Shown: piece by piece, positions 1 through 64,000 of the stretch
Layout: each line of letters begins with the position of its first letter
Numbering within the stretch: the first letter of the stretch is position 1
NCBI GenBank assembly: GCA_007376725.1
Contig: VMGT01000003.1
Coordinates: 4,470 to 68,469 of the forward strand
DNA length: 64,000 nucleotides
From: Parcubacteria group bacterium Greene1014_15
GTDB lineage: Bacteria > Patescibacteriota > Minisyncoccia > Phycocordibacterales > VMGT01
Reading direction: 5' to 3'
The notes under the pieces: model-generated
What the model was told of the DNA's origin: nothing
What the model saw: the letters and a program-made list of their open reading frames with translations, nothing else
The model's database searches: none
Made by a program: the position numbers and the translations under genes

Positions 1-338
1 TGAAAAAGCCGATTTTTCTTGCAGGAGAAGGGTTCTAACTTCGTCCAGTACCCCAAGCTAGACAAGAATTGACCTCATGGATAAAGGTTCCTGACACCTT
101 ATTCCTCACCTTATTCCCCTGACACAAGTCAACGCGGGTGTCCCATTGATGAAAACAGGATATCTGAATACGCAGAAAACGTAATCTTGCCTAATTTATT
201 TTGTTACAGTGCCTTAGTTTTTTAAGACCAACCATATATTTCAGGACAACATACGTGCAAATGACTCTGGTGACACTTCGAGCGCGGCAGAGAAATTCGG
301 CTACGCCACTTTCTTTTTTTTATGGTATAATTTCAAAC

Positions 339-1172
339 ATGCAAGCTATCAACAAAATTTTGAATGTATACACGCTCGTTGTGCTCAATGTTGGCATCAT
401 TTTTGCCGCAGTGTTTATTGGAAACGGAACAGTGTTCTACACAACAGGAATTATCCATATTTTCGCGATTGTATTTGTATTTTTAGCATTCAGCTCTTTA
501 TATCGGCGATACTATATTGCCGACCCCATTTTGCAGAAATCTTTTTTACGTGGAACATTATGGGCATTTGCCATTTTTTCGCTCTCACACGTCGTGGAAT
601 TCATTGGTTTCAAAATCCTTGGCAACTATAGTGACGAACTGTGGGCTGCGGTGGTCAATTTTTATTTACTAAGCTTGTGTGTCATTATTATCGGCGCAGA
701 AGTTTTCTTAAAGCGTATTCGCCGGAGATCCAGTTTCGTGCTGTGGCCTGTTCTCTGTCTCTCCGTTTTTTTGTGCATCTCATCTGTCTGGTATCTTACC
801 AATCCCGGCAGTGTTTCCCTCGAACTTGATGAAATTACTCCATATCTGTATACAGGCGCAACTGTATTGGTCGGCATCTTTGCTGTTGTTGATATTCGAA
901 AAATAGGAAGCGTTGTCCCGCTTCTGGGTTCTTTTTCGCGCGCGTTTGCCCCTGTTATTTTCCTCGTTGTCACTGCTGCGCTTGTCAGTATTTTTTATGA
1001 AGTCCACGATCATATTGAGATACATGAGTATCATCTTATTTATCTTAGTCACTTTATTTTTTATGCCTCACAGAGCGGTATCTACGTGGCATTTCGTTCA
1101 TTGGATTATGTGACTGGCGTGCAAAAGGAAATCAAAAATCTGATTGAGGATAAGGAGAAAAGAAAAGAATAA
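339..1172 (+). CDS. polytopic membrane protein, putative sensor module translationally coupled to downstream PAS histidine kinase
   Basis: ORF 201..1172 in the track. Several hydrophobic helices (VYTLVVLNVGIIFAAVFIG, IIHIFAIVFVFLAF, LLSLCVIIIGAEVF, VLCLSVFLCISSVWYL). The in-frame ATG at 339 lies about 7 nt after an extended -10 TGgTATAAT (323-331). It overlaps the next gene by 1 nt (TAATG). Confidence 0.5.
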   Translation: MQAINKILNVYTLVVLNVGIIFAAVFIGNGTVFYTTGIIHIFAIVFVFLAFSSLYRRYYIADPILQKSFLRGTLWAFAIFSLSHVVEFIGFKILGNYSDELWAAVVNFYLLSLCVIIIGAEVFLKRIRRRSSFVLWPVLCLSVFLCISSVWYLTNPGSVSLELDEITPYLYTGATVLVGIFAVVDIRKIGSVVPLLGSFSRAFAPVIFLVVTAALVSIFYEVHDHIEIHEYHLIYLSHFIFYASQSGIYVAFRSLDYVTGVQKEIKNLIEDKEKRKE

Positions 1173-2263
1173 TGAATGTTCGAAAACCGCTTCCTGAAAA
1201 TAAGCTTATCGTGCGAGTAAGAAAAATTAAACCTCTTGCAAGAGGTTTTGCGAAGTTGGGTGATCATGTCGTTATTACCGACGAAAATGCGTGCATTCTT
1301 TATGCAAATAAAGCCATGGAACGCACTACGGGTTTTTCAGTAGATGAAGTTATGGGCAAAAACCCCGGAGATTTGTGGGGTGGGAAAATGCCAAACGAGT
1401 TTTACACACGGATGTGGAACACAATAAAAGTTGAAAAGAAACCTTTTGTCGGAGAAGTTCGTAACGTGCGAAAAAATGGTGAGGAATATTGGCAGGAACT
1501 TCACATCTCTCCCATTTTGGACGCTCGCGGCGAGGTTAAATTCTTGATAGGCATTGAGCCAAACATCACTGACAGAAAGGAGAAAGAACGGTTTAAGGAC
1601 GAGTTTATTTCCATAGTAGGTCATCAACTCAAAAGCCCCCTTGCAGCTATTCGCTGGATATTAGATTTGTTGCAAAAGGATAGAGGTCTTACGGTAAGAC
1701 AACGCCAGTCATTAGAAGATATCTATGCGTCTAATCTCAACTTACTCGATCTTGTCAATGATTTATTATTAGTATCTCGCACCGGCAACGTAGGAACGAA
1801 TAGGAAAACCATTGATCTTGCTCAAGTAATAAGAAAAATTATTGCACAAATAGAACGGCAACATCCTACGATATCTTTTTCTTTTTCAAACGAAGGTACG
1901 AATCCTCTGTATGCAAATGAGGTTTTAGTGTTACAGATTTTTACCAACATTATTGCGAATGCTGCAGAATATTCTGATGAAAATTCCGGAAAAGTTGAAG
2001 TGAAATTGCTTAAGGAGAAAGAGCATGGTTTTTATATTTTCACGTGCAAAGATAATGGGATCGGCATACCTCCTCAAGATCAAGAGAAAATTTTTTCTAA
2101 AGCATTTCGAGCTTCAAACACCCATCAAGCAAAAAAGAGCGGGACTGGGTTAGGACTTTTTATTGTAAAAACAATTGCAGACAGTTTGGGTTGGACAGTA
2201 TCTTTCGAGAGTACGATTGGCAACGGTACAACCTTTTTTCTTAAAATACCCACGGACGGATAG
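1172..2263 (+). CDS. cytoplasmic PAS-domain sensor histidine kinase
   Basis: PAS-like N-terminus. HisKA H-box IVGHQLKSPLAAIRW. HATPase_c motifs NIIANAAEYS, DNGIGIP, GTGLGLFIV. Confidence 0.8.
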   Translation: MNVRKPLPENKLIVRVRKIKPLARGFAKLGDHVVITDENACILYANKAMERTTGFSVDEVMGKNPGDLWGGKMPNEFYTRMWNTIKVEKKPFVGEVRNVRKNGEEYWQELHISPILDARGEVKFLIGIEPNITDRKEKERFKDEFISIVGHQLKSPLAAIRWILDLLQKDRGLTVRQRQSLEDIYASNLNLLDLVNDLLLVSRTGNVGTNRKTIDLAQVIRKIIAQIERQHPTISFSFSNEGTNPLYANEVLVLQIFTNIIANAAEYSDENSGKVEVKLLKEKEHGFYIFTCKDNGIGIPPQDQEKIFSKAFRASNTHQAKKSGTGLGLFIVKTIADSLGWTVSFESTIGNGTTFFLKIPTDG

Positions 2264-2460
2264 TATAGCATTCTCCCCTGTACAGTAAAAACCAATCTAC
2301 AATAGACCTCTTCGGAAAGTCCTTTCTACTACAATTTTTGTTTTTCGGCTGCGACTGTGTCATGCTTCGTAAAATGATTCTCGCCGTACAATCAGTACGT
2401 CGTCGAATCATTTTACGTGCATTCCTTGTCTCGCTCGAAAAACAAAAATTTCGTAACGAA

Positions 2461-3138
2461 ATGACTTTCATGGCAAACAAAATTATTACAGTACTATTGG
2501 TTGGGGTAGCGTTTAGTGCAGGCTACATAGTGGGACAAAAGCGTGCTCCTGCTGTTTCAAATATACAGCAGGTTGCTCCTCCTGCAGATGAGGATCTGAC
2601 TAACCATGTCGTGATAGAAAAAGATGGATTAACTGTGCGAGATTCAAAAGAACAGGTGCTTTATACTGTTTTGAATCAGAATTATAAAAACAATCCGCTC
2701 GTATTTCTCGAAGTTGCATCCTACTCTTCAGATGGACGCTATGCGCTCATTGTGGGGATGATGCGCGGAAATGAATCGTATGGCATTGTGGATACGCAAA
2801 CAGGCGAGTACCGTACGATAATTTCGGGAATCATGGATGATATCACATGGGCCCCGCGAGAACGGGTTCTTATTATGGCACGTTCAATCTCGATGACAAA
2901 TTCCCCGAGTGGTCTCTATCTTATTGATCTGCGAAAAATCAATACTTTGAATTCTCCTCCGCTACAAGCACGTAATATTGACGTGGATATCGGTTATGCA
3001 AACATGCATTTTTCAACGGTTGATTTTTTTCCCGATGGGAGACAAATTTCATTTACATATTCAGACACTTCGAATAATCCTAAGATTGCCACTACGTCAC
3101 TCAATATTTTTTTAGAATCCTCCTCATCTAATTTTTAA
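2461..3138 (+). CDS. hypothetical N-terminally anchored or exported protein
   Basis: ORF 2338..3138. The in-frame Met at 2461 is followed by a hydrophobic segment (IITVLLVGVAFSAGYIVG). A terminator hairpin lies directly downstream. Confidence 0.4.
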   Translation: MTFMANKIITVLLVGVAFSAGYIVGQKRAPAVSNIQQVAPPADEDLTNHVVIEKDGLTVRDSKEQVLYTVLNQNYKNNPLVFLEVASYSSDGRYALIVGMMRGNESYGIVDTQTGEYRTIISGIMDDITWAPRERVLIMARSISMTNSPSGLYLIDLRKINTLNSPPLQARNIDVDIGYANMHFSTVDFFPDGRQISFTYSDTSNNPKIATTSLNIFLESSSSNF

Positions 3139-3144
3139 CAGAGA

Positions 3145-3178
3145 GCCGCCGTCTCTTGGGAAGAGACGGCGGTTGTTA
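3145..3178. terminator. intrinsic terminator hairpin between convergent genes
   Basis: GCCGCCGTCTCTT-ggg-AAGAGACGGCGG followed by TTGTTAT. It lies between the stop of 2461..3138 (+) and the stop of 3193..3669 (-). Confidence 0.6.
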
Positions 3179-3192
3179 TGGCCGGATATCGT

Positions 3193-3669
3193 TTAGTGAC
3201 CCCTGTTTGGCGCTTCAGTAACCTCTTTTAAGTACTTATAGAAATCATTTATGGAGCTCGTTGTCGGTTCTTTCATCATGAGAACGAGGGTTGTTTTCTC
3301 TACGTAAAACCGACTTAGAATAGTCAGCATATCACCACTTCTGTCGGTAATTGTATACCACAGGACGGCATGTCTGTCTTCGACTCGAATATCGAGAACA
3401 ATGTTATTTGCTTGACGCGTCTCGACATTGTCATAGTATGTGTCGGTTACACCCGGGACTTGCTTACCATTAATGTTATCTACTGTCATGGTCGAGATTT
3501 TGACTGGCCAACTTGTGAAGTCTGGGAGCTCAACCGTTTGCGTTTGAGCAAATAATATTGTATTGCCTGCCAATAACAGCACAAGACAGAAAAAGACGCC
3601 GAGTACTTTTCTCACTGGATTCTCCTTGGAATTGTTTTGACGCGATAGTGCATCCCATAAACCAAACAC
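3193..3669 (-). CDS. hypothetical secreted protein
   Basis: N-terminal signal-like segment VLGVFFCLVLLLAGNTILFAQTQT. No recognisable catalytic motifs. Confidence 0.45.
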   Translation of the reverse strand: MFGLWDALSRQNNSKENPVRKVLGVFFCLVLLLAGNTILFAQTQTVELPDFTSWPVKISTMTVDNINGKQVPGVTDTYYDNVETRQANNIVLDIRVEDRHAVLWYTITDRSGDMLTILSRFYVEKTTLVLMMKEPTTSSINDFYKYLKEVTEAPNRGH

Positions 3670-3740
3670 ACCATATCATACTTTTTTCTGTTAATCAAGT
3701 TTGAGTCCCTGATATACGAACTTGCATGGGAGATGCATTT

Positions 3741-4361
3741 TTATGGCTTTCTCCACTCCACAATTTTTCCAGCTTCTATTTCAAGCAAATCCGCTTTTCG
3801 AAGAAATTGTATTGTTTTTTTGTCTGCTATATCGTAGTGTTTTGAATCATCCAATTCTTCAGGAATACCCCAGATATTTTCATCGGTAGTCAGCCAGTCG
3901 TCTTCAAAGTTAAGGAGACTAAAAGGCGCGGAATACGAGCGCAGAGTTTTTTTGCCGTTGTCGAGAAAATATTCATTAAAGTACGAGAGGACAAGTTCTC
4001 GGATTGTTGCATAGATAGGGTCACGATAATGCAAGACGGCATGATTTGTTTTGCTCACGGCTCCCCACCTGTTATTGTATCGAAAGAGCGTAACAACATG
4101 GTCATCGTCCTCGCGTGTTGTTCTTAAGTCAAGGAGGAGTGGTTTTTGTCCGTGGTACCAAAAAATAGCAGCAGCGAGCATTGCGCCTTCGACGCACTGG
4201 GCTTTGTTATTTCGCAATACACGAAGCGGTGACTGACAACTATCACCGCGAGCTCCAAAATTAATCGGAATTGCATTGAGAAAATCTTGAATTTTTGAAG
4301 GGGAATTGAGACGTTTGAACACCCAAAATTCTTTATTTTTTTGTTCGGGAAACTTTCGCAT
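3741..4361 (-). CDS. hypothetical protein, possible papain-like (C39 or transglutaminase-like) cysteine peptidase fold
   Basis: Motif KAQCVEGAMLAAAIFWYHG resembles the Cys-containing helix of C39-like peptidases, with downstream His and Asp candidates. No signal peptide. This call is inference only. Confidence 0.35.
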   Translation of the reverse strand: MRKFPEQKNKEFWVFKRLNSPSKIQDFLNAIPINFGARGDSCQSPLRVLRNNKAQCVEGAMLAAAIFWYHGQKPLLLDLRTTREDDDHVVTLFRYNNRWGAVSKTNHAVLHYRDPIYATIRELVLSYFNEYFLDNGKKTLRSYSAPFSLLNFEDDWLTTDENIWGIPEELDDSKHYDIADKKTIQFLRKADLLEIEAGKIVEWRKP

Positions 4362-4426
4362 TTGTGTAGTATATCAAATGGAGAAAAAATTAAAGATTTT
4401 CATACGCGCGAGTTTCCATAAAAAGC

Positions 4427-5032
4427 ATGCTACAATATATGCATACTATCAGTAACTCTATGAATATGTGTAAAGAACATCCTCAACATAAACGCGGCAT
4501 AGGATTGTTTATGGTTATTATCATTATTGCAGTTCTTGCAATTTTGGCCGGTGTTGCCGCGCCCAAGTTTATGGCAACGAGAGAAACACGCGATACTGTC
4601 GTACAAGAGCCAGAACAGATGCAGCGTGAAGCAGATCCTGCAGTTGCAACAAAGGCGGCTTGTGAAGCAGCATGCCGCAATCAGTATGGTGGCAGCGGGT
4701 CCGCGGGATTTGATGCCTGTATTCGCGCATGCGGCGCCGGTGGGGTATTGCGTGAGGAAGCGGCGTGCGCATCACCCGGCCCTGCATGTCCTTCACCTCA
4801 ATCCCCCGTGTGTCATAATGGAAAATGGTATTGTCGAGAACATGTCGGAGAGGCCGCGTCAGGTTCGCGTGTATTTCCTGAAACAAACAACGCAACACTT
4901 AACTATCCGGCCGAAACCGCGCTCAAAGAAGCTGCGTGTGGTGAACCCGGGCTTGCCTGTGAGTCTCCCGCATCGCCGGAATGTAGTAATGGAAAGTGGG
5001 TTTGCATTGGGCCCGCAACGGGAGTGAATTGA
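4427..5032 (+). CDS. pilin-like protein with duplicated cysteine-knot modules
   Basis: N-terminus KRGIGLFMVIIIIAVLAILAGVAAPKF resembles a class III (prepilin) signal and hydrophobic helix but lacks Glu5. The C-terminal half holds two tandem 4-Cys modules (ACASPGPACPSPQSPVCHNGKWYC and ACGEPGLACESPASPECSNGKWVC). Confidence 0.5.
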   Translation: MLQYMHTISNSMNMCKEHPQHKRGIGLFMVIIIIAVLAILAGVAAPKFMATRETRDTVVQEPEQMQREADPAVATKAACEAACRNQYGGSGSAGFDACIRACGAGGVLREEAACASPGPACPSPQSPVCHNGKWYCREHVGEAASGSRVFPETNNATLNYPAETALKEAACGEPGLACESPASPECSNGKWVCIGPATGVN

Positions 5033-5035
5033 TTA

Positions 5036-5216
5036 GGGCTCGTTAAAAAATTAATTCCCAAAGATCGCGCACAATGCGCGATCAAATACGACTTGGCGCG
5101 GAATGAGCGAAACCAGGAGTTGTATTCCGATACAACGAGTGGTTTTGCGAGTGAGCACGAGTCGTAGATGACTGCACAGTGTGTGTGAGATTGGGAAGTT
5201 ATTTTTTAACGAGCTC
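5036..5216. repeat. MITE-like element family B copy 1 (about 180 bp with about 21-bp terminal inverted repeats)
   Basis: Termini CGTTAAAAAATTAATTCCCAA ... TTGGGAAGTTATTTTTTAACGAG. Internal palindromes GATCGCGCACAATGCGCGATC and TGTATTCCGATACAA. Near-identical copies lie at about 20696-20877 and, inverted, at about 25290-25478. Confidence 0.8.
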
Positions 5217-5266
5217 TTATTCTCCCAGACAACACCCCGCACGATTGTGCGGGGTGTTGTGGAAGT

Positions 5267-6472
5267 TTATGTTTGTTCAATGAATGTAAGCGCTTTGCCT
5301 TTTTTGCCCGCACGGCCAGTGCGGCCGATGCGGTGTATGTAGTCTTCGTGCGATGCAGGAAGATCGTAGTTGATGACGTGTGAAATGCTGTCAATATCGA
5401 GGCCTCGCGCCGCCACATCTGTTGCAACGAGAATCTGAATATGCGCGCGCTTAAACAAGTCGAGAGCCTTTTGCCGTTTTCCTTGAAGTTTGTTGCCGTG
5501 AATCGATTCTGCACGAAAGCCTTTTTGTGCAAGTATTTTTGAGAGCTTTTCAACACCGTGCTTTGTTCTTCCGAATATGAGCACCTTGCTGAACTCTGGT
5601 TTCATAAGAAGATTTTGCAGAACAATGAGTTTGCTCGTACCAAGAGGTACGCGAACAATGTCTTGTTCGATTGATGCTACGGTGTCACCAGTTTTTACAC
5701 TCACTCTGATGGGGTTGTGAAGAAATTCTCCCACGAGTCGTTCGATTTCCGGTGAAAACGTTGCGGAAAAAAAGAGCGTATGGCGCGGTGAAGGGAGGAG
5801 AGCGAGGATACGACGCATATCTTTGATGAAGCCCATATCGAGCATGCGATCGGCTTCGTCGAGAACTGCGGTGCGAAATTCTGAAAGATTGAGAGCTCTT
5901 CGCTCCAAAAGATCTTTGAGGCGTCCAGGGGTGCCAATAACAAATTGCGGTCTATTGCGGAGCTGTGAGAGTTGCTTTCCCATACTAGCGCCTCCGACGC
6001 AAACTGCGGCGTGGATGTTCAAGCGATAGGCGAACTCGTGAAGCTCCTCTGCGATCTGTCCTGCGAGTTCACGTGTCGGTACCATAATGAGAACGCGCTC
6101 CCGTGGCTGCGTGAGTATTTTGTGAATGAGAGGAATAAGAAAAGCGGCGGTCTTGCCGGTGCCGGTGTTTGCAATGCCGACGACGTCGCTTTTGCGTAGT
6201 ATATGTGCGATAGTTTTATCTTGAATTGGTGTCGGCTCTCGATATCCCTTTTGCGCAATCGCTTCTTTGAGGCGATTTTCTATGGGAAAGTCTGAAAAAC
6301 GATGAGTAGGAACGAACTGCTCAACTTTTTCTGGAGCGGTGGCTTTATTGATGAAACGCGTAATGTCAGCATGTTTAAGCTGTTTAATAGCGCGTTTTTG
6401 ATGAGCACGATTTGGATTTTGTCTAAAATTCGTACGGGCACCTGTTGTATGACGAAAATTTCTAGTTTGCAT
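5267..6472 (-). CDS. DEAD-box ATP-dependent RNA helicase
   Basis: Q-motif and Walker A region ANTGTGKTAAF. DEAD motif VLDEADRMLDMGF. SAT. Helicase C motifs VATDVAARGLDI and HRIGRTGRAG. Confidence 0.85.
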   Translation of the reverse strand: MQTRNFRHTTGARTNFRQNPNRAHQKRAIKQLKHADITRFINKATAPEKVEQFVPTHRFSDFPIENRLKEAIAQKGYREPTPIQDKTIAHILRKSDVVGIANTGTGKTAAFLIPLIHKILTQPRERVLIMVPTRELAGQIAEELHEFAYRLNIHAAVCVGGASMGKQLSQLRNRPQFVIGTPGRLKDLLERRALNLSEFRTAVLDEADRMLDMGFIKDMRRILALLPSPRHTLFFSATFSPEIERLVGEFLHNPIRVSVKTGDTVASIEQDIVRVPLGTSKLIVLQNLLMKPEFSKVLIFGRTKHGVEKLSKILAQKGFRAESIHGNKLQGKRQKALDLFKRAHIQILVATDVAARGLDIDSISHVINYDLPASHEDYIHRIGRTGRAGKKGKALTFIEQT

Positions 6473-6550
6473 TTCGAATGAGTTTGTATCAAGTAAGACT
6501 ACATTATATATTAAATTAGCCTTTTGTCAATCAATTTCGTGGTAACTGCT

Positions 6551-6775
6551 CACACCCTCGGAAAATCTCCCTCATTCCCCCTTTCACAAAGGGGGAAGTC
6601 GAACGCCTCTCCTCCCAAGAACTTCCCCCTTATGAAAGGGGGAATGAGGGAGATTTCAAAGAGGTTGGGAGGGATGTGAACTCCTCCCTTTTTGAAAGGG
6701 AGGATGGGAGGGATGTGAACTCCTCCCTTTTTGAAAGGGAGGATGGGAGGGATTTATTCATAGCTGTGAAAGCTT
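6551..6775. repeat. family A composite hairpin-module repeat array (REP or MITE-like)
   Basis: Two module types. A modules GGGAGGGATGTGAACTCCTCCCTTTTTGAAAGGGAGGAT occur in tandem. B modules are CTTCCCCCTTATGAAAGGGGGAATGAGGGAGATTT. Conserved ends GGGATTTATTCATAGCTGTGA and CACACCCTCGGAAAATC. Other copies lie at 22059-22137, 22789-22972, 49206-49395 and 53803-53936. Confidence 0.8.
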
Positions 6776-6849
6776 ACATTTCGTGAAATATGGCTAATCA
6801 TCTGTAGATACAGAGCATCCCCACGAACAACATGTTCGTGGGGATTGTG

Positions 6850-7275
6850 CTACTCAAAGATGCTCGCAATGAGCTCGTTAACGTCTTGCTCATGTGCTTT
6901 GGTATCGACGATAAGCTCGAGACCGCAGTGCGAGCAGTAGCGGAGTCTGCTCGCATCGATGCCGCACGCTGCGAGGTTGTCGCGGAGTGTCTGTGCTTGG
7001 GGGGATTGCTCGGTCCAAGAAACAACTCGAAGAGTGTGCCAGTGGCGTGTGCACATCTCTTTTCTCGCATCATTTGCTGTGACGTTGTAGACGCTGACAA
7101 AACCCTTGTGGTCAAACGCGAGGTTTTTGAACCCACAATACCCACAAAAATGAGTAAGTGTGCAGAGTGTTGCGCCGCATCCTTTGCATAAGACGGGAAG
7201 ACCGATTGCGCCATTTAGTTTCTCGTTATTTTTTGAAGGAGCAATGTCACCATCGCCGTCATCTTCGTATATCAT
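6850..7275 (-). CDS. double zinc-ribbon protein with acidic termini (paralog 2)
   Basis: CKGCGATLCTLTHFCGYCGFKN ... WH ... YCSHCG. Paralogous to the upstream gene. 4-bp overlap with 7272..7643. Confidence 0.55.
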   Translation of the reverse strand: MIYEDDGDGDIAPSKNNEKLNGAIGLPVLCKGCGATLCTLTHFCGYCGFKNLAFDHKGFVSVYNVTANDARKEMCTRHWHTLRVVSWTEQSPQAQTLRDNLAACGIDASRLRYCSHCGLELIVDTKAHEQDVNELIASIFE

Positions 7276-7643
7276 ATAAGTTCCTTTCTAAAATCCGCGA
7301 GAAATTCGTCAATGTCATCGCCTTGTTCTTCAGATGACCGTAAATCTTTTCCACAATGTGAGCAGAATTTTTGTCTATCATCATGCACACGATGCCAAGG
7401 CGGATCGTTATTGCATTTTTTCAACACACCTTCTATTGAGATGCTTGTTGCAATACGAAAAATCTCTTCATCAAACCCATGGTTTTTGAAGCCACAGGTT
7501 GTACAAAATACCATCAAGTTGAAGACATGACCGGGACAATTTTTACAGCGAGCAACACTATTCGTTGTAAGAATGCATGCTTCACGCAGATTGTCTAATT
7601 CATTCCTATCAAATTCAGTTTCACTATCATCGAAAAGTAACAT
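7272..7643 (-). CDS. double zinc-ribbon protein with acidic termini (paralog 1)
   Basis: CKNCPGHVFNLMVFCTTCGFKN ... WH ... FCSHCG. Acidic N- and C-termini. Confidence 0.55.
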   Translation of the reverse strand: MLLFDDSETEFDRNELDNLREACILTTNSVARCKNCPGHVFNLMVFCTTCGFKNHGFDEEIFRIATSISIEGVLKKCNNDPPWHRVHDDRQKFCSHCGKDLRSSEEQGDDIDEFLADFRKELI

Positions 7644-7683
7644 AATCGCCCCCGTTTTGTGAGAAAAAATTTTTAAGAACTTA

Positions 7684-7794
7684 CCTACTATCTAGTGCCT
7701 TGGCGAAATGTCCAATATTCATTCTAAAACTTTCATATTCTGCGGAAACATATTTTGTTTTGTTTTTTTTGAGGTTAGATAGTAGATAGGCTCT
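7684..7794. repeat. MITE-like element family C (short copy)
   Basis: Termini CCTACTATCTAGTGCC ... TTAGATAGTAGATAGGCTC match the TIRs of the copy at 28035-28214 and the half copy at 22722-22788. Confidence 0.6.
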
Positions 7795-8056
7795 GAACTC
7801 GACAATACGATACTATATAATAAATGTCAAGGATTTAGAGTGTAACCTCTCACACCTACCTTATTCAACAACAAACTTCGTCATATAAAGCAACTACCTC
7901 TACTACTATGAGGTATTCTGAAAGTGGGAGACGGAACGAATCGTCAATGGCTTCGAGCCACGCGCAATGACGGCTCTGTTACCGAGTCTTGTGGCAGGTG
8001 TGAGCAGATACTTTAGGGTTGCCTTTGTTGCAACTCGTGAGTAACATCAGACGTAT

Positions 8057-8821
8057 ATGGTAAAAAGAAAAGATACATCATGGGGGAGGGTTGCAGATTG
8101 GTATGACGCGCATCTCGAAAATTCTGAAGATACATATCAGAGCAGGGTGATACTCCCTAATATTTTAAGAATTCTTGATTTGAAAAAGGATGAGCGCGTC
8201 CTTGACCTTGGGTGCGGTCAAGGTTTTTTCTCGCGCGCATTTTTGAAAACCGGCGCTCATGTGGAAGGATGCGATATCTCGGAAGAATTGATACAACTGG
8301 CAAAAAAAGAATCACCAAAAGAGATTGCATTCCATACTGCTTCTGCTGATGCGCTTTTGTTTGCAAAAAATGGAAGTTTTAATGTTGTTGTTTGTATTCT
8401 CGCACTGCAGAATATTGAAAATCTTTCAGGAACTCTCTCTGAAGTTGCGCGCGTGTTACTATCCGACGGACGATTTGTTATTGTCCTCAATCATCCAGCT
8501 TTTCGAATTCCGAAGTTTTCAAGTTGGGGATGGGACGAAGAGGGTGCCGTACAATATCGAAGAGTTGATCGCTATTTGTCGGCACGTTCTGCGAGCATTG
8601 ACATGCATCCGGGAAAACAAACAAAACAACAAACTATTTCCTATCATTGCTCGCTCCAAGATTTTTTTAAAGCTTTTACAAAAACTGGTTTTGTGGTAAC
8701 ACGTCTTGAAGAATGGATATCGCATAAAAAAAGCGAAAAAGGCCCCCGGCAATTTGCTGAAGACCGTTCGCGAAAAGAAATCCCCCTGTTTTTAATGTTG
8801 GAAACGCAAAAACTATTTTGA
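8057..8821 (+). CDS. class I SAM-dependent methyltransferase
   Basis: Motif I VLDLGCGQGFFS. Acidic residue after beta2 (GCDISEE). Methyltransferase-11-like length. Confidence 0.8.
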   Translation: MVKRKDTSWGRVADWYDAHLENSEDTYQSRVILPNILRILDLKKDERVLDLGCGQGFFSRAFLKTGAHVEGCDISEELIQLAKKESPKEIAFHTASADALLFAKNGSFNVVVCILALQNIENLSGTLSEVARVLLSDGRFVIVLNHPAFRIPKFSSWGWDEEGAVQYRRVDRYLSARSASIDMHPGKQTKQQTISYHCSLQDFFKAFTKTGFVVTRLEEWISHKKSEKGPRQFAEDRSRKEIPLFLMLETQKLF

Positions 8822-11122
8822 TGTAATGTAATCCCCCGAAACCCAACCATCGGGGTTGCTTTTGAAATCAATCTTCCACCACCAATTTGTTTGTCTGTAG
8901 GGCTGATAGATAGGACCTCCCAAAACCGAACCGATGGAACTCCCCGCTTGTTCGCCGATTTTCACACCCCCGGCAGTCGAGCGGATATTTACTTTTTCTT
9001 TTGTTTGCACACTCGCGTTTATTGCAAAATTTGACGTCGGAGACAGGGATACAAGGTACTGTCCTGATGTCCAACCTTCAATCATATCTGCTTGGAATTT
9101 GATTTTGTACCAAGTGTGCCCGTCTGCTTGTATTGGGAGAGCGCCTATTACTCCCACGGCGTTCGGTTTTTCACGTCCAAGAATCGTGCCTTGAAGTGAT
9201 GGAGTTTTTCGGACACGGACGGTCTCCCCGGACGACACTTTTACATACGAACCGATCGAAAATGCGCCAGGTGTGGGAGAAGCAACTGGAGAGGGCGCAA
9301 TTGGAAGGGTACTCACTATCGGCAGTTCGGGTGCAGCTGGCACAGCAGGAGAGGGCGCTCTGTCGACTACGGTGTATTCGTAAGCTCCAACATCAAGACA
9401 GCATCCTTGTGGCCGGCTGTTCCCGATGAAATCGATAGAAATGCCGGACACAGCTATTCCCGTATCAATAGCAGGGGACGTTGCCTGCAGAGAGAAGTTA
9501 TAAGCGGAAGCATTAGAAAATTTTGGATCTGCGCTGAAATTTTTCTCTGAAGTAGAGAGGCCGCTTGAGCCAGGCGAAGCATCAAGTTTAGATGAATGAT
9601 AGAAAATGTTATTGCGAATGCTATGTCCCGCCCCTGCGTAGATGAAATCAATTCCTGCTGTGTCACCTGTTGAGAGATTTAAAGCATTCAAATAGAATAT
9701 GTTATTCACTATCTTTGAATTTGTCGTGTCTTCCCAAAGCGCAACTCCTGCGCGGAATCTACTGTAAGCAATAACATTATTTGCAAGTAATGCATTACGT
9801 ACGCGACTATATTGCTCATTGGTATATTTTAGATTTGAGAATGGATATCCCGCCAAATAGATTCCGTACGCTCGCACATCGTATATGACATTGTTTGAAA
9901 TGCGATAATCGCTGCCGGTAAGGTGCATGCCGTGGTTTTTGTCGTCATTCGTTTTGTTTGCCAAATCTTTTAGGCCGATACGATACACTCGATTGCTGTC
10001 AATGGTGACACGGAGTCCTCCTATGCCTTCGATACCCGAATAAAAGGTATCGTGCATAGTATTGTTCTTGATGACTACATCGGTTGCATTATAGAATCTG
10101 ATTCCTTCGTGTGCATTCTTGATTTCAAGCCCTTCTATAACAATCCATGAAATGGGGGATGCTTTGTTTGTCACGGCTTGCAACTCGATTCGTTTCGTTG
10201 CACTCAAAGCATTTGTAACTCCGAAATCAAAAAGGGGACGTTCACCCGGAAAATTGCGAAATGTGATCACCGCATCTTTAGTTCCGGAATATCGCGCGGT
10301 GAATCCGTCTCGATACATACCTTCTCGGAACAAAATCGTATCTCCAGCGCGTGCCGTGTCAGCTGCTTTTTGCGCTGTTTTCCAAGGCGCCTCTAGGGTG
10401 CCCGCGTTGATGTCATTTCCTTGCGGAGAGACAATATATGTGGTTCCTGTGCTTATGATTGATGTCGGAGGTGCCACCGCGGGCGTAGATGGAGACACTG
10501 TTGGTGTTGAAGAAGCGGAAACAGGTGTGCTTGCGATGGCGAGAGTCCCATACACTTCGATCTCGCGCGCCTGGGTTGCTGAAGCGGAGACACGATTGCT
10601 GCTCACTGTTACGCGGATATAGCGTGCGGCAACATTGGTTAAAGCTTCTTCAAACCACCCATTTCCAAGCGCTTCCTTTGCACTAAAGGCATTTGCCCAA
10701 GTATGAGAGGATTCTTTTTTGTACTCGAGTGTCCAGCTCTCGGAAATGCCTGTGCCATCCGCATCTCCAAATATTCGCGCCGATTGTAAATCATATATTG
10801 CGCCAAAATCGAATTCTACAAAGAACGAGGCTGTATCTGGAGCGTTTGCCGTGCATTCTGGTGTTCCCACTGTGCACCCATCCCAAAGCTTTGGAGAAAG
10901 CTGTGGTGCAGTGAAATTCGCGGAATCTTTAACAAATGTTTTTGTTGAAAGAAGCTGTGTGCCGCTCATATCTATGACTGCGGCAAAATTTTTGATGTTT
11001 GAGAGCAGTTTTGAGACGGAAATGAATTTGCCAGGAAGAATATATGTGCAAAAGAAAAGCAAACCAATTGCACTTAACGCAACACACATATGCTTTTTTG
11101 TAAGAGGATTATTTGAAAACAT
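8813..11122 (-). CDS. large secreted right-handed beta-helix (pectate-lyase-like PbH1 repeat) surface protein
   Basis: N-terminal signal or TM, a possible discoidin-like segment, a Thr/Pro/Ser linker (STPVSASSTPTVSPSTPAVAPPTS), multiple NN[IV]xY beta-helix repeats (NNTMHDT, NNVIYDV, NNVIAYS, NNIFYLN, NNIFYHS) and a C-terminal SH3-like segment. Confidence 0.7.
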   Translation of the reverse strand: MFSNNPLTKKHMCVALSAIGLLFFCTYILPGKFISVSKLLSNIKNFAAVIDMSGTQLLSTKTFVKDSANFTAPQLSPKLWDGCTVGTPECTANAPDTASFFVEFDFGAIYDLQSARIFGDADGTGISESWTLEYKKESSHTWANAFSAKEALGNGWFEEALTNVAARYIRVTVSSNRVSASATQAREIEVYGTLAIASTPVSASSTPTVSPSTPAVAPPTSIISTGTTYIVSPQGNDINAGTLEAPWKTAQKAADTARAGDTILFREGMYRDGFTARYSGTKDAVITFRNFPGERPLFDFGVTNALSATKRIELQAVTNKASPISWIVIEGLEIKNAHEGIRFYNATDVVIKNNTMHDTFYSGIEGIGGLRVTIDSNRVYRIGLKDLANKTNDDKNHGMHLTGSDYRISNNVIYDVRAYGIYLAGYPFSNLKYTNEQYSRVRNALLANNVIAYSRFRAGVALWEDTTNSKIVNNIFYLNALNLSTGDTAGIDFIYAGAGHSIRNNIFYHSSKLDASPGSSGLSTSEKNFSADPKFSNASAYNFSLQATSPAIDTGIAVSGISIDFIGNSRPQGCCLDVGAYEYTVVDRAPSPAVPAAPELPIVSTLPIAPSPVASPTPGAFSIGSYVKVSSGETVRVRKTPSLQGTILGREKPNAVGVIGALPIQADGHTWYKIKFQADMIEGWTSGQYLVSLSPTSNFAINASVQTKEKVNIRSTAGGVKIGEQAGSSIGSVLGGPIYQPYRQTNWWWKIDFKSNPDGWVSGDYITSK

Positions 11123-11298
11123 ACACTATGGTTCAAGTATACATGCTTTTGTATGATGTTGTTGATAGTTTTCAACAGGACTGTGGGAAAAAGAACAAAC
11201 ACGCTGTGACTACAGAAAAAGTGACACAAATTTTGGATACTATTGTGGATACCACAATGGATTGACACGAGCGAGTGTGTTAGGCTCGTGAGTATAAG

Positions 11299-14298
11299 TT
11301 GTTGTTAATAAAATCTCTCTTTTCTATGGCATCTACTCGTTGTTTTAGACTTCGTGTGCGCACACCTTTGTTTTTTGCCGTTGCGTGTCTTTTGCTATTT
11401 GCAACATCCCTCGTGCGCGCTGAAATAGTTTTTCCTTTTAAATTTTCAGGAGGTAATTCTTGTGTGTCATTTGAAGCATGCAGAACATACTGTATGTCGA
11501 TAGGTGTGTTGAGCGCCGATACGGAGACGTGCAAAATGTTTATTGGAACAACGACGACTACAACAACTGCACCCCCACCCACAACATCAACTACATCGCC
11601 TACGACATCGCCGACCCCACTGATAACAACAAGTCCGACGCTGATCTCTACAACCACATCTGATTTTATGACGATACAGCAAAGTGTTCCTGCTGCGCCC
11701 ACGAGTCTCTCGCTATCTCATCAAGACGGCGCCAATGTTACATTGGTTTGGATAGATAACGCAACAAATGAGAATTTTTTTAAACTCGCGTGGAAGAGTG
11801 ACACAGAACTTTTCCAAGGCGTCGGCACTATTCCAAGTGGTACCACATCCTCGACACATCATGGAATTGTTGGAAATAATTTTTATGTCGTACGAGCATG
11901 CAATGATGTAGGATGTAGCGCAGGATCTAACATTCTTTCTGTTATTGTTCCTGATACGCAAACGGTCACGAATCTGAATACAACTTCTACAACCACCACT
12001 TTGTCGGAGCCGCTTTCTCCCACAACTGATCCAATTGAAAGTCCTACTGCCGTACCATCTCGAGTGATTCTTCAATCACAAACGATGACTGACATAAAGC
12101 CTGCTGTTCCGCAAGCGATAGCAAGTCCTGTAGTAATTTCCGGTTCAGTACATGCGACAGATGGCTCTGTTCTCCCTGTGAGCGGATATGTTGAGGTATT
12201 TTATGAAGATAGAGCTCTTGGAAAAGCTGCGGGAGCTGCATTTACTGATGGAGAGTTTTCTGTTCAAGTTGCTGCGGGAAATTACTATGTCAAGATATTT
12301 TTGCCAGCGACAACTGGCTATACACCGTCCGTCCCACAAAGAATTACTGTTACGAATGATACCGAAGTCACCTTTACGGCGAGCGCCAATGCCTCGATTG
12401 TTGGAGGTAAAATCCTCGAGACTGGAACCGGCGCTGTTGCGGCCGGTGTGTCTGGCCGAGTTGTTGCATCATCAAACAATGGCATGTGGCAGGAAGCGCT
12501 CATTGGGACGGACGGAACGTATATACTCAAGCTCGGCATTGGTACGTGGCTTGTTGGTGTTGAAATAGAAAGTGAGAGCGAATACATCGTTTTCGGTGAG
12601 AGGCAATTTCCTATTACTATTACCGCAGATACGCGAATAGAACGAAACTTTATGGTAGAAAAAGCTTCGAGTATTGTCGAAGGACATATTCTCGATCACG
12701 ATGGCGCTGGTGTTGCAGATGTATATGTGGCCATAGATGATAGGCAGTATTCTCCGGGGAACACAGTTGTTTTCATGACAAACCAAAACATTCTGGGCAC
12801 AATGAAACAAATGACTACAGACGCGCGGGGCTATTTCACGACGAAAGTACCCCCTGGAACATATTTTGTACGAACATTCGTGCGTGCCAATCGAGGATAT
12901 ATCAATGCAAAAGAGCGGCAAATACTCGTGAGCGGGGCTAAGACGACAATAAATTTGGAACTGCAGAAGCCAGATGTTTTGATATCAGGCATTGTTTCCA
13001 TTAATGGTTCTCCTGTGGCGGGGGCATTCGTCTGGACATGGTCAAAAGCGGGAGGTTACCAAGAAGCAATCTCAACAAGTAACGGTATGTATTCATTGCG
13101 AGTTCTCCCTGATAGTTCCTGGGTTATTGCGGCGAGAGCGCACGTAAACGACGTTGTATATATGGCGAATGAGGTTGCCGTTGCTGTCGCGGGTGTAACT
13201 CCGATTCACTATGATATCAATCTGCAGGTTGGCAGAGAAATTCCGAAAGCCGCTGTTCTTGAAGCGCAGGCGAATGCTCCGGTTGTGGTGACTGTTGCAA
13301 GCGGCGGCCCTACGATTACTGCTCCGGCAAATACTTTTTCAACTTCGGGAACTGTAGAGATCACGGTCGTGCCCGACACACGAGCCCCTTCACAAGGAGA
13401 GACACATGTTGTCGGTACGGCCTATGATTTTAGTGCGACAAATGTAGAAGGTCAAAATATTACGAATTTTTCACAAGATGTAGTTATTACTATTCCTTAT
13501 AGCGAAGCTGATGTCGTTGCGTTTGGAGTATCGGAAAAAGAGCTCGTCCTTAGTTATTGGGACGAAGGAGTCAGCGCATGGAAAAATATAGATAATTCAA
13601 TCGTAAATACTGTGGATAATACAGTAACAGCGGCTGTGAACCACTTTACACGATTTGCCGTTTTGGCAGCGGCTGATGTTACGCCGCCGGAACCTCCCAC
13701 AGCTTTTGTTGCATCTGCCCTCGGCAATGGCAAAGTACGACTTACGTGGTCAAACCCGCTCAAAGATTTCGATCATGCAAAAGTATATCGCTCGGATGTA
13801 AAAAATAGTCTTGGTATGGTTATCGCTGGTGAAGTTTCCGGTGTGGAATACACCGATGAATCAGGATTAAAAAATGCGACCGCATATTATTACGCAATTC
13901 GTGCCGTAGATCCTGCAGGTAATGAGTCAAATAATGTGACACAGGTGCAAGCGATTGCAGTTGGCACGAGTCTGGTCAAAGTTGCCATGCTCGATCTGCC
14001 GCCAGCTCCAATTCCGGCGACTGGAGCAGCAGTCAAAATAACAGGATTAATTTCTCGCACCTTAAAATTGGGCATGCGTGGTGCAGATGTAACTGTGCTT
14101 CAAAAATTACTTCTACGGGAAAATGTGTATCCGGAAGCAAAGATCACAGGCTATTTTGGAAAATTGACCAAGACAGCTGTTATCAAGTATCAAGAGAAAT
14201 ATGCGAGTGAAATTTTGACGTCCCTTAATCTCACGAAAGGGACTGGTATTGTCGGGGTAAAAACGCGGACAAAAATGAACACATCACTGGCAGAGTAA
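11299..14298 (+). CDS. large secreted surface protein with Thr-rich linker, Ig or FN3-like and carboxypeptidase-regulatory-like repeats and C-terminal peptidoglycan-binding domain
   Basis: Signal peptide. TTTTTTTAPPPTTSTTSPTTSPT linker. Repeated beta-sandwich-like segments. C-terminus LKLGMRGADVTVLQKLLLRENVYPEAKITGYFGKLTKTAVIKYQEK matches the PG_binding_1 pattern. Confidence 0.7.
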   Translation: MLLIKSLFSMASTRCFRLRVRTPLFFAVACLLLFATSLVRAEIVFPFKFSGGNSCVSFEACRTYCMSIGVLSADTETCKMFIGTTTTTTTAPPPTTSTTSPTTSPTPLITTSPTLISTTTSDFMTIQQSVPAAPTSLSLSHQDGANVTLVWIDNATNENFFKLAWKSDTELFQGVGTIPSGTTSSTHHGIVGNNFYVVRACNDVGCSAGSNILSVIVPDTQTVTNLNTTSTTTTLSEPLSPTTDPIESPTAVPSRVILQSQTMTDIKPAVPQAIASPVVISGSVHATDGSVLPVSGYVEVFYEDRALGKAAGAAFTDGEFSVQVAAGNYYVKIFLPATTGYTPSVPQRITVTNDTEVTFTASANASIVGGKILETGTGAVAAGVSGRVVASSNNGMWQEALIGTDGTYILKLGIGTWLVGVEIESESEYIVFGERQFPITITADTRIERNFMVEKASSIVEGHILDHDGAGVADVYVAIDDRQYSPGNTVVFMTNQNILGTMKQMTTDARGYFTTKVPPGTYFVRTFVRANRGYINAKERQILVSGAKTTINLELQKPDVLISGIVSINGSPVAGAFVWTWSKAGGYQEAISTSNGMYSLRVLPDSSWVIAARAHVNDVVYMANEVAVAVAGVTPIHYDINLQVGREIPKAAVLEAQANAPVVVTVASGGPTITAPANTFSTSGTVEITVVPDTRAPSQGETHVVGTAYDFSATNVEGQNITNFSQDVVITIPYSEADVVAFGVSEKELVLSYWDEGVSAWKNIDNSIVNTVDNTVTAAVNHFTRFAVLAAADVTPPEPPTAFVASALGNGKVRLTWSNPLKDFDHAKVYRSDVKNSLGMVIAGEVSGVEYTDESGLKNATAYYYAIRAVDPAGNESNNVTQVQAIAVGTSLVKVAMLDLPPAPIPATGAAVKITGLISRTLKLGMRGADVTVLQKLLLRENVYPEAKITGYFGKLTKTAVIKYQEKYASEILTSLNLTKGTGIVGVKTRTKMNTSLAE

Positions 14299-14352
14299 AA
14301 CAAAGAACAGATTTCAAAAAAGACCTCTGCTAAGGGCTCTTTTTTGAAATCT

Positions 14353-14380
14353 TTGACAGAATTAATTAGTATGATATACT
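14353..14380 (+). promoter_or_regulatory. sigma70-like promoter TTGACA-16-TATACT
   Basis: TTGACA at about 14353-14358 and TATACT at about 14375-14380, immediately upstream of the GC-rich segment. Confidence 0.5.
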
Positions 14381-14387
14381 GTCCGTA

Positions 14388-14831
14388 GTTAAAGGCTGAT
14401 TTGAACATTGGGGCTTGCGTGGTAGAACAGCCGCCACACATGTAAACAAGCTCCGAGATGGGACAGTGGCGAGGGCCGCCGGCTCTGATGTGGGCTGCTG
14501 CGCAGGTGCCCTCTTTAACACAGGCTATGGGTGTTTTCTGGTGCTTGTCGTTACGAGCGTCTCCGACGATCGGTCGGGATTGCTTCGGGCTTGGGCCCAG
14601 CGTTTAGCAGCTCCGGGGCCGCAGTTACGCGCCGCGCCCCCCACTGTTCCTTTAGGGCACCAGCCACTTACCATCGCGAATGACGTGCGGAGAAACAGGT
14701 TTCTTCTCCGAACAACACACATATCGCGCCAGGGAGAAGGCTCGGACGCAAGTTGGCTACCCCCCAGTAGCGGGGCAATGGCCAAAGGCCGCCTTATCGC
14801 ACAATCTGCGACAGGCGGCCTTACCTTTTTT
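14388..14831 (+). ncRNA. candidate structured non-coding RNA of unknown family (GC-rich, promoter-to-terminator unit)
   Basis: GC content is far above the flanking DNA. It has its own promoter and terminator. Local helices include GAGGGC...GCCCTC and CGGAGAA...TTCTCCG. The ORFs inside are Arg/Ala/Pro/Gly-rich and lack an RBS. No hallmark motifs of RNase P, tmRNA or SRP RNA were found. Confidence 0.45.
14787..14831 (+). terminator. intrinsic terminator
   Basis: GGCCGCC-(TTA TCGCA CAATC TGCGA CA)-GGCGGCC followed by TTACCTTTTTT. Confidence 0.75.
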
Positions 14832-14858
14832 ACAAATCACAGTATACAATGAATAGTA

Positions 14859-15605
14859 ATGTTCAAGTATCTTATTGCGGTGTTGTGTTTAGTTTTTGGC
14901 GCACTCACGTTGATGTATTTTTATATTGGCGTACCAGTCATATATGACGGAGCGAAAGATGTTATTTTAAACGTTCATCGGGCGGACAACGCAGAGCAAT
15001 CAATTTCAAAAATATACATTTCCGCTTTCTATTTTGTTCCGAAAAACAAAAAGGAAGATATTTTTACAGGATGGAGCACGACGCTTCAAGAAAAACTTGA
15101 AGCTCTCATGCGTTTTCATACTGTGGAACTTCAAGAAAAATCTGAACTTACGTACACAATATATCCAGAACCCATTATCGGTCGTCTGAATAATATCGAA
15201 TATGACACTTTTATTACCCAGCACGGCAATCCAGAGGCGTTGCGTCATGTTGTGCCAGAAATAGAATCGAGAGTTTTTGAAGCGAATGGAGATTTGTTCC
15301 GGAATGATTTCGGAACGATTCCGAAAGATGCATATCATGTGCTTGTCGTGATGTATGAAGGTGTTGGTTCAATAGGCGGAGACAATATCGCGCTCATTTC
15401 TCGGACATTTCTTACAAGCAGTGAATATGCTCCTGTGAGCGAAAGTCTTCTTGCGCATGAGTTTTATCATACACTTGGCTTGCCGGATGCATATACGCTT
15501 CCCGAAGGCACCGTGACATCACAAGATATCATGGGACTTGGCAGGTATACTCCGATCGGGCAGACATACCTTTCGCAAAAATCCCTTCAAGCATTAGGAC
15601 TGTAG
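14859..15605 (+). CDS. membrane-anchored zinc metallopeptidase-like protein (HExxH, metzincin-like)
   Basis: N-terminal TM YLIAVLCLVFGALTLMYFYIGV. HEFYHTLGLPDAY zinc-binding motif. Downstream Met (DIMGLG). Confidence 0.55.
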   Translation: MFKYLIAVLCLVFGALTLMYFYIGVPVIYDGAKDVILNVHRADNAEQSISKIYISAFYFVPKNKKEDIFTGWSTTLQEKLEALMRFHTVELQEKSELTYTIYPEPIIGRLNNIEYDTFITQHGNPEALRHVVPEIESRVFEANGDLFRNDFGTIPKDAYHVLVVMYEGVGSIGGDNIALISRTFLTSSEYAPVSESLLAHEFYHTLGLPDAYTLPEGTVTSQDIMGLGRYTPIGQTYLSQKSLQALGL

Positions 15606-15613
15606 CCTTTTTC

Positions 15614-17401
15614 ATGTATACATTGATCAAAATTACAGATTCACCCCTACGCACGCGGTTTTTGCTCTATTTTATTATTTTAACCACAGCGCCTGTGCTT
15701 GTCCTTGGCGCCGTGGCTATTTCTTTGATAGATGCTTCGCATCGCCGTGATGTTTCTGCACTCGAATTACAGCTTATCAACCAAAAGATTGAGGAGACTG
15801 AAAAATTTTTAGAGCGCACGCTTGGCGTTCTTGAAGTGGTTGTTGGCTACGACCAAAAAGTGGACATAGAACTTACACAGCAGAATTTCTTTTTGGACGG
15901 GCTTCTTTCAGAAAATGACGCTTTTGAAGAAGTCAGTTTTGCGTCTGTTGATTCTGCTGCATACGGGAAAGAAACAGCAAAAAAAAGCAAATTGTACAAA
16001 AATCCTGAATTATTTACTGTCGCACTTCTGCCGAAATTTATTGAGGCAAAAGAAGGAAAGACATACATCAGTGAAGTGTACTACACACTGAAAGGTCCTT
16101 TTGTAACGATGTCGGCTCCTGTGCGCAACAGAAATGGTATTATTGTTGAGGTTCTTTCTGCAGAGGTATCTCTTCAAGAAGTTGTCCAGTCTATCAATGC
16201 AGGAAGTATCGGGGCACGAGGAGGAATTGTGCTTGCAGATAATAACGGACGTTTGATTGCACATCGTGAGCCTATTTTTGCGAGTGGAGCGAAAATTGGA
16301 AATATCTTCTCTATCAAGCGCGTTCTTGCAGGAGAAAAAGTTGATGCACTGCAGCCGCAGGATCGCTATGAAAGTTTGTTTTACAAAGAGCCTGTTGTAG
16401 GGGCAGGAAAGAAGATGCCCGATCTGGGATGGGCTTTTCTTGCAGAATGGCCTCTTTCTGATGCCGATGCGGTCATAAACGGTGTTCGCAATCAAGTGTT
16501 AATTCTAACCCTTGTAAGTATCCTCGGAGTTCTCTTTTTTGCTCCGCTTGTTGCGTCGCGACTGACGAAACCCATCAATGCGCTCAAGTCTGGAGCAGAA
16601 GAAATAGAGCAGGGACATTTCGACAAAGAGGTAAGCATTGCAACCAAGGATGAGCTCGGAGAACTTGGCTTGGCGTTCAATCGGATGGCAAAAGGTCTGA
16701 AAAGACTTGAGGAACTCAAGAATGAATTTGTGTATATTGCTGCGCATGAACTGCGCGCACCCGTTACAGCAATAAAAGGATATGTTTCTCTTCTGGTCGA
16801 AGGACGCGCCAAAGGTGGGGTAACACTCGAAGCCGCAGAATTTATTGATCGAATTGACAGAGCGAACGAAGGGTTGGTTCATCTGGTGAATGATCTGCTC
16901 GAAGTTGCCCGATCTGACGCAGGTAAAATAGAAATTGCCGTGCAACCGGTTTCTCTTGGGGCAGTCGTGAAAGATGTTGTTGCGACAATGCGTATTTTGG
17001 CCGAACAAAAGAAAATCACTTTTCAAGTTCAAGGGGAAATTGCCGATCTGCACGTGCTCGCAGATCCAGATAAACTCAAAGAGATACTGACAAATTTGAT
17101 CAGCAATGCCATCAAATATACTCTTGGCGCAGGCGCTCTAGCAATCAAATATGAGCTTGATCAAGGAATGGTGATAACACACATAGAAGATACTGGCGTG
17201 GGTATTTCTTTTGAAGCGCAAAAGAAATTGTTTGAAAAGTTTTATCGGGTTAAAGCTGCCGGCACTGAAGAAGTTAACGGCACAGGTCTCGGTCTTTTTA
17301 TCGTGAAGCAGCTTGTCCAAAAGATGGGCGGAAAAATTTGGTTTGTGTCGCAAGAGGGCAAAGGCTCAACATTCAGTTTTTCATTGCCACGTGTATCATG
17401 A
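15614..17401 (+). CDS. sensor histidine kinase with periplasmic sensor domain, HAMP, HisKA and HATPase_c
   Basis: Two TM segments flank an approximately 270-aa extracytoplasmic domain. HAMP. H-box IAAHELRAPVTAIKGY. N, G1 and G2 boxes (LISNAIKYT, DTGVGIS, GTGLGLFIV). Confidence 0.85.
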   Translation: MYTLIKITDSPLRTRFLLYFIILTTAPVLVLGAVAISLIDASHRRDVSALELQLINQKIEETEKFLERTLGVLEVVVGYDQKVDIELTQQNFFLDGLLSENDAFEEVSFASVDSAAYGKETAKKSKLYKNPELFTVALLPKFIEAKEGKTYISEVYYTLKGPFVTMSAPVRNRNGIIVEVLSAEVSLQEVVQSINAGSIGARGGIVLADNNGRLIAHREPIFASGAKIGNIFSIKRVLAGEKVDALQPQDRYESLFYKEPVVGAGKKMPDLGWAFLAEWPLSDADAVINGVRNQVLILTLVSILGVLFFAPLVASRLTKPINALKSGAEEIEQGHFDKEVSIATKDELGELGLAFNRMAKGLKRLEELKNEFVYIAAHELRAPVTAIKGYVSLLVEGRAKGGVTLEAAEFIDRIDRANEGLVHLVNDLLEVARSDAGKIEIAVQPVSLGAVVKDVVATMRILAEQKKITFQVQGEIADLHVLADPDKLKEILTNLISNAIKYTLGAGALAIKYELDQGMVITHIEDTGVGISFEAQKKLFEKFYRVKAAGTEEVNGTGLGLFIVKQLVQKMGGKIWFVSQEGKGSTFSFSLPRVS

Positions 17402-17413
17402 TAAAATACTCTC

Positions 17414-17806
17414 ATGACACACCAAAGAAAGATACATATTTTACTCATTGATGACGACGAAGATTTTCGTCGGCTTTTTGGAGCGAAACTTGCGGAACAT
17501 GCGTATGAAGTACTCTATGCGACAAATGCCGAAAACGGACGAGAAATGGCGCGGAATTATAAGCCCGATCTGATTTTGCTTGATGTACGGATGCCGGGTA
17601 CGGACGGGTTCACGATCGCTCGAGCGATGCGGCAAGAAGATGCAACAAAAAATATTCCAATAGTATTTCTAACAAATGAAGATTTTTCTTTGGAGGCAAA
17701 ACAATGGGTAAAAGAACTCTATGTGAAAGACGTGATCCACAAAAGTATCGACTTGAATGAATTTGTAGAGCACGTAAGTGCCGTTGTTCGCGCGATGGGT
17801 AAATAA
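17414..17806 (+). CDS. single-domain response regulator (CheY-like receiver)
   Basis: ILLIDDDEDF, phospho-acceptor context LILLDVRMPGTDG, conserved T/K region. Confidence 0.8.
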   Translation: MTHQRKIHILLIDDDEDFRRLFGAKLAEHAYEVLYATNAENGREMARNYKPDLILLDVRMPGTDGFTIARAMRQEDATKNIPIVFLTNEDFSLEAKQWVKELYVKDVIHKSIDLNEFVEHVSAVVRAMGK

Positions 17807-17852
17807 AATGGCTCCATTTTGCAGATGCAAAATGGAGCCATTGAAAAATAGG

Positions 17853-19436
17853 TTATGACGGATCGGGCAGTATCCATGTCGCAGACGGAGGAAATGTGTC
17901 GAAGACCACCTCGCGATGCGCTGTCCATGTTGCGATGATGGATTCTGGTGTGCCGATGCCTGCAGCGGTCGGACCGCAGGGGCCAAAGAAATGGTTTTGT
18001 GGCGCGCCTGTTGTTCGTGCGCGGAGGCCGACGTAGGTGGTGCCGTTTTTGGTTGCACCGAGGACCTTGCCAATGAATTCCTGATCGTTTGATACCACAG
18101 CTGCGGTGAGATGATGCGCTACGCGTTCAAGAATTTCGAGCATGGTATCGACTTGTTCATCGTTGTATTCGACGATCAACTGAAATGGTCCAAAAATCTC
18201 TTTTGTCAAAAGCTCAAACTGCTGTTCTACACAGAAGAGAGAAATTGGTACTGAAATCGCTGTCGGCTCGTAGGCGCCATAGCATGCGGGAATAGTATGG
18301 AGAGTAAGCGGGTTTCCCCCCCAATTCAAGCATGTTCCGTGAAGCGTCAGAATTTTTGCAATATGTTCGTAGATTTGTTCATTGTTCACAGATAGAAGTG
18401 GTCCAACAGTGAGATCACTCAAACTACGCCGCTTCGCGAGTTTCTTTAATGTAATCTCAAGTGTTATACTTTGCCATTTGTGCACAAACAAAAGCGACTG
18501 TGCGGAACATTTCTGTCCTGATGCGGCGTACGCGTCATGATCGCATTGCCATGCTATATACTCGAGATACTCATCCGGTACATCTCTTCCGATGATCTTC
18601 CAGTTGAATCCGGAGTCCTCGAGTTTTACTCGACCTTTCAAGGTTTGCATGACGTATTCGCCAACTTCTGACGAACCAGTGAATTGACAAAAATCGATAT
18701 GTCGCTCTGCTTCCTTAAGCAAGCGTCCCATATTCTCTCCACTGCAGTGGATGAGGTCGATATCAACAGTTGGCAATCCGCACGCGATGAGCAACCGTAT
18801 GAATTGCTCGGTGACAACAGAAACTTTCGAGTCGGATTTCACAAGAGGTCGGTTGCCGGTGAGAAGTGCTCCCATGATTTGCAGAGCTGGAATTTCGAGA
18901 GGGAAGTTGAACGGTGTGATGATGACGACTGCTCCATGCGGCCATCGGTAACCGTTACTTCTTTGTCCATCGTGATTTCCAGTCACCGAGAACCCGCGGC
19001 CAAAATGAAAACGTGGATTGTCTCCGGCGAAGTTGTAGAAAAAGTCGCGTGTAACTGTCACTTCTCCTATACATTGCGCATAAGATTTTGGCATGACGCG
19101 CTGGATTAGAGTTGCAAAATAATCCGCTATATCTGCCTGACTAAGCGCCTCTGCGACTTTTGCAGAAACTTTTCCGAGCATGTTGTAGCGCTCAATGTTG
19201 CGGTATGGATTGTGCAGACCGTAACTCGGCGTATTTTTCAACCCATCAATAAATGTTCCGAATTGTTCAGGAGGCGTATTGGGAACGATGAGCATGCTAT
19301 TGCCGGCCATTGGGTCAGGAAGCACACGTATATGCGGGCTCAATGTTGTCCAAAATTTTCCGAGAGATGTGTGCCATAGTTGCCTAGGATTGAAGATGTA
19401 CCTGCATAAAAGGAGTATGCTGTGCGAACAGGACAA
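17853..19436 (-). CDS. aldehyde dehydrogenase family protein (possibly 1-pyrroline-5-carboxylate dehydrogenase-like)
   Basis: ALDH catalytic Cys context GQKCSAQSLLFV. FTGSSEVG NAD-binding motif. Length near 500 aa. The true start may be the internal Met at 19310. Confidence 0.65.
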   Translation of the reverse strand: MSCSHSILLLCRYIFNPRQLWHTSLGKFWTTLSPHIRVLPDPMAGNSMLIVPNTPPEQFGTFIDGLKNTPSYGLHNPYRNIERYNMLGKVSAKVAEALSQADIADYFATLIQRVMPKSYAQCIGEVTVTRDFFYNFAGDNPRFHFGRGFSVTGNHDGQRSNGYRWPHGAVVIITPFNFPLEIPALQIMGALLTGNRPLVKSDSKVSVVTEQFIRLLIACGLPTVDIDLIHCSGENMGRLLKEAERHIDFCQFTGSSEVGEYVMQTLKGRVKLEDSGFNWKIIGRDVPDEYLEYIAWQCDHDAYAASGQKCSAQSLLFVHKWQSITLEITLKKLAKRRSLSDLTVGPLLSVNNEQIYEHIAKILTLHGTCLNWGGNPLTLHTIPACYGAYEPTAISVPISLFCVEQQFELLTKEIFGPFQLIVEYNDEQVDTMLEILERVAHHLTAAVVSNDQEFIGKVLGATKNGTTYVGLRARTTGAPQNHFFGPCGPTAAGIGTPESIIATWTAHREVVFDTFPPSATWILPDPS

Positions 19437-20666
19437 TATCCTATATTTTGGGACATTCAGAAGGAATGGGACGGAAAAATCAAGTTTGACGGAGCATCAC
19501 GTCGAGATGTCGGATATGTGATTCGAAAAAAGGGATTTCATCAGCAGATCGCGATCCCATATCCTCCGTCGTATATGATGGCACGACCACTACCATATGT
19601 TCTGAAATCGCCGCATGTGCCGAAAGAAGCGCGTGTCGGAAATATTTCAGAGCTGCTGACGCCGACACCACGCGCATACAAGATTGGAAACCTCTTGCCA
19701 TGGTCGTTTCCGCATACACTACTTGAAACACATAACAAATCAGTCTCTGTTCGTGTGTTTGTTGTTGATGCGGCGAGCAACAGTCCCTTGGTAAGCAGAT
19801 TGGGCGTTGTACGCGGATATCAGAATGTTGACGGCGATGAATTGTGGTATGTGTATCGAGGAAATGGCATGGTGCGCACTGAACTTGGTGCGCTTCTTTA
19901 TGGCGCAGGGGACTATCTCTACATACCGAGAGGTTTCATATACGAAATCTACGCAGATTTGTCTTCAGTAACTCACACTGATACGAACAATACGATTCTT
20001 GTTGGTGTTGAAAGTACGAGACCCTTGCTTCGTCCTCTGGTTTCAATGGATGACGTTCCGTATAGTATTCGCGATATGCGCGTGCCTCTCTGTGAACAAA
20101 CAATGCATCTTCCTGTTGTTTTTCATGATTGTGAGAATCCGTATGTGCTTGCAGTCAAACGATCGAACGCATGGTCGTTTCTTGCATACTTCGCAAATCC
20201 GACTGCATGTTTTGGTTGGAGCGGAACCCCGTACCCGTTTATCGTGAACGAGAAATATATCAATGTTCCTGTGGTTGATACGGTGCATACGGATCCGACC
20301 CAGTTCATAGCGTTTGTAACAGGTGACGAAAGTGTCGCAGTATCTATATTTCGTCCGCGGCGTGTGCATTCGATTCCTTACTATCACGATAATACCTACG
20401 ATGAGTGCATGTTTCTCATTGATACGTATGCGGCACGCGCAGGAAGTGTTGCGATGGGGGATATGACATTTCATCCGCAAGGGTTCTGTCATGGTCCACA
20501 ACCGAATGCGTTAAGCATGGCACCTGTGGTAGGTGATCCGCAACACAACCGTTGGGACCGAGAGCGCGCAGTGATGTTTGAATCTCGGCAGCCTCTTGTG
20601 CCGACACGCGAATCAATTGCCGTTGAGCTCCTAGATTACTGGAAATCTTGGATTCCCGGGAATTAA
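19422..20666 (+). CDS. homogentisate 1,2-dioxygenase-like cupin protein
   Basis: Motifs resembling HGD. WSGTPYPFIVNEKY versus WHGNYTPYKY. VDTVHTDPTQFIAF versus FDHADPSIFTVLT. IPYYHDNTYDECMFLI versus PPYYHRNCMSEFMGLI. HPQGFCHGP versus TPHGPD. Confidence 0.55.
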   Translation: MRTGQYPIFWDIQKEWDGKIKFDGASRRDVGYVIRKKGFHQQIAIPYPPSYMMARPLPYVLKSPHVPKEARVGNISELLTPTPRAYKIGNLLPWSFPHTLLETHNKSVSVRVFVVDAASNSPLVSRLGVVRGYQNVDGDELWYVYRGNGMVRTELGALLYGAGDYLYIPRGFIYEIYADLSSVTHTDTNNTILVGVESTRPLLRPLVSMDDVPYSIRDMRVPLCEQTMHLPVVFHDCENPYVLAVKRSNAWSFLAYFANPTACFGWSGTPYPFIVNEKYINVPVVDTVHTDPTQFIAFVTGDESVAVSIFRPRRVHSIPYYHDNTYDECMFLIDTYAARAGSVAMGDMTFHPQGFCHGPQPNALSMAPVVGDPQHNRWDRERAVMFESRQPLVPTRESIAVELLDYWKSWIPGN

Positions 20667-20695
20667 ACAACTGTAGAAAGCGCTGTCGTTCGGGT

Positions 20696-20877
20696 TCGTT
20701 AAAAAATTAATTCCCAAAGATCGCGCACAATGCGCGGTCAAATATGACTTGGCGCGGAATGAGCGAAACCCGAGTTGTATTCCGATACAACGAGTGGTTT
20801 TGCGAGTGAGCACGAGTCGCAGATGACTGCACAGTATGTGCGAGATTGGGAAGTTATTTTTTTAACGAGCCCTTATA
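20696..20877. repeat. MITE-like element family B copy 2
   Basis: Near-identical to 5036-5216 and in the same orientation. The annotated upstream start of the next ORF (20846) lies inside this element. Confidence 0.8.
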
Positions 20878-20908
20878 TGCGACAGCGCTTTCAAACAAGG
20901 AAAAAAGT

Positions 20909-22042
20909 ATGTCGACAGGCAATCTGTACCTTCCAAGTTTTTATAACCCATCTCATGCAGAGTTGTGGAACTATCATCCGGATGCCCGAGCGCTGTTTGA
21001 GTTCGCGAAAGAATATCGCGAGGAATGGAGCATCACCGCGGCGGCGTATGATGCGTTTAAGTTGCTCGTGTTGGGGATTGATTTGCAACGCGATTTCGGC
21101 CATCCGCTCGGATCGCTCTATGTCGGAGGCAGAAGTGGTACAGGGGCGATTGATGATAATCGCCGGACAGCAGAGTGGACCTACAAGAATCTCCCGCGTA
21201 TTACGAGATTCATGCCGACACTCGATACGCATACGACACTGCAGATATTCTTTCCTGGATTTCTGATAGACCAGAATGGAGAATTTCTACAGCCGCACGA
21301 CATGGTCACGGACGGTATGGATATCTTGCGGTTTGGAAAAACTGTCGGCAAGGCATACGCAAACCCTGCGGTCGCTGGAGTTCTCGCAAACGGAAACACA
21401 AAATGGATGCAAAAGCAGATCGAGCACTATTGCGCAGAACTGAACAAAGCGCAAGGTACACTCGGTAGTCCTGAAATGCGCAAATACATGCTCTATACGT
21501 GGCCGGAGCATTGCTTGCTTGGCGGTGAAGGACACAATGTGGTCGGAGTGATTCAGGAAGCCATGCTCTTTCACTCGTATGTACGCCATGCACTGCTTAC
21601 GCCTGAAATAAAAGGTGGAAATCCATGGACAGAAAATTATTCTGTTTTTTCTCCCGAAGTGCTCACGCGTTGGAGTGGCAAGCCGCTTGCAAGAAAAAAC
21701 AAGCGACTGATCAATCTTGTGTTGGGGTACGATGCTATTGTGGTGTTGGGGCAGGCAAAGAGTCACTGTGTTGCTTCTTCGATCTACTCACTTCTTGAAG
21801 AAATTGTTACAGTAGATCCATCTCTAGCGAAGAAAGTATACATTGTCGATGACTGCATGAGTTCCGTTGTTGTTCCGAATAGCGGCTATAACGAGAACGA
21901 CCCCGCATCTGGTCCACAGTATTTAGTTGACTTTACAGAAAAAGGAGACGAATACAACGAGTTGTTCCGCGAGTATGGCATGCATGTGGTGAAATCTACA
22001 GATGACATTGCAACATGGCCTGGCCTTGCACATTTAAATTAA
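20909..22042 (+). CDS. isochorismatase-family (cysteine hydrolase, nicotinamidase-like) protein
   Basis: VLGIDLQRDF (Asp), conserved Lys region, and IVVLGQAKSHCVASS (catalytic Cys). Start chosen at Met 22 of ORF 20846..22042 because AAGGA lies 8 nt upstream and the longer start is inside a repeat. Confidence 0.6.
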   Translation: MSTGNLYLPSFYNPSHAELWNYHPDARALFEFAKEYREEWSITAAAYDAFKLLVLGIDLQRDFGHPLGSLYVGGRSGTGAIDDNRRTAEWTYKNLPRITRFMPTLDTHTTLQIFFPGFLIDQNGEFLQPHDMVTDGMDILRFGKTVGKAYANPAVAGVLANGNTKWMQKQIEHYCAELNKAQGTLGSPEMRKYMLYTWPEHCLLGGEGHNVVGVIQEAMLFHSYVRHALLTPEIKGGNPWTENYSVFSPEVLTRWSGKPLARKNKRLINLVLGYDAIVVLGQAKSHCVASSIYSLLEEIVTVDPSLAKKVYIVDDCMSSVVVPNSGYNENDPASGPQYLVDFTEKGDEYNELFREYGMHVVKSTDDIATWPGLAHLN

Positions 22043-22058
22043 CGCAGTATGTATCATT

Positions 22059-22137
22059 TCACAGCTATGAATAAATCCCTCCCAACCTCCCTTTCAAAAA
22101 GGGAGGAGGGGCGTTCGACTTCCCCCTTTTTGAAAGA
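22059..22137. repeat. family A repeat element (short copy)
   Basis: TCACAGCTATGAATAAATCCCTCCCAACCTCCCTTTCAAAAAGGGAGGAGGGGCGTTCGACTTCCCCCTTTTTGAAAG. Confidence 0.75.
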
Positions 22138-22253
22138 TGTGAGAATTTTCTTTGTTTTTTTCATACAAGAAGTATACAATAGCGTTCGGATTCAAATGGG
22201 AATCTAGCTGCATTTCGTTACTTGTTGTTCAAGAGAATGTGAGGAGGTCTTGC

Positions 22254-22478
22254 GTGGCGATAAAACGGAATAACTATCGTCAGTTAATGGAAGATGCGGC
22301 ATTGGAGTATAACGGCGCCGACCAATGGGATTATATGTGCGGCAACAACGATCAAAAAATCTTCCGCGCACGTCACCCCATGGCCTATCTCGATGGGCAA
22401 TACGTCGGAGTTACCTGCAGTCTCGCTCTCGAGGAGGGTATGAGCGCTCTCGATGTTGTTCGAGTACTCTCGACGTAA
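22254..22478 (+). CDS. small hypothetical protein (GTG start)
   Basis: GAGGAGG RBS lies 6 nt upstream of the in-frame GTG at 22254 within ORF 22152..22478. It is followed by the perfect hairpin TCGACCTGCAC-tatca-GTGCAGGTCGA. Confidence 0.3.
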   Translation: MAIKRNNYRQLMEDAALEYNGADQWDYMCGNNDQKIFRARHPMAYLDGQYVGVTCSLALEEGMSALDVVRVLST

Positions 22479-22721
22479 CGCTTTCTCTCTTCGACCTGCA
22501 CTATCACGTGCAGGTCGAACTATGTTATATGAGAGGAGATTAGGCTTTAAGTAAAAATAAGTTTCCTAATATCGGTTTCAGATTTTCGTGAGATTTGATT
22601 TTTTCGATTGAACAAATCTTGAGGCGTAGCGAGCTACGATAAAAGATTTGTGATTGAGAAAAAATTAAAGATTGCGGAAATATGGAAGCGAATCATGTCA
22701 AGTTATTAATCAACGAGGCCT

Positions 22722-22788
22722 TAGAACCCATCCAGTATCTGATGCAGTACTGAAATGATCAAAATTTGTTGCGAAAATTGTGTAACTA
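22722..22788. repeat. family C element, truncated left half
   Basis: CCATCCAGTATCTGATGCA...GAAATGATCAAAATTTGTTGCGAAAATTGTGT parallels the left half of 28035-28214. It abuts the family A array. Confidence 0.5.
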
Positions 22789-22972
22789 CACACTCCTCAA
22801 AATCCCTCCCATCCTCCCTTTCAAAAAGGGAGGAGTCCACATCCCTCCCATTTTCTTTGAAATCTCCCTCATTCCCCCTTTGATAAAGAGGGAGGTTCTT
22901 GGGAGGAGAAGCGTTCGACTTCCCCCTTTGTGAAAGGGGGAATGAGGGGGATTTTCCGAGGGTGTTGAGGGA
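22789..22972. repeat. family A composite hairpin-module repeat array
   Basis: CACTCCTCAAAATCCC end, A modules and B modules, ending GGGGGATTTTCCGAGGGTGTTGAGG. It is the reverse complement of the arrangement at 6551-6775. Confidence 0.8.
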
Positions 22973-23060
22973 TTACGTGCGTACGCTGCGTTCGTGTTGA
23001 CACTTCTATTTTTTAGTTTTACAATCAACTTGGATTTGTTTCCTTATATACTACAGAGGC

Positions 23061-24224
23061 TTGTTCGGGAGAACAATGATGAAAACAGTTGTGAGGCGTT
23101 TTCGTATTATAAAAACACAGTTTCTGCCAGCATCAGGCATCCCGTATAAAGATACACCGGAAGAATATTTAAAAAATAAAGACCGTCTGTTGTGCATGTA
23201 CCGCCACATGCGAATGATACGGCTGTTTGATGCAAAATCGTTTTCTTTGCAGCGGCAGGGAAGAGCGGGAACAAATGCTTCGACCGAAGGCGAGGAGGGC
23301 TATGCTGTTGGATATGCGGCAGCGATGACTGATCATGAAAAAGTGATTGGCGCAAAGCATATCCATGTGCCGCATTATCGTCAGAATGCGGCAATGCTTT
23401 GGCTCGACGAAGATGATAAAGAAGCCGCTCTCATGCGAATACTTCTTTATTGGGGAGGCTCAGAACTTGGCAACCTTGCCGCAAAGAATCGTCCGGATGA
23501 CCATCCGATGTGCGTGCCCATTGGAACACAAGTCGGACTCGCGCAAGGACGCGCGTTCGCGCTCAAGATAAGAAAAGAAAAGCGAGCAGTGGTTTGTATC
23601 TGCGGTGATGGCGCTACTTCGACAGGTGATTTCAACACCGGCATTAACTTTGCCGGAGCGCTCAAGGTGCCTCTTGTTGTGATTGTTTCGAACAATCAGT
23701 ATGCGATTTCTGTTCCGCGAGAACGGCAAACTGCTGCAGAAACGTTTGCACAGAAAGGAATTGCGGCAGGTATCCACTCGGAACAAGTTGACGGAAATGA
23801 CGTACTCGCTGTGTATCATGTAGTATATCAAGCGCTTGAACGTGCAGTGAAAAATTCCGAGCCGAGCTTGATTGAAGCAATTACCTATCGCCTCGGAGCA
23901 CATACGACAGCTGATGACCCGACAAAATATCGAGAAGACGCGGAAGTGGCGGCTGCGCGAGAGAAGGATCCCCTTCTTCGCATGCGTCGCTTGATTGATC
24001 ATCTTGGTATTTGGGACGAGGCAAAAGAGAGCGCTTACTGCGCGTGGGCAAAAGAGCGCATTGAAGAAGCAGTTAAGCGCTACGAAAATTATGTCAAAGG
24101 AAATCCGTTAACACTCTCCCAGCTCTATGATCATCAGGTGGCATCACCGCATTATACGCAAATCAGAGAGCGAGAGCTTCTGCTCGCATATCAAAAAGCA
24201 GTAGCAGAAGGAGAAAAAACATGA
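23061..24224 (+). CDS. 2-oxoacid (pyruvate, acetoin or branched-chain) dehydrogenase E1 component alpha subunit, TPP-dependent
   Basis: TPP-binding motif GDGATSTGDFNTGINFAGALKVPLVVIVSNNQYAIS. 4-bp overlap with the beta subunit gene. Confidence 0.8.
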   Translation: MFGRTMMKTVVRRFRIIKTQFLPASGIPYKDTPEEYLKNKDRLLCMYRHMRMIRLFDAKSFSLQRQGRAGTNASTEGEEGYAVGYAAAMTDHEKVIGAKHIHVPHYRQNAAMLWLDEDDKEAALMRILLYWGGSELGNLAAKNRPDDHPMCVPIGTQVGLAQGRAFALKIRKEKRAVVCICGDGATSTGDFNTGINFAGALKVPLVVIVSNNQYAISVPRERQTAAETFAQKGIAAGIHSEQVDGNDVLAVYHVVYQALERAVKNSEPSLIEAITYRLGAHTTADDPTKYREDAEVAAAREKDPLLRMRRLIDHLGIWDEAKESAYCAWAKERIEEAVKRYENYVKGNPLTLSQLYDHQVASPHYTQIRERELLLAYQKAVAEGEKT

Positions 24225-25300
24225 GTGAATCAGGCGGCGTTATCAACGTGCCAGTACACAGCACACGAGGAAAAGGCACACACACAATTCTTCAAGCCAT
24301 TAACGCCGCACTCGCGAAAGCAATGGAACTTGATGAAAATGTCGTTCTCATTGGCGAAGATGTTGGGAAGAATGGCGGGGTATTCTGCGTAACGGAGGGA
24401 CTTTGGGAAAGATTCGGTGATGACCGCATCAAAGATACGCCTCTTTCGGAGCAGGCAATTGTTGCAACTGCCACAGGTGCAAGTATGGGTGGAGTGAAAA
24501 TTGTCGTTGAAATACAATTTAGCGGGTTCAGCTATAGCGCGTTTGAGCATTTTGTGAGCCATACGGCTCGTATGCGGGCGCGCACACTCGGAACGCTTAC
24601 TTGCCCTCTCGTTGTTCGCATGCCGTATGGAAACCGTATACATGCGCCAGAACACCATTCCGAAGCAAATGAGGCATTCTTTGCGCACATACCGGCTCTT
24701 AAAATAGTGGTTCTTTCGACGGTAGAAAATGCGTACGGACTCACACTTGCCGCAATCAATGACCCTGATCCGGTCATTGTATTTGAACCGTCTGTTTTGT
24801 ATCGAAGCGTACGGGGGAATATTGTTGATGATGGAAAACCGATGGAGCTTGGCAAGTGCCGAGTGCATCAGGAGGGGAGCGACATAACGCTCATAACCTG
24901 GGGTTCGATGCTCTATGAATGTATTGATGCGGCTGCGCTTGTTGCAACAGAGAACATCAGTGTCGAAATTATTGACGTGCAGACGATCAGCCCCCTCGAT
25001 ATTGATACGGTTGTTGCATCGGTAAAAAAGACGGGACGATTTGCAGTTGTGCAAGAGGCTCCAAGTTTTTGTAGTGTTGCAAGCGAAGTTACCGCACAGT
25101 TATGGGAACGTATTTCCGAATACATACGAGCGCCATCGGTGAGGATAGCTGGAGCAAATGTCGGGATGCCTCTGTATCGGCGCGAAAACCTTGTTGTTCC
25201 AAATGCTCTGCGGATTGCTCTCGACATTCGTTCAATAATCAAAGTGGAGTTTCCTTTTGAAATGCCATTTGCGGCATACGCGGGGATGAGGGCTCATTGA
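24221..25300 (+). CDS. 2-oxoacid dehydrogenase E1 component beta subunit (transketolase-like)
   Basis: VVLIGEDVGKNGGVFCVTEGLWERFGDDRIKDTPLSEQAIVATATGASMGG. C-terminal transketolase-C-like domain. Confidence 0.8.
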   Translation: MSESGGVINVPVHSTRGKGTHTILQAINAALAKAMELDENVVLIGEDVGKNGGVFCVTEGLWERFGDDRIKDTPLSEQAIVATATGASMGGVKIVVEIQFSGFSYSAFEHFVSHTARMRARTLGTLTCPLVVRMPYGNRIHAPEHHSEANEAFFAHIPALKIVVLSTVENAYGLTLAAINDPDPVIVFEPSVLYRSVRGNIVDDGKPMELGKCRVHQEGSDITLITWGSMLYECIDAAALVATENISVEIIDVQTISPLDIDTVVASVKKTGRFAVVQEAPSFCSVASEVTAQLWERISEYIRAPSVRIAGANVGMPLYRRENLVVPNALRIALDIRSIIKVEFPFEMPFAAYAGMRAH

Positions 25301-25478
25301 AAAATAACTTCCCAATCTCGCACACACTGTGCAGTCATCTCCGACTCGTGCTCAATCGCGAAACCACTCGTTGTATCGGAATACAACTCAAATTTCGCTC
25401 ATTCCGCGCCAAGTCGTATCTGACCGCACATTGTGCACGATCTTTGTGAACTAATTTTTTAACGAGCCCTTACTCAGT
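25290..25478. repeat. MITE-like element family B copy 3 (inverted orientation)
   Basis: Reverse complement of the 5036-5216 element. Its terminal inverted repeat overlaps the last codons and TGA stop of the E1 beta gene. Confidence 0.8.
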
Positions 25479-25521
25479 GAAAAAAGCATGACCCGCTGAT
25501 ATTTTATCAGCGGGTCGCTTC

Positions 25522-26301
25522 GTGAGTGTTGTTTTGTACTTTATGTGTCATACTACAAACATAATGTCAGAACAAAGTTTCTGCAAAATAATTTCTATCA
25601 ATATCGAGACAGACAAGCATCACGACACGGTGTTGCCTTTTTTACACAGAGAACAGCCTGACGTTGTTTGCATGCAGGAAATTTATTCCCATGAAGCCGA
25701 GCGATACCAATATGAACTTGGTATGCGTGGGCTGTTTGCTCCTATGAATCTCTGCGTAAGCAGACATATCAAAGGGGCGCTCCATGTGGAAGGAGTTGCG
25801 ATCTTTAGCAAGCATCCGGTTTCAAATGTCAGTATTGCTTTGTATGCCGGATACAAAAATCGCGTTCCGATCTATGTAGACAAAGATGCCCGGACATATA
25901 ATCATGTGCTGCTTTCGTGCGATGTATCCAAAGACAACAAGATATATACGATCGCAACAACTCATTTTACTTGGGCGCCGGATGGGCAAGCAGACGAATT
26001 TCAACGAAAAAATATACTCCTGCTCTTGCGTGCTCTTAAGAAACTACCCGATGTCATTCTCTGTGGAGATTTCAATGCTCCTCGCGGAAGAGAAATTTTT
26101 GATAAACTTGCGAAGAAATATAAAGATAATATTCCAGCTGAAATTACTTCAACGATTGATCCATATCTGCATCGTGCACCGCATTTGCAATACGTTGTTG
26201 ATGGATTGTTCAGTACGCCAAAATATAGTGTCGACAATGTTCGAGCTGAAACAGGTATAAGCGACCACAAAGCAATCGTTGGTAGTGTTCACACACAGTA
26301 G
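25522..26301 (+). CDS. endonuclease/exonuclease/phosphatase (EEP) family protein
   Basis: VVCMQE, CGDFNAPRG and ISDHKAI motifs. Confidence 0.7.
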   Translation: MSVVLYFMCHTTNIMSEQSFCKIISINIETDKHHDTVLPFLHREQPDVVCMQEIYSHEAERYQYELGMRGLFAPMNLCVSRHIKGALHVEGVAIFSKHPVSNVSIALYAGYKNRVPIYVDKDARTYNHVLLSCDVSKDNKIYTIATTHFTWAPDGQADEFQRKNILLLLRALKKLPDVILCGDFNAPRGREIFDKLAKKYKDNIPAEITSTIDPYLHRAPHLQYVVDGLFSTPKYSVDNVRAETGISDHKAIVGSVHTQ

Positions 26302-26355
26302 TAGCCATCCTTCTCGTGTTTGCTATACTGAATACGTTCGTAACAATCTATTTTT

Positions 26356-27312
26356 ATGGAAAATATAGCACCTGAAAATGTTTCCCAAAAGGCATCGCAA
26401 TCCGCCAGCACTCCTCGATTGCCTGGGTCAACTGTACTGCTTAAGCTTTCAATCGCATATTACAAAGAGTACGTTGCGACAATTGTGGGTGTCATGCTCG
26501 TACCACTCGTTCTGCAGCTTCTTTCTTTTTTCATTCCTTCAGTAGCAGCGCTTGTGACCATTGCATCAATGGTTTCGAGTATGTTCTCATCCATTGTTCT
26601 TATCGGTTTACTGGCAGGTACATGGAGTGCAACAGAGGGTATAAGTACATTATACAGAAAAAGCCTTACCTGGTTTTGGCCAACTGTCATGGTGCAGGCA
26701 TATGCAATGGCAGTAGTCATCGGTGGCTTTTTTCTGCTCATCATTCCTGGAATATATGCCGCGATTGCAACAAGTTTTGCTGTATATGTTCTTTTTGCTG
26801 AAAATAAACGTGGTATATCTGCAATTGTCGCAAGTTGGCAGTATGTGAAAGGAAATTGGGGTTCGGTTCTGTGGAGAATGATAGTTCTCTTGGCTATTTT
26901 GGGGATTATCGGACTTATTCTTCTCATTCCCGATATATGGCCGAAACTCGCTACTCTTAAACAGGGATTGCTGGATCCAAGCGCAGGAGCATCGGCCCCT
27001 GTGCCATCCTCTCCTTTATTTGCCGCTGTGCGGACGATTTTTCAGATATTGGTAATGTCACCCCTCACAATCATCTACACTTCATTTGTTTACAAATCTC
27101 TTCGGACAATGAAATCCGCCGCGCCGGTTATCAATGATCAAAAAACAGCAAAAACCGTAAAAACATTTATGATTGTCGGCATTGTTGGGTTATTACTTGT
27201 TATTGTTGTCTCCGTTTTAGTTGTTATGTATGTGGCGGATTACCCAGGCGTAAGTACAGCTGGTACATCTGCGGCAGTTATTGACTCGCTGCGAGAAAGT
27301 ATAGGTTGGTGA
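26356..27312 (+). CDS. polytopic membrane protein of unknown function
   Basis: At least 6 hydrophobic helices and no catalytic motif recognised. Confidence 0.5.
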   Translation: MENIAPENVSQKASQSASTPRLPGSTVLLKLSIAYYKEYVATIVGVMLVPLVLQLLSFFIPSVAALVTIASMVSSMFSSIVLIGLLAGTWSATEGISTLYRKSLTWFWPTVMVQAYAMAVVIGGFFLLIIPGIYAAIATSFAVYVLFAENKRGISAIVASWQYVKGNWGSVLWRMIVLLAILGIIGLILLIPDIWPKLATLKQGLLDPSAGASAPVPSSPLFAAVRTIFQILVMSPLTIIYTSFVYKSLRTMKSAAPVINDQKTAKTVKTFMIVGIVGLLLVIVVSVLVVMYVADYPGVSTAGTSAAVIDSLRESIGW

Positions 27313-27314
27313 AG

Positions 27315-28022
27315 TTACCTGATAACATAGACAACATTTTTTCTTTCCACGACCACTTTCCATTTGTTTCGTCTGGCATGGCGATAGAGAACCATAGTCG
27401 GATTAAAACATATAGGTGTCTCGACAAGTTCGAGAAATGCATAATCTCCTTCGGAATCTCCAACTCCGATTGATTTTTTAAGTTTCAGATTTTCTTTTTC
27501 TACAACCCGCTTTACGATATTCGCTTTGTTGGCGATAAGGTGCAGATCGCTCACCTTTCCTGTAAGTTTGTTTCCAGGTCCGATTTCATACATGCGACCA
27601 TACACTTTGTCAAAACCAAGATGATGGCAAAATTTATCGAGAACATCTTTTGGTGATTGCGATATAGCAAGCAGAAAGTACCCTTTTGCTTTTAATTCTG
27701 AAATAAGATCGCGGGTATAACGATAGACACGGTTTTTGTGCTTCTGAACAACCCGTTCGCCGGCAATAATAAAATCTGGATAATAAACGCCTTTTATGTG
27801 TTTGTGAAAAGTTGTTATCGTAGCATTAATGTACGGATCATACTCATCTTCTCTATCAAGCCAGCGCAGGTGTGCAAGCTCATACTCTTTGCGCGCGCTT
27901 TCTGGAAAAATATCGGCGTTAATCAATTCTTCAACAATTTCTATAAGTAAGCTTGAACGAAAAATAGTTCCGTCAACATCGAAAATCGCAACTTTTCTTT
28001 TATTCATGAGACCATAATACAC
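27315..28022 (-). CDS. HAD-superfamily hydrolase (subfamily IB, phosphoserine phosphatase-like)
   Basis: Motif I VAIFDVDGTIF. Downstream motifs S/T and GDSEGD. Confidence 0.7.
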   Translation of the reverse strand: MYYGLMNKRKVAIFDVDGTIFRSSLLIEIVEELINADIFPESARKEYELAHLRWLDREDEYDPYINATITTFHKHIKGVYYPDFIIAGERVVQKHKNRVYRYTRDLISELKAKGYFLLAISQSPKDVLDKFCHHLGFDKVYGRMYEIGPGNKLTGKVSDLHLIANKANIVKRVVEKENLKLKKSIGVGDSEGDYAFLELVETPICFNPTMVLYRHARRNKWKVVVERKNVVYVIR

Positions 28023-28034
28023 CCAAAAGCATTA

Positions 28035-28214
28035 GAGCCTATCCACTATCTAATGCCTAGACGAAATGTTCAAAATTCGTTGCGAAAATTGCGTATTTTG
28101 AGGAAGCATAAGGGGAAGCTGACGAAAAATACATAATTTACAGCAGAATTTTGGACATTTCGGCAGGCAAGCTATATTTTGCTTTGTATTTTGCGGTTAG
28201 ATAGTGGATAGGCT
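28035..28214. repeat. MITE-like element family C (full copy, perfect 19-bp TIRs)
   Basis: GAGCCTATCCACTATCTAA ... TTAGATAGTGGATAGGCTC. Internal inverted repeat GACGAAATGTTCAAAA / TTTTGGACATTTCGGC. Confidence 0.75.
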
Positions 28215-28378
28215 CTTGGGTTTGCGAATGTTATTGGGTATATAATCACGGCGCTCGGAGAAAATGAAAGTAGAAACTTTCGCTTTCTCCTCGCTTGTGA
28301 TTATAGCAGAGATTTGGTTCGTTTGACACGATGTATAGCAAAGTTTTATAGTGCAGGCAGACAAGGACAAAAAAGGGG

Positions 28379-29011
28379 GTGGCCATGGCAATAATCGAAA
28401 AGATGACGTTCCTTAAAGCAAACGAGAATCGGGAAAGCTTTTTTCGCCGTATAGCGCTGTTTTATCCGAAACTCGACTACCGTTATATCATGATCGAACG
28501 TGCGTATGATGACGCAAAGGATGCGTTTCGCGAGATGTATCGGGACGAAGGCATACGATATTTCGAGCATTTACGCTGCACGGCTCTTATTTTGATAGAT
28601 TGGCTGCGTGTGCGAGATCACCATCTCATCGTCGCTGCCCTGCTCCATGATATTGTAGAAGATAAAGAATCGTGGACGATTGATCGTGTGTGCGAAGAAT
28701 ACGATATTGAAATTGCGCGTCTCCTCGAGTTTTTGAGCAAGGAAGATGTGTCCTTATATACATCCAAAGAAGAACGCGATCGCGTATATCATGAGCGATT
28801 TGAATATGCTCCACGAGATTTCTTTTTTGTTAAGCTTGCCGATCGTCTTCATAATCTCATTACCGGTACAGGGACGACGAAAGAGAAACGGGAAAGGAAG
28901 ATAGTTGAGACCAAGCGCTATTACTTACCGTATGCTGAAAAGCACTGCATCCTCATACACGAGCTTGAAGAGGCAATTGAGATTCTCGAAGCTTTTGACC
29001 GAACAACATAG
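28379..29011 (+). CDS. HD-domain protein, RelA/SpoT-type (p)ppGpp hydrolase-like (small alarmone hydrolase)
   Basis: HLRCTALILIDWL...AALLHDIVEDK matches the SpoT HD-domain signature HxxxVAxIL...AALLHDVVEDT. About 210 aa and single-domain. Confidence 0.6.
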   Translation: MAMAIIEKMTFLKANENRESFFRRIALFYPKLDYRYIMIERAYDDAKDAFREMYRDEGIRYFEHLRCTALILIDWLRVRDHHLIVAALLHDIVEDKESWTIDRVCEEYDIEIARLLEFLSKEDVSLYTSKEERDRVYHERFEYAPRDFFFVKLADRLHNLITGTGTTKEKRERKIVETKRYYLPYAEKHCILIHELEEAIEILEAFDRTT

Positions 29012-29082
29012 ACGCATCGAACGCCACCTTTTTTTCTGGTGGCGTTCTTGTTTAAGGTAAGTATACGTGCGATACTCTCTAT

Positions 29083-29628
29083 ATGTTGAGCCAATATACG
29101 AAGATTCGGATGATTATTGCAATCATTGTTTGTCTGTTTTTGATAGGTGTTTTTCTATTTGTCAGACGTGACAAGACGGTAAGAGTAGCAACCTTTGATG
29201 AATGCATTAAAGCGGGCTATGCGGTCATTGATTCGTTTCCCAAGAGATGTTTAGACAACGAGAGCATCGTTCATATCGAAGATGTTGGAAATATGGTTGA
29301 AATGCAAAATGAAATCCAAATCAATGCGCCTGAAAGAAACACGGTTATTACCGCTAATTTAGTTATTTTAGGGAAAGCTCGGAAAGATTGGTTCGTTGAC
29401 GGAAAAATTTCAGGATCGCTCGTTGATACAGAAGGTATAGTTCTTGGTCAGTTTGTTGCTGAAGCTGAAAAAGGAAATATAAACAAAACTCTAAGAGAAT
29501 TTAGCGGAAAAATGATATGGCGTTTACGAGATACAGACGCACTCAAGGGAAGTATTGTTTTGAAAAAAGGCAAAGTAACAGGCACAGGCAGTGAAATTAG
29601 AATGCCAGTGTTTTTGCGACCAGACTAA
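29083..29628 (+). CDS. hypothetical secreted or membrane-anchored protein
   Basis: N-terminal hydrophobic segment MIIAIIVCLFLIGVFLFV. Confidence 0.45.
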   Translation: MLSQYTKIRMIIAIIVCLFLIGVFLFVRRDKTVRVATFDECIKAGYAVIDSFPKRCLDNESIVHIEDVGNMVEMQNEIQINAPERNTVITANLVILGKARKDWFVDGKISGSLVDTEGIVLGQFVAEAEKGNINKTLREFSGKMIWRLRDTDALKGSIVLKKGKVTGTGSEIRMPVFLRPD

Positions 29629-29769
29629 TCTAGTACCCCGTCAACAAACTAATGACGGCTACGATCCAAGAATTTCGGCTGCAAATGGAGTTTCGGTTTT
29701 CAATGAATCTCGATTCATTTCGAACCTCATCCTCCATTTTCGCTCGAAATTTTTGAATCCTAACTCGTC

Positions 29770-31044
29770 TTACTGAACAACAATTTTCCCTTGCAAATCT
29801 TCGATCATTGTTGCACTTGAAACTGTATGCGTAAGTGTGATAACAGATTTGTTTGTTGCCCGAAGTGTGCTCACCCCATCGTCGCTTCCGATTGTTGAGT
29901 CAATAAACGTTATCTTGCTCTTGTCAAATGAATATGCGGCTTCCAAAAGACGTGATTTTTGAAATGTCGCCTCCGAGAAATCTTTTGTTTCAATAGTATC
30001 GATTATGCTGTCTTGTACAATTGCGACGGTATCCTCTGATTCGGTTATGGTATGAACAGCACTATTCTCGAGATAAAGTTTGTTAGTATGCTCGAGAAAA
30101 AAATTCCATGCCCGCACCGATGTATTGAGAAGGTGCAATTTGGCATCAACGAACTTCAATGTCTCATCTTTAAACAATCCGTTCATCAAACCACGGGCGG
30201 AAACAGTTTTTTGTTCCCATGGTCTTTGTGCATGAATATCAAGTGAAATGTTGTCAGTATTTCTGATAGTTATGTCTGATGCTGGCACGACACGAACATG
30301 CCACATTTTGACAGAGGAATTTGAAAGCGAGAGCACGGAAGAAATTTCAAATTCGTTTTTATTTGGAAAAACATACGCCGCTGTTGTTTGTTGTGGAAAT
30401 GCTTCATCCACACGAGCCCCTGTTCCAAAGCAAGGGTCGAGGAGGAGTTTTTTCGAGTTTTGTAGAGTGATTTCAGTGTTGTCGCATGTGGTCACATTCA
30501 CCGAGTCCCACGAGGTTATGTGTGCGCGACTTGAATCCATGAATTTCTGAAACGGGAAACAGCCGGCTGCTGTTGTTGTTATATCCTGTGCAGCAAGAGA
30601 AGCACTATCATGAAAATTCCAAGAAACGGTTTCTTCACACGAAACGGCAAGGATGGAATTTTGGAGAATGACTCTACTGTTGTCATACGCGTTGAGCGCA
30701 ATTATTTTACCAAGCGAACTTACGTGCTCAAATAAACTATTTCTAACGACAAGTGTCGCATTGTCTTTGAGTACGATGGATTCTCCGACAAGATAGTGTT
30801 GATTTTCGATAACGAGCTTCTGGTCGCCCCGCAGTATGATTGGTTTGTTTTCCACATCGATTCCTTCGTAGTCAGAGTTGTCATTTTTAACCGACCGATC
30901 CGCGGGAAGGGTGGAAGTTGTAACAGGCGGAACACGCGATACATACGTATGAGTGCGCAGACTTTTATAGACACCAATAAGAAAAGCAAGCGTACAGGTA
31001 ACGATGACGATCATCATGTATGTTTTTTTACTGAATATATCCAT
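29770..31044 (-). CDS. membrane-anchored protein with parallel beta-helix-like repeats
   Basis: N-terminal TM. Repeated xLxNS motifs (VVRNSLF, ILQNSIL, TLQNSKK, YLENSAV). Confidence 0.5.
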   Translation of the reverse strand: MDIFSKKTYMMIVIVTCTLAFLIGVYKSLRTHTYVSRVPPVTTSTLPADRSVKNDNSDYEGIDVENKPIILRGDQKLVIENQHYLVGESIVLKDNATLVVRNSLFEHVSSLGKIIALNAYDNSRVILQNSILAVSCEETVSWNFHDSASLAAQDITTTAAGCFPFQKFMDSSRAHITSWDSVNVTTCDNTEITLQNSKKLLLDPCFGTGARVDEAFPQQTTAAYVFPNKNEFEISSVLSLSNSSVKMWHVRVVPASDITIRNTDNISLDIHAQRPWEQKTVSARGLMNGLFKDETLKFVDAKLHLLNTSVRAWNFFLEHTNKLYLENSAVHTITESEDTVAIVQDSIIDTIETKDFSEATFQKSRLLEAAYSFDKSKITFIDSTIGSDDGVSTLRATNKSVITLTHTVSSATMIEDLQGKIVVQ

Positions 31045-31296
31045 AGTATAAGTATATAGGTTGTTATATCATTTACATATATAGGACCCACGCATTTGGC
31101 GCACTTCTTTGTCAAAGACTCCGCGCCGCGTTCGTCGTATATAGATAGTAATTATATATCGACGGCGTTCGGACGAAATGAAAATAGTAACTTTCATTTC
31201 GCATCCTCACTGGTCGATATAAGGAATACGTCTCACTTGGTGCTCGTCTTTTCCTCGAACTGCATCCAAATGCGTAGGTCCTAATAGACTGTAAAT

Positions 31297-32226
31297 ATGG
31301 ATGATTTTATCTTTCTACTCTTTGTTACCTTATTGATACACGGGGCATACGGTCTCGGTGTAATGCGGCGCACAAAAAAAATGCTTCGTACGCAAATGGC
31401 ACACTATGAACGCCGACTGCACATTATGGCACACAGCCTTTATGCGCCGCTCGGATCAATACAAAATTTCACCGAACTGTTGGGTTCTGAAAAAATACAG
31501 AAAGACAAAAACAAAGTGGCCGAATACATAGATATCATTGATGATAATGTTGTGCGTATGCTCGAAACGTTACGTTATTACATAGATATTTCACGTATAG
31601 AAAATAATGCTTTTGCAATCTTCGTTCGAGATTATTCTCTGCCTGCTGTTGTCGAAGAACGACTTCACTTTTATGGATCCCGGGCATTTAAATCTTCCGT
31701 GTCGCTCAAGATGCATATAGGGAAAGGCCTGCCACCCAAAATGGAGTTCGATTCTCATGCGGTGAGCAATATGATTGATCGTTTACTTTCTTGCATGATT
31801 GAACGTTCAAAAGCAGATGATACCGTGACTCTGCGAGTTTTTTATATTCCAAGCGGTGAAACTTTTGCATCCGCCGCAAAAGAGAGTGGGATCGTGTGTA
31901 GTTTGCCGGAAGAACTTCCACAGCTGCTTTCTGATCAAAACAAGATTGTCGTTTTGATTAACTCCTCACGAGATATATTCGAACAACATGAAATGCAGAC
32001 CATGTTTGATGGCGCGATACAAGATCTGGTATTTCCAGACACGAATGAACTCACTTTGCAAGCTCTCGCGCGTACACACCGTGTTGGCCTTATGGTCGTT
32101 AAACGCTTTGCGGAAGCACACGGAGGAACTGCGGGCGCTTTCAATTGCAAAGAAGGATCTTCAATTTATTTTACGCTTCAGCAGATTGAAACCACAGGAA
32201 ATGACATGATTCATGCATGGAAGTAG
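31297..32226 (+). CDS. histidine kinase-like protein with degenerate ATPase domain (possible pseudo-kinase)
   Basis: N-terminal TM. H-box-like MAHSLYAPLGSIQNF. The C-terminal HATPase-like region lacks a clear N box or G boxes but keeps the ending GSSIYFTL. Confidence 0.5.
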   Translation: MDDFIFLLFVTLLIHGAYGLGVMRRTKKMLRTQMAHYERRLHIMAHSLYAPLGSIQNFTELLGSEKIQKDKNKVAEYIDIIDDNVVRMLETLRYYIDISRIENNAFAIFVRDYSLPAVVEERLHFYGSRAFKSSVSLKMHIGKGLPPKMEFDSHAVSNMIDRLLSCMIERSKADDTVTLRVFYIPSGETFASAAKESGIVCSLPEELPQLLSDQNKIVVLINSSRDIFEQHEMQTMFDGAIQDLVFPDTNELTLQALARTHRVGLMVVKRFAEAHGGTAGAFNCKEGSSIYFTLQQIETTGNDMIHAWK

Positions 32227-32260
32227 TTCTGTAATTGTCTGTTTATGGTAGTATATCGTC

Positions 32261-33112
32261 ATGGCAAAAGACACCCATTACAACAAGCACGATGTTCTAT
32301 TGCTTGAACAACAAATCAAGGATCTTCGCGAGGAAGCAAAAACTAAGGACGAGTTTATTCGTATAACAAACCACGAATTACGGACGCCGCTTGATATCAT
32401 TCGCGGAAATCTTGACATGGTTCTCAAGGGAGAAGCAGGCGAAATATCAGCAAGTACACGTGAATATCTCGTCGATGCTTTATTTGGAGCCGACCGCCTG
32501 ACAGGGCTTGTCGACGATATGCTCGATATCGCGCGAATTACAACAGGACAAATGCGTTTTGAATTAACGGAAATAAATATCTGCGAACTTCTTGAAACCG
32601 TGGAAAAAGAGTTTTCCCCCATAGCAAAAGAAAAACGACTCGTTCTCTACAAAGACTGTTTCAAAGATGTACCGCTCGTGTACAGCGATAAATCGCGTCT
32701 GTTCCAAATTTTCGACAATCTTATTGGAAATGCGTTCAAATTTACACCGCGCGGAGGTTCTGTCACGATACGCGTCGTTGATGATCACGCAAATGTTCCA
32801 GATACAATTCTTGTTTCTGTCATTGACACAGGCAGCGGCATTAAAAAAGAAGATATATCGAAACTTTTCAAACAATTTCCAGATATCGAAAAACGCATCT
32901 TACCAACAGAAAAAGGCACAGGCCTCGGTCTCAATCTTGTCTGGCATGTTCTTAAGGCGCTTGGTGGAGAGATTTGGGCAGAATCTGATGGTTTTGGCAA
33001 GGGAACGACATTTTTCTTCCGGCTTCCTATCGCCGGAAGTGAGCGTGGAAAACAACTCTATAACTATCATGCCGTTTATTTAAAGTCGGGGAGCGATGCT
33101 CGCAAGGAATAA
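32261..33112 (+). CDS. cytoplasmic sensor histidine kinase
   Basis: Coiled-coil N-terminus. H-box ITNHELRTPLDIIRGN. LIGNAFKFT, DTGSGI and GTGLGLNLV. Confidence 0.8.
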   Translation: MAKDTHYNKHDVLLLEQQIKDLREEAKTKDEFIRITNHELRTPLDIIRGNLDMVLKGEAGEISASTREYLVDALFGADRLTGLVDDMLDIARITTGQMRFELTEINICELLETVEKEFSPIAKEKRLVLYKDCFKDVPLVYSDKSRLFQIFDNLIGNAFKFTPRGGSVTIRVVDDHANVPDTILVSVIDTGSGIKKEDISKLFKQFPDIEKRILPTEKGTGLGLNLVWHVLKALGGEIWAESDGFGKGTTFFFRLPIAGSERGKQLYNYHAVYLKSGSDARKE

Positions 33113-33164
33113 GAATATTGTACGGTATTTTGATCACATGATACAATGAAATGCACTATAAGCT

Positions 33165-33620
33165 ATGGCTAAATTATTGTTAGTTGAAGATGATCCGCTC
33201 ATGGTACGCATGTATCAGCGCAAACTTATTAATGATGGATACGACGTTGAAGTTGCGGTTAATGGAGAAGATGGACTCGTGAAGATTCGTTCTTTTTCTC
33301 CTGACCTTGTGTTGCTCGACATCATGATGCCGAAGGTAAATGGCCTGCAGGTGCTTGAACGAGTCAAGTCGGATCCCACCATAAGCAAAATACCGATCAT
33401 CATTCTTACAAACTTAGGCGGTTCGCAAGAGGATATTGAACGGGGACTTGAACTTGGCGCTGTCGCATATTTAGTAAAATCAGCATATCGTCCAGATGAA
33501 GTAGTCGCAAAAGTAAAAGAGGTTCTTGCAGGCTACACAAAATCAAAAGAAGTGCCTGATGCCGCGAGCTCTTCAGCAAGCAAAAAAGTCATTGAGGAAA
33601 CGTCAAAAAAGAAAAAATAA
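33165..33620 (+). CDS. single-domain response regulator (CheY-like receiver) with Lys or Ser-rich tail
   Basis: LLVEDDPLMVRMYQ, LVLLDIMMPKVNG and PIIILTNLG. Confidence 0.8.
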   Translation: MAKLLLVEDDPLMVRMYQRKLINDGYDVEVAVNGEDGLVKIRSFSPDLVLLDIMMPKVNGLQVLERVKSDPTISKIPIIILTNLGGSQEDIERGLELGAVAYLVKSAYRPDEVVAKVKEVLAGYTKSKEVPDAASSSASKKVIEETSKKKK

Positions 33621-33689
33621 CAAAACACTCGTCCTAAAAAGGATGGGTGTTTTGAGAGCACTAGGAGAAATTGAGTGACTCATACAGAG

Positions 33690-33840
33690 AGAACACCGGA
33701 AGAAATGCGTAGGAAGAAATAGGAAGAAATGGGGACAGAGGAAGAAATGGGGACAGGCACAATTATTATCTCCTCCAAGGAGATAATAATTGTGCCTGTC
33801 CCCATTTCTTCAAGACCCATTTCTTCAAGACTAATGACTA
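33690..33840. repeat. long perfect palindrome (33-bp arms) with flanking GGAAGAAAT direct repeats
   Basis: GAAGAAATGGGGACAGGCACAATTATTATCTCC-tccaa-GGAGATAATAATTGTGCCTGTCCCCATTTCTTC. Upstream GGAAGAAAT occurs three times, mirrored downstream by CATTTCTTCAAGAC twice. Confidence 0.8.
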
Positions 33841-33856
33841 TTACCTATAGACTATC

Positions 33857-35536
33857 CTATACCTGCTGATTATGTGTAATAAAGCGTGCGAGCCATGCGA
33901 GAGGGAGAATGGAAAGCAACATGAAAATAATTGAGAGTGAAAAAGTAAGGCGCAGTGTATCACTGGCTACAGCGAGAATAGAGGCTTGAGATCTGCCCGT
34001 AAAAAGCATGCCAATCGGTGTTTCTTCAACATCAAGTATCGGGATGTACGAGGCGAGATAGGGCTGATTCAAAACGGACGCCGTGCCTGTGTGTCTTTCA
34101 CCTTTCGTAAGCACTGCTGTCGTGATATTTGTGTCCACTTCACGTGTCCCAATAAGGCGCGTGCTTGTATTGGGAAGTGTAAATGTTGTTGCCGCCGCTA
34201 CATCTTTTGCGAAAATGGTCACATCGAGGCTAGTCACTTCTTTAACTCCATCAACAAAGGCAATGTCCATAAGATAGCCGGTAACAACAGCACCGATAAT
34301 TTCAAGTCGACCGTCTTCACGAGTGTCTACAATCGGGCTCGCGGCACGAATTGAGATTGTTGGTATGGTGACTCCTTCTTCAGACTGGGTGGTAACAACC
34401 GCTTTGCCATCGAGAGCGCGCCATACAACTGGATCTTGCGCGATACTGTCACCAAACCGATCTCGGTCTTCCGCGCGCATAATAACTTCGCCTCCTGTAT
34501 TGACCGCGAGCATGAAGTCAGTTTCGTTTTCGAACATCAAGGCATTGAGATTGTTAAAGAGCGCATCTTTATCATTTGCGCGCACAGCTTCGCGCGTCTG
34601 GGGGTTTGTTGATGCAATACGGGCTGCAAGGATTGCTGACTCTTTTACTTTGGAAAGAGCAAATTCGAGTGTTTTAACATTTGTTTCAAGGTCTTGTGTT
34701 GCACGCTGCTGTGTTTTATTGAGTAAGAAACCGGTATAAAAAATAGTTGTTGTGACAAAAATGAGAAAAGAAAGAGCGACAAAACTCGAGAAAATTTGAG
34801 GAAATATGCGAAAGCGGATAAAGCCCCAGGCCCAAGCGCCAAGCGATACGGCGCCGATGAACTTGAAAAAATTTTCGATTATCCAAAATAATCCGTTGTC
34901 GGCCGCGAAACGAGCAATAAGCACATTAGATGAGCTTTCAAGTAAACTCAAAATTGCTACGCCAAGACCTATCGAAAGAAACAAGAAACCTCGATAAAAA
35001 TGTTTCCATTCACTCTGGATGCCGTATGAGTAGTGAATATAGAGAAGAGCTGTGATTAAGCTCGAGAAAATACAGAGCCAAATTTTAGGTTGCGTAAAAA
35101 TGAAGCCAAGAACACCTATGAGGGGAGCAAGTGTTGCAAGGACGTGTTTGAGGGGTGTAGCAATAAAAAGAGGAACGATGGCCAAGTCGGTCTGTTTTTC
35201 AAGAATCCATCCGAAGAAGAGCGGCGGACGCTTCCCTGGTTTGATCGGAACAGGATCCATGAGAAGACTGGCCAGAATGAAACCGAATCCAAGAAGACCA
35301 ATAAGATCAACAAGAAGCGCTTGATTGAGCCCTTCAAAACCGATAAAACCATGTGGCGCCGCCCCGATGAATCCCCACAGAGTTAACACAAAAAAACCAA
35401 CAGCGCGCAGGAGGGTTTTACCCTTGCGCTCTATCATCCATCCGTCAAGATATATCCAACCAGCCGTCACCATGAGGAAGGCGATAAATATCTCAAGAAC
35501 GTAACGACTATTCTGTATCCAAAATAATTCCCACAT
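33857..35536 (-). CDS. membrane sensor-like protein (multi-TM N-terminus, large extracytoplasmic Cache-like domain, C-terminal TM) without output domain
   Basis: About 8 N-terminal hydrophobic helices, an approximately 280-aa extracytoplasmic segment and a final TM (IIFMLLSILPLAWLARF). No kinase, cyclase or MCP motifs. Confidence 0.55.
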   Translation of the reverse strand: MWELFWIQNSRYVLEIFIAFLMVTAGWIYLDGWMIERKGKTLLRAVGFFVLTLWGFIGAAPHGFIGFEGLNQALLVDLIGLLGFGFILASLLMDPVPIKPGKRPPLFFGWILEKQTDLAIVPLFIATPLKHVLATLAPLIGVLGFIFTQPKIWLCIFSSLITALLYIHYSYGIQSEWKHFYRGFLFLSIGLGVAILSLLESSSNVLIARFAADNGLFWIIENFFKFIGAVSLGAWAWGFIRFRIFPQIFSSFVALSFLIFVTTTIFYTGFLLNKTQQRATQDLETNVKTLEFALSKVKESAILAARIASTNPQTREAVRANDKDALFNNLNALMFENETDFMLAVNTGGEVIMRAEDRDRFGDSIAQDPVVWRALDGKAVVTTQSEEGVTIPTISIRAASPIVDTREDGRLEIIGAVVTGYLMDIAFVDGVKEVTSLDVTIFAKDVAAATTFTLPNTSTRLIGTREVDTNITTAVLTKGERHTGTASVLNQPYLASYIPILDVEETPIGMLFTGRSQASILAVASDTLRLTFSLSIIFMLLSILPLAWLARFITHNQQV

Positions 35537-35593
35537 TGTGGTATACGCTTAAATTATACTCGAAAGTGCGGGCGGTGTACTATCATGCGCAGT

Positions 35594-38500
35594 TCATAAC
35601 TTGCTCAATTTCTCTTTCACAGTTTCTTCGTTCATAAAACCAATATGCACTTCTCGAATAATACCCTTTCTGTCAATGAAAAAGTGCTGCGGCAGTGAAA
35701 AAATCGGGTAGATCGCCGTGATCTTTCCTTCCGTGTCAACAACACTCGGGACACTGTAGTTTCCTCGACGTAAATATGTTTCGACAACGCCGCTGCTTTG
35801 TTGCATGGAAACAAGTAAAATACGAATGTTATCGTTGTCAGCGCGAGCAATGGCATCGAGTATCGGGATTTGAATCTGCGCATGCGGCGACCAGGTGGCC
35901 CATGTCGAGAGTATTGTTTTCTTGCCGCGCAAGTAGCGAATATCAACGGGATTTTTGGTTGTGGCGTCAGGTAAAGAAAACAAAGGCGCAGTTTTGCCGA
36001 TGAGCTGACTGATAACCTTCGGAGGATTCGCTATAACATTTTCTCTCCCACCGACACCTTTGCTCTGAAAATCAGGTAATGACGGCAAAGAAATTCTTTT
36101 GCGAATAAATGGTACCGAAAAAGAAGCAATCGAGCTCTTTTTGCGTAAAGAAAAAGAGTTGTTAATGGAACGATGTTCACTCAAAGAGAATATGCCGCTA
36201 TACAAAGACTGATACGTATCACCCTCAATTTTAAGATAATATTTTCCGGGCGGAAGAATGAAACGATATTCACCTTTTTCTCCTGTGATCTGTGGATTTG
36301 CCTGATTGAAAATATCTCCCGGCCACACTTGATACTCTTTGGTCTCTGTTGAATATTCCCAAACGGTAACTCGCACGCCAGCAATTGGATTTTGATTTTT
36401 GCTCTCAAGAATTTTTCCCGACGAAGAGACGTGAATTTCGTTCATGGAACGAAGAGATTCTCGATGTGCCCCATCAATTGCAAAAACGTAGGTTTCGTAT
36501 TTTCCCGCATTAGGCAGGAGAATATCCCCAAACCAAACATCTTGCGCTTTTGAATAGACGAGAGGGAATTCAATCTGATCCGAACTACTCGTTTCTTGCG
36601 GTTCTGCAACAGTTATAGGTAGAAGAACAGTTGCAGATATTTGTGTAAATAGATCTGTGTCTTTAAGACCGGGAACAGTCAATATTCCTGTCTTCAGAAT
36701 AAATTCCTCACCATCACTGTCAGCTACCACATCTGCTTCAATAGAACCGGGTAGGGTGCTACCAGATGCATCTGTCGTTGCTGCTGGAATGGTAATTTCC
36801 TCGTCAATTCGATAGATTACATTCTTCTCTGAAGCAAAACGAGTTTTTTTGATAAGGCGTATGGCTTCTGCGCTTGTGTTTGTAATTTTGATCCTTCCCC
36901 TCGCACGCATATTTTGGCCGGGCAGCAACGCATGTGTGCGCACAGGTGTCGAGCTTGCAGACGTATCGATTTTTTTTGCAATCAACGAAACCGCAGTTGC
37001 GCCTCCTATTGCTGTTGTTACAAATCTCTGTGTAATGCCGGCGAGAGTTTCGATTGTGCCAAATTCAGAAGGAATGATCGATTGTGAGCCCATAAGAAAG
37101 ATATTTGCTCCGGTCGCCGGCGGTTTAATATCAACAATAAGTATTCGAGAGTTTGAAAGCCCAAGATTCTCCGAGTTATCTCGCGCTCGAAAAAGAATTG
37201 GGTAATTTCCGTCGCGCAGATTCGGTATTTTTGTGGTAAATATCGCTGCTGAAGATCCTATGCCAGTTACATCTCCTATTGGATGCCAAGAAACGCCCGC
37301 GTCGGAGGAGTATGCGATGCTTTCAATAACACCAAGAGCATCTTTTGCCTTGCCGCGAATAATCGGAGATACATTTTCTGTAGGATTTTCATCGAATTCA
37401 AAAAGAGTAACTTCGGGGGCTGTGATATCACCATCTGTTGATGTGATAGAAACCGTTACCGTTGTTTCCCCTGCGACCGTAAGCGGCGTCTGCGTGCCTG
37501 GTGATCCCGGCGGCAAGGCATTTGGTTTTTGAATCTGGATTATTGTTTGAATTTCAATAGTTTCTGTCGTAAATGTTCCTTCCTCGGAGCGGCTTTCAAT
37601 ACCGCGTTCATTTTTTACGACAATTTGGAAGTAATACGTTGTACCCGGCAAAAGATCGGCAAGGGTACGATCATGCTCCTGTACAAGGGAAGAGAATTCA
37701 CGTGAAATTATGGTGTATTCCTTCGGCTTTGTGCCAAAAAAAATTTGGGAAGAAGAGAGGAGGTCAGTTTTCCAAGTGATACGCGCCGATGTGGGACGGA
37801 CTGAAACCACAGAAATTTCAGTGATTAAAGGAGGTGGCGGAGCTGGCGGTAGGGGAGGAGGCAGCGCTTCAGGAGCTTTTGCGGTCTTGAATTTTTGATC
37901 TGGAGACATCGTAGAATTATTCAGAAGATCTGCTGAAATAACGCGGAAGTGATACTCGGTCTCCGGCTCAAGATTTTCGATATACAATGAGTGCTCGTTT
38001 GCGTAAAATTGTGTCTCTTTTGTCGTTGTGCCATAACTCGATGTTTTGCCCAATTCAACCCGCGCTGTCGCGCTTTCTTGTGTTTTCCATGTGATAATGA
38101 CTGTTCTATACGTCGAAGAGGCAATGATATCGGAAATAATGGGGCCGCTCGTATCGGACGCCCCGCCGGCCGGAGCGGTTCCACTGACAGAGACAGTATT
38201 GAGCGTAAATGTAGAATCACCTGTCGTAGCAAGATTGCCCGAAGCGTCACGTGACCGTACGCGATAATGATACGTCACTCCCGGAGAAAGATTCGAAAGA
38301 TTTATTGTGTGCGATGTGAGTAAAGAAGTCTCTGTTGTCGACTGACCATACGAAGCAGTCGAGCCAAATTCTACCTCCGCATCCGCAATCTCGTTTGTCG
38401 TCCATGAGATCGTGACTCCTATTGATGTAATATTGCTCGCTCCAACACTTGAAATGATCGGGGATGATGTATCTGTAGAAACTGCTGTCGTTGTCGCGCC

Positions 38501-40792
38501 TGCGATATTCGAAATAGTTGAAGTATTGCTGCTTTCATCAGCTGTCTTGAGGACAAAGTAGTAACCTGTTCCCGACGTAAGACTGCCGATAGTAAAAGAT
38601 TCCGATAAACCCGCCGCTTGCGGCGTTGGTTCTCCGGAAGCTGCCGTTGCGGAGGCCCAGTTTGATTCAGTAATTGCAGATGTCGAGTAGCGCACATCAT
38701 AACTTGTCGCGGCGCCTGTATTTCCATCATCACCGGGCGCTGTCCATATCAGTTTGATCGAAGCAGAACCCTGTGCTGAAGCGGAGAGATTTGTTACGGC
38801 GGCAGGCGCAGTCGTGTCTGCTGCCGCCGTTGGTGTGACGCATGAAGCTGCCGAATACGCAGACTCATTGCCGACCGCATCGCGCGCTTTGACTTTATAG
38901 CAGTACTGTGTTCCCGTCGTAAGTCCTGAATCAACATACTCTTTATTTCCTTGCCATGCAGTCGAATCAGTAGCTCCTGCGGCGCCTGTGGTTTCATCAA
39001 ACCAATACGCAGTCGCATGAACACCTGAAGAAGCGTCCGTCGAGCTTGCGGCGGTTGCCGTCACTTGTGTCGCAGAGTCGGCATTCGTGGATGCAATAGA
39101 AACATTCATTGGAGCTGTCGCATCAATACCAGTGCTTATTGAGCTTTGGGGGGCAGCGGTGACGCCGACCGCACTTCCACCGTCAGACTGATCGTCAGCT
39201 GTTATTGTCCAAGCAGTCAAAGCATCATCAATCGAAGCGGCATCAAAAATAACCGTAAATGCTTTGTTTTCGCCAGCGATTATGCTTCCTCCTGTAAATG
39301 TCACTGCAGAGGCGCTCGCGGACGAACTCCAACCGCTTGCTGACCCTCCCGTGCTTGTGTAGCTGCTCGATGGCCGCGTAAAACGCACCCACTGTATTGC
39401 CGCAGAAGACCCACTGTCGTTTGTAACAGTAAAAGTGATATTTTTGCTTGTTTGTCCTCCTTTTATCCACGACGTGTCTACTGAACCAGTGGACGTAATT
39501 GGTTCGACAAGCGTGTAGGTGACAGTTACTGAAGAGACCGTGGGCGAGTAGTTCGCACTATCAGATGTATAAGATATTTTGTACTGGAAATAGCGATTGT
39601 TTGCTACGCTCACAGCTTGGCCGCCGGGAGTTGTAAAACTTGTCCCACTCGTTCCATCGGGACCAACAAAGCTTCCCGTCGGCGGGTTTGTAGAGCCTGA
39701 ACGCACTTGATACGTCACATCTGCTGAAACGGAAAACGCAACAATGCCCGCTATGTTGCCATTGCCGCCATTTATATCTGTGCCAATTTTTGTCCAGCTT
39801 GCACCACCATTTGTGGATTTCCAAATATCCTCGTCTTCTTCGGCGATATACAAGTCGCCGCTCCCATCTCCTGTAATTTTTAAACCGCTTTGGCCTTCAG
39901 AACTATTGTAATCTGTGGCAACTTTTGTCCAGTTCGCGCCATCATTTGTTGACTTCCATATCGCTTGATCATCAAGAATATATATATTTCCACTACTATC
40001 TGCGGCGATCCCAGTCGTGTTTCCATTGCCGTCGGTACTGTTATAATCGGTATTTTGATTTGTCCAATTTATTCCACCGTCGGTCGATATCCAAACATCA
40101 GCTCCCGCATCAACCGTAAAAAGTTTTGTGCCGGCGTGCGTTGCTCCTTTTATGGTACCTCCGTTGCCATTGAAATCGGTGTTGACGCGCGTAAAATTTA
40201 CTCCGCCGTCGGTGGACTTCCAAACAGCTTCAGCAGAATTGAAAATATAGATCGAGCTATTGCTGTCCGTCGTTATTTCAACAGCGTTCTGGTTGCCTGA
40301 TGTATTGTAATCGGTCGTCGTTTGTGTCCAACTCACGCCGCGGTTGCTCGAAGACCACACTGTTTGTTTGTGTGCAATATATAAAATTCCATTATTGTCT
40401 ACAGCCATTCCATCTGCACCATTATTATTTGCAGCGTTATAATCATCTTTTGCAATTCTCCATGTGGCGCCTGCTCCGATCGAGTTGTATACATCGGCTG
40501 CTACATCAACGGTAACAATTTCAACCGTGCCGATTCCTTCACTCCACGCAAGCGTATCGAAACGTGGTATGTTGGTTGTACCGCCATCAAGCACTTGCGA
40601 TATAAATGAACCTGATATATTTCCTGCCATCATTTGCACATTGTCGGTATTCCAAACAGTGCTACTATGCGTTCCCGCATCAAACTCGCTTTGTGTATCT
40701 TCGACAAACGTTGCAGCAAAAACAAGGCGCGGCGGCGGAAGAAGCGACGCGAGTAGTGCAACAACAAGGAACACGACCAGAAATCGCTGCAT
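35594..40792 (-). CDS. giant secreted surface protein with BNR (Asp-box) repeats, FN3-like domains, Pro-rich linker and C-terminal thioredoxin-like (TlpA-like) domain lacking CxxC
   Basis: Signal peptide. Multiple Asp-boxes (SSNRGVSWT, STDGGVNFT, STDGGINWT, STNDGANWT, STNGGASWT). Repeated beta-sandwich segments. PPPLPPAPPPP. C-terminus GKTAPLFSLPD...ILSTWATWSPHAQ resembles redoxin, but CxxC is replaced by SPHA. Confidence 0.75.
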   Translation of the reverse strand: MQRFLVVFLVVALLASLLPPPRLVFAATFVEDTQSEFDAGTHSSTVWNTDNVQMMAGNISGSFISQVLDGGTTNIPRFDTLAWSEGIGTVEIVTVDVAADVYNSIGAGATWRIAKDDYNAANNNGADGMAVDNNGILYIAHKQTVWSSSNRGVSWTQTTTDYNTSGNQNAVEITTDSNSSIYIFNSAEAVWKSTDGGVNFTRVNTDFNGNGGTIKGATHAGTKLFTVDAGADVWISTDGGINWTNQNTDYNSTDGNGNTTGIAADSSGNIYILDDQAIWKSTNDGANWTKVATDYNSSEGQSGLKITGDGSGDLYIAEEDEDIWKSTNGGASWTKIGTDINGGNGNIAGIVAFSVSADVTYQVRSGSTNPPTGSFVGPDGTSGTSFTTPGGQAVSVANNRYFQYKISYTSDSANYSPTVSSVTVTYTLVEPITSTGSVDTSWIKGGQTSKNITFTVTNDSGSSAAIQWVRFTRPSSSYTSTGGSASGWSSSASASAVTFTGGSIIAGENKAFTVIFDAASIDDALTAWTITADDQSDGGSAVGVTAAPQSSISTGIDATAPMNVSIASTNADSATQVTATAASSTDASSGVHATAYWFDETTGAAGATDSTAWQGNKEYVDSGLTTGTQYCYKVKARDAVGNESAYSAASCVTPTAAADTTAPAAVTNLSASAQGSASIKLIWTAPGDDGNTGAATSYDVRYSTSAITESNWASATAASGEPTPQAAGLSESFTIGSLTSGTGYYFVLKTADESSNTSTISNIAGATTTAVSTDTSSPIISSVGASNITSIGVTISWTTNEIADAEVEFGSTASYGQSTTETSLLTSHTINLSNLSPGVTYHYRVRSRDASGNLATTGDSTFTLNTVSVSGTAPAGGASDTSGPIISDIIASSTYRTVIITWKTQESATARVELGKTSSYGTTTKETQFYANEHSLYIENLEPETEYHFRVISADLLNNSTMSPDQKFKTAKAPEALPPPLPPAPPPPLITEISVVSVRPTSARITWKTDLLSSSQIFFGTKPKEYTIISREFSSLVQEHDRTLADLLPGTTYYFQIVVKNERGIESRSEEGTFTTETIEIQTIIQIQKPNALPPGSPGTQTPLTVAGETTVTVSITSTDGDITAPEVTLFEFDENPTENVSPIIRGKAKDALGVIESIAYSSDAGVSWHPIGDVTGIGSSAAIFTTKIPNLRDGNYPILFRARDNSENLGLSNSRILIVDIKPPATGANIFLMGSQSIIPSEFGTIETLAGITQRFVTTAIGGATAVSLIAKKIDTSASSTPVRTHALLPGQNMRARGRIKITNTSAEAIRLIKKTRFASEKNVIYRIDEEITIPAATTDASGSTLPGSIEADVVADSDGEEFILKTGILTVPGLKDTDLFTQISATVLLPITVAEPQETSSSDQIEFPLVYSKAQDVWFGDILLPNAGKYETYVFAIDGAHRESLRSMNEIHVSSSGKILESKNQNPIAGVRVTVWEYSTETKEYQVWPGDIFNQANPQITGEKGEYRFILPPGKYYLKIEGDTYQSLYSGIFSLSEHRSINNSFSLRKKSSIASFSVPFIRKRISLPSLPDFQSKGVGGRENVIANPPKVISQLIGKTAPLFSLPDATTKNPVDIRYLRGKKTILSTWATWSPHAQIQIPILDAIARADNDNIRILLVSMQQSSGVVETYLRRGNYSVPSVVDTEGKITAIYPIFSLPQHFFIDRKGIIREVHIGFMNEETVKEKLSKL

Positions 40793-40802
40793 GTATATCT
40801 GA

Positions 40803-40824
40803 TTTTACAAAAGTACTTGTAAAA
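40803..40824. promoter_or_regulatory. operator-like palindrome TTTTACAA-n6-TTGTAAAA in divergent intergenic region
   Basis: 8-bp inverted arms separated by 6 bp, between the start of 35594..40792 (-) and the start of 40926..42134 (+). Confidence 0.3.
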
Positions 40825-40925
40825 ATACGAATGTTTTATACACATTCTGATTGAGATTTTCAGTTTTTTCTTGATATATTTAATAAGTACGTTTCAAAAC
40901 GAATTTTTAAAATATCACCACGGCA

Positions 40926-42134
40926 ATGACAACTGATACAACTCTTACAAAAACCGATCTTCTTGAAAACATTGCAAATCTTGCTCCCGTTCTTGCAAGT
41001 ATTCATGAGTCGGTTATCGTCACCAATACTTTGGGAGAAATTCTTCTTGCAAATGCACCCACTGAAATTATTACGGGGTATATGCCGCATGAGCTTATTG
41101 GGAAGAATATAGAGGAAACAATACGCTTTGTCGGGAAAAATCAGGCTGCTGATTTCTCATGGTATCTTCGTGAGTCGCTTACGGGCGATCGTTCAATCCG
41201 ATTACCCGAAGGCACTTCGCTTCTACAGCTTCGCGGCGGCTTGCTTCCTGTCGACGCAACAACGACCCCGCTCTACGGAGAAGACGGCAATTTTGCAGGC
41301 GTCGTAATTGTTGTACGGGATATTCGTGACGAGATAAAAGTACGACGAAGACAGTACGAATTTCTCTCATTTGTCTCGCACCAGCTTAGGCAGCCATTCG
41401 GCACGATTCGGTGGGGCCTCGAGCTCATTCAACAAGAAGGGGATAATCTTACCGAGGAACATAAGGAAATGCTCGACGATCTTCTTAAACTTTCTGTTCG
41501 TTTTGCTAATTTCGTCAACGAGCTCGTTGATGTCGCACGCTTTGAAGAAGGTAAATTCAAGCTCAAACAAGAGACGATTGATCTGCGGAAAATTACAAGA
41601 GAGGTTGGTGATGAGCTCAAGGGTCTTGCGGTCAGTCAAAATATTTCTCTTCATTTATTTGAAAACACACCTCAAGGCATTTCGACAACCGTTACTGGAG
41701 ATAACAATAGATTTCACGATGTTTTTCAAAACCTCATGGTGAATGCGATTCGATATAATAACCCTCGAGGCGCCGTGACTGTTGAAGCGGCAGATGCCAC
41801 ACCAAACGAAATTCGCGCTCTAGCGCAAAAATCACGGCACAGTGTTGGTATCGAGGAGTATTTGCAGGCAACTGACAAAGAAATAAAAACTTTTTTACTT
41901 ATCAGTATAAGCGACACTGGTCTCGGAATTCCGGAAGATCAGCAAGCCGACATGTTCAACAATTTTTTCCGTGGTAGAAATGTAGAACAGAAAGGAATAA
42001 CCGGCACCGGGCTGGGGCTTTTCATCATAAAGATCATCATCGAAGGCACGAGTGGGCGCATATTTTTCACCTCCAAAGAAAATGTTGGAACAACTTTTTA
42101 TATCGTGTTGCAGCATAACAACGAACTTACATGA
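40926..42134 (+). CDS. PAS-domain sensor histidine kinase (cytoplasmic)
   Basis: PAS region. H-box LSFVSHQLRQPFGTIRWG. NLMVNAIRYN, DTGLGIP and GTGLGLFII. Confidence 0.8.
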   Translation: MTTDTTLTKTDLLENIANLAPVLASIHESVIVTNTLGEILLANAPTEIITGYMPHELIGKNIEETIRFVGKNQAADFSWYLRESLTGDRSIRLPEGTSLLQLRGGLLPVDATTTPLYGEDGNFAGVVIVVRDIRDEIKVRRRQYEFLSFVSHQLRQPFGTIRWGLELIQQEGDNLTEEHKEMLDDLLKLSVRFANFVNELVDVARFEEGKFKLKQETIDLRKITREVGDELKGLAVSQNISLHLFENTPQGISTTVTGDNNRFHDVFQNLMVNAIRYNNPRGAVTVEAADATPNEIRALAQKSRHSVGIEEYLQATDKEIKTFLLISISDTGLGIPEDQQADMFNNFFRGRNVEQKGITGTGLGLFIIKIIIEGTSGRIFFTSKENVGTTFYIVLQHNNELT

Positions 42135-42943
42135 AAAAAATTCTTGTAATAGAAGATAATGCAATTATTGTGCGGATATTGCAGCAGCGCATGCCGAATC
42201 TGGAATTTTCCATAGCGGTGCATCCTGCCGAGAGTGTCACAAAAGCAACTGAAGAAAAACCCGATCTCATCTTGCTTGATCTTATGCTGCCGGAACGAAG
42301 CGGGTTTGATATTTTGCGCGATCTGCAAGAAAAGAAAGAAACTAAAAAAATTCCGATTATCGTCATGTCGGCACTTGGGAGCGAAGAAGATATCGAACGG
42401 GCAACAAAATTGGGCGCCTTGGACTATATTGTCAAGGGTATGGAGTCAATAGACACCGTTGTGGAGAAGCTCAAAAAAGTTCTCGGGGAAGAACTGATTA
42501 AAAAATCACCAACATCTCACCGTCAAATTTCCCAAAAAACAAAGCTGACAAAAAAAGAAACGGATACCGGGAGGAAAAAGAAGGTGCTTTTCGTTGAAGA
42601 CGATTTGTTTCTGGTCCACGCGTACCAGGATATTCTTGAAGAAGATCGTTCCATACTTGTTTGGATTGCGCAAGATGGCGATGAGGCTATCGCGTATTTG
42701 AAAAAACAGCCTCCCGATCTCGTGCTCCTTGATCTCCTGCTGCCGGGCAAGTCTGGTTTCGAAGTGCTTGCGGCAATTCGAAAACATCCTGTGTGGAAAT
42801 CAGTTCCGGTTATAATTCTCTCGAATCTCGGTCAACCGCAAGATGTGGAGAAAGCTATGAAACTCGGGGTTACGGATTATATCATCAAAGCAAATACCAA
42901 GATAAGCGATGTCGCCGCCCGTATTGAGAAATTCTTGACTTAA
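42131..42943 (+). CDS. tandem double-receiver response regulator (two REC domains, no output domain)
   Basis: REC1 is KKILVIEDNAII...DLILLDLMLPERSG. REC2 is KKVLFVEDDLFL...DLVLLDLLLPGKSG. 4-bp overlap with the upstream kinase gene. Confidence 0.8.
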   Translation: MKKILVIEDNAIIVRILQQRMPNLEFSIAVHPAESVTKATEEKPDLILLDLMLPERSGFDILRDLQEKKETKKIPIIVMSALGSEEDIERATKLGALDYIVKGMESIDTVVEKLKKVLGEELIKKSPTSHRQISQKTKLTKKETDTGRKKKVLFVEDDLFLVHAYQDILEEDRSILVWIAQDGDEAIAYLKKQPPDLVLLDLLLPGKSGFEVLAAIRKHPVWKSVPVIILSNLGQPQDVEKAMKLGVTDYIIKANTKISDVAARIEKFLT

Positions 42944-43010
42944 GGCATCAATTGTTATATAGAAAAGCTAGAGGTTCTAACACAAAACTATGCCTTGACG
43001 GAGAAATTGA

Positions 43011-43658
43011 ATGGCCGGACCGTTTGCGAACACTGGAGAAATTAAAAAAGCGATTTTAAGAATACTCTTCAGTAATTGTGGGGGCGGACGCCCTAAAGTA
43101 GGAGCTATTATTAGACTCCTTGTCTATATGCGTGACGAACTACGTTGCGTCTATTGCAGAATCGATTGCTCCGGTAAGAGTGATACACTTACACTCGACC
43201 ATATTATTCCCGCAAGCAAGGGCGGAGGATCACATCTCGACAACCTTGCAACAAGCTGTAAGAACTGCAATAAAGGGAAAAGGGATTCACTTGTCGACAC
43301 TACAGCGCGCGCAACTATACAAACCTTTATTTGGCAAGCAAATAAACGATTTCTGAAACACCTTGATTTTGAACAAGATGCGCAAGAAATACTCGATGCT
43401 GTTTTGGCATCTGTTGAAAATGCAAAAAAAGTTCTTGTTTTTTGGAATGGCCAGCAGCACATTGTGCTCGAGTGGAGCAACTGTTTCGTGCTCAAAAACG
43501 CACATACTGAAGAGAACATAAAAATCTATCCTGCAACAAATCAAAGCACCATTCAAAAAGAAAATCCTGAAAACAAAAAGAAGCGGTCGAGCGCGTATGA
43601 GCGATTAGAAAAAATCATGCACTTGCTGCACGTAACGCCGCAGGACATCAATCGCTAA
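43011..43658 (+). CDS. HNH endonuclease domain protein with uncharacterised C-terminal domain
   Basis: CVYCRIDCSG...LTLDHIIPASKGGGSHLDNLATSCKNCNKGK gives CxxC, the H-N-H core and a second CxxC. Confidence 0.7.
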   Translation: MAGPFANTGEIKKAILRILFSNCGGGRPKVGAIIRLLVYMRDELRCVYCRIDCSGKSDTLTLDHIIPASKGGGSHLDNLATSCKNCNKGKRDSLVDTTARATIQTFIWQANKRFLKHLDFEQDAQEILDAVLASVENAKKVLVFWNGQQHIVLEWSNCFVLKNAHTEENIKIYPATNQSTIQKENPENKKKRSSAYERLEKIMHLLHVTPQDINR

Positions 43659-43665
43659 AAAGCAC

Positions 43666-43701
43666 ATGCCCGTCAAATACATACGTGTATTTGACGGGCA
43701 T
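43666..43701. terminator. perfect 36-nt palindrome, bidirectional terminator candidate between convergent genes
   Basis: ATGCCCGTCAAATACATACGTGTATTTGACGGGCAT. Confidence 0.55.
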
Positions 43702-43705
43702 TTAG

Positions 43706-44950
43706 TTACAGCGAATCGAGCGCTTGATCGAGATCTGCAATAATATCTTGAAAGTTTTCAGTTCCGACGGACAAGCGAATCAAGTTATTTGAAATCCCCA
43801 TTCGTTTACGTTCTTTAGTTTCAATTCCTGAATGTGTCGTCATGCCGGGGTGACATGCAAGCGAGTGTGTTGCACCAAGGCTCACCGCAAGCATGATCAT
43901 GCGCAGCTTATTGAGAAATTTTCGCGCCGCCTTGAGTCCACCTATAACCTCGAACGCTATCATACCGCTCGTACCGCATGACTGTTTCTGGTGGATACGA
44001 AACTGTTCGCTGTTCACATCAAGCAATCCGAGAAAGCGAAGATTCTGAACTTTAGAATGCTTCGAGAGAAACCAGGCAACCTGTTTTGCATTCTCGCAGT
44101 GCCTTTCCATCCGCATTGCGAGTGTCTCAAGACTTTTTGAAAGACGAACGGCGCGTTGTGCGTCGATAGTACCTCCCCGTTGGCTGCGAAGCGCACGTAT
44201 GGGAGCGAGGTATCTCTTCTCGCCCAATAGTAAGCCTGCGACTAAATCTCCGTGTCCCCCCAAATACTTTGTTGCTGAATGAATTTCGATATGCGCACCT
44301 TGCAAAAGAGGTTTTTGTAAATAGGGCGTCATAAATGTGTTGTCAACAGCAACAAGTGTTTGCAGTCCGTCACTGCGCTCTCGCGTATGTGCGGCTGCAA
44401 AAGCGGCGCATTCCTCGATATCGACTTCCTCGAGCGTCGGATTTGTCGGTGACTCAAGGAAAATAAGTTTGAGTGCGTCTGAAATGGGGTCGAACTTCTT
44501 CAGTTCCTTTGCAGACTTAAATGACCGCAACAAAATCCCGTATCTTTTCTCGAGCCACTTAAGGTGGCCAAATGTTCCTCCGTAGAGCGGTTCATTGAAT
44601 AATACGAGATCGCCTGGCCTAAGATACGCGTCGAGCGTCAAAGCTATCGCCTCCATACCACTGCAGGTGAGAATGCTTTCGGGCTCTTGCAGACTGTCAT
44701 AGAAGACTTTGGCATATCGTCCTTCTGAAACCTCTACGTTTGGTTGCGCAAGCCTACTGTAAACGAGCTCGCCTTTCTTACCGCTCCGCAGATGGGCAAA
44801 TTTTCTTTCGAGCCCTTCGGCACTTTTTGCGATATAACTCGTCGAGTCGATAGTGGGCATAACCGCAGCATATTCAGAGAGGCGCGGTATATATCCGTAA
44901 TGTACCGCGTTTGATTCAGGCTGCATTTTAGGCAACGAATTCTTGTCCAT
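43706..44950 (-). CDS. Cys/Met-metabolism PLP-dependent enzyme (cystathionine gamma-synthase, beta-lyase, methionine gamma-lyase or O-acetylhomoserine sulfhydrylase family)
   Basis: PLP-lysine motif SATKYLGGHGDLVAG. About 410 aa. Confidence 0.75.
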   Translation of the reverse strand: MDKNSLPKMQPESNAVHYGYIPRLSEYAAVMPTIDSTSYIAKSAEGLERKFAHLRSGKKGELVYSRLAQPNVEVSEGRYAKVFYDSLQEPESILTCSGMEAIALTLDAYLRPGDLVLFNEPLYGGTFGHLKWLEKRYGILLRSFKSAKELKKFDPISDALKLIFLESPTNPTLEEVDIEECAAFAAAHTRERSDGLQTLVAVDNTFMTPYLQKPLLQGAHIEIHSATKYLGGHGDLVAGLLLGEKRYLAPIRALRSQRGGTIDAQRAVRLSKSLETLAMRMERHCENAKQVAWFLSKHSKVQNLRFLGLLDVNSEQFRIHQKQSCGTSGMIAFEVIGGLKAARKFLNKLRMIMLAVSLGATHSLACHPGMTTHSGIETKERKRMGISNNLIRLSVGTENFQDIIADLDQALDSL

Positions 44951-45036
44951 GTATCTGTCCTTTTTGCGTGCAAGTAAAACTTAGAAAAAACATGCCGAAG
45001 AGACTATACAACATATTCTACATTTTGAATAGGGAA

Positions 45037-45735
45037 TTACTTTTTACGTTTTTCTTGCAGACAATGCCGTACTTTTCTGACAGCATTATAAAAACGTTGG
45101 CGAATTTCTCGCAGTTTCAGATTTTCCAAATGACTCTGGCGTATTGTTGCTCCCATATACTCGATGCGTTCAAGAGTTTCCTCAAGAAGCGCCTCAAGAA
45201 CTCTATTCGGAAATACTTGCGCGTATATTCTATTATATGCAAGCCAGACGCCCATGGTTACCGTCGATGCAAACAACGTAATCACAATATCAAGTGTCGT
45301 ATCAAGTGCGCCTTTTTGAGCTTGTGCAGCGAGCGGACAGCACCATGGTTGGATAATCTGGTCCCATGCTGCTTCAATTCCTTCCCAAAAAACACCGCCG
45401 ACAATGAGCACCTGCCCGATAATATTTACCGCCAGAAAAATATGACCGGTAAAGTTGAAGGCGCCGTGGCATGCACGCCTCCGGTAGAGATATAACAAAT
45501 TGATGGATGCCGATATCCCAAAAAGCGCATGACCAAAAGAATCAAACCACCATTGCTTGTCAAAGAGCTCGAAATTGCCCCAGTGGCTATAGCCAAAAAC
45601 AAAAAAGAATGCCGCCCAATAGAGCACAATCAAACTCGTAACGACGGAGCGTCGGGATACTCTCTCCATCATACCGCCTCCATATGACTGCGATTGCTCG
45701 TCACTAAGGCATCGTAAATAACTCACCGTACGCAA
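45037..45735 (-). CDS. polytopic membrane protein of unknown function
   Basis: Several hydrophobic helices. An alternative start lies at the internal MMERVS. Confidence 0.45.
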   Translation of the reverse strand: MRTVSYLRCLSDEQSQSYGGGMMERVSRRSVVTSLIVLYWAAFFFVFGYSHWGNFELFDKQWWFDSFGHALFGISASINLLYLYRRRACHGAFNFTGHIFLAVNIIGQVLIVGGVFWEGIEAAWDQIIQPWCCPLAAQAQKGALDTTLDIVITLFASTVTMGVWLAYNRIYAQVFPNRVLEALLEETLERIEYMGATIRQSHLENLKLREIRQRFYNAVRKVRHCLQEKRKK

Positions 45736-45785
45736 CCATGAACTAAAAACAGAAGATTATCTATACTCGTCATTGCTATGCGGAG

Positions 45786-45861
45786 CCCGAAGCAATCCAG
45801 AGTATAATGGCAGAATCCTAGATTGCTTCGGGCTCCGCATAGCAATGACGGAAAAAATATT
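45786..45861. repeat. family D long hairpin element (30-bp perfect arms)
   Basis: CGTCATTGCTATGCGGAGCCCGAAGCAATC-loop(22)-GATTGCTTCGGGCTCCGCATAGCAATGACG. The loop contains TATAAT. Confidence 0.8.
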
Positions 45862-45935
45862 CATATTGCGTAAGGTGAGTTACGATGCCTAAATCTGCCT
45901 GTAGTATACCGTGCAAACAGAATGGATGGCTATGC

Positions 45936-45965
45936 ATTGATAGATGTCATAAAAGAGGGATATAA
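45936..45965 (+). promoter_or_regulatory. sigma70-like promoter TTGATA-18-TATAAT upstream of ECF sigma factor gene
   Basis: Hexamers read directly from the sequence. The start codon follows about 12 nt later. Confidence 0.35.
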
Positions 45966-45977
45966 TCGTTACACTAT

Positions 45978-46553
45978 ATGACGCGAGAAGAGCAGAATAT
46001 GGTTCTACTGATACAGCAGGCGAGGGGTGGCGACCAGGAAGCTTTTGGCAAACTGTATGCACTATATTTCACACCTATATACCGGTATGTATATGTGCGT
46101 ATTGGCGTTAAGCATGATGTTGACGACATTACACAAACAGTTTTTCTCAAGGCATGGCAAGCGATGGCGCGCTACGAAAACCAAGGCAAACCCTTTTTGG
46201 CCTGGCTTTTTACGATTGCGCGCAATACCGTCTACGACTACAGAAAAAAGAAGCGTGACATATTATTCGATGATACACCTATACGTGATGAGTCTATCTC
46301 TCTTTCACCGCGAAACGAGGAAAAAGAACTGTACGATGAACAGATCATTCTTGTGCGCAAAGCGCTCCTTGATCTTTCTCAAGATCAACAAGATGTGATT
46401 GCCTTACGTTTTATAGAAGGTCGGTCATATCGCGAGATTTCGAGCCTCATTGAAAAATCGCAAGATGCAGTGCGCGCCATCGCGTCACGCGGTCTGCGCG
46501 AGCTACGGAAAAAAATTGGACGACGCGTTTCAGATGAACCAGAGAAGTCATGA
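45978..46553 (+). CDS. ECF (sigma-24 type) RNA polymerase sigma factor
   Basis: Region 2 (YRYVYVRIG...DDITQTVFLKAW), region 4 (DVIALRFIEGRSYREISSLIEKSQDAVRAIASRGLREL). Confidence 0.8.
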   Translation: MTREEQNMVLLIQQARGGDQEAFGKLYALYFTPIYRYVYVRIGVKHDVDDITQTVFLKAWQAMARYENQGKPFLAWLFTIARNTVYDYRKKKRDILFDDTPIRDESISLSPRNEEKELYDEQIILVRKALLDLSQDQQDVIALRFIEGRSYREISSLIEKSQDAVRAIASRGLRELRKKIGRRVSDEPEKS

Positions 46554-47392
46554 ACTACTTACATAAACACAACCCCATAGGCGATGTCGACATGATTCGC
46601 ATTCTGCAACGTTTGGATGCCGGTGCGACAGTTGTCGAAATTCTCAAAGATTTACCTGAAGAAAATCGCGAGGAAGCGCGCGAGCTTCTGTATGTCATCA
46701 TGCTCCTTGATTCTGTCCGAGAACATCTTCCAGTCCCACACGAGCATTTTGAACACATTTTGCAGCGCCTTGACGATCCGATCCCGGGGCGCATTCCTGA
46801 AAAAGTTACAAAACACACGCATGAAAAAAAAGCTTCTGCCGAGCATATCGTTTCGCCAAAGGCGCCCAAGATATTTGTCATGCCACATATTCCGACGGTA
46901 TTTCATCTACAAAAATATTTCTTTCCTCTATCGACAGCTGTTGCTGTCGTGGTTCTTCTCGTTGTGAGCAGACAGTATGTTACGTCAGAACCAATCGGCA
47001 CAGATGCTGTTCTTTTTGAATTGAGCACAGAGTATCCCCTAGACACCTTTCCCGATGATGAAGTGATTCCATCGAGTGCAGTGAGCGCGCAAGAAACGGC
47101 GTCTATACCTGCTGAAACACTTCCGCATTTTGATATATTGACAGAAGCGCCCGTAGTTCCCACCACGCTCAATGCAGACAATGCCAATGCGGATCAAAAA
47201 CATGCCCTTTCTTCGAGAGGTGTTTCTTCCACACCGCAGGCGTCACGCGGAACCCTCTTTGATGAGAGTTTGGAGACAACACTTACTCCGCTCATAAAGA
47301 ACGAGTCGTCCGATGCATATGGCGTTTTCCCCGAAGATACTTTTTCCATATACTTACAAACACTTACAGATATACCCATTGATCATTATTAA
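46550..47392 (+). CDS. putative anti-sigma factor (single-pass membrane protein cotranscribed with ECF sigma)
   Basis: 4-bp overlap with the sigma factor gene. Central TM AVAVVVLLVVS. No other motif. Confidence 0.45.
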   Translation: MNYLHKHNPIGDVDMIRILQRLDAGATVVEILKDLPEENREEARELLYVIMLLDSVREHLPVPHEHFEHILQRLDDPIPGRIPEKVTKHTHEKKASAEHIVSPKAPKIFVMPHIPTVFHLQKYFFPLSTAVAVVVLLVVSRQYVTSEPIGTDAVLFELSTEYPLDTFPDDEVIPSSAVSAQETASIPAETLPHFDILTEAPVVPTTLNADNANADQKHALSSRGVSSTPQASRGTLFDESLETTLTPLIKNESSDAYGVFPEDTFSIYLQTLTDIPIDHY

Positions 47393-47418
47393 ATTAATAA
47401 CTAACAGCCCATGAGTCT

Positions 47419-48150
47419 ATGAAAAAAAATATTGGAAAAATTTTTATATGCACAAGCGCAGTACTCCTCTTTGCAGGAATCGCGAATGCGCAAAATACCG
47501 CACCATTTTGCGAGAGGATTGTGAATCACGAGGACGCAGTTCACGCTGATTTAGATGTTGCCGCACAATCGCGCACCGAGCTTGAAAAAGAGCAAGATGA
47601 ACGTCTTGCGCTTGAAAGAGCGAGACAAGACGACTCATTTGCGGCTGCACGCCTTGATACCGATGCGCAATTTGTCAAATATGTGGAAACGCTAAGAAAT
47701 AAGGCGCGGAAAAATGTGATAAAAAATAGCGCCATCGAAGCTTTTGAAAATGCGGTCATAACTTCGCGACAAACGTTTCGTTCCGCGGTAGCTGACAGCA
47801 TTGAAAGCTTTCGAGAAAGTATAAGTGAAGTGATTGCAGCAAGGAGAGAGGGCTTTGGGAAAGCTGAGAAAAACCGTCGGGCGCAATTTGACGCTGCCCT
47901 CGAAGTAGCAAAAAATTCCTGCTTGAGGGAAAATGACGCATCGGTCACAGCTGCGGACGACACACTCAAGACAACGCTTCGCGGCATTCGTGACGGTTTT
48001 CGCAGCGAGCAGGCTGCTGTCGAAGACACGGCGCGCGCAGACCACCACCAAGCAATAGAAACTCGTAAAAATGCTTTGGGCGCTGCGCGTGAGGCGAGAA
48101 AGCGGGCAGTGGAAAAAGCAGTTGAACTACTCCGTGCCGCATGGAAATAG
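47419..48150 (+). CDS. secreted coiled-coil protein of unknown function
   Basis: Signal peptide MKKNIGKIFICTSAVLLFAGIANAQ. Ala, Glu and Arg-rich helical composition. Confidence 0.45.
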   Translation: MKKNIGKIFICTSAVLLFAGIANAQNTAPFCERIVNHEDAVHADLDVAAQSRTELEKEQDERLALERARQDDSFAAARLDTDAQFVKYVETLRNKARKNVIKNSAIEAFENAVITSRQTFRSAVADSIESFRESISEVIAARREGFGKAEKNRRAQFDAALEVAKNSCLRENDASVTAADDTLKTTLRGIRDGFRSEQAAVEDTARADHHQAIETRKNALGAAREARKRAVEKAVELLRAAWK

Positions 48151-48168
48151 AAATGCTATAGTATCGGT

Positions 48169-49146
48169 ATGAGGTTTTTTCATACGCTTGTTTTTCATTT
48201 CAACATAGCTGCTCAATGCAGGCATCTTGGCGTTCCGCTCTGGTCGTGTCCGCCATTTCTTTTTTTGGTATTTGGCATTATAAACATTGCGGCCATACTT
48301 TCTACATACTATCTTGCACAGCGGTATGCGAGCCCTGAAGTTATCATCCTTTCCGTTGTTCTTCTGTCAATGTTTCTTCTTGTGGTATCGTTTATAATTA
48401 TGCGAGCTTTCGAGCAGGTTGTTGCCGCTCGCCAAAAGGAATCCGCCAGACACCGGGAAATGCTCGCCATAAAAGATCAGTTTGTTTTTGTCGCAGCTCA
48501 TGAACTGCGCACGCCCGCCAATGCAATTAAGTGGGCGCTCGAATCGCTTGAGATAAAAAAATCACCGTGGATTGAAAAGGAGAAGGAGGTATTCGATGCT
48601 CTTTCGATAAGCAGCGCTCGGCTCCTCGATCTCGTCAAAGATCTTCTTGAAGTTGCTCGCATTGAAACAGGAGCAATCACGCTTCATTTCGAAACAGTCT
48701 CCATAGAGAGCGTACTCAAGGAATTGCTGTCATCACTTGCCGCATATGCCGCTAAGCTCAACATCTCTATTATAAACAACATACATGACGACGCCCTGCA
48801 GGTTTTTGCCGACAAGGTGCGATTCAAGGAAATTCTCGATAATTTGATTGCAAATGCAATCAAATACAACCGTGAAAAAGGAACAGTTTTCATTTCCGCA
48901 GAACGCGAAGCTGGCGGCGTAACACTCCATATTCGCGATGAAGGACAAGGAATAGCAACCGGGGACCAGGTTCACATCTTTGAAAAATTCTGGCGGTCCG
49001 TAGATGCTCACAAAATCGAAGGCACTGGCCTTGGGCTTTTTATTGCTCGCCAGCTCGTGCTTTCTATGCACGGTAAAATATCATTCACAACTGAACAAGG
49101 TATTGGAACGATATTTTCTGTCTATCTTCCATCAACACATACATAG
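48169..49146 (+). CDS. membrane-bound sensor histidine kinase
   Basis: Two N-terminal TMs. H-box VAAHELRTPANAIKWA. LIANAIKYN, DEGQGIA and GTGLGLFIARQLV. Confidence 0.8.
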   Translation: MRFFHTLVFHFNIAAQCRHLGVPLWSCPPFLFLVFGIINIAAILSTYYLAQRYASPEVIILSVVLLSMFLLVVSFIIMRAFEQVVAARQKESARHREMLAIKDQFVFVAAHELRTPANAIKWALESLEIKKSPWIEKEKEVFDALSISSARLLDLVKDLLEVARIETGAITLHFETVSIESVLKELLSSLAAYAAKLNISIINNIHDDALQVFADKVRFKEILDNLIANAIKYNREKGTVFISAEREAGGVTLHIRDEGQGIATGDQVHIFEKFWRSVDAHKIEGTGLGLFIARQLVLSMHGKISFTTEQGIGTIFSVYLPSTHT

Positions 49147-49205
49147 AAAAGCATCCATCGCTGTTTCGACAATGAATGCGCGATTTCATGTGATGCAGTA
49201 ACCCC

Positions 49206-49395
49206 TCACAGCTATGAATAAATCCCTCCCACCCTCCCTTTCAAAAAGGGAGGAGTTCACATCCCTCCCACCCTCCCTTTCAAAAAGGGAGGAGTTCACA
49301 TCCCTCCCACCCTCCCTTTCAAAAAGGGAGGAGAGGCGTTCCACTTCCCCCTTTACTAAAGGGGGAATGAGGGGGATTTTCCAAAGGTGTGCGGG
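49206..49395. repeat. family A repeat array (three perfect tandem 39-bp A modules plus a B module)
   Basis: TCACAGCTATGAATAAATCCC end. Three copies of TCCCACCCTCCCTTTCAAAAAGGGAGGAGTTCACATCCC. B module ...CTTCCCCCTTTACTAAAGGGGGAATGAGGGGGATTTTCCAAAGGTGTG. Confidence 0.85.
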
Positions 49396-49500
49396 GTTAC
49401 AGAATGCACCCACCCTTGACTAAATTAAATGCTTATGCCACTCTATGTCGAGTAGATGTGACCTTTTTTCACTCACCTATACCCAACACGGAGGTGTTCG

Positions 49501-50307
49501 ATGCGTACAAACGAGTTTGGAAAATTCAGTTTAGCGGTGTTTTTCGGTGCGTCTGTAGGAGCGATCGTCGGCAGTACCTTACATTTCAACTCTTTACTCG
49601 GTGCTCTGCTCGGCGCGGCGCTTGCCTTTGTTCTCGCCTATGGCACGAGAGCGGTAATGGATTGGCAAACCACAAAATATTGGGTGGTGTTGGCTTGGAA
49701 AAGAACCTTTGGCAAGAAAAACCTCCTTGCTGTTATGTTTAAAGGAGCATGTTGGGGCATTGTTGCCGGAAGTGTGATTGGGGCTTTTTTGCTTGTCGTG
49801 GTCTACCTCCTTGGGATGTTATACCTCGCGACAATGTTCTTCGATATAACAGTAATGCTAAACTATGTTGCTATCAAAAACATGGTTGTCGTTTCTCTTT
49901 TGATGCCTGTTGCGTTTAGTATCGCTATGACCATTCTTGTATGCGTTATTCCAGACACTGGTCATCTGGATACAAAAAAAACACTGAAAACGGCCCTCAC
50001 ATACAACATAGTATCGCTTCACTTTCTTGGAGCATATTATATCTTGTATTACACGTGGCATGGGCTGCGGAACTTCATCCCGGGCGTCAAGCAGATTTGG
50101 GCATTCATGATTCTCGCCCTTCGCTATATCCACGAGAAAGAATACACCGCCTGCGGCACATGGGCGGCTGCGCTCTCACTTGTCGCGAGATTCGCAGCGC
50201 AAGGCGATATCATCACAACACTCGCCGTTGCTTTTTCTGGCGCGATGTTGGGCTATTTTGTGCGCATGTTTCTCCTTGCGGTTATATCGAAACGTGTGGT
50301 GTGCTAA
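49501..50307 (+). CDS. polytopic membrane protein of unknown function
   Basis: GGAGGT RBS 6 nt upstream. About 7 hydrophobic helices. Confidence 0.5.
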   Translation: MRTNEFGKFSLAVFFGASVGAIVGSTLHFNSLLGALLGAALAFVLAYGTRAVMDWQTTKYWVVLAWKRTFGKKNLLAVMFKGACWGIVAGSVIGAFLLVVVYLLGMLYLATMFFDITVMLNYVAIKNMVVVSLLMPVAFSIAMTILVCVIPDTGHLDTKKTLKTALTYNIVSLHFLGAYYILYYTWHGLRNFIPGVKQIWAFMILALRYIHEKEYTACGTWAAALSLVARFAAQGDIITTLAVAFSGAMLGYFVRMFLLAVISKRVVC

Positions 50308-50397
50308 TAGTCTACCGGGAACAGAGCACATCTTATTGAATTTTTAACAAGTATGACAAACGACGGGCGCCGCATAAGCGCCCGTCTTCTCTTTTTG

Positions 50398-50486
50398 TTG
50401 TCATTGCGAGCCCCAAGGGGGCGCGGCAATCCAGTTCTTATACAGTATTCACACTGGATTGCTTCGGGCTTCGCTCTCGCAATGAC
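50398..50486. repeat. family D hairpin element (degenerate copy)
   Basis: GTCATTGCGAG...GGCAATCCA-loop-TGGATTGCTTCGGGCTTCGCTCTCGCAATGAC. The ends pair and the interior is asymmetric. Confidence 0.65.
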
Positions 50487-50595
50487 GCTTGCAAAGGCGT
50501 TTCGTAATTCAAAGTACAGTGCTTGACATTTTTCCAGTAATTCGCAAGCTAAGAGATAGAAGTACCCAAAAGTTCGTTGATAGGAGTAGTGTGTA

Positions 50596-52536
50596 ATGAA
50601 TACCATAAAGTATATAGGATTCTGTATTGCCTTGGTTCTATTTCTAGGCACCGTGAAAACGAGTCATTCGTTTAACATGCTTATCATGCCACAAAACGAA
50701 TGCGGGACCACACATGTTGGACCGCAAGATCTCGTTGACGTAACAGGATTTCCAATGAAAGCGGAAGGGGTACGCAATATTCGTCTCGATACGACAACCA
50801 TTCTTCTGCGTTCAACTCTTGATCTTCCACAAATGCCCGAATGGCTGCCCGAAGTCTGGGCAAAAAGCGGCATCGTAATTTCAACCCTCCGTATCCGCAA
50901 CGAAACGCATCAAAAAAATAAAATGGCCACGGAGCTCCAAACATTTCTTGTCATAGAGTGGAGTGAGCCCATGACCGTTTGTGACATTCTCACGGGATGG
51001 GAAGCATGGACACTTCGTCAGATAGAGAAACCAACTGTCTTATTTGGAGAAGCCTTGCTTGTCTTCATCCATCGTGGTGAGCGCAAAATTCTCCGCGACT
51101 ATCTATTGGTCACCCTGGTTCCCGGCGTGCATCCTGACACTTTTGTGCGCGAGGTACTTACTCCACTCGAAAGAGAGAACCTGAAGTTTTACCAGGGAAT
51201 TTCTCTGCCTGACCAAACTGAAGGCATTTGGAAAATGATACTGCGCGCCAAAGAAACACTGTTTCCTTTGCGTGCCGCTCGAATTCTCTCCGGCCATCGG
51301 CAGTTCGTTTCGAGCGTCTCCCCGATATTTATTCCGTACGTCTCAACTATCAACACGAAAAGCTTCATGGAGCGCATTGGAAACGACCGCTCGTCTATAC
51401 GTTTTCATGATGGGGAAACGATTTACAGCGAACAGGCTTCATATGATGCTACGCTCCAACTTTCGATTACCGTTGATTTGTTGCGAAACGAAAGCGGCAA
51501 GCCGTATTTCAAACTTCTCACCAATGCTTCCGAGCTTGCAAAAAATATTGAAGAAGCGATTGTGCCAAAAACAGAGGGCGTTCTTCGAATCGATCCGTCA
51601 GCATGCTGGGAGTATCGCTCCGATGACAGCGCTCTACAAACCGTCCAAGTATTTTTTGCTTGTCGTTTTGTACCATCGCTTCCGGGCCGTTTCGAAATTG
51701 GTTCGCTGCCACTGCGTTTTGAGATTGAAACAGGCGGGATGCCATTTACGATGCATACCGAAAGAAGCTTTGTTCTTAACACGGTCGAGCTTCGTCATCC
51801 CGAGCAAGATGGCATTGTGAGTTTTATTGGGACGTTTTCCGCTCCGCAACAGAAAATAGCTGCACGAGACACAGAGGAAACAGAAGCCGACCGTGGGCCA
51901 ATCGCAACGCACATGCGTCAAAAAATAGGCGGCACGATCAAATTGATCATGAAAGCTGTCTATGAAGGCGCTACGAGTTTTATTCACGCGCCCGGAGCAT
52001 TTCTACGAGAGCGCGAGTTGTTCATCGTTATGACGTTGGGAGCGGTCTCTCTCTGTGCCTTTCTTGTACGCACGTATCTGTGGGGTTGGGGAATTTTTCC
52101 ATCCTTGCTTGAGACATGCAAATTAGGAGCTACCTTTGTTGTACGTCTCGTGGTCTACGCTTCAATACCGCTCATGATGGATCGAGACCCTTCGCGGGCT
52201 CTGCGAAAAGTGATTGCGATTATTCACAAAGGAGAGAATATAGAAAATATGAGTATTGAATCGCTTGCGCTGCGCAGTGGGATCAACCTCGATCTCGATC
52301 AGCAAGCATTTTATGACTGGGTCAAGCTTGCACCACGGAGTAAGTTGGAATCCGTTTTCGCGGCTCTCTGGATCGAAGAACACAGCAGTATATGGAAATT
52401 GCCCCTCAACACCGTGCATGCGTACCATGCGCATATCCTGCGACCGTTCTCACTTCGACACTTTCTTGCATTGCCGAAATACCTTCATGCCGCAACGCTT
52501 GAGTATGAGAAACGGGAAGGCTTCACATGCAGCTAG
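50596..52536 (+). CDS. large exported protein, possibly BatD-like (first gene of Bat-like cluster)
   Basis: Signal peptide. C-proximal TM (LFIVMTLGAVSLCAFLVRTYLWGW). Its position precedes the vWA, MoxR and DUF58 genes. No catalytic motif. Confidence 0.4.
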   Translation: MNTIKYIGFCIALVLFLGTVKTSHSFNMLIMPQNECGTTHVGPQDLVDVTGFPMKAEGVRNIRLDTTTILLRSTLDLPQMPEWLPEVWAKSGIVISTLRIRNETHQKNKMATELQTFLVIEWSEPMTVCDILTGWEAWTLRQIEKPTVLFGEALLVFIHRGERKILRDYLLVTLVPGVHPDTFVREVLTPLERENLKFYQGISLPDQTEGIWKMILRAKETLFPLRAARILSGHRQFVSSVSPIFIPYVSTINTKSFMERIGNDRSSIRFHDGETIYSEQASYDATLQLSITVDLLRNESGKPYFKLLTNASELAKNIEEAIVPKTEGVLRIDPSACWEYRSDDSALQTVQVFFACRFVPSLPGRFEIGSLPLRFEIETGGMPFTMHTERSFVLNTVELRHPEQDGIVSFIGTFSAPQQKIAARDTEETEADRGPIATHMRQKIGGTIKLIMKAVYEGATSFIHAPGAFLRERELFIVMTLGAVSLCAFLVRTYLWGWGIFPSLLETCKLGATFVVRLVVYASIPLMMDRDPSRALRKVIAIIHKGENIENMSIESLALRSGINLDLDQQAFYDWVKLAPRSKLESVFAALWIEEHSSIWKLPLNTVHAYHAHILRPFSLRHFLALPKYLHAATLEYEKREGFTCS

Positions 52537-53735
52537 CAAACTTGTTCGCTCTCGTATTTGAACATCTGTACTATCTGCATGATGTTACTCTCTTTACGTG
52601 GCTTCGACCAAATGCGTTTTTTCTTCTGGTTCTCATCCCATTGCTCGCCACGAGAACGCTCCGTGCACGAGATGTTCTTCATCACGGAGCATCGTGGCTC
52701 TTTAAGCAGCCGCTTCGGTATCGCGTAGGAGAGGCGCTTTTTCGACAAGGAAGTTATGCGTGTGCGATCGCAGTTCTTGTTCTGCTCGTTGTTTCGCTTG
52801 CCGGGCCGGTTATCAAAAAAAATCGGCCCAAGCCAAACCAGAATCGGCCTGCGCTTGTGTATATTGTTGATGTATCTGGTTCAATGAACGGAATCTTCGC
52901 ACAGCGTTTGACAACATTCCTCACAGAATTTGTCAAGGTTGCCGATGGGTTACGTGGTGAAAAGCGTATCGGTGTGGGTCTCTATTACTTTTCCTCACAC
53001 CCGCTTCTCAATGTTGCGCCGACCGCTACCTACAGAATGCTCCTTAGTGTTGTTAAGCGTTTCAACACGGGCAGTTATGGAGCAGGCATGGGCACAGAAC
53101 CTTCACCTTCGCTCTGGGTCGCTCTCCTTGATCTCGCACGCATGAGCGATCCAGATCTTGCGGTAAAACTCCAACACATGAGAAAAACCGGTTTATTTTC
53201 CTGCATTGAGCAGCGGGGCACAGAGGACAGTCCGCAAGCATTTGCTCGGCTCATTGTGCAAACGTATAACGTTGATGTGCTCAATTCGCTCCGAAAGTCA
53301 ATGCTCGGCAAACGTATGGCCATCGGAACTGACACAGACTTCGATCTCACTTCGAGAGGGGATATCTGTATCACGAGGCTTTTCAATTTTGCCGCCGCTA
53401 TTAACTTGCCGATTGACATCGTTTCCACGAATCCAATGTCGGGCACAGTCGCGCTCAATTTTCCGCGACTTATCAGGGGGACCAAAGGAAACTTCTATCT
53501 TTTGAGCGATTCCTTCAGCAATCCTGATAGAGTGCTTACCGAGGAAGAAAAAAGAAAAATAGATCAGGCGGTGCATTCTGTCTATACATCACTCACCACA
53601 AATACGGCATGGCGGGAGGAACAGTCACACACAACTCTTGACACAACCCCACAGCGTGCACTTCTCGCTCTTGCATGCATCCTCGCATTCGTTTGGATGC
53701 TGCTCCGCGCCGTCCGTCCCATTATGGGGTGGTAG
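52527..53735 (+). CDS. vWA-domain membrane protein (BatA-like)
   Basis: N-terminal TMs. MIDAS motif VDVSGSMNG. C-terminal TM. Confidence 0.65.
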   Translation: MQLANLFALVFEHLYYLHDVTLFTWLRPNAFFLLVLIPLLATRTLRARDVLHHGASWLFKQPLRYRVGEALFRQGSYACAIAVLVLLVVSLAGPVIKKNRPKPNQNRPALVYIVDVSGSMNGIFAQRLTTFLTEFVKVADGLRGEKRIGVGLYYFSSHPLLNVAPTATYRMLLSVVKRFNTGSYGAGMGTEPSPSLWVALLDLARMSDPDLAVKLQHMRKTGLFSCIEQRGTEDSPQAFARLIVQTYNVDVLNSLRKSMLGKRMAIGTDTDFDLTSRGDICITRLFNFAAAINLPIDIVSTNPMSGTVALNFPRLIRGTKGNFYLLSDSFSNPDRVLTEEEKRKIDQAVHSVYTSLTTNTAWREEQSHTTLDTTPQRALLALACILAFVWMLLRAVRPIMGW

Positions 53736-53763
53736 AGAATATGCACACATGCGCCACATACTG

Positions 53764-53795
53764 CCGCAGATACTTTTGTATCTGCGGCAATTTTG
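53764..53795 (+). terminator. intrinsic terminator
   Basis: CCGCAGATAC-tttt-GTATCTGCGG followed by CAATTTTGT. Confidence 0.65.
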
Positions 53796-53802
53796 TACCT
53801 GC

Positions 53803-53936
53803 TCACGCTCCTCAAAATCCCTCCCACCCTCCCTTTCAAAAAGGGAGGAGTTCACATCCCTCCCACCCTCCCTTTCAAAAAGGGAGGAGCTTCCCCTGGT
53901 TTCCCCCTTTTGCAAAGGGGGAGAAAGGGGGATTTA
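53803..53936. repeat. family A repeat array (two A modules plus a B-like module)
   Basis: CACGCTCCTCAAAATCCC end. Two copies of TCCCACCCTCCCTTTCAAAAAGGGAGGAG. B-like module TTTCCCCCTTTTGCAAAGGGGGAGAAAGGGGGATTT. Confidence 0.8.
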
Positions 53937-54026
53937 GAAGAGCCCTATTGAAGAGTGACAGTGTACGCAATTTTTAGTTGACATAATTTAAAAAAACTTT
54001 TATAAATACAGCAGACGTACTTCAAA

Positions 54027-55070
54027 TTGCATCGAAGGAAAAACAGCATGAAAAAGCTCATTACATGGGTTTGCATTATTTCCCTTATACTTCTCGTGCT
54101 ATTTTATGTCGTTTCTGCAAGCAGTGCAGCAGAAAACAGTGATACAGAAATACAGCAAGCAGCAAGGGCAGAAGCATATGCAGTAATCGATCGAGCACGC
54201 GACATGGTGACAAACCAAGAAAATGGGCTTGAAGCGCTTGTGCGCAGTGGAACTAGCCTGCTTGGAAAAGGAGCCGCCTGGGAACCGCTTGCGCGCAAAA
54301 AACTGCATTCTGCTGCTCTGCTCGCCGGTGAAATAGAAAAGATGCTTGCGCCCTATCTTCCGCCACAAGGTACGAGCGCATTGCGCTATATTAATCTCGG
54401 CATTGGCGACCGCGTCATTCAAAAAGCCGAATGGGCACCCTATGAGAACAATTGGAGCGACAAGCTTCCTACCCAAAAAATCAACACAAAGGGAAATATT
54501 GTTGCAGGACCGCGGCCGCACGAGGGAAAATTATTCTGGCAGATCCGTTTCTTTGATGAATTGCTGGGATGGCTGCCAGAGAACATACTCGCAAAAGAAT
54601 TTCCTCATCAAACTATTATTACCGCGACTGCATGTTGGATACACGGTAATGTGCTCACCTATAAAATGGTCGCGTCATTGCGTTCATATCAAGAAAGTGA
54701 GCCTCTCGGGGAACGTTACGCCGTCGTGAAAGATATGCTTGCTTCGATTATTGCCGCGTATGAATGCGCGCTCGCAACATTTGCGCATCCTGACAGCATA
54801 GAAACAATCGGGGTGCGTGAAGCTGCAAGATATCGTGAAATTATCAAAAAAAATTTCCCGATTATGCAAGAACAACAGAAGCAGGCTCAAAAGCAATCTT
54901 CTGAAAACCGTGTTGGTGCCTCGGAAGAAAGCAGTATGATAAAAGCGATTCTTGGAGACGAGGCGGCGCGAGAAAAGAAAAGTCAACAACGCATGATGGT
55001 ACCGCCACCAGATCGCGAAAGTGATCCAAATCGCAAATTCACGCCAGGTGTTCCGATTGGTATCCACTAG
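54027..55070 (+). CDS. secreted protein of unknown function within Bat-like cluster
   Basis: Signal peptide MKKLITWVCIISLILLVLFYVVSASSAAE (probable start at the internal Met, about 54048). The stop codon lies inside the terminal inverted repeat of the downstream element. Confidence 0.5.
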   Translation: MHRRKNSMKKLITWVCIISLILLVLFYVVSASSAAENSDTEIQQAARAEAYAVIDRARDMVTNQENGLEALVRSGTSLLGKGAAWEPLARKKLHSAALLAGEIEKMLAPYLPPQGTSALRYINLGIGDRVIQKAEWAPYENNWSDKLPTQKINTKGNIVAGPRPHEGKLFWQIRFFDELLGWLPENILAKEFPHQTIITATACWIHGNVLTYKMVASLRSYQESEPLGERYAVVKDMLASIIAAYECALATFAHPDSIETIGVREAARYREIIKKNFPIMQEQQKQAQKQSSENRVGASEESSMIKAILGDEAAREKKSQQRMMVPPPDRESDPNRKFTPGVPIGIH

Positions 55071-55230
55071 TACCTCATTAACCTAATTTTTTCGGCCAAA
55101 ATCTCTCAATTTCGGCTACGACTTGTCAAAAATTTCTTGAAATATCTCGATATTCCTCGGATTTTTTGACTTCGTCTCGCGCGAAATTGAAAAATTTTCA
55201 TCCGAAAAAATTAAATTAACGAGGTACTAG
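55067..55230. repeat. approximately 165-bp element bounded by 26-bp imperfect terminal inverted repeats
   Basis: CTAGTACCTCATTAACCTAATTTTTT ... AAAAAATTAAATTAACGAGGTACTAG. Interior contains TTGTCA and TTGACT promoter-like hexamers. Confidence 0.65.
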
Positions 55231-55309
55231 CTTCCGGTTCGCACAACCACGCCACCGATTCGAAAAAAACGATTCGGTGGCATACCTTTGAAAGCAAGGA
55301 AGATGCTTC

Positions 55310-56389
55310 ATGGATAGTACAGGCATTCTTTTTCATCATGAATCTGTGATGTACGCCGCGCCATACGCGCTTTTGATTTCAGTCATTTTATTTTTCTGTA
55401 TCGCGCATCGGCTCGCAACCGCTCAAAAAAAGATATTCAAAAAGGGCGCGCTTTCGATGCATCTTCGCTATACCCTATGCGGCACAATCGCGATTGCAAG
55501 CATGCTCGTCGCTTTTGCGGGTCCCTATAGGCACAAAACAGATATTCTCCAAGAGGAAATCGGGGCAAAAATTGCCATTTTTCTTGATAACTCGCCATCG
55601 ATGGCAGCAAGCGATATTTCGCATGCAGACAAAACATCGCTTGCAGCACGAGACTTGCGCCCATCACGACTCGGCCTCTGTGTTGCAAATATAAGCAACG
55701 CACTTGCTGATCTTATCGGCGCTGAAATTATTCTCTTCACGTTCTCCGGATCAACAGACTTGAGAACGGGGGATTGGGTACAACTTTCGACACATTCGTA
55801 CCGAGCTTTTAGCAGCCTTTTACACGATATAGAACCTTCATTTATCGGCGCCGGAACAGATATGTCGCGCATTTTTGAAGAAGCCCACCATATTCTTCAA
55901 AAAGAACCAAGTTTCATCATTCTTTGTTCGGATGGCGGCAAAGACGGATCACACATGGCAGATGTTGTTCTTCGCCTCAAGGTCAATAATTTAGCTTATG
56001 GGCCGTTGCGAGATCGAAATATACCGATCTATGTTTTAGGGACAGGAACACCGGGAACTCCCGCCCCGATTCCATTCACGTCATCCGACGGTCGAATTCA
56101 GGGATTCATCCAAGACGGTTCCGGAAACAATGTGTTGACGGAATACGATCCCGTAACACTGCGGCAAATCGCAACACTCTCGGGTGGAATATACATGCAC
56201 GCAGATGACCTCTATAGCGGACGCAACCTAATACGCAACGCAATCATGAGCGGCCTGCGCAATAATCACAACATCACCGTTGTAAATCCAAACGATCTCT
56301 CCTTGCTGTTCATTGTCGCATCACTCTTTTTTTTCTCCATCACTTCAGGAAGTTTTTCCTTCTTGAAATGGTTTAGAAAACAGAGTTAG
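55310..56389 (+). CDS. vWA-domain membrane protein (BatB-like)
   Basis: N-terminal TM. MIDAS motif FLDNSPSMAASD. C-terminal TM LLFIVASLFFFSI. Confidence 0.65.
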   Translation: MDSTGILFHHESVMYAAPYALLISVILFFCIAHRLATAQKKIFKKGALSMHLRYTLCGTIAIASMLVAFAGPYRHKTDILQEEIGAKIAIFLDNSPSMAASDISHADKTSLAARDLRPSRLGLCVANISNALADLIGAEIILFTFSGSTDLRTGDWVQLSTHSYRAFSSLLHDIEPSFIGAGTDMSRIFEEAHHILQKEPSFIILCSDGGKDGSHMADVVLRLKVNNLAYGPLRDRNIPIYVLGTGTPGTPAPIPFTSSDGRIQGFIQDGSGNNVLTEYDPVTLRQIATLSGGIYMHADDLYSGRNLIRNAIMSGLRNNHNITVVNPNDLSLLFIVASLFFFSITSGSFSFLKWFRKQS

Positions 56390-56519
56390 CGCCGGACGCC
56401 TGTACTTGTACGGGCGTCTTTTTTCAGTCTTCTTCTTGCAGTCTTTTTTGTTCCTGCTAGGATACATTTGGATATACGCACCGGAGTGCATTTCTTTGAA
56501 ATATACAAAGGACTGAAAG

Positions 56520-57704
56520 ATGAACGAAAAAATGCTTCAAATAGTAAGCGAGCTTCGTGCTCCTTTTCTAAAGTTCAGAGCAGTAATGTCGCAAATTGTT
56601 TTTGGGTCATCCCAGCAATTTGGCCATCGTATTTTCTCAAATTCCGTGCTCGTGCCGACGCAGTCGGAAGAATGGGCGAAAAATGTTTCCACATTCACCT
56701 GTTTTGGACCGCCAGCGAGTGGAAAGACCACAGCGGCCAAGGCATACAGCATGCTCATGGCATGTCCCACAGCATTTGTCGTCTGGGGTCCTGAACTCAC
56801 GAGCGGGCAGCTCTATGGCTTTCTTGACTACTCGATTCTCGACAAAAATGAACAGCCCAAATATCGGCCAGGCGCACTGACACCGGGCTCATATAACATG
56901 TTCATTTGTGATGAGTTGGTTCGTGGCGCTGTCAGTCGGCTCAATGACCTTGGCCCAATTTTTGCTGAAGGTAAGATCATGATCGAGGGACGGATTTTTG
57001 ATATCGCTCCGCCGGATGAACCCCTCATTATCGTCGCGACGTCCAATCCCTTGGGATCAGCGGGAACCAAACGCGCCGCCGAATTTATCGTTGACCGTTT
57101 GATCGCAGGTACTATTTTTGATGTACCCAAAGAAAACCTTCGCCAATTGCTGCAACCGCAGAAACACTGGCGACGTATTCGGGAACAAGGCCTTCTCACC
57201 CCCGTTCTTTCCCCGCGGATGATCATGCAAACGAGGCGATTTGTCGAGCAGGAAACAAATACGCCTGATCACATTATCGACTACATGGAAGAAATGCTCG
57301 GAACAATCGATTTGCTCACGCATCATAATTGGGCAAATCGCTTTCCAAGGGAAAAATTACCGCCGAAGTGGCGCGCTATGAAACGCATTCCCACCGCACC
57401 GCTCTTTCATCAGATGGGTGGCCGCATTCCACAACATCTTGAGTCACTCTCCCGTGCAGATTCATTCTTGACGTACGGGTCACTTCAAACGATCGTCAAT
57501 AGGAGCGAAAACTCTGTGCAAGCAATGGCCCTTGCTGTCCTTGCGCATCGCTTTATGTATCACATACATGAAGGCGGTATCGATATTCGCGACGCAGCTC
57601 ATGAAGAAGATATATTAGATTTCGTCAGAACTGCAACGAACTGGGTTGTTTCTTTGGTGCCGTTGCCAACATCTCTGCAACGTGCTCCATCGGTTGCAGC
57701 ATAA
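56520..57704 (+). CDS. MoxR-family AAA+ ATPase
   Basis: Walker A GPPASGKTTAAKA. MoxR-like region VVWGPELTSGQLYG. Walker B context MFICDEL. About 390 aa. Confidence 0.7.
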   Translation: MNEKMLQIVSELRAPFLKFRAVMSQIVFGSSQQFGHRIFSNSVLVPTQSEEWAKNVSTFTCFGPPASGKTTAAKAYSMLMACPTAFVVWGPELTSGQLYGFLDYSILDKNEQPKYRPGALTPGSYNMFICDELVRGAVSRLNDLGPIFAEGKIMIEGRIFDIAPPDEPLIIVATSNPLGSAGTKRAAEFIVDRLIAGTIFDVPKENLRQLLQPQKHWRRIREQGLLTPVLSPRMIMQTRRFVEQETNTPDHIIDYMEEMLGTIDLLTHHNWANRFPREKLPPKWRAMKRIPTAPLFHQMGGRIPQHLESLSRADSFLTYGSLQTIVNRSENSVQAMALAVLAHRFMYHIHEGGIDIRDAAHEEDILDFVRTATNWVVSLVPLPTSLQRAPSVAA

Positions 57705-57760
57705 GAGCATAAGAGCCCTGTGTTTCTGCGACACAGGGCAGTTCTCTGGAGAACCTATGT

Positions 57761-58690
57761 ATGGCATTTGATCCCATTACACCGTTTCGACTCGGAGGCG
57801 CGCCTCTCTGGCACATTCCCATCCCGTCACAGCGATATATAACGGGCGACCATCCAAGTTCAATTCACGGATTTGGCGAAGAAATTGCAGAGATCAGAGA
57901 AATGGAGCCTGGCGACAGTTCTGAATGGTACTCTCCAATACTATCGGCAAGAATGAAAAAACGTATGGCTGTGTACCACACCCGGAACGAGGAAGTCGGC
58001 GTACAGTTTTACCTTGATGCTGGTCCTGCAATCGACTTCGGCGTTCCGTCAAAACGCTTTGTTGCCGTGAAAATCATGTCGAGCCTCGCAGTAAATCTTT
58101 TCCGAGAACCAAATCATGGCACAGCAGCATGCATCGGTGTCGGTTCGCGCATTATGTACATATCCGATTTGGCAGACCAGGCAGTTACATCAAGCGCACT
58201 GCGAAGATTAGTGTATAAATGCGAGAGATATGAACACGAGGACTATGAACGTCTTCCACGTGTTCTCAAACTTCATTCGGCAGAAACGCCGGAACAATTG
58301 ATCTGTCTCTTTTCGGATTTTCTTATTCCGCCACAGGACGAAGCGGCATGGGGACAGTTGGAAAATGCCTGCAGACGTGTTGAACGAGAGGGAAATGAGG
58401 TGATTTTCATCCGTGTTCTTTCGCCTCTCGAAAATCAATTCCCGAATGTCGCAATTACTGTTCGCGGAGCAGAACATTCCCTATGGAGTGGATCAGGAAC
58501 TCAAAAGCAAATTCTTCGGACACAAAGTATGATTCGTGAACGCCTGAATGCCATCTGCAAAAAACCTGATATTCGATTTCTTGAAATCGTGTGGAACGAC
58601 GATAAAGATGCGACCGCTTTTGAGCTTCAAGAGTTTCTCAAACGACGGTCATGCTATATCCGAGCCCATCTTGATATTGCTACCGCGTAA
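57761..58690 (+). CDS. DUF58-family protein (vWA-like, MoxR partner)
   Basis: GDHPSSIHGFGEEIAEIREMEPGDSSEWYSPILSARMKKRMAVYHTRNEE matches the DUF58 signature G.H.S...G.G.EF...R.Y..GD..R.IDW..SAR. Confidence 0.65.
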   Translation: MAFDPITPFRLGGAPLWHIPIPSQRYITGDHPSSIHGFGEEIAEIREMEPGDSSEWYSPILSARMKKRMAVYHTRNEEVGVQFYLDAGPAIDFGVPSKRFVAVKIMSSLAVNLFREPNHGTAACIGVGSRIMYISDLADQAVTSSALRRLVYKCERYEHEDYERLPRVLKLHSAETPEQLICLFSDFLIPPQDEAAWGQLENACRRVEREGNEVIFIRVLSPLENQFPNVAITVRGAEHSLWSGSGTQKQILRTQSMIRERLNAICKKPDIRFLEIVWNDDKDATAFELQEFLKRRSCYIRAHLDIATA

Positions 58691-58789
58691 CACATTCGAC
58701 CAGCACCTGCAGTTAACAACACTACAGGTGCTTCTTTTTACTCTGGAAATAGTTATATTGGGTAAACTTAATGATATACTATATGCACT

Positions 58790-59755
58790 ATGGACACGGC
58801 AATAGAACAATTCAATACGCAATTTCTTTTTATTCCTGTTATCAGCAATAAAGAAAATCTGCAGAAAACAGAGTCGTTTATTGTATGCGGCATGGGCGGT
58901 TCAAACCTCGCCCCCGGGCTCATAAAGATGCGTTTGCCTCATATAGACATCGTGTCGCATCGTGATTATGGCCTGCCACTCGTATCTCAAAAATTTCTAT
59001 CAAAAAGTCTCATTATTTTAAGTTCTTATTCTGGAAATACCGAAGAAACCATAGACTCGTTCCATGCCGTACGCGAAAAAAATCTCTCGTGCGCAGTCAT
59101 TGCGACAGGAGGAAAGCTTCTCCACCTTGCGCAGAAACACTCTGTTCCGTATGTTCAAATTCCCGATACCGGCATACAGCCAAGATCGGCTCTCGGCTAT
59201 TCCCTGCGCGCACTCCTCGCCCTCATGCAGGAACAGAGCATTCTCGATGAAACCGCCAATCTCGCGGAAACCCTTGAACCCAAAAAATTCCACGACCAAG
59301 GCGAAGCACTCGCAAAACGCATGGCAGGGCACATACCCGTCATCTATGCCTCAACGCGAAATTATTCCATAGCTTACAATTGGAAAATTAAGTATAATGA
59401 AACGGGGAAAATACCGGCATTCTGCAATGTCATTCCCGAACTTAACCATAACGAGATGACCGGCTTTGATGTTACGGGAGCAACAGAGCATCTCTCCGAA
59501 TGTTTCTATTTTCTCTTTCTCGCGGATCCTCTCGATCATCCGCAAGATGCGAAAAGAATGAGTGTTCTTTTTGATATGTTTCTCAAACGAAACTTGCGCG
59601 CAGAAAAAATAGAGCTTTCCGGAGAAAGTCTTTTTTCCAAGATATTTTCTTCACTTGTCTACGCAGACTGGTCTGCATTCGAAACCGCTCTTCATTATAA
59701 TCTCGATCCTGAAAAAGTTCCCATGATCGAAGAGTTTAAGCGGAAAATTGCATGA
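58790..59755 (+). CDS. bifunctional phosphoglucose/phosphomannose isomerase (SIS-domain, archaeal-type PGI/PMI)
   Basis: IVCGMGGSNLAPG and SIS-domain layout. About 320 aa. Confidence 0.7.
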   Translation: MDTAIEQFNTQFLFIPVISNKENLQKTESFIVCGMGGSNLAPGLIKMRLPHIDIVSHRDYGLPLVSQKFLSKSLIILSSYSGNTEETIDSFHAVREKNLSCAVIATGGKLLHLAQKHSVPYVQIPDTGIQPRSALGYSLRALLALMQEQSILDETANLAETLEPKKFHDQGEALAKRMAGHIPVIYASTRNYSIAYNWKIKYNETGKIPAFCNVIPELNHNEMTGFDVTGATEHLSECFYFLFLADPLDHPQDAKRMSVLFDMFLKRNLRAEKIELSGESLFSKIFSSLVYADWSAFETALHYNLDPEKVPMIEEFKRKIA

Positions 59756-60054
59756 ATTTCTTTGAATTATTACTCGCCCTATTGAGCATCATCATATTTC
59801 TTTTTTCATTGCTCATGCTCTTTTTTAGAAATAACGGCACGATCCTCCGAGCAATGTTCATTCCCAGTATTTTTCTTGAAGACAGAGCGATCGCTCTGTC
59901 TGTCCGTTTGTCAGAGCCTATCAACAAAGCTGTCGGTATAACCGGAAGCGGACAATCCGGAAATGAAATGCGACTCAAGAAAAACTTTTTGATACGATTC
60001 GGTCTCATGCTGTTTCTTACCTCGTGTGCACTTATGTATTTTGCTATTACATAA
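59752..60054 (+). CDS. small membrane protein
   Basis: 4-bp ATGA overlap with the upstream gene. Two hydrophobic helices. Confidence 0.35.
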   Translation: MNFFELLLALLSIIIFLFSLLMLFFRNNGTILRAMFIPSIFLEDRAIALSVRLSEPINKAVGITGSGQSGNEMRLKKNFLIRFGLMLFLTSCALMYFAIT

Positions 60055-60069
60055 AACTCGCCCAACCTT

Positions 60070-60936
60070 ATGTACATTCTTTTTGACATCGGAGGAACAA
60101 ACATTCGCGTAGCTGCGTCACCTGACGGCAGCACATACGGCGAACCGATTACTTTTAGCACTCCGGAAAAATTTGACGAGGGAATTGAGCGAATCGTTGA
60201 CGCTGCAAATATCCTCCGCAGCGGTATTGCGGTCTCTGCTAGCGCTGGCGGTGTTAAGGGGCCGGTTAATCCAAAAGAAGGAGTACTGCTTCATCCGCCC
60301 AATTTACCAAACTGGAAAGACAAACCTCTCAAAGAACGTCTCGAAAAGGAATTTTCCGCTCCGGTTTTTGTAGACAATGACACAGCAATTGTCGGGCTTG
60401 GGGAAGCAGTCGCCGGCGGCGGTAAGGGCCATGCGATAGTTGCATACGTCACGGTGAGCACGGGTGCAAACGGCGTGAGAATTGTTGATGGAAAACTTGA
60501 TAGAAATGCGTATGGATTTGAGATCGGACATCACATCATCAATTGGAATGAAAAAACGCAGTGCACCTGCTCTGATACGCCAACATGGCAACACCCGGAG
60601 GCTTTCATAACAGGGTCTGCTTTTGAACGACGCTTCGTAAAAAAACCATACGAAATCACCGATGAGAAAATCTGGGATGAATCGGCGCGTATTCTTGCTG
60701 TCGTGCTCCACAACGTCATCATGTTTTGGTCTCCGGAATGCATTGTTATCGGCGGCTCAATGATCATCGGCACGAACGGGCCTGTTATACCACTTGATCG
60801 CGCACAAACATACTTGCAGCACATGGTCACCATATTTCCAAAAATACCAAAGATCGTTCCCGCCGAGCTCGGTGCATTCGGCGGACTGCATGGAGCGCTT
60901 GCATTGATTAGGTCGAAGCTAGAAGAAATTGTTTGA
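60070..60936 (+). CDS. ROK-family sugar kinase (glucokinase-like)
   Basis: N-terminal ILFDIGGTNIRVA. ROK Zn motif region HxxxxxxxxxCxCSDTPTWQ. ATP-binding GAFGGLHGA. Confidence 0.75.
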   Translation: MYILFDIGGTNIRVAASPDGSTYGEPITFSTPEKFDEGIERIVDAANILRSGIAVSASAGGVKGPVNPKEGVLLHPPNLPNWKDKPLKERLEKEFSAPVFVDNDTAIVGLGEAVAGGGKGHAIVAYVTVSTGANGVRIVDGKLDRNAYGFEIGHHIINWNEKTQCTCSDTPTWQHPEAFITGSAFERRFVKKPYEITDEKIWDESARILAVVLHNVIMFWSPECIVIGGSMIIGTNGPVIPLDRAQTYLQHMVTIFPKIPKIVPAELGAFGGLHGALALIRSKLEEIV

Positions 60937-61101
60937 AAGTTATTTTGTATGCCAAGAAAGAAATTAACAGAACGAGACACAAATGAATGGGTTGCTATTA
61001 CTGTATCAGTGTGTGTTGTTGCACTCTTCGTGTTTGGCCGGTTGCTTTTCTAACATTTTTATACTACGCTCCCAGCACGTTCATTTCTGTGCTTTTTTGT
61101 T

Positions 61102-62322
61102 ATGCCAGATCCAATTACATTCAAGATTGAGCAGAAAATAAAGGGAGCCTTTGGAAGGGCCGGAACCCTTGCGACACCCCATGGCGTTCTTCTAACGCCA
61201 GCTTTTGTCATTGTAGGAACCAAAGCAACCGTCAAATCCCTTACAACCGACCAGCTCAAAAAACTTGGCGCCACGATCGTGCTTGCGAATACATATCATC
61301 TCTATTTGCAGCCGGGGGATGAGATTGTGCGCGACGCAGGCGGTCTTCATGCGTTTATGAATTGGCACGGGCCCGCAATGACTGACTCGGGCGGTTTCCA
61401 AGTATTTTCTTTGGGAAGCGCATTTACTCGAAATCTCAATAAATTTATCAGTCGCGGCGAACTCGAAGCGTTCGTACGCGGAAAAATACCCGAGCAAACG
61501 AAAGATCCGCTCGCAACTATTAAAGAGGGAGGGGTCGTATTCAAATCGCATGGAGACGGGAGTACGCATACACTGACACCAGAAAAATCAATACAGATAC
61601 AAAATAACATCGGCGCTGATATTATTTTTGCTTTTGATGAATGCACATCACCCATCGATTCATACGATTATCAAAAAGAGGCAATGGAAAGAACACATCG
61701 TTGGGCAGATCGCTCTCTCGCCACTCATCAAAGTAATCCATCCATGCGCGAGAAACAAGGACTCTTCGGTATCGTCCAAGGCGGCCACTATGAGGATTTA
61801 CGAAAACAGAGCGCCACATACATCGCAAACCTCGACGTTGCAGGTTTTGGTATTGGCGGCTCATATACAAAAGAAGACATGGAGGATGTTCTCAAGTGGG
61901 TAAACCCCCTGTTACCGGAAAAAAAACCGCGCCATCTTCTTGGTATTGGAGAACCTCTCCAGCTTTTTATAGGCGTAGAACATGGTGTTGATACTTTTGA
62001 TTGCGTAGCGCCAACACGAGAAGCGCGCAATGGGGCAATATACACACGTGATGGCAGAATTAATCTCTTTAACGCAAAATATAAAAACGATTTTTCCTCA
62101 CTGGAAAAAGACTGCGGCTGTTACACCTGTGAGCACTACACATGCGCATACATGGCACATCTTTTTCGAGCAAAAGAAATTCTCGGGTATACGCTTGCGA
62201 CGATTCATAACCTCCACTTTTTTGTCACACTGATGACAAACATACGTTTGTCAATTTTAGAAAATAGATTTCTTGAATTCAAAGACTCCTTTGCCTCACG
62301 ATACTATCACTTCAACCCATAA
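61102..62322 (+). CDS. tgt: queuine tRNA-ribosyltransferase (tRNA-guanine transglycosylase)
   Basis: TPHGVLLTPAFVIVGTKATVKSL, LANTYHLYLQPG, catalytic Asp region DECTSP and Zn site CGCYTCEHYTCAYMAHL. Confidence 0.85.
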   Translation: MPDPITFKIEQKIKGAFGRAGTLATPHGVLLTPAFVIVGTKATVKSLTTDQLKKLGATIVLANTYHLYLQPGDEIVRDAGGLHAFMNWHGPAMTDSGGFQVFSLGSAFTRNLNKFISRGELEAFVRGKIPEQTKDPLATIKEGGVVFKSHGDGSTHTLTPEKSIQIQNNIGADIIFAFDECTSPIDSYDYQKEAMERTHRWADRSLATHQSNPSMREKQGLFGIVQGGHYEDLRKQSATYIANLDVAGFGIGGSYTKEDMEDVLKWVNPLLPEKKPRHLLGIGEPLQLFIGVEHGVDTFDCVAPTREARNGAIYTRDGRINLFNAKYKNDFSSLEKDCGCYTCEHYTCAYMAHLFRAKEILGYTLATIHNLHFFVTLMTNIRLSILENRFLEFKDSFASRYYHFNP

Positions 62323-62339
62323 TTGGTTATATATTTACT

Positions 62340-64000
62340 ATGAATGTTTTTAGTCTTAGATCACACTATGCGCCTGCAGGCGATCAGCCGAAGGCAATTG
62401 AAGAACTTTCGCGCGGATTGCAAAAATCAATGCGCTGGCAGACCTTGCTCGGCGCAACAGGTACCGGAAAAACTTTTACTGTCGCGAATATTATCGCGCG
62501 CATCGGAAAACCGACGCTTGTTATTGCACACAATAAGACACTTGCGGCACAACTCGCGCAGGAATACAGTGAGTTCTTTCCCGATGCCGCCGTGCACTAT
62601 TTTGTTTCATACTACGATTACTACCAGCCTGAAGCGTATCTTCCCATTACCGATACCTATATTGAAAAAGAAACACAAATCAACGAGGAAATCGACCGCT
62701 TGCGGCATGCATCGACGCAATCCCTCCTTTCACGCCGCGACGTCATCATTGTTGCCTCTGTTTCGTGCATCTATGGCCTAGGTAATCCAGTTGAATATGA
62801 AAAAGTCAACATGCATCTCGAGAAAGGAGCGAAATGTGCGCGCAACGATTTCATGCGCGCACTTATCGACATTCACTTTGAGCGTACCAATACTGACCTT
62901 ACACCGGGCACATTTCGCGCAGTCGGCAATGTGATTGAAGTCATGCCCATACATGAAAAAAAGCTCTACCGCATAGAAATAGCGGGAGACACAATTAAAA
63001 CCATCCTCCGAATTGATGCTATAACACGCAAAATAGAGGCGGAAATCGAACGTATTTTTCTTTTTCCCGCAAAACACTTCATCATCTCGAAGGAACGCAA
63101 TGAACACGCAATAACCGACATCAAAGTCGAGCTTGAAAAACAGCTTGCATATTTTGCAAAAGAAGAAAAAATACTTGAGGCCGAACGCCTCAAACGCAGA
63201 ACAAACTACGATCTCGCCATGATACGAGAAATCGGATACTGCAGCGGCATCGAAAACTATTCGCGTTTCTTCGATCGAAGAAACGAAGGGGAAGCGCCCT
63301 ACACCCTGCTTTCATATTTTCCACACTTGTCGGATGGAGCTCCAGATTTTCTTACCGTCATTGACGAATCACACGTCACGATTCCACAATTGCGGGGTAT
63401 GTTTGGGGGCGACCGTTCTCGAAAAGAGGTGCTTGTGGAACATGGATTTCGTCTGCCATCGGCAAAAGACAACCGTCCGCTCACCTTGGAAGAGTTCGAG
63501 GATCGCATTGGTGATGTTATATATACTTCGGCAACTCCGGGAGAATACGAAATGAAAAAGAGCGCACAGATTGTGGAACAGATCATACGTCCTACGGGAC
63601 TTGTTGATCCGCAAGTTGACGTGCGGCCGATACTCTCATCACGCGAGAAAAGTTCGCCCTATCGAGGACAAGTCGGTGATTTCATACAAGAAACAGAAAA
63701 AGAAATCAAATCGGGAGGCCGTGTTCTTGCAACGACACTCACTAAAAAAATGGCAGAAGATCTAAGCACCTATCTGAAAGAGAAGGGGATTAAGGCAGAA
63801 TATCTTCACAGCGATATAAAAACAATAGATCGCATCACTATTCTTTCAGATTTTCGAAGAGGAGTTTTTGACTGCCTTGTCGGTGTTAATCTTTTGCGTG
63901 AAGGCCTTGACCTTCCTGAAGTTTCACTCATAGGTATTTTCGACGCGGACAAAGAGGGTTTCCTTCGTTCTGAAACTTCACTCATACAAATCATTGGCCG
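62340..64000 (+). CDS. uvrB: excinuclease ABC subunit B (UvrB), 3-prime partial at window end
   Basis: Manual translation from the ATG at 62340 gives MNVFSLRSHYAPAGDQPKAIEELSRGLQKSMRWQTLLGATGTGKTFTVANIIA...VSYYDYYQPEAY, the UvrB N-terminus with Walker A. The reading frame runs to the window end. It is not in the ORF track because no stop lies within the window. Confidence 0.85.
   Translation, partial: MNVFSLRSHYAPAGDQPKAIEELSRGLQKSMRWQTLLGATGTGKTFTVANIIARIGKPTLVIAHNKTLAAQLAQEYSEFFPDAAVHYFVSYYDYYQPEAYLPITDTYIEKETQINEEIDRLRHASTQSLLSRRDVIIVASVSCIYGLGNPVEYEKVNMHLEKGAKCARNDFMRALIDIHFERTNTDLTPGTFRAVGNVIEVMPIHEKKLYRIEIAGDTIKTILRIDAITRKIEAEIERIFLFPAKHFIISKERNEHAITDIKVELEKQLAYFAKEEKILEAERLKRRTNYDLAMIREIGYCSGIENYSRFFDRRNEGEAPYTLLSYFPHLSDGAPDFLTVIDESHVTIPQLRGMFGGDRSRKEVLVEHGFRLPSAKDNRPLTLEEFEDRIGDVIYTSATPGEYEMKKSAQIVEQIIRPTGLVDPQVDVRPILSSREKSSPYRGQVGDFIQETEKEIKSGGRVLATTLTKKMAEDLSTYLKEKGIKAEYLHSDIKTIDRITILSDFRRGVFDCLVGVNLLREGLDLPEVSLIGIFDADKEGFLRSETSLIQIIG

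Follow-up and report, generated by a model that had tools for sequence, protein, structure and literature searches.

A probable MITE family with full-length hairpin structure and 3-bp TWA duplications in genomes labelled Parcubacteria

Tourist-like MITEs of the PIF/Harbinger group are short, non-coding elements with terminal inverted repeats (TIRs) and a 3-bp TWA (TTA/TAA) duplication. They form subfamilies with common termini but different interiors, lie beside genes and occur as adjacent or nested insertions (PMC4482050, PMC5172404). A 3-bp TWA duplication marks both PIF/Harbinger transposons and Tourist-like MITEs, and the transposases involved are relatives of bacterial IS5 enzymes (PMC4482050, PMC5172404). 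Hairpin repeats located at gene 3' ends next to terminators are represented by SPRITE and REP/BIME sequences, of which REP units are 20-40 bp long, have neither TIRs nor duplications and depend on RAYT for mobility. Correia elements (CREE) of Neisseria have 26-bp TIRs, measure approximately 100-160 bp, are intergenic, are sometimes fused to ORF ends and yield hairpin transcripts. They duplicate TA and carry promoter and IHF sites. ERIC/IRU of enterobacteria and Nezha of Anabaena/Nostoc are imperfect palindromes located between genes; they span 127-170 bp and are predicted to form very stable hairpins. For Nezha, comparison of occupied with unoccupied orthologous sites pointed to mobility, and the partner IS occurs in another species only (PMC3184786).

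Family B, described here from a 64,000-nucleotide stretch of DNA (the window), is new as a family but of a kind already well known. It shares the features listed above for Tourist-like MITEs; however, those are eukaryotic. B, in addition, is palindromic throughout and not at its ends alone, and the DNA examined yielded no IS5-family partner. Like ERIC/IRU and Nezha, B is an intergenic imperfect palindrome with a very stable predicted hairpin, but it has no sequence similarity to them, resides in metagenome-assembled genomes (MAGs) labelled Parcubacteria and has a hairpin that covaries between subfamilies. Correia elements are likewise similar in TIR length, size, intergenic setting and fusion to ORF ends, and differ in that the B duplication is TWA, no promoter-like site was called in B and the sequences are unrelated; we take the B sequence to be unlike the Correia TIR. 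Position at gene 3' ends next to terminators is shared with SPRITE and REP/BIME. The sole unusual feature of family B is a full-length hairpin kept across diverged subfamilies, and the general picture of bacterial mobile DNA is unaltered by it.

Three copies lie in the window and a fourth on another contig of the same species. Copy c1 (5036-5216, plus strand, 181 bp) has TIRs at 5036-5061 and 5191-5216, a subterminal palindrome at 5063-5083 and a central hairpin at 5120-5135. Copy c2 (20692-20872, plus strand) is also 181 bp long, c3 (25290-25469, minus strand) is inverted and 180 bp long, and c4 occupies positions 3242-3421 of contig L029. Alignment to c1 gave identities of 95.0% (c2), 91.1% (c3) and 94.4% (c4), and pairwise divergence between copies is 5-9%. 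A 29-mer of the B core occurs three times in the window versus 0.00 expected, and the 18-nt terminus has six matches (at most 3 mismatches), which are the six element ends in the window, versus 0.15 expected by chance. A sensitive blastn search and an nhmmer profile detected no further copy or fragment of B in the window. A first-pass annotation had proposed three discrete repeats of approximately 180 bp, and reading of the sequence and alignment bear this out. Its limits hold for c1, are 4-5 bp off for c2 (given as 20696-20877) and run 9 bp too far at the end of c3 (25478). It was also right that TIRs are present, but they are 26 bp rather than 21 bp long, comprising GGGCTCGTTAAAAAATTAATTCCCAA and a near-complement at the other end, with 23 of 26 positions matching in c1. 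Two interior palindromes had been described as perfect, which is true of c1; in c2 and c3 the first of them contains G-T mismatches.

TIRs align once the copies are excised precisely. The flanks of the copies are unrelated, and similarity halts exactly at the TIR ends; thus, B copies do not sit inside a larger, gene-containing duplicated segment. ORFs within B (50-63 aa) lack homologues and are not kept in frame from copy to copy, and an element-derived peptide shared zero words with 5.8 billion proteins, in keeping with the earlier view that the element holds no transposase ORF and that its short ORFs are repeat artefacts; B has no coding capacity. Recognition of family B removes these ORFs from annotation.

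Target-site duplications, which the first reading had suggested looking for, were found at the boundaries of each copy as 3-bp TTA/TAA repeats. At c1, TTA occupies 5033-5035, directly 3' of the TGA stop codon (5030-5032) of the ORF at 4427-5032, and recurs at 5217-5219. Copy c2 is flanked by TTC (20689-20691) and TTA (20873-20875), and c3, read on the plus strand, by TGA (25287-25289) and TTA (25470-25472). In element orientation the flanks are TTA/TTA (c1), TTC/TTA (c2), TAA/TCA (c3) and TTA/TTA (c4), so that two of the four B duplications (c2 and c3) have one mismatch. Both copies of a second subfamily, B', one on L029 and one in the window, are flanked by TTA/TTA. Over the six B and B' elements, flank repeats are identical at 16 of 18 positions and perfect in c1, c4 and both B' copies; with single mismatches allowed, the duplication is TTA or TAA (TWA) in all six. 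Inclusion of the trinucleotide in the TIR was ruled out because the flanks are direct, not inverted, repeats.

Several other assignments were rejected. A TA duplication of the IS630 type has no register that fits c3, and Correia identity fails on the TTA/TTA flanks and the same lack of a TA register in c3. REP/BIME units (20-40-bp palindromes with a GTAG/CGTC head) do not accommodate an element of 181 bp with a 26-bp TIR and a 3-bp duplication. Elements derived from IS200/IS605, with subterminal hairpins in place of TIRs and insertion 3' of a fixed tetra- or pentanucleotide, were ruled out by true TIRs and a direct 3-bp repeat. Integron attC sites, with their R''/R' core sites and their same-orientation cassette arrays beside intI, were discounted because the ends GTTAAAA/TTTTAAC misfit the core consensus (RYYYAAC ... 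GTTRRRY) and because the B copies face both ways and sit between syntenic housekeeping genes at spacings of 4-15 kb.

The history of insertion is clearest at c3. The E1-beta ORF (24221-25300) obtains its last three codons and stop from c3 bases 25290-25300, the element supplying residues RAH and the stop codon; the annotated C-terminus of E1-beta is thus derived from c3. In three sister species, whose E1-beta is 78-84% identical, the c3 site is empty. Removal of c3 and 3 bp from the window yields a gapless alignment to sister species through the C-terminus, stop codon and terminator hairpin, indicating that c3 inserted between the last E1-beta codons and the terminator. That hairpin (25490-25516, GACCCGC...GCGGGTC) is homologous to the one following the E1-beta stop in sister species, and c3 now stands between it and the gene. 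The reconstructed protein end is ...AYAG ITQ* (GITQ*) versus GI[V/T/A]P* in the sister species, and the pre-insertion reconstruction fits a 3-bp duplication better than none. An nhmmer profile found no B copies in about 55 kb of syntenic DNA of the three sister species. In these species, a gene of 389-416 aa that matches no Pfam family lies between E1-beta and an Exo_endo_phos gene, on the opposite strand (L011 11120-12370, L014 11119-12288 and L018 4692-5870). It is missing from window positions 25470-25563, and the window counterpart of its site holds just c3 and the terminator hairpin.

Copy c2 splits a host structure. The HgmA-like protein ORF (19422-20666, GTG start codon) is near a 13-14-bp terminator hairpin with left arm GAAAGCGCTGTCG (20676-20688) and right arm CGACAGCGCTTTC (20880-20892), and c2 sits in its loop. 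When c2 and one duplication copy are removed, the arms rejoin and fold at -26.2 kcal/mol; sister species L011 has a terminator hairpin at the same position. Beginning 9 nt past the c1 duplication, between convergent genes, is a GC-rich hairpin with a 14-bp stem (5229-5260) that is presumed to be a pre-existing terminator. All four B and two B' copies lie at gene 3' ends, no more than approximately 25 nt from, or inside, a GC-rich terminator-like hairpin, and with respect to host transcription three are in one orientation and three in the other. Placement beside terminators likely reflects a compact genome in which insertions elsewhere are not tolerated.

Family B thus combines a length below approximately 500 bp, absence of coding sequence, TIRs, a target duplication, dispersed copies (four B and two B' in about 91 kb of species DNA) and filled versus empty sites. 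The TIRs, unrelated flanks, 3-bp duplication and empty orthologous sites in three sister species support the MITE reading offered by the first-pass annotation, and we place at roughly 85% the probability that B is a non-autonomous DNA transposon of approximately 180 bp, moved at TWA sites by a transposase acting in trans. In the mechanism that we favor, a transposase encoded elsewhere would recognise the 26-bp TIRs, and this DDE enzyme of the IS5/PIF-Harbinger superfamily would insert the element at TWA, mostly TTA, duplicating 3 bp. [quoted passage not shown]

No autonomous element with matching termini was seen in about 91 kb of the species or about 55 kb of sister species, and window ORFs between 28 and 54 kb contained no transposase domain. 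The only IS observed is a multi-copy IS3-type element. Its ends (TGTACAGTACTGCC...) are unrelated to those of B, which ruled it out as the mobiliser. IS3-family elements typically generate a 3-bp duplication. This IS encodes an 88-aa HTH orfA and a 271-aa rve orfB and terminates several contigs. Copies were located at L006 18100-19254 (approximately 1.6-2.8 kb before the window start), L029 9700-10816 and L023 9782-10816; the latter two are within or beside a gene with a faint RHS-repeat match, and a 113-bp deletion affects orfA in L023.

Subfamily B' was found with an nhmmer profile and a covariance model (R1) built from B. The reference copy (L029 12026-12202, 177 bp) has a perfect 22-bp TIR, GGCCTCGTTGATTAATAACTTG; the window copy (22543-22720, plus strand, 178 bp) retains this sequence, read inward, as its right TIR and has a degenerate, B-like left TIR. 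A GC-rich hairpin at approximately 22490-22520 is located just upstream of the latter. B and B' are 56% identical overall, a value exceeding the maximum of 200 shuffles, and have in common the terminal motif GG(G/C)CTCGTT...AAT.A.TT. Half of a diverged B-type element, 71% identical to B over 62 nt, lies at L029 16282-16379 with end GGAACCCATTCAAAATAATTTCC and flank TAA, and the contig breaks within it; tRNA-Pro(CGG) (16123-16193) adjoins this half element. Furthermore, the sister-species contig L011 contains a weak covariance-model match at 2049-2171 (25 bits, E = 0.0015) whose core is B-like (GAGCGAAAACCCGAGG...) and which has inverted repeats of its own, so sister species may harbor diverged relatives of family B. 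The match is between divergent aldehyde dehydrogenase and HgmA-like genes.

The whole B element forms one imperfect hairpin of 67-70 pairs and is about 70% self-complementary, with predicted folding energies of -92.6 kcal/mol (z = -13.3) for the plus strand and -74.1 kcal/mol (z = -11.8) for the minus strand. Read-through transcripts in either orientation would consequently carry a long double-stranded RNA stem. Among B copies, 8 Watson-Crick pairs have changed to G-U and 4 to A-C, with none changed on both sides, and the consensus (-102 kcal/mol) folds better than single copies (-84 to -93 kcal/mol). Non-compensatory substitution together with a best-folding consensus is the pattern expected of decay from a master element. 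Between subfamilies, 26 of 67 stem pairs were changed on both sides yet stayed paired, with 96.8% of cells paired, a comparison resting on six sequences; none of 500 shuffles reached these values, and partner-slid controls gave 1-6 such pairs and 31-48% pairing. Two arms drifting neutrally apart from a shared palindromic ancestor would not yield this covariation. It shows conservation that extends beyond the TIRs, which a simple model of transposase-bound ends does not predict. Possible sources of hairpin upkeep are selection on the hairpin, homogenisation of the arms or independent fold-back of a related IS end. B and B' represent a small, clean case for asking why whole-element palindromy persists.

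Selection is at the heart of the alternative that survives best, which we nonetheless judge unlikely. The hairpin itself would be the evolving, selected entity, either because transposition needs a single-strand fold or because it is a mobile terminator or RNA-processing module acting on host transcript 3' ends (termination, RNase III cleavage or mRNA stability) that the host tolerates or exploits and that transposition just spreads. Neither form would be usual in elements that have TIRs and duplicate their target. A module of this type is consistent with retention of the full-length stem between B and B', where the 26 paired double changes contrast with 1-6 in slid controls, and with the location of every copy at a gene 3' end beside or inside a terminator hairpin. 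The B inner stem also has AAAAAA on its upstream side and TTATTTTTT on its downstream side, an arrangement resembling a bidirectional intrinsic terminator. The unrelated family C, described below, matches B in its 181-bp length and likewise forms a hairpin (-81.5 kcal/mol). However, the T-run is broken in B' (TTATTAAT), and scans for terminators and promoters called no motif of either kind inside B. B copies lack compensatory changes and each folds worse than the consensus, orientation to host transcription is evenly divided, and the copy in one assembly is missing 69 nt. Covariation between two subfamilies can, moreover, arise unselected through independent fold-back or arm homogenisation. 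Strand-specific RNA selection was rejected as a sign of RNA function in the resident copies: 8 G-U versus 4 A-C changes is not significant, arm counts are mixed and orientation is 3 versus 3.

Movement as a single-stranded DNA hairpin by a Y1 (HUH) transposase, as in palindrome-associated elements derived from IS200/IS605 or RAYT-mobilised REP, is very improbable. It would account for palindromy over the full element length, for a left flank that is almost always TTA and for a folding-energy difference of 16-22 kcal/mol that favors the top strand over its complement in B' and in each of the B copies. Top-strand G-T wobbles also outnumber A-C mismatches by approximately 10 to 2 in B and B' together, at positions that differ between the subfamilies. 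This excess is modest and suggestive only (about p = 0.02 by binomial estimate), and a cruder arm-to-arm alignment is less clear, with 4-6 G-T versus 2-5 A-C in B copies and 5 versus 0 in B'. Families moved in this way have neither TIRs nor target duplications, whereas B shows both, as a TIR of 26 bp and direct repeats of 3 bp; REP units measure just 20-40 bp, and no Y1 transposase was seen in the DNA examined.

Still less credible is vertical inheritance of B as an immobile structured RNA gene, or as a cis-regulatory RNA, in paralogous copies. The very stable predicted structure of both strands and conservation of copies among strains fit such an RNA, but orthologous sites are empty in three sister species, and the copies have target duplications, lie in both orientations, overlap a CDS end and split a host hairpin. 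Rfam 15 gave 0 gathering-score matches in the whole window, and the best hit of a relaxed scan reached 23 bits versus a 50-bit threshold. The suggestion in the first-pass annotation that resident copies might be functional structured RNA is similarly disfavored by the lack of compensatory changes among B copies, the occurrence of both orientations, the one truncated copy and the absence of an Rfam match. Finally, segmental duplication of gene-containing DNA or an assembly artefact has nothing beyond the repetition itself to commend it and can be set aside, since identity ends at the TIRs with unalignable flanks and the same copies are present in independent NCBI, ENA and Logan assemblies.

On the MITE reading, the age of the insertions can be bracketed by comparing assemblies. 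We examined MAGs of 'Parcubacteria group bacterium' (Greene0416_14, Greene0714_4, Gr01-1014_..., G01um101448...) along with ENA and Logan data, in which shared stretches are 99.3-100% identical to the window. Copies c1, c2 and c3 are identical and at the same sites in every sampled assembly, with no insertion polymorphism. With this fixation and a divergence of 5-9% between copies, the recent mobility that high similarity had earlier been taken as possibly implying is not supported. The empty c3 site in three sister species indicates that the family was active after the species split; present activity is not demonstrable. Copy c4 is full-length in L029, while in another MAG (L023 3495-3605) the site is 83 bp shorter with no N gap: 69 nt of element and 11 nt of flank are gone, along with the duplication. 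Either this strain truly has a deletion, or the contig is mis-assembled at the repeat. Short-read Logan contigs L009, L010 and L028 end inside the element, as at multi-copy repeats, and family B explains such assembly breaks at its sites in this groundwater lineage.

Searches farther afield were unproductive. An exact core 20-mer gave only chance 20-bp matches in an unrelated coding gene among GTDB species representatives and JGI metagenomes, a narrow probe that supports absence elsewhere only weakly. A TIR scan of viral contigs returned 0 matches, and blastn of the element against plasmids and phages returned none. A literature look-up of accessions and TIR strings yielded nothing relevant, primers only, and a text search found no papers naming MITEs together with Parcubacteria. 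Genes of the window include 2-oxoacid dehydrogenase E1 alpha and beta, a homogentisate-dioxygenase-like protein, aldehyde dehydrogenase, an ECF sigma factor and many two-component sensors. Named relatives of E1-beta outside the immediate lineage are mostly gammaproteobacterial, at approximately 50-54% identity. The Parcubacteria label of the MAGs may deserve a check.

Additional hairpin elements accompany B and B'. A family C element (28035-28215) is a 181-bp hairpin MITE bounded by TIR GAGCCTATCCACTATCTAA and flanked by TTA/TTG; it cannot be aligned with B, their 49% identity being at shuffle level. A shorter copy is at 7677-7793, and a partial copy (22724-22784) abuts the right TTA of the window B' copy. 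Gaps or contig ends fall within family C elements in two assemblies. What looked like a strain deletion in L027 at 28.1 kb, considered as an empty site for another family, proved to be a run of N in a scaffold gap. A 162-bp hairpin element (55068-55229, minus strand) has TIR TACCTCGTTAATTTAATTTTTTCGG and flanks CTAG/CTAG. Its core, GAGGAATATCGAGATATTTCAAGAAATTTTTGACAAGT, is common to an element approximately 2.5 kb past the window end that has C-type TIRs and TAA/TAA flanks, so that the families resemble mosaics built of ends and cores. Sites recorded for elements with this core are the one at 55068-55229 in the window and L019 13524-13682, both on the minus strand. Collectively, families B, B', C and D, at approximately 160-181 bp, are all full-length hairpins located at terminator hairpins; some are unrelated in sequence, and TWA duplications occur in most of them. 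A set of related hairpin MITEs with TWA duplications is thereby documented in MAGs labelled Parcubacteria from an uncultivated groundwater bacterium.

The window also contains intergenic palindromic units of approximately 37-39 nt, single or in tandem (AAATCCCTCCCACCCTCCCTTTCAAAAAGGGAGGAG and variants, including a 39-nt GGGAGG/CCCTCC form), at 6563-6774, 22073-22165, 22800-22973, 49220-49398 and 53815-53946. They look REP-like and distinct from family B, and are probably the 'family A' of the first-pass annotation. These units create spurious ORFs such as ...KGGMREISKK....

Follow-up and report, generated by a model that had tools for sequence, protein, structure and literature searches.

The same C/G-rich modules are common to five intergenic loci of the window, the whole 64-kb stretch of DNA analysed here, and the question is what kind of repeat they represent and how they move. 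The first-pass annotation had described them as dispersed composites of hairpin modules, MITE-like or REP-like and not CRISPR. The modules are present at all five loci: the 21-mer hairpin CCTCCCTTTCAAAAAGGGAGG occurs in 9 exact copies against 0 expected (100 shuffles), and for the B hairpin and the two end motifs, too, counts greatly exceed chance expectation. Copy pairs share 87-98% identity across 52-117 nt, and the C-rich hairpins of the window all lie within these loci. An early doubt, that the modules might not fold, is settled by predicted structures much more stable than those of shuffled controls (z -4.1 to -9.5), with -121 kcal/mol for c1 (z -9.5), -96.9 kcal/mol for c4 (z -7.4) and a z of -4.1 for the DNA fold of c5.

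These repeats are a family of MITEs, and neither REP elements nor a CRISPR array. With a probability of roughly three in four, they are small non-coding transposable elements with IS66-type ends and 8-bp target duplications (TSDs), filled with C/G-rich hairpins stacked in variable number. The loci had been placed correctly in the earlier description, but the true spans proved longer, and the TIRs, the 8-bp TSDs and a sixth element had been missed (Table 1).

Table 1. Copies of the repeat family in the window, with their termini, interiors and flanking duplications
Copy	Position	Strand	Length or state	Termini	Interior	Flanking 8-mers
c1	6542-6777	-	236 bp, full-length	GTAAGCTTTCACAGC... and ...GGTGTGAGCAGTTAC	2 A units + inverted B' hairpin + B hairpin	6534-6541 and 6778-6785, perfect 8-bp TSD, ATTTCGTG
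c2	22051-~22145	+	truncated or degenerate	left terminus GTATCATTTCACAGC kept	one A hairpin + half B hairpin, then remnant ...GATGTGAGAA	no TSD recognisable in flanks
c3	22782-22976	+	195 bp	GTAACTACACACTCC... and ...GGTGTTGAGGGATTAC	1 A unit + degenerate inverted B' + B hairpin	TSD no longer recognisable in flanks
c4	49198-49400	+	203 bp	GTAACCCCTCACAGC... and ...GGTGTGCGGGGTTAC	3 perfect 39-bp A units (49222-49333) + B hairpin	GTGATGCA and AGAATGCA, 5/8 match
c5	53795-53966	+	172 bp	GTACCTGCTCACGC... and ...GAGTGACAGTGTAC	2 A units + B-type hairpin	53787-53794 and 53967-53974, perfect 8-bp TSD, GCAATTTT
c6	7842-8011		170 bp	GTAACCTCTCACACC ... GGTGTGAGCAGATAC, as in family	unrelated to other copies, without hairpin modules	7834-7841 and 8012-8019, TTTAGAGT / TTTAGGGT, 7/8

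Termini and target duplications

The full copies are bounded by imperfect TIRs of the form 5'-GTA(A/C)-N4-5-(T)CAC(A/G)C, which are found at both ends of c1, c3, c4, c5 and c6, and the motif GTA-N5-TCACRC, expected 0.6 times, is found 6 times. Adjoining the TIRs is a duplication of fixed length that exactly abuts the termini in c1, c4, c5 and c6, matching at 8/8 positions in c1 and c5, 7/8 in c6 and 5/8 in c4, where the chance of a perfect 8-mer match is 1.5e-5 per element. Since c6 shares these termini but has another interior, the ~15-nt termini, and not the hairpins, define the mobile unit. The elements measure 170-236 bp and are dispersed over six loci in the 64 kb, every one intergenic, and no ORF attributable to them was found at these six loci. 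Short-read contigs end within c1, c3, c4 and c5; such breaks inside four elements are expected of a multi-copy repeat, which answers the concern that the copies might be unique to the window. The claim that the repeats are MITE-like and not CRISPR is thus borne out by the TIRs, the 8-bp TSDs, the missing coding capacity, the dispersed copies and the lack of unique spacers; a CRISPR array was rejected on the grounds that the units follow one another directly in the same orientation (period 39, with the 'spacer' part included in the 100% identity) and number at most three per locus.

Members of the IS66 family have TIRs of 20-30 bp starting with GTAAGCG and 8-bp direct repeats (PMC11946415), and captured IS66-family elements generate 8-bp direct repeats (PMC3281130). 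ISDge4 of Deinococcus geothermalis, an IS66-family element of the ISBst12 group, bears the TIRs GTGACTACTCAGCA / GTAACTGCTCAGCA and an 8-bp direct repeat (PMC12898284). The ends of the elements studied here start with GTAAG/GTAAC (c1), GTAAC/GTAAT (c3), GTAAC/GTAAC (c4) and GTAAC/GTATC (c6), so that GTAA-type ends, from which c5 deviates (GTACC/GTACA), and an 8-bp TSD were both counted towards an IS66 assignment. One element end reads GTAACTGCTCACACC and another GTAAGCTTTCACAGC; the end GTAACTGCTCAC equals the first 11 nt of the ISDge4 TIR GTAACTGCTCAGCA, and another begins GTAAGC, as compared with the consensus GTAAGCG, a likeness to IS66 that rests on ~11-15 nt of terminus together with the length of the TSD. 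To our knowledge, GTAA ends combined with a duplication of 8-9 bp are unique to IS66 among the IS families of the ISfinder table.

Judged from these ends, the transposase would be of the IS66 family, probably of its single-ORF ISBst12 group. Insertion sequences of that group are ~1.4-1.9 kb in length. The elements resemble them in their imperfect TIRs and 8-bp target duplications and differ in having no transposase gene, in their short length and interior of hairpin modules, and in the one copy (c5) that begins with GTAC. No transposase, IS66-family or other, was detected among the ~35 ORFs scanned in the window, nor was a RAYT, and an autonomous partner is therefore inferred. The only IS seen nearby, to the left of the window in assembly L103, was rejected as the parent since it belongs to the IS3 family. 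A 26-mer from the right end of an element had no match in the JGI metagenomes, and a plasmid search with c1 and c6 returned no informative matches.

The REP/RAYT connection proposed earlier fares poorly against the same evidence. Palindromes of the REP/BIME or REPIN kind, spread by a RAYT (Y1 HUH) transposase via single-stranded hairpins and perhaps serving as binding sites for host proteins, would be in keeping with strong folds, with units that are each a short, G+C-rich, imperfect palindrome, and with the inverted pairs and variable mosaic arrays at gene ends that are known from BIMEs and REPINs; the free double hairpins of other phyla described below are likewise similar in architecture to REP doublets. 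REPs, however, have neither TIRs nor TSDs and go together with a RAYT gene, whereas here 8-bp TSDs and GTAA-type TIRs, both foreign to REP/REPIN mobility, are present, the conserved GTAG-type 5' tetranucleotide is absent beside the hairpins, no Y1_Tnp/RAYT match was obtained among the ~35 window ORFs, and c6 has the same ends with no palindromic units. An origin as REP-like palindromes is accordingly very improbable.

Placement, orientation and possible cis-acting roles

The elements lie between upstream 3' hairpins and downstream -35 boxes. Their description as sitting immediately after terminators holds cleanly for c5, where the 3' part of the terminator of the upstream gene (53762-53789 plus ATTTT) forms the left copy of the TSD, and not for the others, which lie 19-260 nt past a 3' hairpin without a T-run; c2 starts 8 nt past the stop codon of its upstream gene. 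On the promoter side, a 12/12 match to a sigma-70 promoter (6530-6503, minus strand) lies 3 nt past the TSD of c1, a match to TTGACA-17-TACAAT (22997-23025) stands 20 nt downstream of c3, and a promoter-like site (7830-7802, minus strand) is found 11 nt outside the left end of c6. The copies had been said to occur in both orientations, which is true of the plus strand, where c1 alone is reversed, but relative to the flanking genes all 5/5 copies are co-oriented, a bias that is only suggestive (two-sided p = 0.06).

A role as terminator or RNA stabiliser had also been proposed. No hairpin followed by a T-run, as an intrinsic terminator would have, was found in the sense orientation of the elements, and the six terminator-like sites are confined to the antisense strand, where every junction of A units reads GGGAGGGATGTGAACTCCTCCC then TTTTT. 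Canonical G-quadruplex motifs number five in the whole 64 kb; all are GGGAGGGTGGGAGGG, three in c4 and two in c5, on the minus strand. Taken together with the uniform co-orientation and the placement between a 3' hairpin and a promoter, these antisense sites and G-quadruplex motifs could be read as signs of cis-acting structures selected by the host, be they orientation-specific terminators or insulators, stabilisers of mRNA 3' ends, or G-quadruplex/i-motif switches. This explanation is unlikely: TIRs and TSDs account for the origin of the elements without any host function, module content varies at each locus and one copy is fragmentary, close relatives are without elements at the syntenic E1 operon, sense-direction hairpins are never accompanied by a T-run, and an orientation bias at n=5 may reflect tolerance and not function.

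Variation among related assemblies

Tandem Repeats Finder reports a period of 39 at both c1 (6661-6753; 2.4 copies, 98% match) and c4 (49222-49333; 2.9 copies, 100% match), the latter corresponding to the three perfect 39-bp tandem units already recognised in the first-pass annotation. The variation in module number that was noted there between loci is also seen between assemblies of the same population, which at two loci are short of a single 39-bp unit, namely two in assembly L093 against three here for c4, and one in two independent assemblies against two here for c1, differences that could be an assembler's collapse of the tandem repeat. The length of c3 is the same in four other spanning assemblies, and the parts of it contained in L078 (whole) and L079 (3' 43 nt) are also identical. 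All near-identical assemblies that span a locus (four for c2/c3 plus the partial L078 and L079, and two or three each for c1, c4 and c5) carry the element there, and no empty site was recovered. A paralogous stretch at 28029-28095 was rejected as an empty site, its homology stopping before the insertion point and its right flank being different. The close relatives at ~80% protein identity have neither modules nor termini in 23 kb, with intergenic DNA too diverged to align. The host lineage, labelled Parcubacteria by the depositor, is poorly sampled, as homologues of one protein fall from 99% to ~84% and then to <50% identity. Its source populations are represented by the MAGs GCA_007376035.1, GCA_007375765.1 and GCA_007379045.1 and by the ENA assemblies ERZ27284375-380.

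The whole is probably best explained by IS66-type non-autonomous elements moved in trans. The elements would be non-coding derivatives of a DDE insertion sequence of the cut- or copy-and-paste kind, mobilised by a transposase presumably encoded elsewhere in the genome, and their insertions would persist in a narrow neutral strip between the upstream gene's 3' hairpin and the downstream gene's -35 box. Between co-directional genes, only the orientation that provides no hairpin-plus-T-run terminators in the sense direction would be retained. The interior would be cargo, consisting of stacked 'arm + hairpin' units (AAATCCCTCCC-A-CCCTCCCTTT-CAA-AAAGGGAGG) and their mirror form (CCCCCTTT-loop-AAAGGGGGAATGAGGGGGATTT), and unit number may shift through replication slippage or unequal recombination among the perfect 39-bp direct repeats.

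The hairpin unit in other phyla

The MITE family is itself ordinary selfish DNA of a known sort; its hairpin unit nonetheless recurs almost unchanged in many phyla. In the species-representative genome set the exact 21-mer hairpin was found at 73 loci, and the adjacent stem arm is directly copied within ~15 nt in 51 of 76 occurrences of the 21-mer, against ~1% expected. The unit of hairpin plus arm is nearly identical in at least 22 assemblies with at least six phylum-level labels (Gamma- and 'Delta'-proteobacteria, Nitrospirota, Chloroflexi, Ignavibacteria/Bacteroidetes, Patescibacteria and Actinomycetota), and the 32-mer that includes the arm was recovered from 10 contigs of the JGI metagenomes. 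In one Thiotrichaceae MAG there are no fewer than 26 copies, and the 24 compared by eye look near-invariant over a core of ~125 nt and variable in their flanks. These cross-phylum copies are without the GTA-N5-TCAC termini. The possibility that these hosts are relatives of the present organism, misassigned in binning, was rejected, since one conserved protein reached at best 49% identity in tblastn.

Searches for a known identity gave little. At gathering thresholds, Rfam 15 had 0 matches in the window; scanned permissively, c3 and c4 produced only sub-threshold noise of miRNA-type hairpins and a Moco score of 29.7 against 36 bits, and nothing in Rfam overlies the related hairpins at 18 loci of other phyla. 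The 21-mer had no match in IMG/VR and showed no sign of phage origin, a tRNA or tmRNA origin was considered and none was detected, and a literature search by sequence words for the hairpin unit yielded irrelevant matches only.

One tentative reading of this distribution holds that the hairpin unit is an independent tiny element, usually paired as a double hairpin of 75-95 nt, which spreads or persists by itself across phyla and has colonised the IS66-type MITE or been captured by it, so that the MITE would be a vehicle; the unit itself might act as a structured RNA or ssDNA, be bound by a protein, or move as a tiny element in the manner of the cyanobacterial small dispersed repeats (SDRs). Its near-exact recurrence with the arm in 22 assemblies of many phyla and in the JGI contigs, the lack of these termini in hosts unrelated to the organism of the window, and the near-invariant core amid variable flanks in the Thiotrichaceae MAG (by eye) all point in this direction, as does the structure of c1 and c3, in which a complete double hairpin (B'-linker-B) seems to have been inserted in the loop of an A hairpin, while the termini of c6 function without hairpins. 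The window itself, on the other hand, has no hairpin unit outside the TIR-bounded elements, and the free double hairpins gave no TSD or presence/absence polymorphism. No Rfam family or literature match supports such an element, and the unit is of low complexity, with a CCTCCC/GGGAGG pair resembling Shine-Dalgarno and anti-Shine-Dalgarno sequences. Some matches are plain terminators, and together with the low complexity this means that part of the cross-phylum spread could be convergence.

It is a doubtful step further to regard the 'arm + hairpin' unit (AAATCCCTCCC-A-CCTCCCTTT-CAA-AAAGGGAGG) and its mirror, usually joined as a double hairpin of that length, as an undescribed class of ultra-small element that is spread or maintained independently of transposon ends, with the MITE as one carrier and with a conserved structural or protein-binding function. 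The mirror-symmetric design of C-tracts and G-tracts would permit a hairpin, a three-way junction, a pyrimidine-motif triplex and a G-quadruplex/i-motif, all of them read from the sequence and one, the G-quadruplex motif, also covered by a scan.

Comparison with known small repeats

Among described systems, the BOX elements of Streptococcus pneumoniae (boxA-boxB(n)-boxC), which have been named 'MITE-like' (PMC3184786), are similarly modular, dispersed and intergenic, with fixed ends, a variable tandem inner module of ~40-45 bp and strong predicted secondary structure. They share no sequence similarity with the present elements and are without a clear TSD or IS family, unlike the IS66-type ends and 8-bp TSDs seen here. 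The classical comparison systems are the bacterial MITEs Chunjie (Geobacter uraniireducens) and Nezha (cyanobacteria). Chunjie is a non-coding element of variable length (178-235 bp) with TIRs and direct repeats; its fold energy is -98 to -130 kcal/mol, and its insertion sites are A+T-rich and intergenic (PMC3184786; PMC10969869). In size and fold energy, compared by description, it is near-equal to the elements of the window, but its 21-bp TIRs and 9-bp direct repeats differ from their 8-bp duplications and GTAA-type ends.

A further likeness concerns the hairpin unit. Elhai and colleagues, in Genome Research in 2008, reportedly described cyanobacterial SDRs as tiny hairpin repeats nested in MITEs and in their own copies. 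By this description, the SDRs resemble the present unit as very small hairpin-forming repeats nested in MITEs and in themselves, and differ from it in their hosts and sequences.

Significance

The elements would document non-autonomous transposition of the IS66 type, which has rarely been described for this family. In practical terms, they break short-read assemblies, they flag where the gaps between terminators and promoters lie in the genome, and the number of their 39-bp units appears to be a VNTR-like character that varies between populations. Of broader interest is the cargo, whose hairpin unit of ~35 nt is near-exact across phyla and includes the window's only G-quadruplex motifs. If the unit turns out to be either an element in its own right or a conserved structure, it would constitute a new class of small bacterial repeat.

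Termini and classification of the family A elements

All five intergenic loci assigned to family A in the first-pass annotation contain the hairpin modules described for them. The A-hairpin 21-mer, CCTCCCTTTCAAAAAGGGAGG, has nine exact copies in the window, where 100 dinucleotide-preserving shuffles predict none, and the counts of the B hairpin (TTCCCCCTTT-loop-AAAGGGGGAA) and of both end motifs are also far in excess of chance. C-rich hairpins with a perfect 7-bp stem, sought throughout the window, were confined to these loci, and the identity between copies from different loci is 87-98% across 52-117 nt. Tandem Repeats Finder assigned a 39-bp unit to two stretches: 49222-49333, with 2.9 copies that are 100% identical, and 6661-6753, with 2.4 copies (98%).

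Read outward from the coordinates first assigned to them, the elements extend further. Both ends of the full copies form an imperfect inverted repeat with a 5'-GTAA or GTAC start and TCAC(A/G)C 8-9 bases in, and the window contains six instances of GTA-N5-TCACRC where 0.6 would be expected. A terminus scan also recovered a sixth element, c6, whose interior is unrelated to family A and bears no hairpin modules. The 8-mers immediately outside the element ends are direct repeats, perfect in two of the five full elements and matching at 7/8 in another; with a chance probability of 1.5e-5 that all eight bases agree at a fixed position, these target-site duplications (TSDs) cannot be chance. [quoted passage not shown] The MITE-like half of the original description is thereby upheld, as is its exclusion of CRISPR arrays, while its REP half is given up: REP and REPIN elements were rejected because TIRs and TSDs are present and no REP-associated tyrosine transposase (RAYT) was found, approximately 35 ORFs from the window yielding no Y1/RAYT protein against Pfam and NCBIfam.

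Features of the window (c1-c5, family A copies; c6, element found by its termini; rc, reverse complement)
Feature	Position	Ends (left; right)	Flanking 8-mers (match)	Neighbouring signal	A units or length: window; other assemblies
c1	6542-6777	GTAAGCTTTCACAGC; GTAACTGCTCACACC (rc)	ATTTCGTG / ATTTCGTG (8/8)	3 nt from 12/12 match TTGACA-16-TATAAT, 6530-6503 (-)	2; ERZ27284380 2, ERZ27284378 1, ERZ27284375 1
c2 (fragment, internal deletion)	22051-~22145				length unchanged in four spanning assemblies; parts present in L078, L079 identical
c3	22782-22976	GTAACTACACACTCC; GTAATCCCTCAACAC (rc)	no direct repeat left	20 nt from TTGACA-17-TACAAT, 22997-23025	as c2
c4	49198-49400	GTAACCCCTCACAGC; GTAACCCCGCACACC (rc)	GTGATGCA / AGAATGCA (5/8)		3; ERZ27284378 2
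c5	53795-53966	GTACCTGCTCACGC; GTACACTGTCACTC (rc)	GCAATTTT / GCAATTTT (8/8)	upstream, textbook terminator 53762-53789 plus ATTTT, its tail being the TSD; other side, TTGACA-17-TATAAA, 53978-54006 (read by eye)	2; L100 2, one contig end enters a third unit
c6	7842-8011	GTAACCTCTCACACC ... GGTGTGAGCAGATAC	TTTAGAGT / TTTAGGGT (7/8)	11 nt from TTGACA-17-TATTGT	
A-hairpin 21-mer, exact copies	6683, 6722, 22086, 22813, 49233, 49272, 49311, 53828, 53867				
Second MITE-like family	5033-5220 (+), 20689-20876 (+), 25286-25470 (-)				
Gene units between the two families	helicase 5267-6472, ORF 20846-22042, E1 operon 23079-25300				
CCTATCCACTATCTAA ... TTAGATAGTGGATAGG block	7681-7794, 22718-22784, 28029-28216				
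34-nt inverted repeat	33741-33811				
Inverted repeat with its flanking tandem repeats	33721-33831				

Members of the IS66 family carry 20-30-bp TIRs with a GTAAGCG start and 8-bp direct repeats (PMC11946415), and trap-captured elements of this family made 8-bp direct repeats (PMC3281130). ISDge4 of Deinococcus geothermalis, a single-ORF member of the ISBst12 group, has the TIRs GTGACTACTCAGCA / GTAACTGCTCAGCA and an 8-bp direct repeat (PMC12898284). The right end of c1 has its first 11 nt in common with ISDge4, and the other end, GTAAGC..., fits the IS66-family consensus. GTAA-starting termini with 8-bp duplications are an IS66-family signature; no other IS family of the ISfinder table is known to combine GTAA ends with 8-9-bp duplications. 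No transposase was found among the approximately 35 window ORFs searched against Pfam and NCBIfam; because the autonomous partner is absent from the window, we infer a probable IS66-family (ISBst12-like) origin from the ends, the parent being unobserved, rather than demonstrate it. In another assembly (L103, 51-1149), an IS3-family IS with HTH_Tnp_1 and rve ORFs occupies the end of a contig, about 2.7 kb to the left of the window's first position.

Hairpin cargo and folding

Read with the C-rich arms first, an element consists of the left TIR, AAATCCCTCCC-A, one to three 39-bp units (CCCTCCCTTT-CAA-AAAGGGAGG-AGTTCAC-ATCCCTCCC-A), a linker (AGGCGTTC(G/C)A), the B hairpin (in canonical orientation CTTCCCCCTTT-loop-AAAGGGGGAATGA-GGGGGATTTT) and the right TIR. 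Every hairpin comes with a direct copy of its own outer arm (CCCTCCC-A-CCCTCCC...GGGAGG, mirrored as CCCCC...GGGGGAATGAGGGGGAT). One compensatory change, T:A to C:G, separates the A and B stems, and the B loops differ (GTG, CAT, ACT, TGC) with the stems retained. In c1 and c3 an inverted B hairpin (B') and B form an inverted repeat with 37-nt arms, placed within the would-be loop of the last A hairpin. Whole elements folded as RNA reach -97 to -121 kcal/mol (z = -7.4, -5.9 and -9.5), and c5 folded as DNA gives z = -4.1; the termini are paired in three of four folds, both ends being unpaired in that of c1. These hairpins are cargo and not recognition sites, because c6 shares the ends yet has no hairpins. 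Pneumococcal BOX elements offer the closest likeness for a modular body with a variable internal unit, and Chunjie, with 21-bp TIRs and 9-bp direct repeats (PMC3184786), is similar in size and fold energy. A known RNA family was rejected for the family A elements.

Genomic setting

All six elements are intergenic: each follows the 3' hairpin of one gene and closely precedes a promoter-like site of the next. The C-rich strand is the sense strand of both flanking genes in 5/5 family A copies. A role as termination structures, proposed earlier, finds no support in these copies, as none has a hairpin followed by a T-run in the sense direction; it is on the antisense strand that each A-unit junction reads GGGAGGGATGTGAACTCCTCCC then TTTTT, with six terminator-like sites flagged. 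Canonical G-quadruplex motifs are present in the 64 kb only as five copies of GGGAGGGTGGGAGGG, on the antisense strand of c4 and c5. The simplest hypothesis is that only the orientation permitting read-through would be tolerated (n = 5, p = 0.06).

A second MITE-like family, unrelated to family A, comprises copies of approximately 190 bp that are 90-97% identical, with TIRs of approximately 27 nt, (A/T)AGGGCTCGTTAAAAAAT(T/A)A.TTCCCAA. Its 20689 copy lies within a hairpin loop (GAAAGCGCTGTCG ... CGACAGCGCTTTC), and three gene units each lie between a family A element and a copy of this second family. A conserved intergenic block with the inverted pair CCTATCCACTATCTAA ... TTAGATAGTGGATAGG recurs, 76-79% identical, in three regions that are divergent or upstream; it has the look of an operator, and paralogous loci may share it as a binding site for one regulator. 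Between convergent genes, short tandem repeats (18-bp x2, 15-bp x2) flank an inverted repeat whose 34-nt arms match perfectly across a 3-nt spacer.

Unit number and host population

The window was compared with other assemblies of the same population, with flanks 99.3-100% identical to it. The number of A units appears to differ between assemblies at c4 and c1; c2 and c3 show a constant length in the four assemblies that span them. Lengths differ by whole multiples of 39 bp, which is what slippage between perfect direct repeats would produce, but short-read assemblers can collapse such arrays. Six Logan contigs begin or end within c1, c3, c4 or c5, the usual behaviour at multi-copy repeats.

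Near-identical contigs occur in the MAGs GCA_007376035.1, GCA_007375765.1 and GCA_007379045.1 and in ENA and Logan assemblies. The proteins of these three MAGs have an NCBI organism name beginning 'Parcu...'. Under this label, which is taken from the NCBI names, the gene content is unusual: among the genes are those for a PDH E1 component, homogentisate dioxygenase, many sensor kinases and an ECF sigma factor. Relatives at approximately 72-84% protein identity contain no family A module or terminus in the 23 kb compared, and the right-end 26-mer has no match in JGI metagenomes; the MITE family is therefore lineage-restricted. Assemblies also differ in structure elsewhere in the window. At 19368 the window is without 175 bp that are present in five other assemblies (compare L074, 596-769), a gap that takes away the start and upstream region of an aldehyde dehydrogenase gene. 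In the 29.6-kb intergenic region (29589-29770) a segment of approximately 27 nt, CTAGTACCCCGTCAACAAACTAATGAC, is inverted and moved between assemblies, and L078 is without 152 bp at 28096-28248, a small structural polymorphism like that inversion.

The hairpin unit in other phyla

The 21-mer alone is found at 73 loci in a one-genome-per-species collection, some of them plain terminators. A direct copy of the adjacent arm lies within approximately 15 nt in 51 of 76 occurrences (approximately 1% expected), and many occurrences form the same double hairpin, AAATCCCTCCCAA-CCTCCC..GGGAGG-spacer-CCCCC..GGGGGAT-TAA-GGGGGATTT. The 51 arm-bearing occurrences belong to 22 assemblies spread by their labels over many phyla: Gammaproteobacteria (including Acinetobacter and Moraxellaceae), 'Deltaproteobacteria'/Syntrophus, Nitrospirota, Chloroflexi, Ignavibacteria/Bacteroidetes, Patescibacteria and Actinomycetota. 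A Thiotrichaceae MAG holds at least 26 copies (blastn, 91-97% identity across approximately 150-200 nt), with a near-invariant core of approximately 125 nt and more variable flanks (24 copies, judged by eye), and 10 JGI contigs carry a 32-mer that includes the arm, most of them at a single conserved intergenic site. The hosts are unrelated to the window's organism, and none of the cross-phylum copies has GTA-N5-TCAC termini. Searched by sequence, these units match no Rfam family and nothing in the literature, and the hairpin unit has no occurrence in IMG/VR.

Several individual loci show further features. In six Flavobacteriia loci (L017, L025, L047, L049, L054, L061) and one of Gracilibacteria (L044), AACCCTCCG is followed by a small hairpin, CCA, the same 21-nt hairpin and AGCTTTT. 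The small hairpin has another sequence in each genome with its pairing kept, and the whole resembles a separate structured RNA or terminator motif that has undergone compensatory changes. At L086 (~373-404) and L092 (~4927-4958) an insertion starting AGACTGTGTCGTAATAGGG, possibly a hairpin-targeting mobile element, splits the second hairpin in its loop within an otherwise conserved double-hairpin locus. The unit apparently lies in a coding region, possibly polA-like (by eye), in a Patescibacteria MAG (L018, ~5188-5208), and adjoins or enters ORF 3' ends in Ignavibacteria (L014, L063, L022), recalling the in-frame position of Rickettsia palindromic elements. On the Acinetobacter plasmid NZ_CP090068.1 (L080, 2950-3040), two units stand tail-to-tail (..GGGGGATTTAGGGGGATTTT - spacer - AAAATCCCTCCCAACTTCCC..) beside an unannotated ORF with a GGCTTTGTTGCACAAA end in front that recalls IS903-group IS5-family elements.

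The low-complexity, SD/anti-SD-like character of the sequence leaves room for convergence as the source of this spread, and the cross-phylum units showed neither a TSD nor a polymorphism to establish mobility of their own; that they constitute an independent class of element is considered unlikely. The similarity across phyla nevertheless suggests that the cargo is itself a small element or structure of wide distribution, and it is in this cross-phylum hairpin unit that the remaining novelty lies.

Follow-up and report, generated by a model that had tools for sequence, protein, structure and literature searches.

The segment at 14353-14836 of the window, by which we mean the whole 64-kb stretch of DNA analysed, probably contains a gene that encodes a structured, non-coding RNA of ~445 nt and stands on its own. 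As judged from its sequence, this would belong to a family that is absent from Rfam 15 and that we have seen in only five closely related Parcubacteria lineages. Two properties of a stand-alone small RNA are observed. The unit has a conserved promoter and a conserved terminator of its own, and within it there is compensatory structure without a coding signal, as seen in a model-fitted alignment of four sequences. The original prediction of a GC-rich structured RNA was most likely right about the existence of an RNA gene; the GC-rich bulk is most likely not the part that matters.

A promoter-to-terminator unit

The segment contains the GC maximum of the entire window when this is scanned at 200, 300 or 400 nt, with peaks of 0.65, 0.62 and 0.612 respectively compared with a mean of 0.45 (sd 0.04-0.05). 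The 200-nt windows placed here range between 0.59 and 0.65. Thus the segment, described from the outset as far richer in GC than the rest of the window, is indeed its highest peak. It lies upstream of an operon comprising a metzincin-like gene (ATG at 14859), a Cache histidine kinase and a receiver. Parcubacteria group bacterium Gr01-1014_48, a metagenome-assembled genome of the CPR/Patescibacteria, encodes a protein with 100% identity to the 248-aa protein immediately downstream of the RNA.

The gene for a surface protein on the upstream side ends in a terminator hairpin at 14309-14352 (inverted repeat I1, no strand assigned), with a 20-bp stem and a dG of -21.4 kcal/mol. An A run and a T run flank the stem, and the hairpin adjoins the -35 box of the RNA promoter. 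Equivalent hairpins occupy the corresponding position in three related lineages, designated L004, L006 and L008.

The promoter is of the sigma-70 type and lies at 14353-14380 on the + strand. The -35 box TTGACA (14353-58) is followed by a 16-nt spacer and the -10 box TATACT (14375-80), and the TG of an extended -10 element lies at 14372-73 (TGaTATACT). The well-spaced TTGACA-16-TATACT promoter recognized in the original prediction is therefore borne out, with 11 of 12 positions matched in addition to the TG. Both boxes are invariant across four lineages, with variable flanks, and they are among the few invariant blocks in the alignment of the intergenic regions.

With the promoter and terminator as its bounds, the predicted primary transcript extends over 14381-14831 on the + strand (~445 nt), and its start probably lies near 14386-14388. 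It folds with a minimum free energy of -191.8 kcal/mol, corresponding to z = -3.44. The local helices that had been pointed out can be found within it; GTGCGGAGAA/TTCTCCGAAC is present, and GAGGGC/GCCCTC lies inside the inverted repeats I2/I7.

At the 3' end there is an intrinsic-terminator-like hairpin (14785-14831, + strand; inverted repeat I6) with a dG of -26.8 kcal/mol, followed by ACC and six U nucleotides. Its outer stem has 10 bp, AAGGCCGCCU/AGGCGGCCUU (14785-94 / 14813-22), the inner helix has 5 bp, UCGCA/UGCGA, and the tract that follows the hairpin is ACCUUUUUU. This is in full accord with the strong terminator, with its inner TCGCA/TGCGA helix, that had been proposed. A simple terminator scan did not call the hairpin at 14785-14822, owing to an internal loop in the stem and to a U run that begins 3 nt past it. 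One or two hairpin-plus-U-run terminators are found at the corresponding place in L004, L006 and L008. In every lineage the unit is framed by an upstream terminator, the invariant promoter and one or more downstream intrinsic terminators.

The conserved core and its relatives

Homologues of the 248-aa downstream protein number more than 180, and every one is from Patescibacteria. In L004, L006 and L008, where the protein is 69%, 61% and 55% identical, the gene order is that of the window: a PG_binding_1 surface protein and 450-570 nt of non-coding sequence precede the 248-aa protein, after which come a dCache-HAMP histidine kinase and a stand-alone receiver. A short contig represents the fifth lineage, L158 (57% identity), and includes only the 3' end of the RNA, a terminator and the gene. 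The family sample therefore consists of four full sequences and one partial one. The RNAs of L004, L006 and L008 are ~330 nt in length, with a GC content of 0.45-0.46 that is equal to that of their genomes. For the L006 RNA the predicted fold is much more stable than those of its shuffles (z = -6.57).

The four lineages have in common a core of ~160 nt (159-168 nt in each), for which comparison of the sequences gives the best support over the first ~70 nt. Its order is the same in all four, i.e. GGCUG(U), followed by a helix H2 of 9-11 bp that encloses a 4-bp helix H3. In the window RNA the conserved hairpin lies at 14409-14455 on the + strand, and comprises H2, H3, the apical loop and an A-rich bulge on the 3' side. 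H2 is formed by UGGGGCUUG/CAAGCUCCG (14409-17 / 14447-55); all nine of its pairs are formed in the four lineages, and six of the nine have changed on both sides. H3 is GUGG/CCAC (14419-22 / 14434-37), with one compensatory pair. The apical loop includes the sequence ACAGCC (14427-32), which is invariant in the four lineages. The bulge has 9 nt (14438-46), and an A-rich strand of 8-9 nt is found on the 3' side of the hairpin in all four. The GC content of the conserved core is only moderately raised.

The loop sequence CAGCC (14428-14432) is complementary to GGCUG (14394-14398, + strand), which lies 30 nt upstream of the loop and which we propose as the 5' strand of a pseudoknot. Both sequences are invariant in the four lineages, and their pairing could possibly generate a hairpin-loop pseudoknot of the HL-out type. 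As its pairs never vary in the four lineages, this helix has no support from covariation.

Aligned with MAFFT alone, the helices were misaligned and the window was poorly aligned to its relatives, and we therefore used model-fitted alignments. A covariance model constructed from the L006 RNA alone detects 14389-14539 of the window with a score of 19.3 bits (E = 0.003 in 190 kb). In an alignment of the four lineages fitted to the structure by a covariance model, which introduces a bias toward pairing, 98.7% of the cells of the proposed pseudoknot, H2 and H3 are paired, compared with 29-45% when the partners are slid. Taking the 34 nested pairs of these four sequences together, 98.1% of cells are paired, compared with 22-45% for slid partners, and 14 of the 34 pairs have changed on both sides; the observed values were reached in none of 500 shuffles. 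Several G-U pairs in the conserved helices would become A-C mismatches if read on the opposite strand. The + strand is therefore favored, in agreement with the promoter and terminators.

The remainder of the core (14456-14545, + strand) may contain equivalents of the helices H4-H6 seen in the relatives, such as GCCCU...UGGGU with GUUUUCU after it. The alignment of this region is of low confidence, with the correspondence of the helices judged by eye. Further helices of the relatives' RNAs exhibit compensatory changes.

The RNAs of the relatives begin with a pseudoknotted domain of ~65 nt that is absent from the window. It forms a hairpin in which the loop CUGCAC pairs with a 3' GUGCAG, and its stem has four to five compensatory changes between L006 and L004. 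By eye, the 5' end of the window RNA matches a position inside the relatives' RNA rather than their 5' end. Peripheral domains are swapped between lineages, the ~65-nt 5' domain of the relatives against a ~240-nt 3' extension in the window.

In the searches made here, the distribution of the RNA appears narrow. Scanning a genome collection with the downstream protein gave 21 loci, with the RNA present only in the known L004 lineage. When the window and 19 related loci were searched by covariance model, with filters off, neither yielded a second copy. The pattern GGCTGWT-N14-25-GYGG-N1-7-ACAGCCNCCRYA gave only chance matches in viral contigs and, among the matches listed for metagenome contigs, only GC-rich coding DNA and the known L006 contig; the pattern is too permissive for GC-rich coding DNA, and the lineage count for the family is at least five. 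Every copy seen occupies the same syntenic position, co-oriented with the downstream operon. On this comparison of sequences we regard the RNA as a candidate for a family unmatched in Rfam and narrowly distributed within the Parcubacteria.

The GC-rich extension

The sequence 14546-14784 (+ strand) is a GC-rich 3' extension of ~240 nt that is private to this genome, having no counterpart in L004, L006 or L008. The GC content of the 3' block 14551-14836 is 0.60, and across the extension all further contigs from the organism show 100% identity. Some pairing can be drawn on the + strand. A 10-bp long-range helix (14460-69 / 14641-50) has its 3' half within the extension, which also contains a hairpin at 14685-14713 and, possibly, a small pseudoknot at 14756-75 (GCUAC-CCCCCA-GUAGC-GGGG). 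Yet the fold of the larger GC-rich body, 14456-14785, is not better than those of its shuffles (z = -1.42), and over half of the window RNA is lineage-specific and not detectably structured. The claim of a structured non-coding RNA thus stands in part. There is a non-coding promoter-to-terminator unit that is unmatched in Rfam and whose homologues show compensatory changes, but the claim does not extend to the GC-rich bulk. The extension is probably an evolutionarily recent add-on, perhaps of little importance. A group I intron was considered as its origin and rejected; no Rfam match was found, and deletion of the extension leaves the architecture of the relatives unrestored.

The extension contains the 16-mer GGATTGCTTCGGGCTT (14577-14592, + strand), which is shared with hairpin repeats at 45768-45850 and 50395-50487. 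It is exact at 14577 and 50456, with one mismatch at 45783 (- strand) and two at 45820, where 0.03 occurrences are expected by chance. The sharing noted in the original prediction is therefore real. Invasion of the RNA gene by the repeats, or their derivation from it, is not demonstrable, as the likeness is limited to 16-18 nt, at which point similarity ends in a local alignment of the RNA to the hairpin repeats.

The private nature of the extension, its atypical composition and its lack of significant structure, together with a 16-mer held in common with dispersed repeats, might suggest that the segment is foreign or mobile DNA that became inserted here, for example a decayed relative of the hairpin repeats, with the RNA a functionless remnant or passenger. 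The unit does look like an insertion between two genes that are direct neighbors in relatives at greater distance. Nevertheless such an origin seems to us improbable. Lineages where the flanking protein is only 55-69% identical have kept the promoter boxes and, through compensatory changes, the core hairpin, and this indicates selection on the RNA. Moreover, the whole transcript (14381-14832) has no blastn match in plasmids or phages, the window and related loci hold no second copy, and the shortness of the similarity to the repeats also argues against descent from them.

CPR/Patescibacteria have tiny genomes in which non-coding DNA is scarce. A unit of 330-450 nt that has been kept while the neighboring protein diverged to 55% identity is thus one for which the cell pays. 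Our literature search found no paper describing lineage-specific non-coding RNAs in these bacteria. If its expression is confirmed, the RNA would provide a tractable CPR-specific structured RNA, and would also show the speed with which peripheral domains are swapped in such RNAs. It also provides a caution for hunting RNAs by GC content, since the GC-rich part is here the least conserved and least structured.

Alternative explanations and known RNAs

The two open reading frames reported within the segment both exist, with 145 aa on the + strand and 86 aa on the - strand. They could in principle be a protein-coding fragment acquired horizontally from a GC-rich donor, and the length of the open frame, 150 codons, is mildly unusual (P = 0.026 from shuffles). 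However, the GC content of the 145-aa frame is flat over the three codon positions (0.62/0.59/0.55), which differs from real genes of the window (0.52-0.59, 0.35-0.47 and 0.37-0.49) and lacks the high GC3 of a GC-rich gene. Neither frame has a match in Pfam, and the 145-aa frame has no homologue among 5.8 billion proteins. The frame runs across the terminator as well as the conserved hairpin of the RNA. Comparison of the four RNAs shows no conserved reading frame; in L006 and L008 all frames of both strands are alike to the degree that nucleotide identity alone predicts. A coding origin is scarcely credible on these grounds. The comparison with Rfam suggested in the original prediction matched no family, either at gathering thresholds anywhere in the 64-kb window or at E ≤ 10 over 14250-14950, where only chance matches were obtained, the best being the terminator-shaped Pseudomonas P11. 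Nothing meaningful was found for L004, L006 and L008, or for the L006 RNA alone, and over all these searches the matches were chance ones such as the P11 terminator, miRNA hairpins and sR23. Might it then be a housekeeping RNA (RNase P RNA, tmRNA or SRP RNA) that is so diverged that standard models miss it? Its size, GC enrichment, strong promoter and pseudoknots would suit such an RNA, and the RNase P RNAs of CPR bacteria are known for their divergence, which makes detection difficult and has required lowered thresholds (PMC8172020). For that reason the hallmarks were sought directly. The RNase P models RF00010 and RF00011 gave no match at E ≤ 10 on either strand of 14250-14950 or of L006 3525-3870, and the tmRNA and SRP models likewise failed to match the window RNA or the L006 RNA. 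Strings resembling the CR-I (GGAAAGUCC-like) and CR-V (ACAGAANNNGGCUUA-like) parts of the RNase P P4 helix occur at chance level, and the relatives have a single CR-I-like string, which is found on the minus strand and forms part of H5, a locally paired helix. ARAGORN found no tRNA or tmRNA in the window, nor a tmRNA in L004, L006 or L008, and the tmRNA T-loop and 5' motifs are at or below the level of shuffles on both strands. The 18-nt string of SRP domain IV is absent, and GGAAGCAGCC-like strings are at chance level. The reported lack of RNase P, tmRNA and SRP hallmarks is thus confirmed, and the loose resemblance to RNase P P5-P7 and its 3' end does not rise above chance. A tmRNA-like tag frame downstream of ACAGCC was also considered, and was rejected by eye and by comparison of the frames, which differ between lineages. 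We conclude that a diverged housekeeping RNA is very improbable. The absence of the RNA from the equivalent locus of distant relatives is neutral in this respect, as a housekeeping gene could be elsewhere.

The remaining alternative is a long cis-regulatory leader, riboswitch- or attenuator-like, in which the pseudoknotted core would sense a signal and set the read-through of the terminator(s) into the operon. The RNA lies directly upstream of the operon in the same orientation in five lineages, terminators intervene between RNA and gene, and the promoter-proximal pseudoknot domain is aptamer-like. A regulatory element would be expected to travel with the gene family that it controls, but this is not what we observe. 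The RNA is present only where the downstream protein is at least 55% identical, and it is absent upstream of ~20 homologues of 53% identity or less, taken from the loci of the genome collection and three more contigs. There the gene follows the preceding gene directly or 70-380 nt on, and a search with the four-lineage model, filters off, detects nothing. In addition, the downstream gene has a -10-like box of its own, TATACA (14843-48; feature 14843-14861, + strand), 10 nt before the ATG and with no Shine-Dalgarno sequence. The RNA-bearing relatives have a TATAAT/TATACT box 6-13 nt ahead of the ATG, as do several relatives with an intergenic gap but no RNA, and this leaderless-type layout is common at the first genes of operons in the window. 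The mRNA would thus start past the RNA, although the lack of a good -35 box is a point on the side of a leader. Core and terminator are far apart, at a spacing that varies (~100-330 nt), and the relatives have tandem terminators. No conserved alternative pairing of terminator and anti-terminator was seen by eye, the sole candidate in L006 not being kept in L008. From these comparisons the leader or riboswitch option raised in the original prediction is disfavored, and we consider it unlikely. The most economical layout is an upstream terminator, the RNA promoter, the RNA, its terminator(s), the -10 box of the gene and the ATG.

Under the preferred interpretation of a stand-alone RNA gene, the RNA would be made constitutively, be terminated and act in trans. 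Since all copies are syntenic and co-oriented with the operon, cis and trans roles are not separable. Conservation appears to lie in the shape of the RNA, with an invariant loop and partner strand, rather than in a long single-stranded seed, and a folded binder is therefore favored over an antisense regulator. Such a folded RNA may bind a protein or a small ligand, serving perhaps as a scaffold or decoy, although we suggest this with low confidence. It is a long shot that the ~65-nt pseudoknot domain is a CPR-specific sensing or protein-binding module, either the first riboswitch-like controller of this operon or the RNA subunit of an undescribed Parcubacteria RNP, with a freely exchanged periphery.

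Riboswitch leaders with HL-out pseudoknot aptamers include those with preQ1-III and SAM-II/V-type folds. The window RNA resembles these in its promoter-proximal hairpin, with the proposed pairing of the loop to a flanking strand, in the A-rich strand beside the pseudoknot that could line a groove, and in having intrinsic terminators upstream of a co-oriented gene. It differs in matching no riboswitch model and in showing no conserved switching helix by eye, and in lying upstream of a family that is mostly without the RNA and a gene that has its own -10 box. RNase P RNA (RF00010 / RF00011) is similar in being 330-450 nt in length, GC-enriched, pseudoknotted and, as predicted for the window RNA, probably highly expressed. 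However, the window RNA lacks the P4 helix formed by CR-I and CR-V, and its proposed pseudoknot, in which a hairpin loop would pair with a strand upstream of it, differs in geometry from P4 and P6. The similarity with tmRNA (ssrA) lies in size and, for the RNAs of the relatives, in the presence of more than one H-type pseudoknot in series, but there is no tRNA-like domain, CCA, T-arm or conserved tag frame in the window RNA. There is also a likeness to the orphan structured non-coding RNA classes of bacteria that came to light as GC-rich or long intergenic regions (for example the raiA motif, OLE, ROOL and GOLLD, and motifs named after lineages such as Bacteroidales-1 or Chloroflexi-1), which are likewise intergenic promoter-to-terminator units, with GC enrichment in a lower-GC genome, compensated helices, a possible pseudoknot and lineage restriction. 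The window RNA matches none of their Rfam models. It is smaller and far narrower in distribution, having been seen in five lineages, and its periphery is variable among close relatives.

Sequences flanking the RNA

The promoter of the RNA, the predicted structured noncoding transcript, is directly adjoined at its -35 box by a 20-bp hairpin (14309-14352) with flanking runs of A and of T. It resembles a bidirectional terminator, and equivalent hairpins are present in the relatives. On the minus strand an 83-aa ORF (14190-14441), annotated with a length of 72 aa in the public assemblies, extends over the 3' part of the surface-protein gene, this terminator and the RNA promoter. The ORF is probably spurious, because no counterpart is found in the gene calls of the related lineages L004, L006 and L008.

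The RNA promoter has TATACTGT (14375-14393) as its -10 region, and ACAGTATA (14828-14846) is the -10-like box ahead of the peptidase gene. Around the palindrome GTATAC the two are mutually inverted copies. Probably these are merely two -10 boxes; a shared operator is possible.

In L006 the second terminator is separated from the -10 box of the gene by an additional ~130 nt (L006 3863-4000), and in L008 there is an additional hairpin between the two terminators of the RNA locus. Judged by these differences, the 3' side of the locus is plastic in every lineage. Within the RNA, the 16-mer GGATTGCTTCGGGCTT (14577) is common to the intergenic hairpin repeats at 45768-45850 and 50395-50487, with no further similarity. 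These repeats are ~85-90 nt in length, with the form GTCATTGC...GCAATCC, loop, GGATTGC...GCAATGAC.

The 248-aa protein

The peptidase gene (14859-15605) encodes a 248-aa protein with an N-terminal hydrophobic segment, identified by eye, and an invariant HEFYHTLGxxD. The latter conforms to HExxHxxGxxD, a metzincin/snapalysin-like zinc site. A Pfam search with the protein gave no match, and its NCBIfam matches were to M6 and snapalysin only, all sub-threshold. There are more than 180 homologues, without exception from Patescibacteria. Among the examined loci, the gene often lies after one for a large PG_binding_1 surface protein; in those whose downstream sequence was retrieved, it is followed by a dCache-HAMP histidine kinase and a stand-alone receiver. 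The protein thus seems to represent a protease family that lacks annotation and is linked to a two-component system.

-10 boxes close to start codons

At many genes in the window a TATACT or TATAAT box lies 7-19 nt 5' of the start codon, without a Shine-Dalgarno sequence. Besides 14843-14861, examples are found at 3741-4361 (minus strand), 23061, 29083, 29770-31044 (minus strand), 32261, 45978, 48169 and 58790. It would appear, then, that mRNAs in this Parcubacteria genome are commonly leaderless or nearly so. Other Patescibacteria show the same layout of box before start at their homologues of the 248-aa gene.
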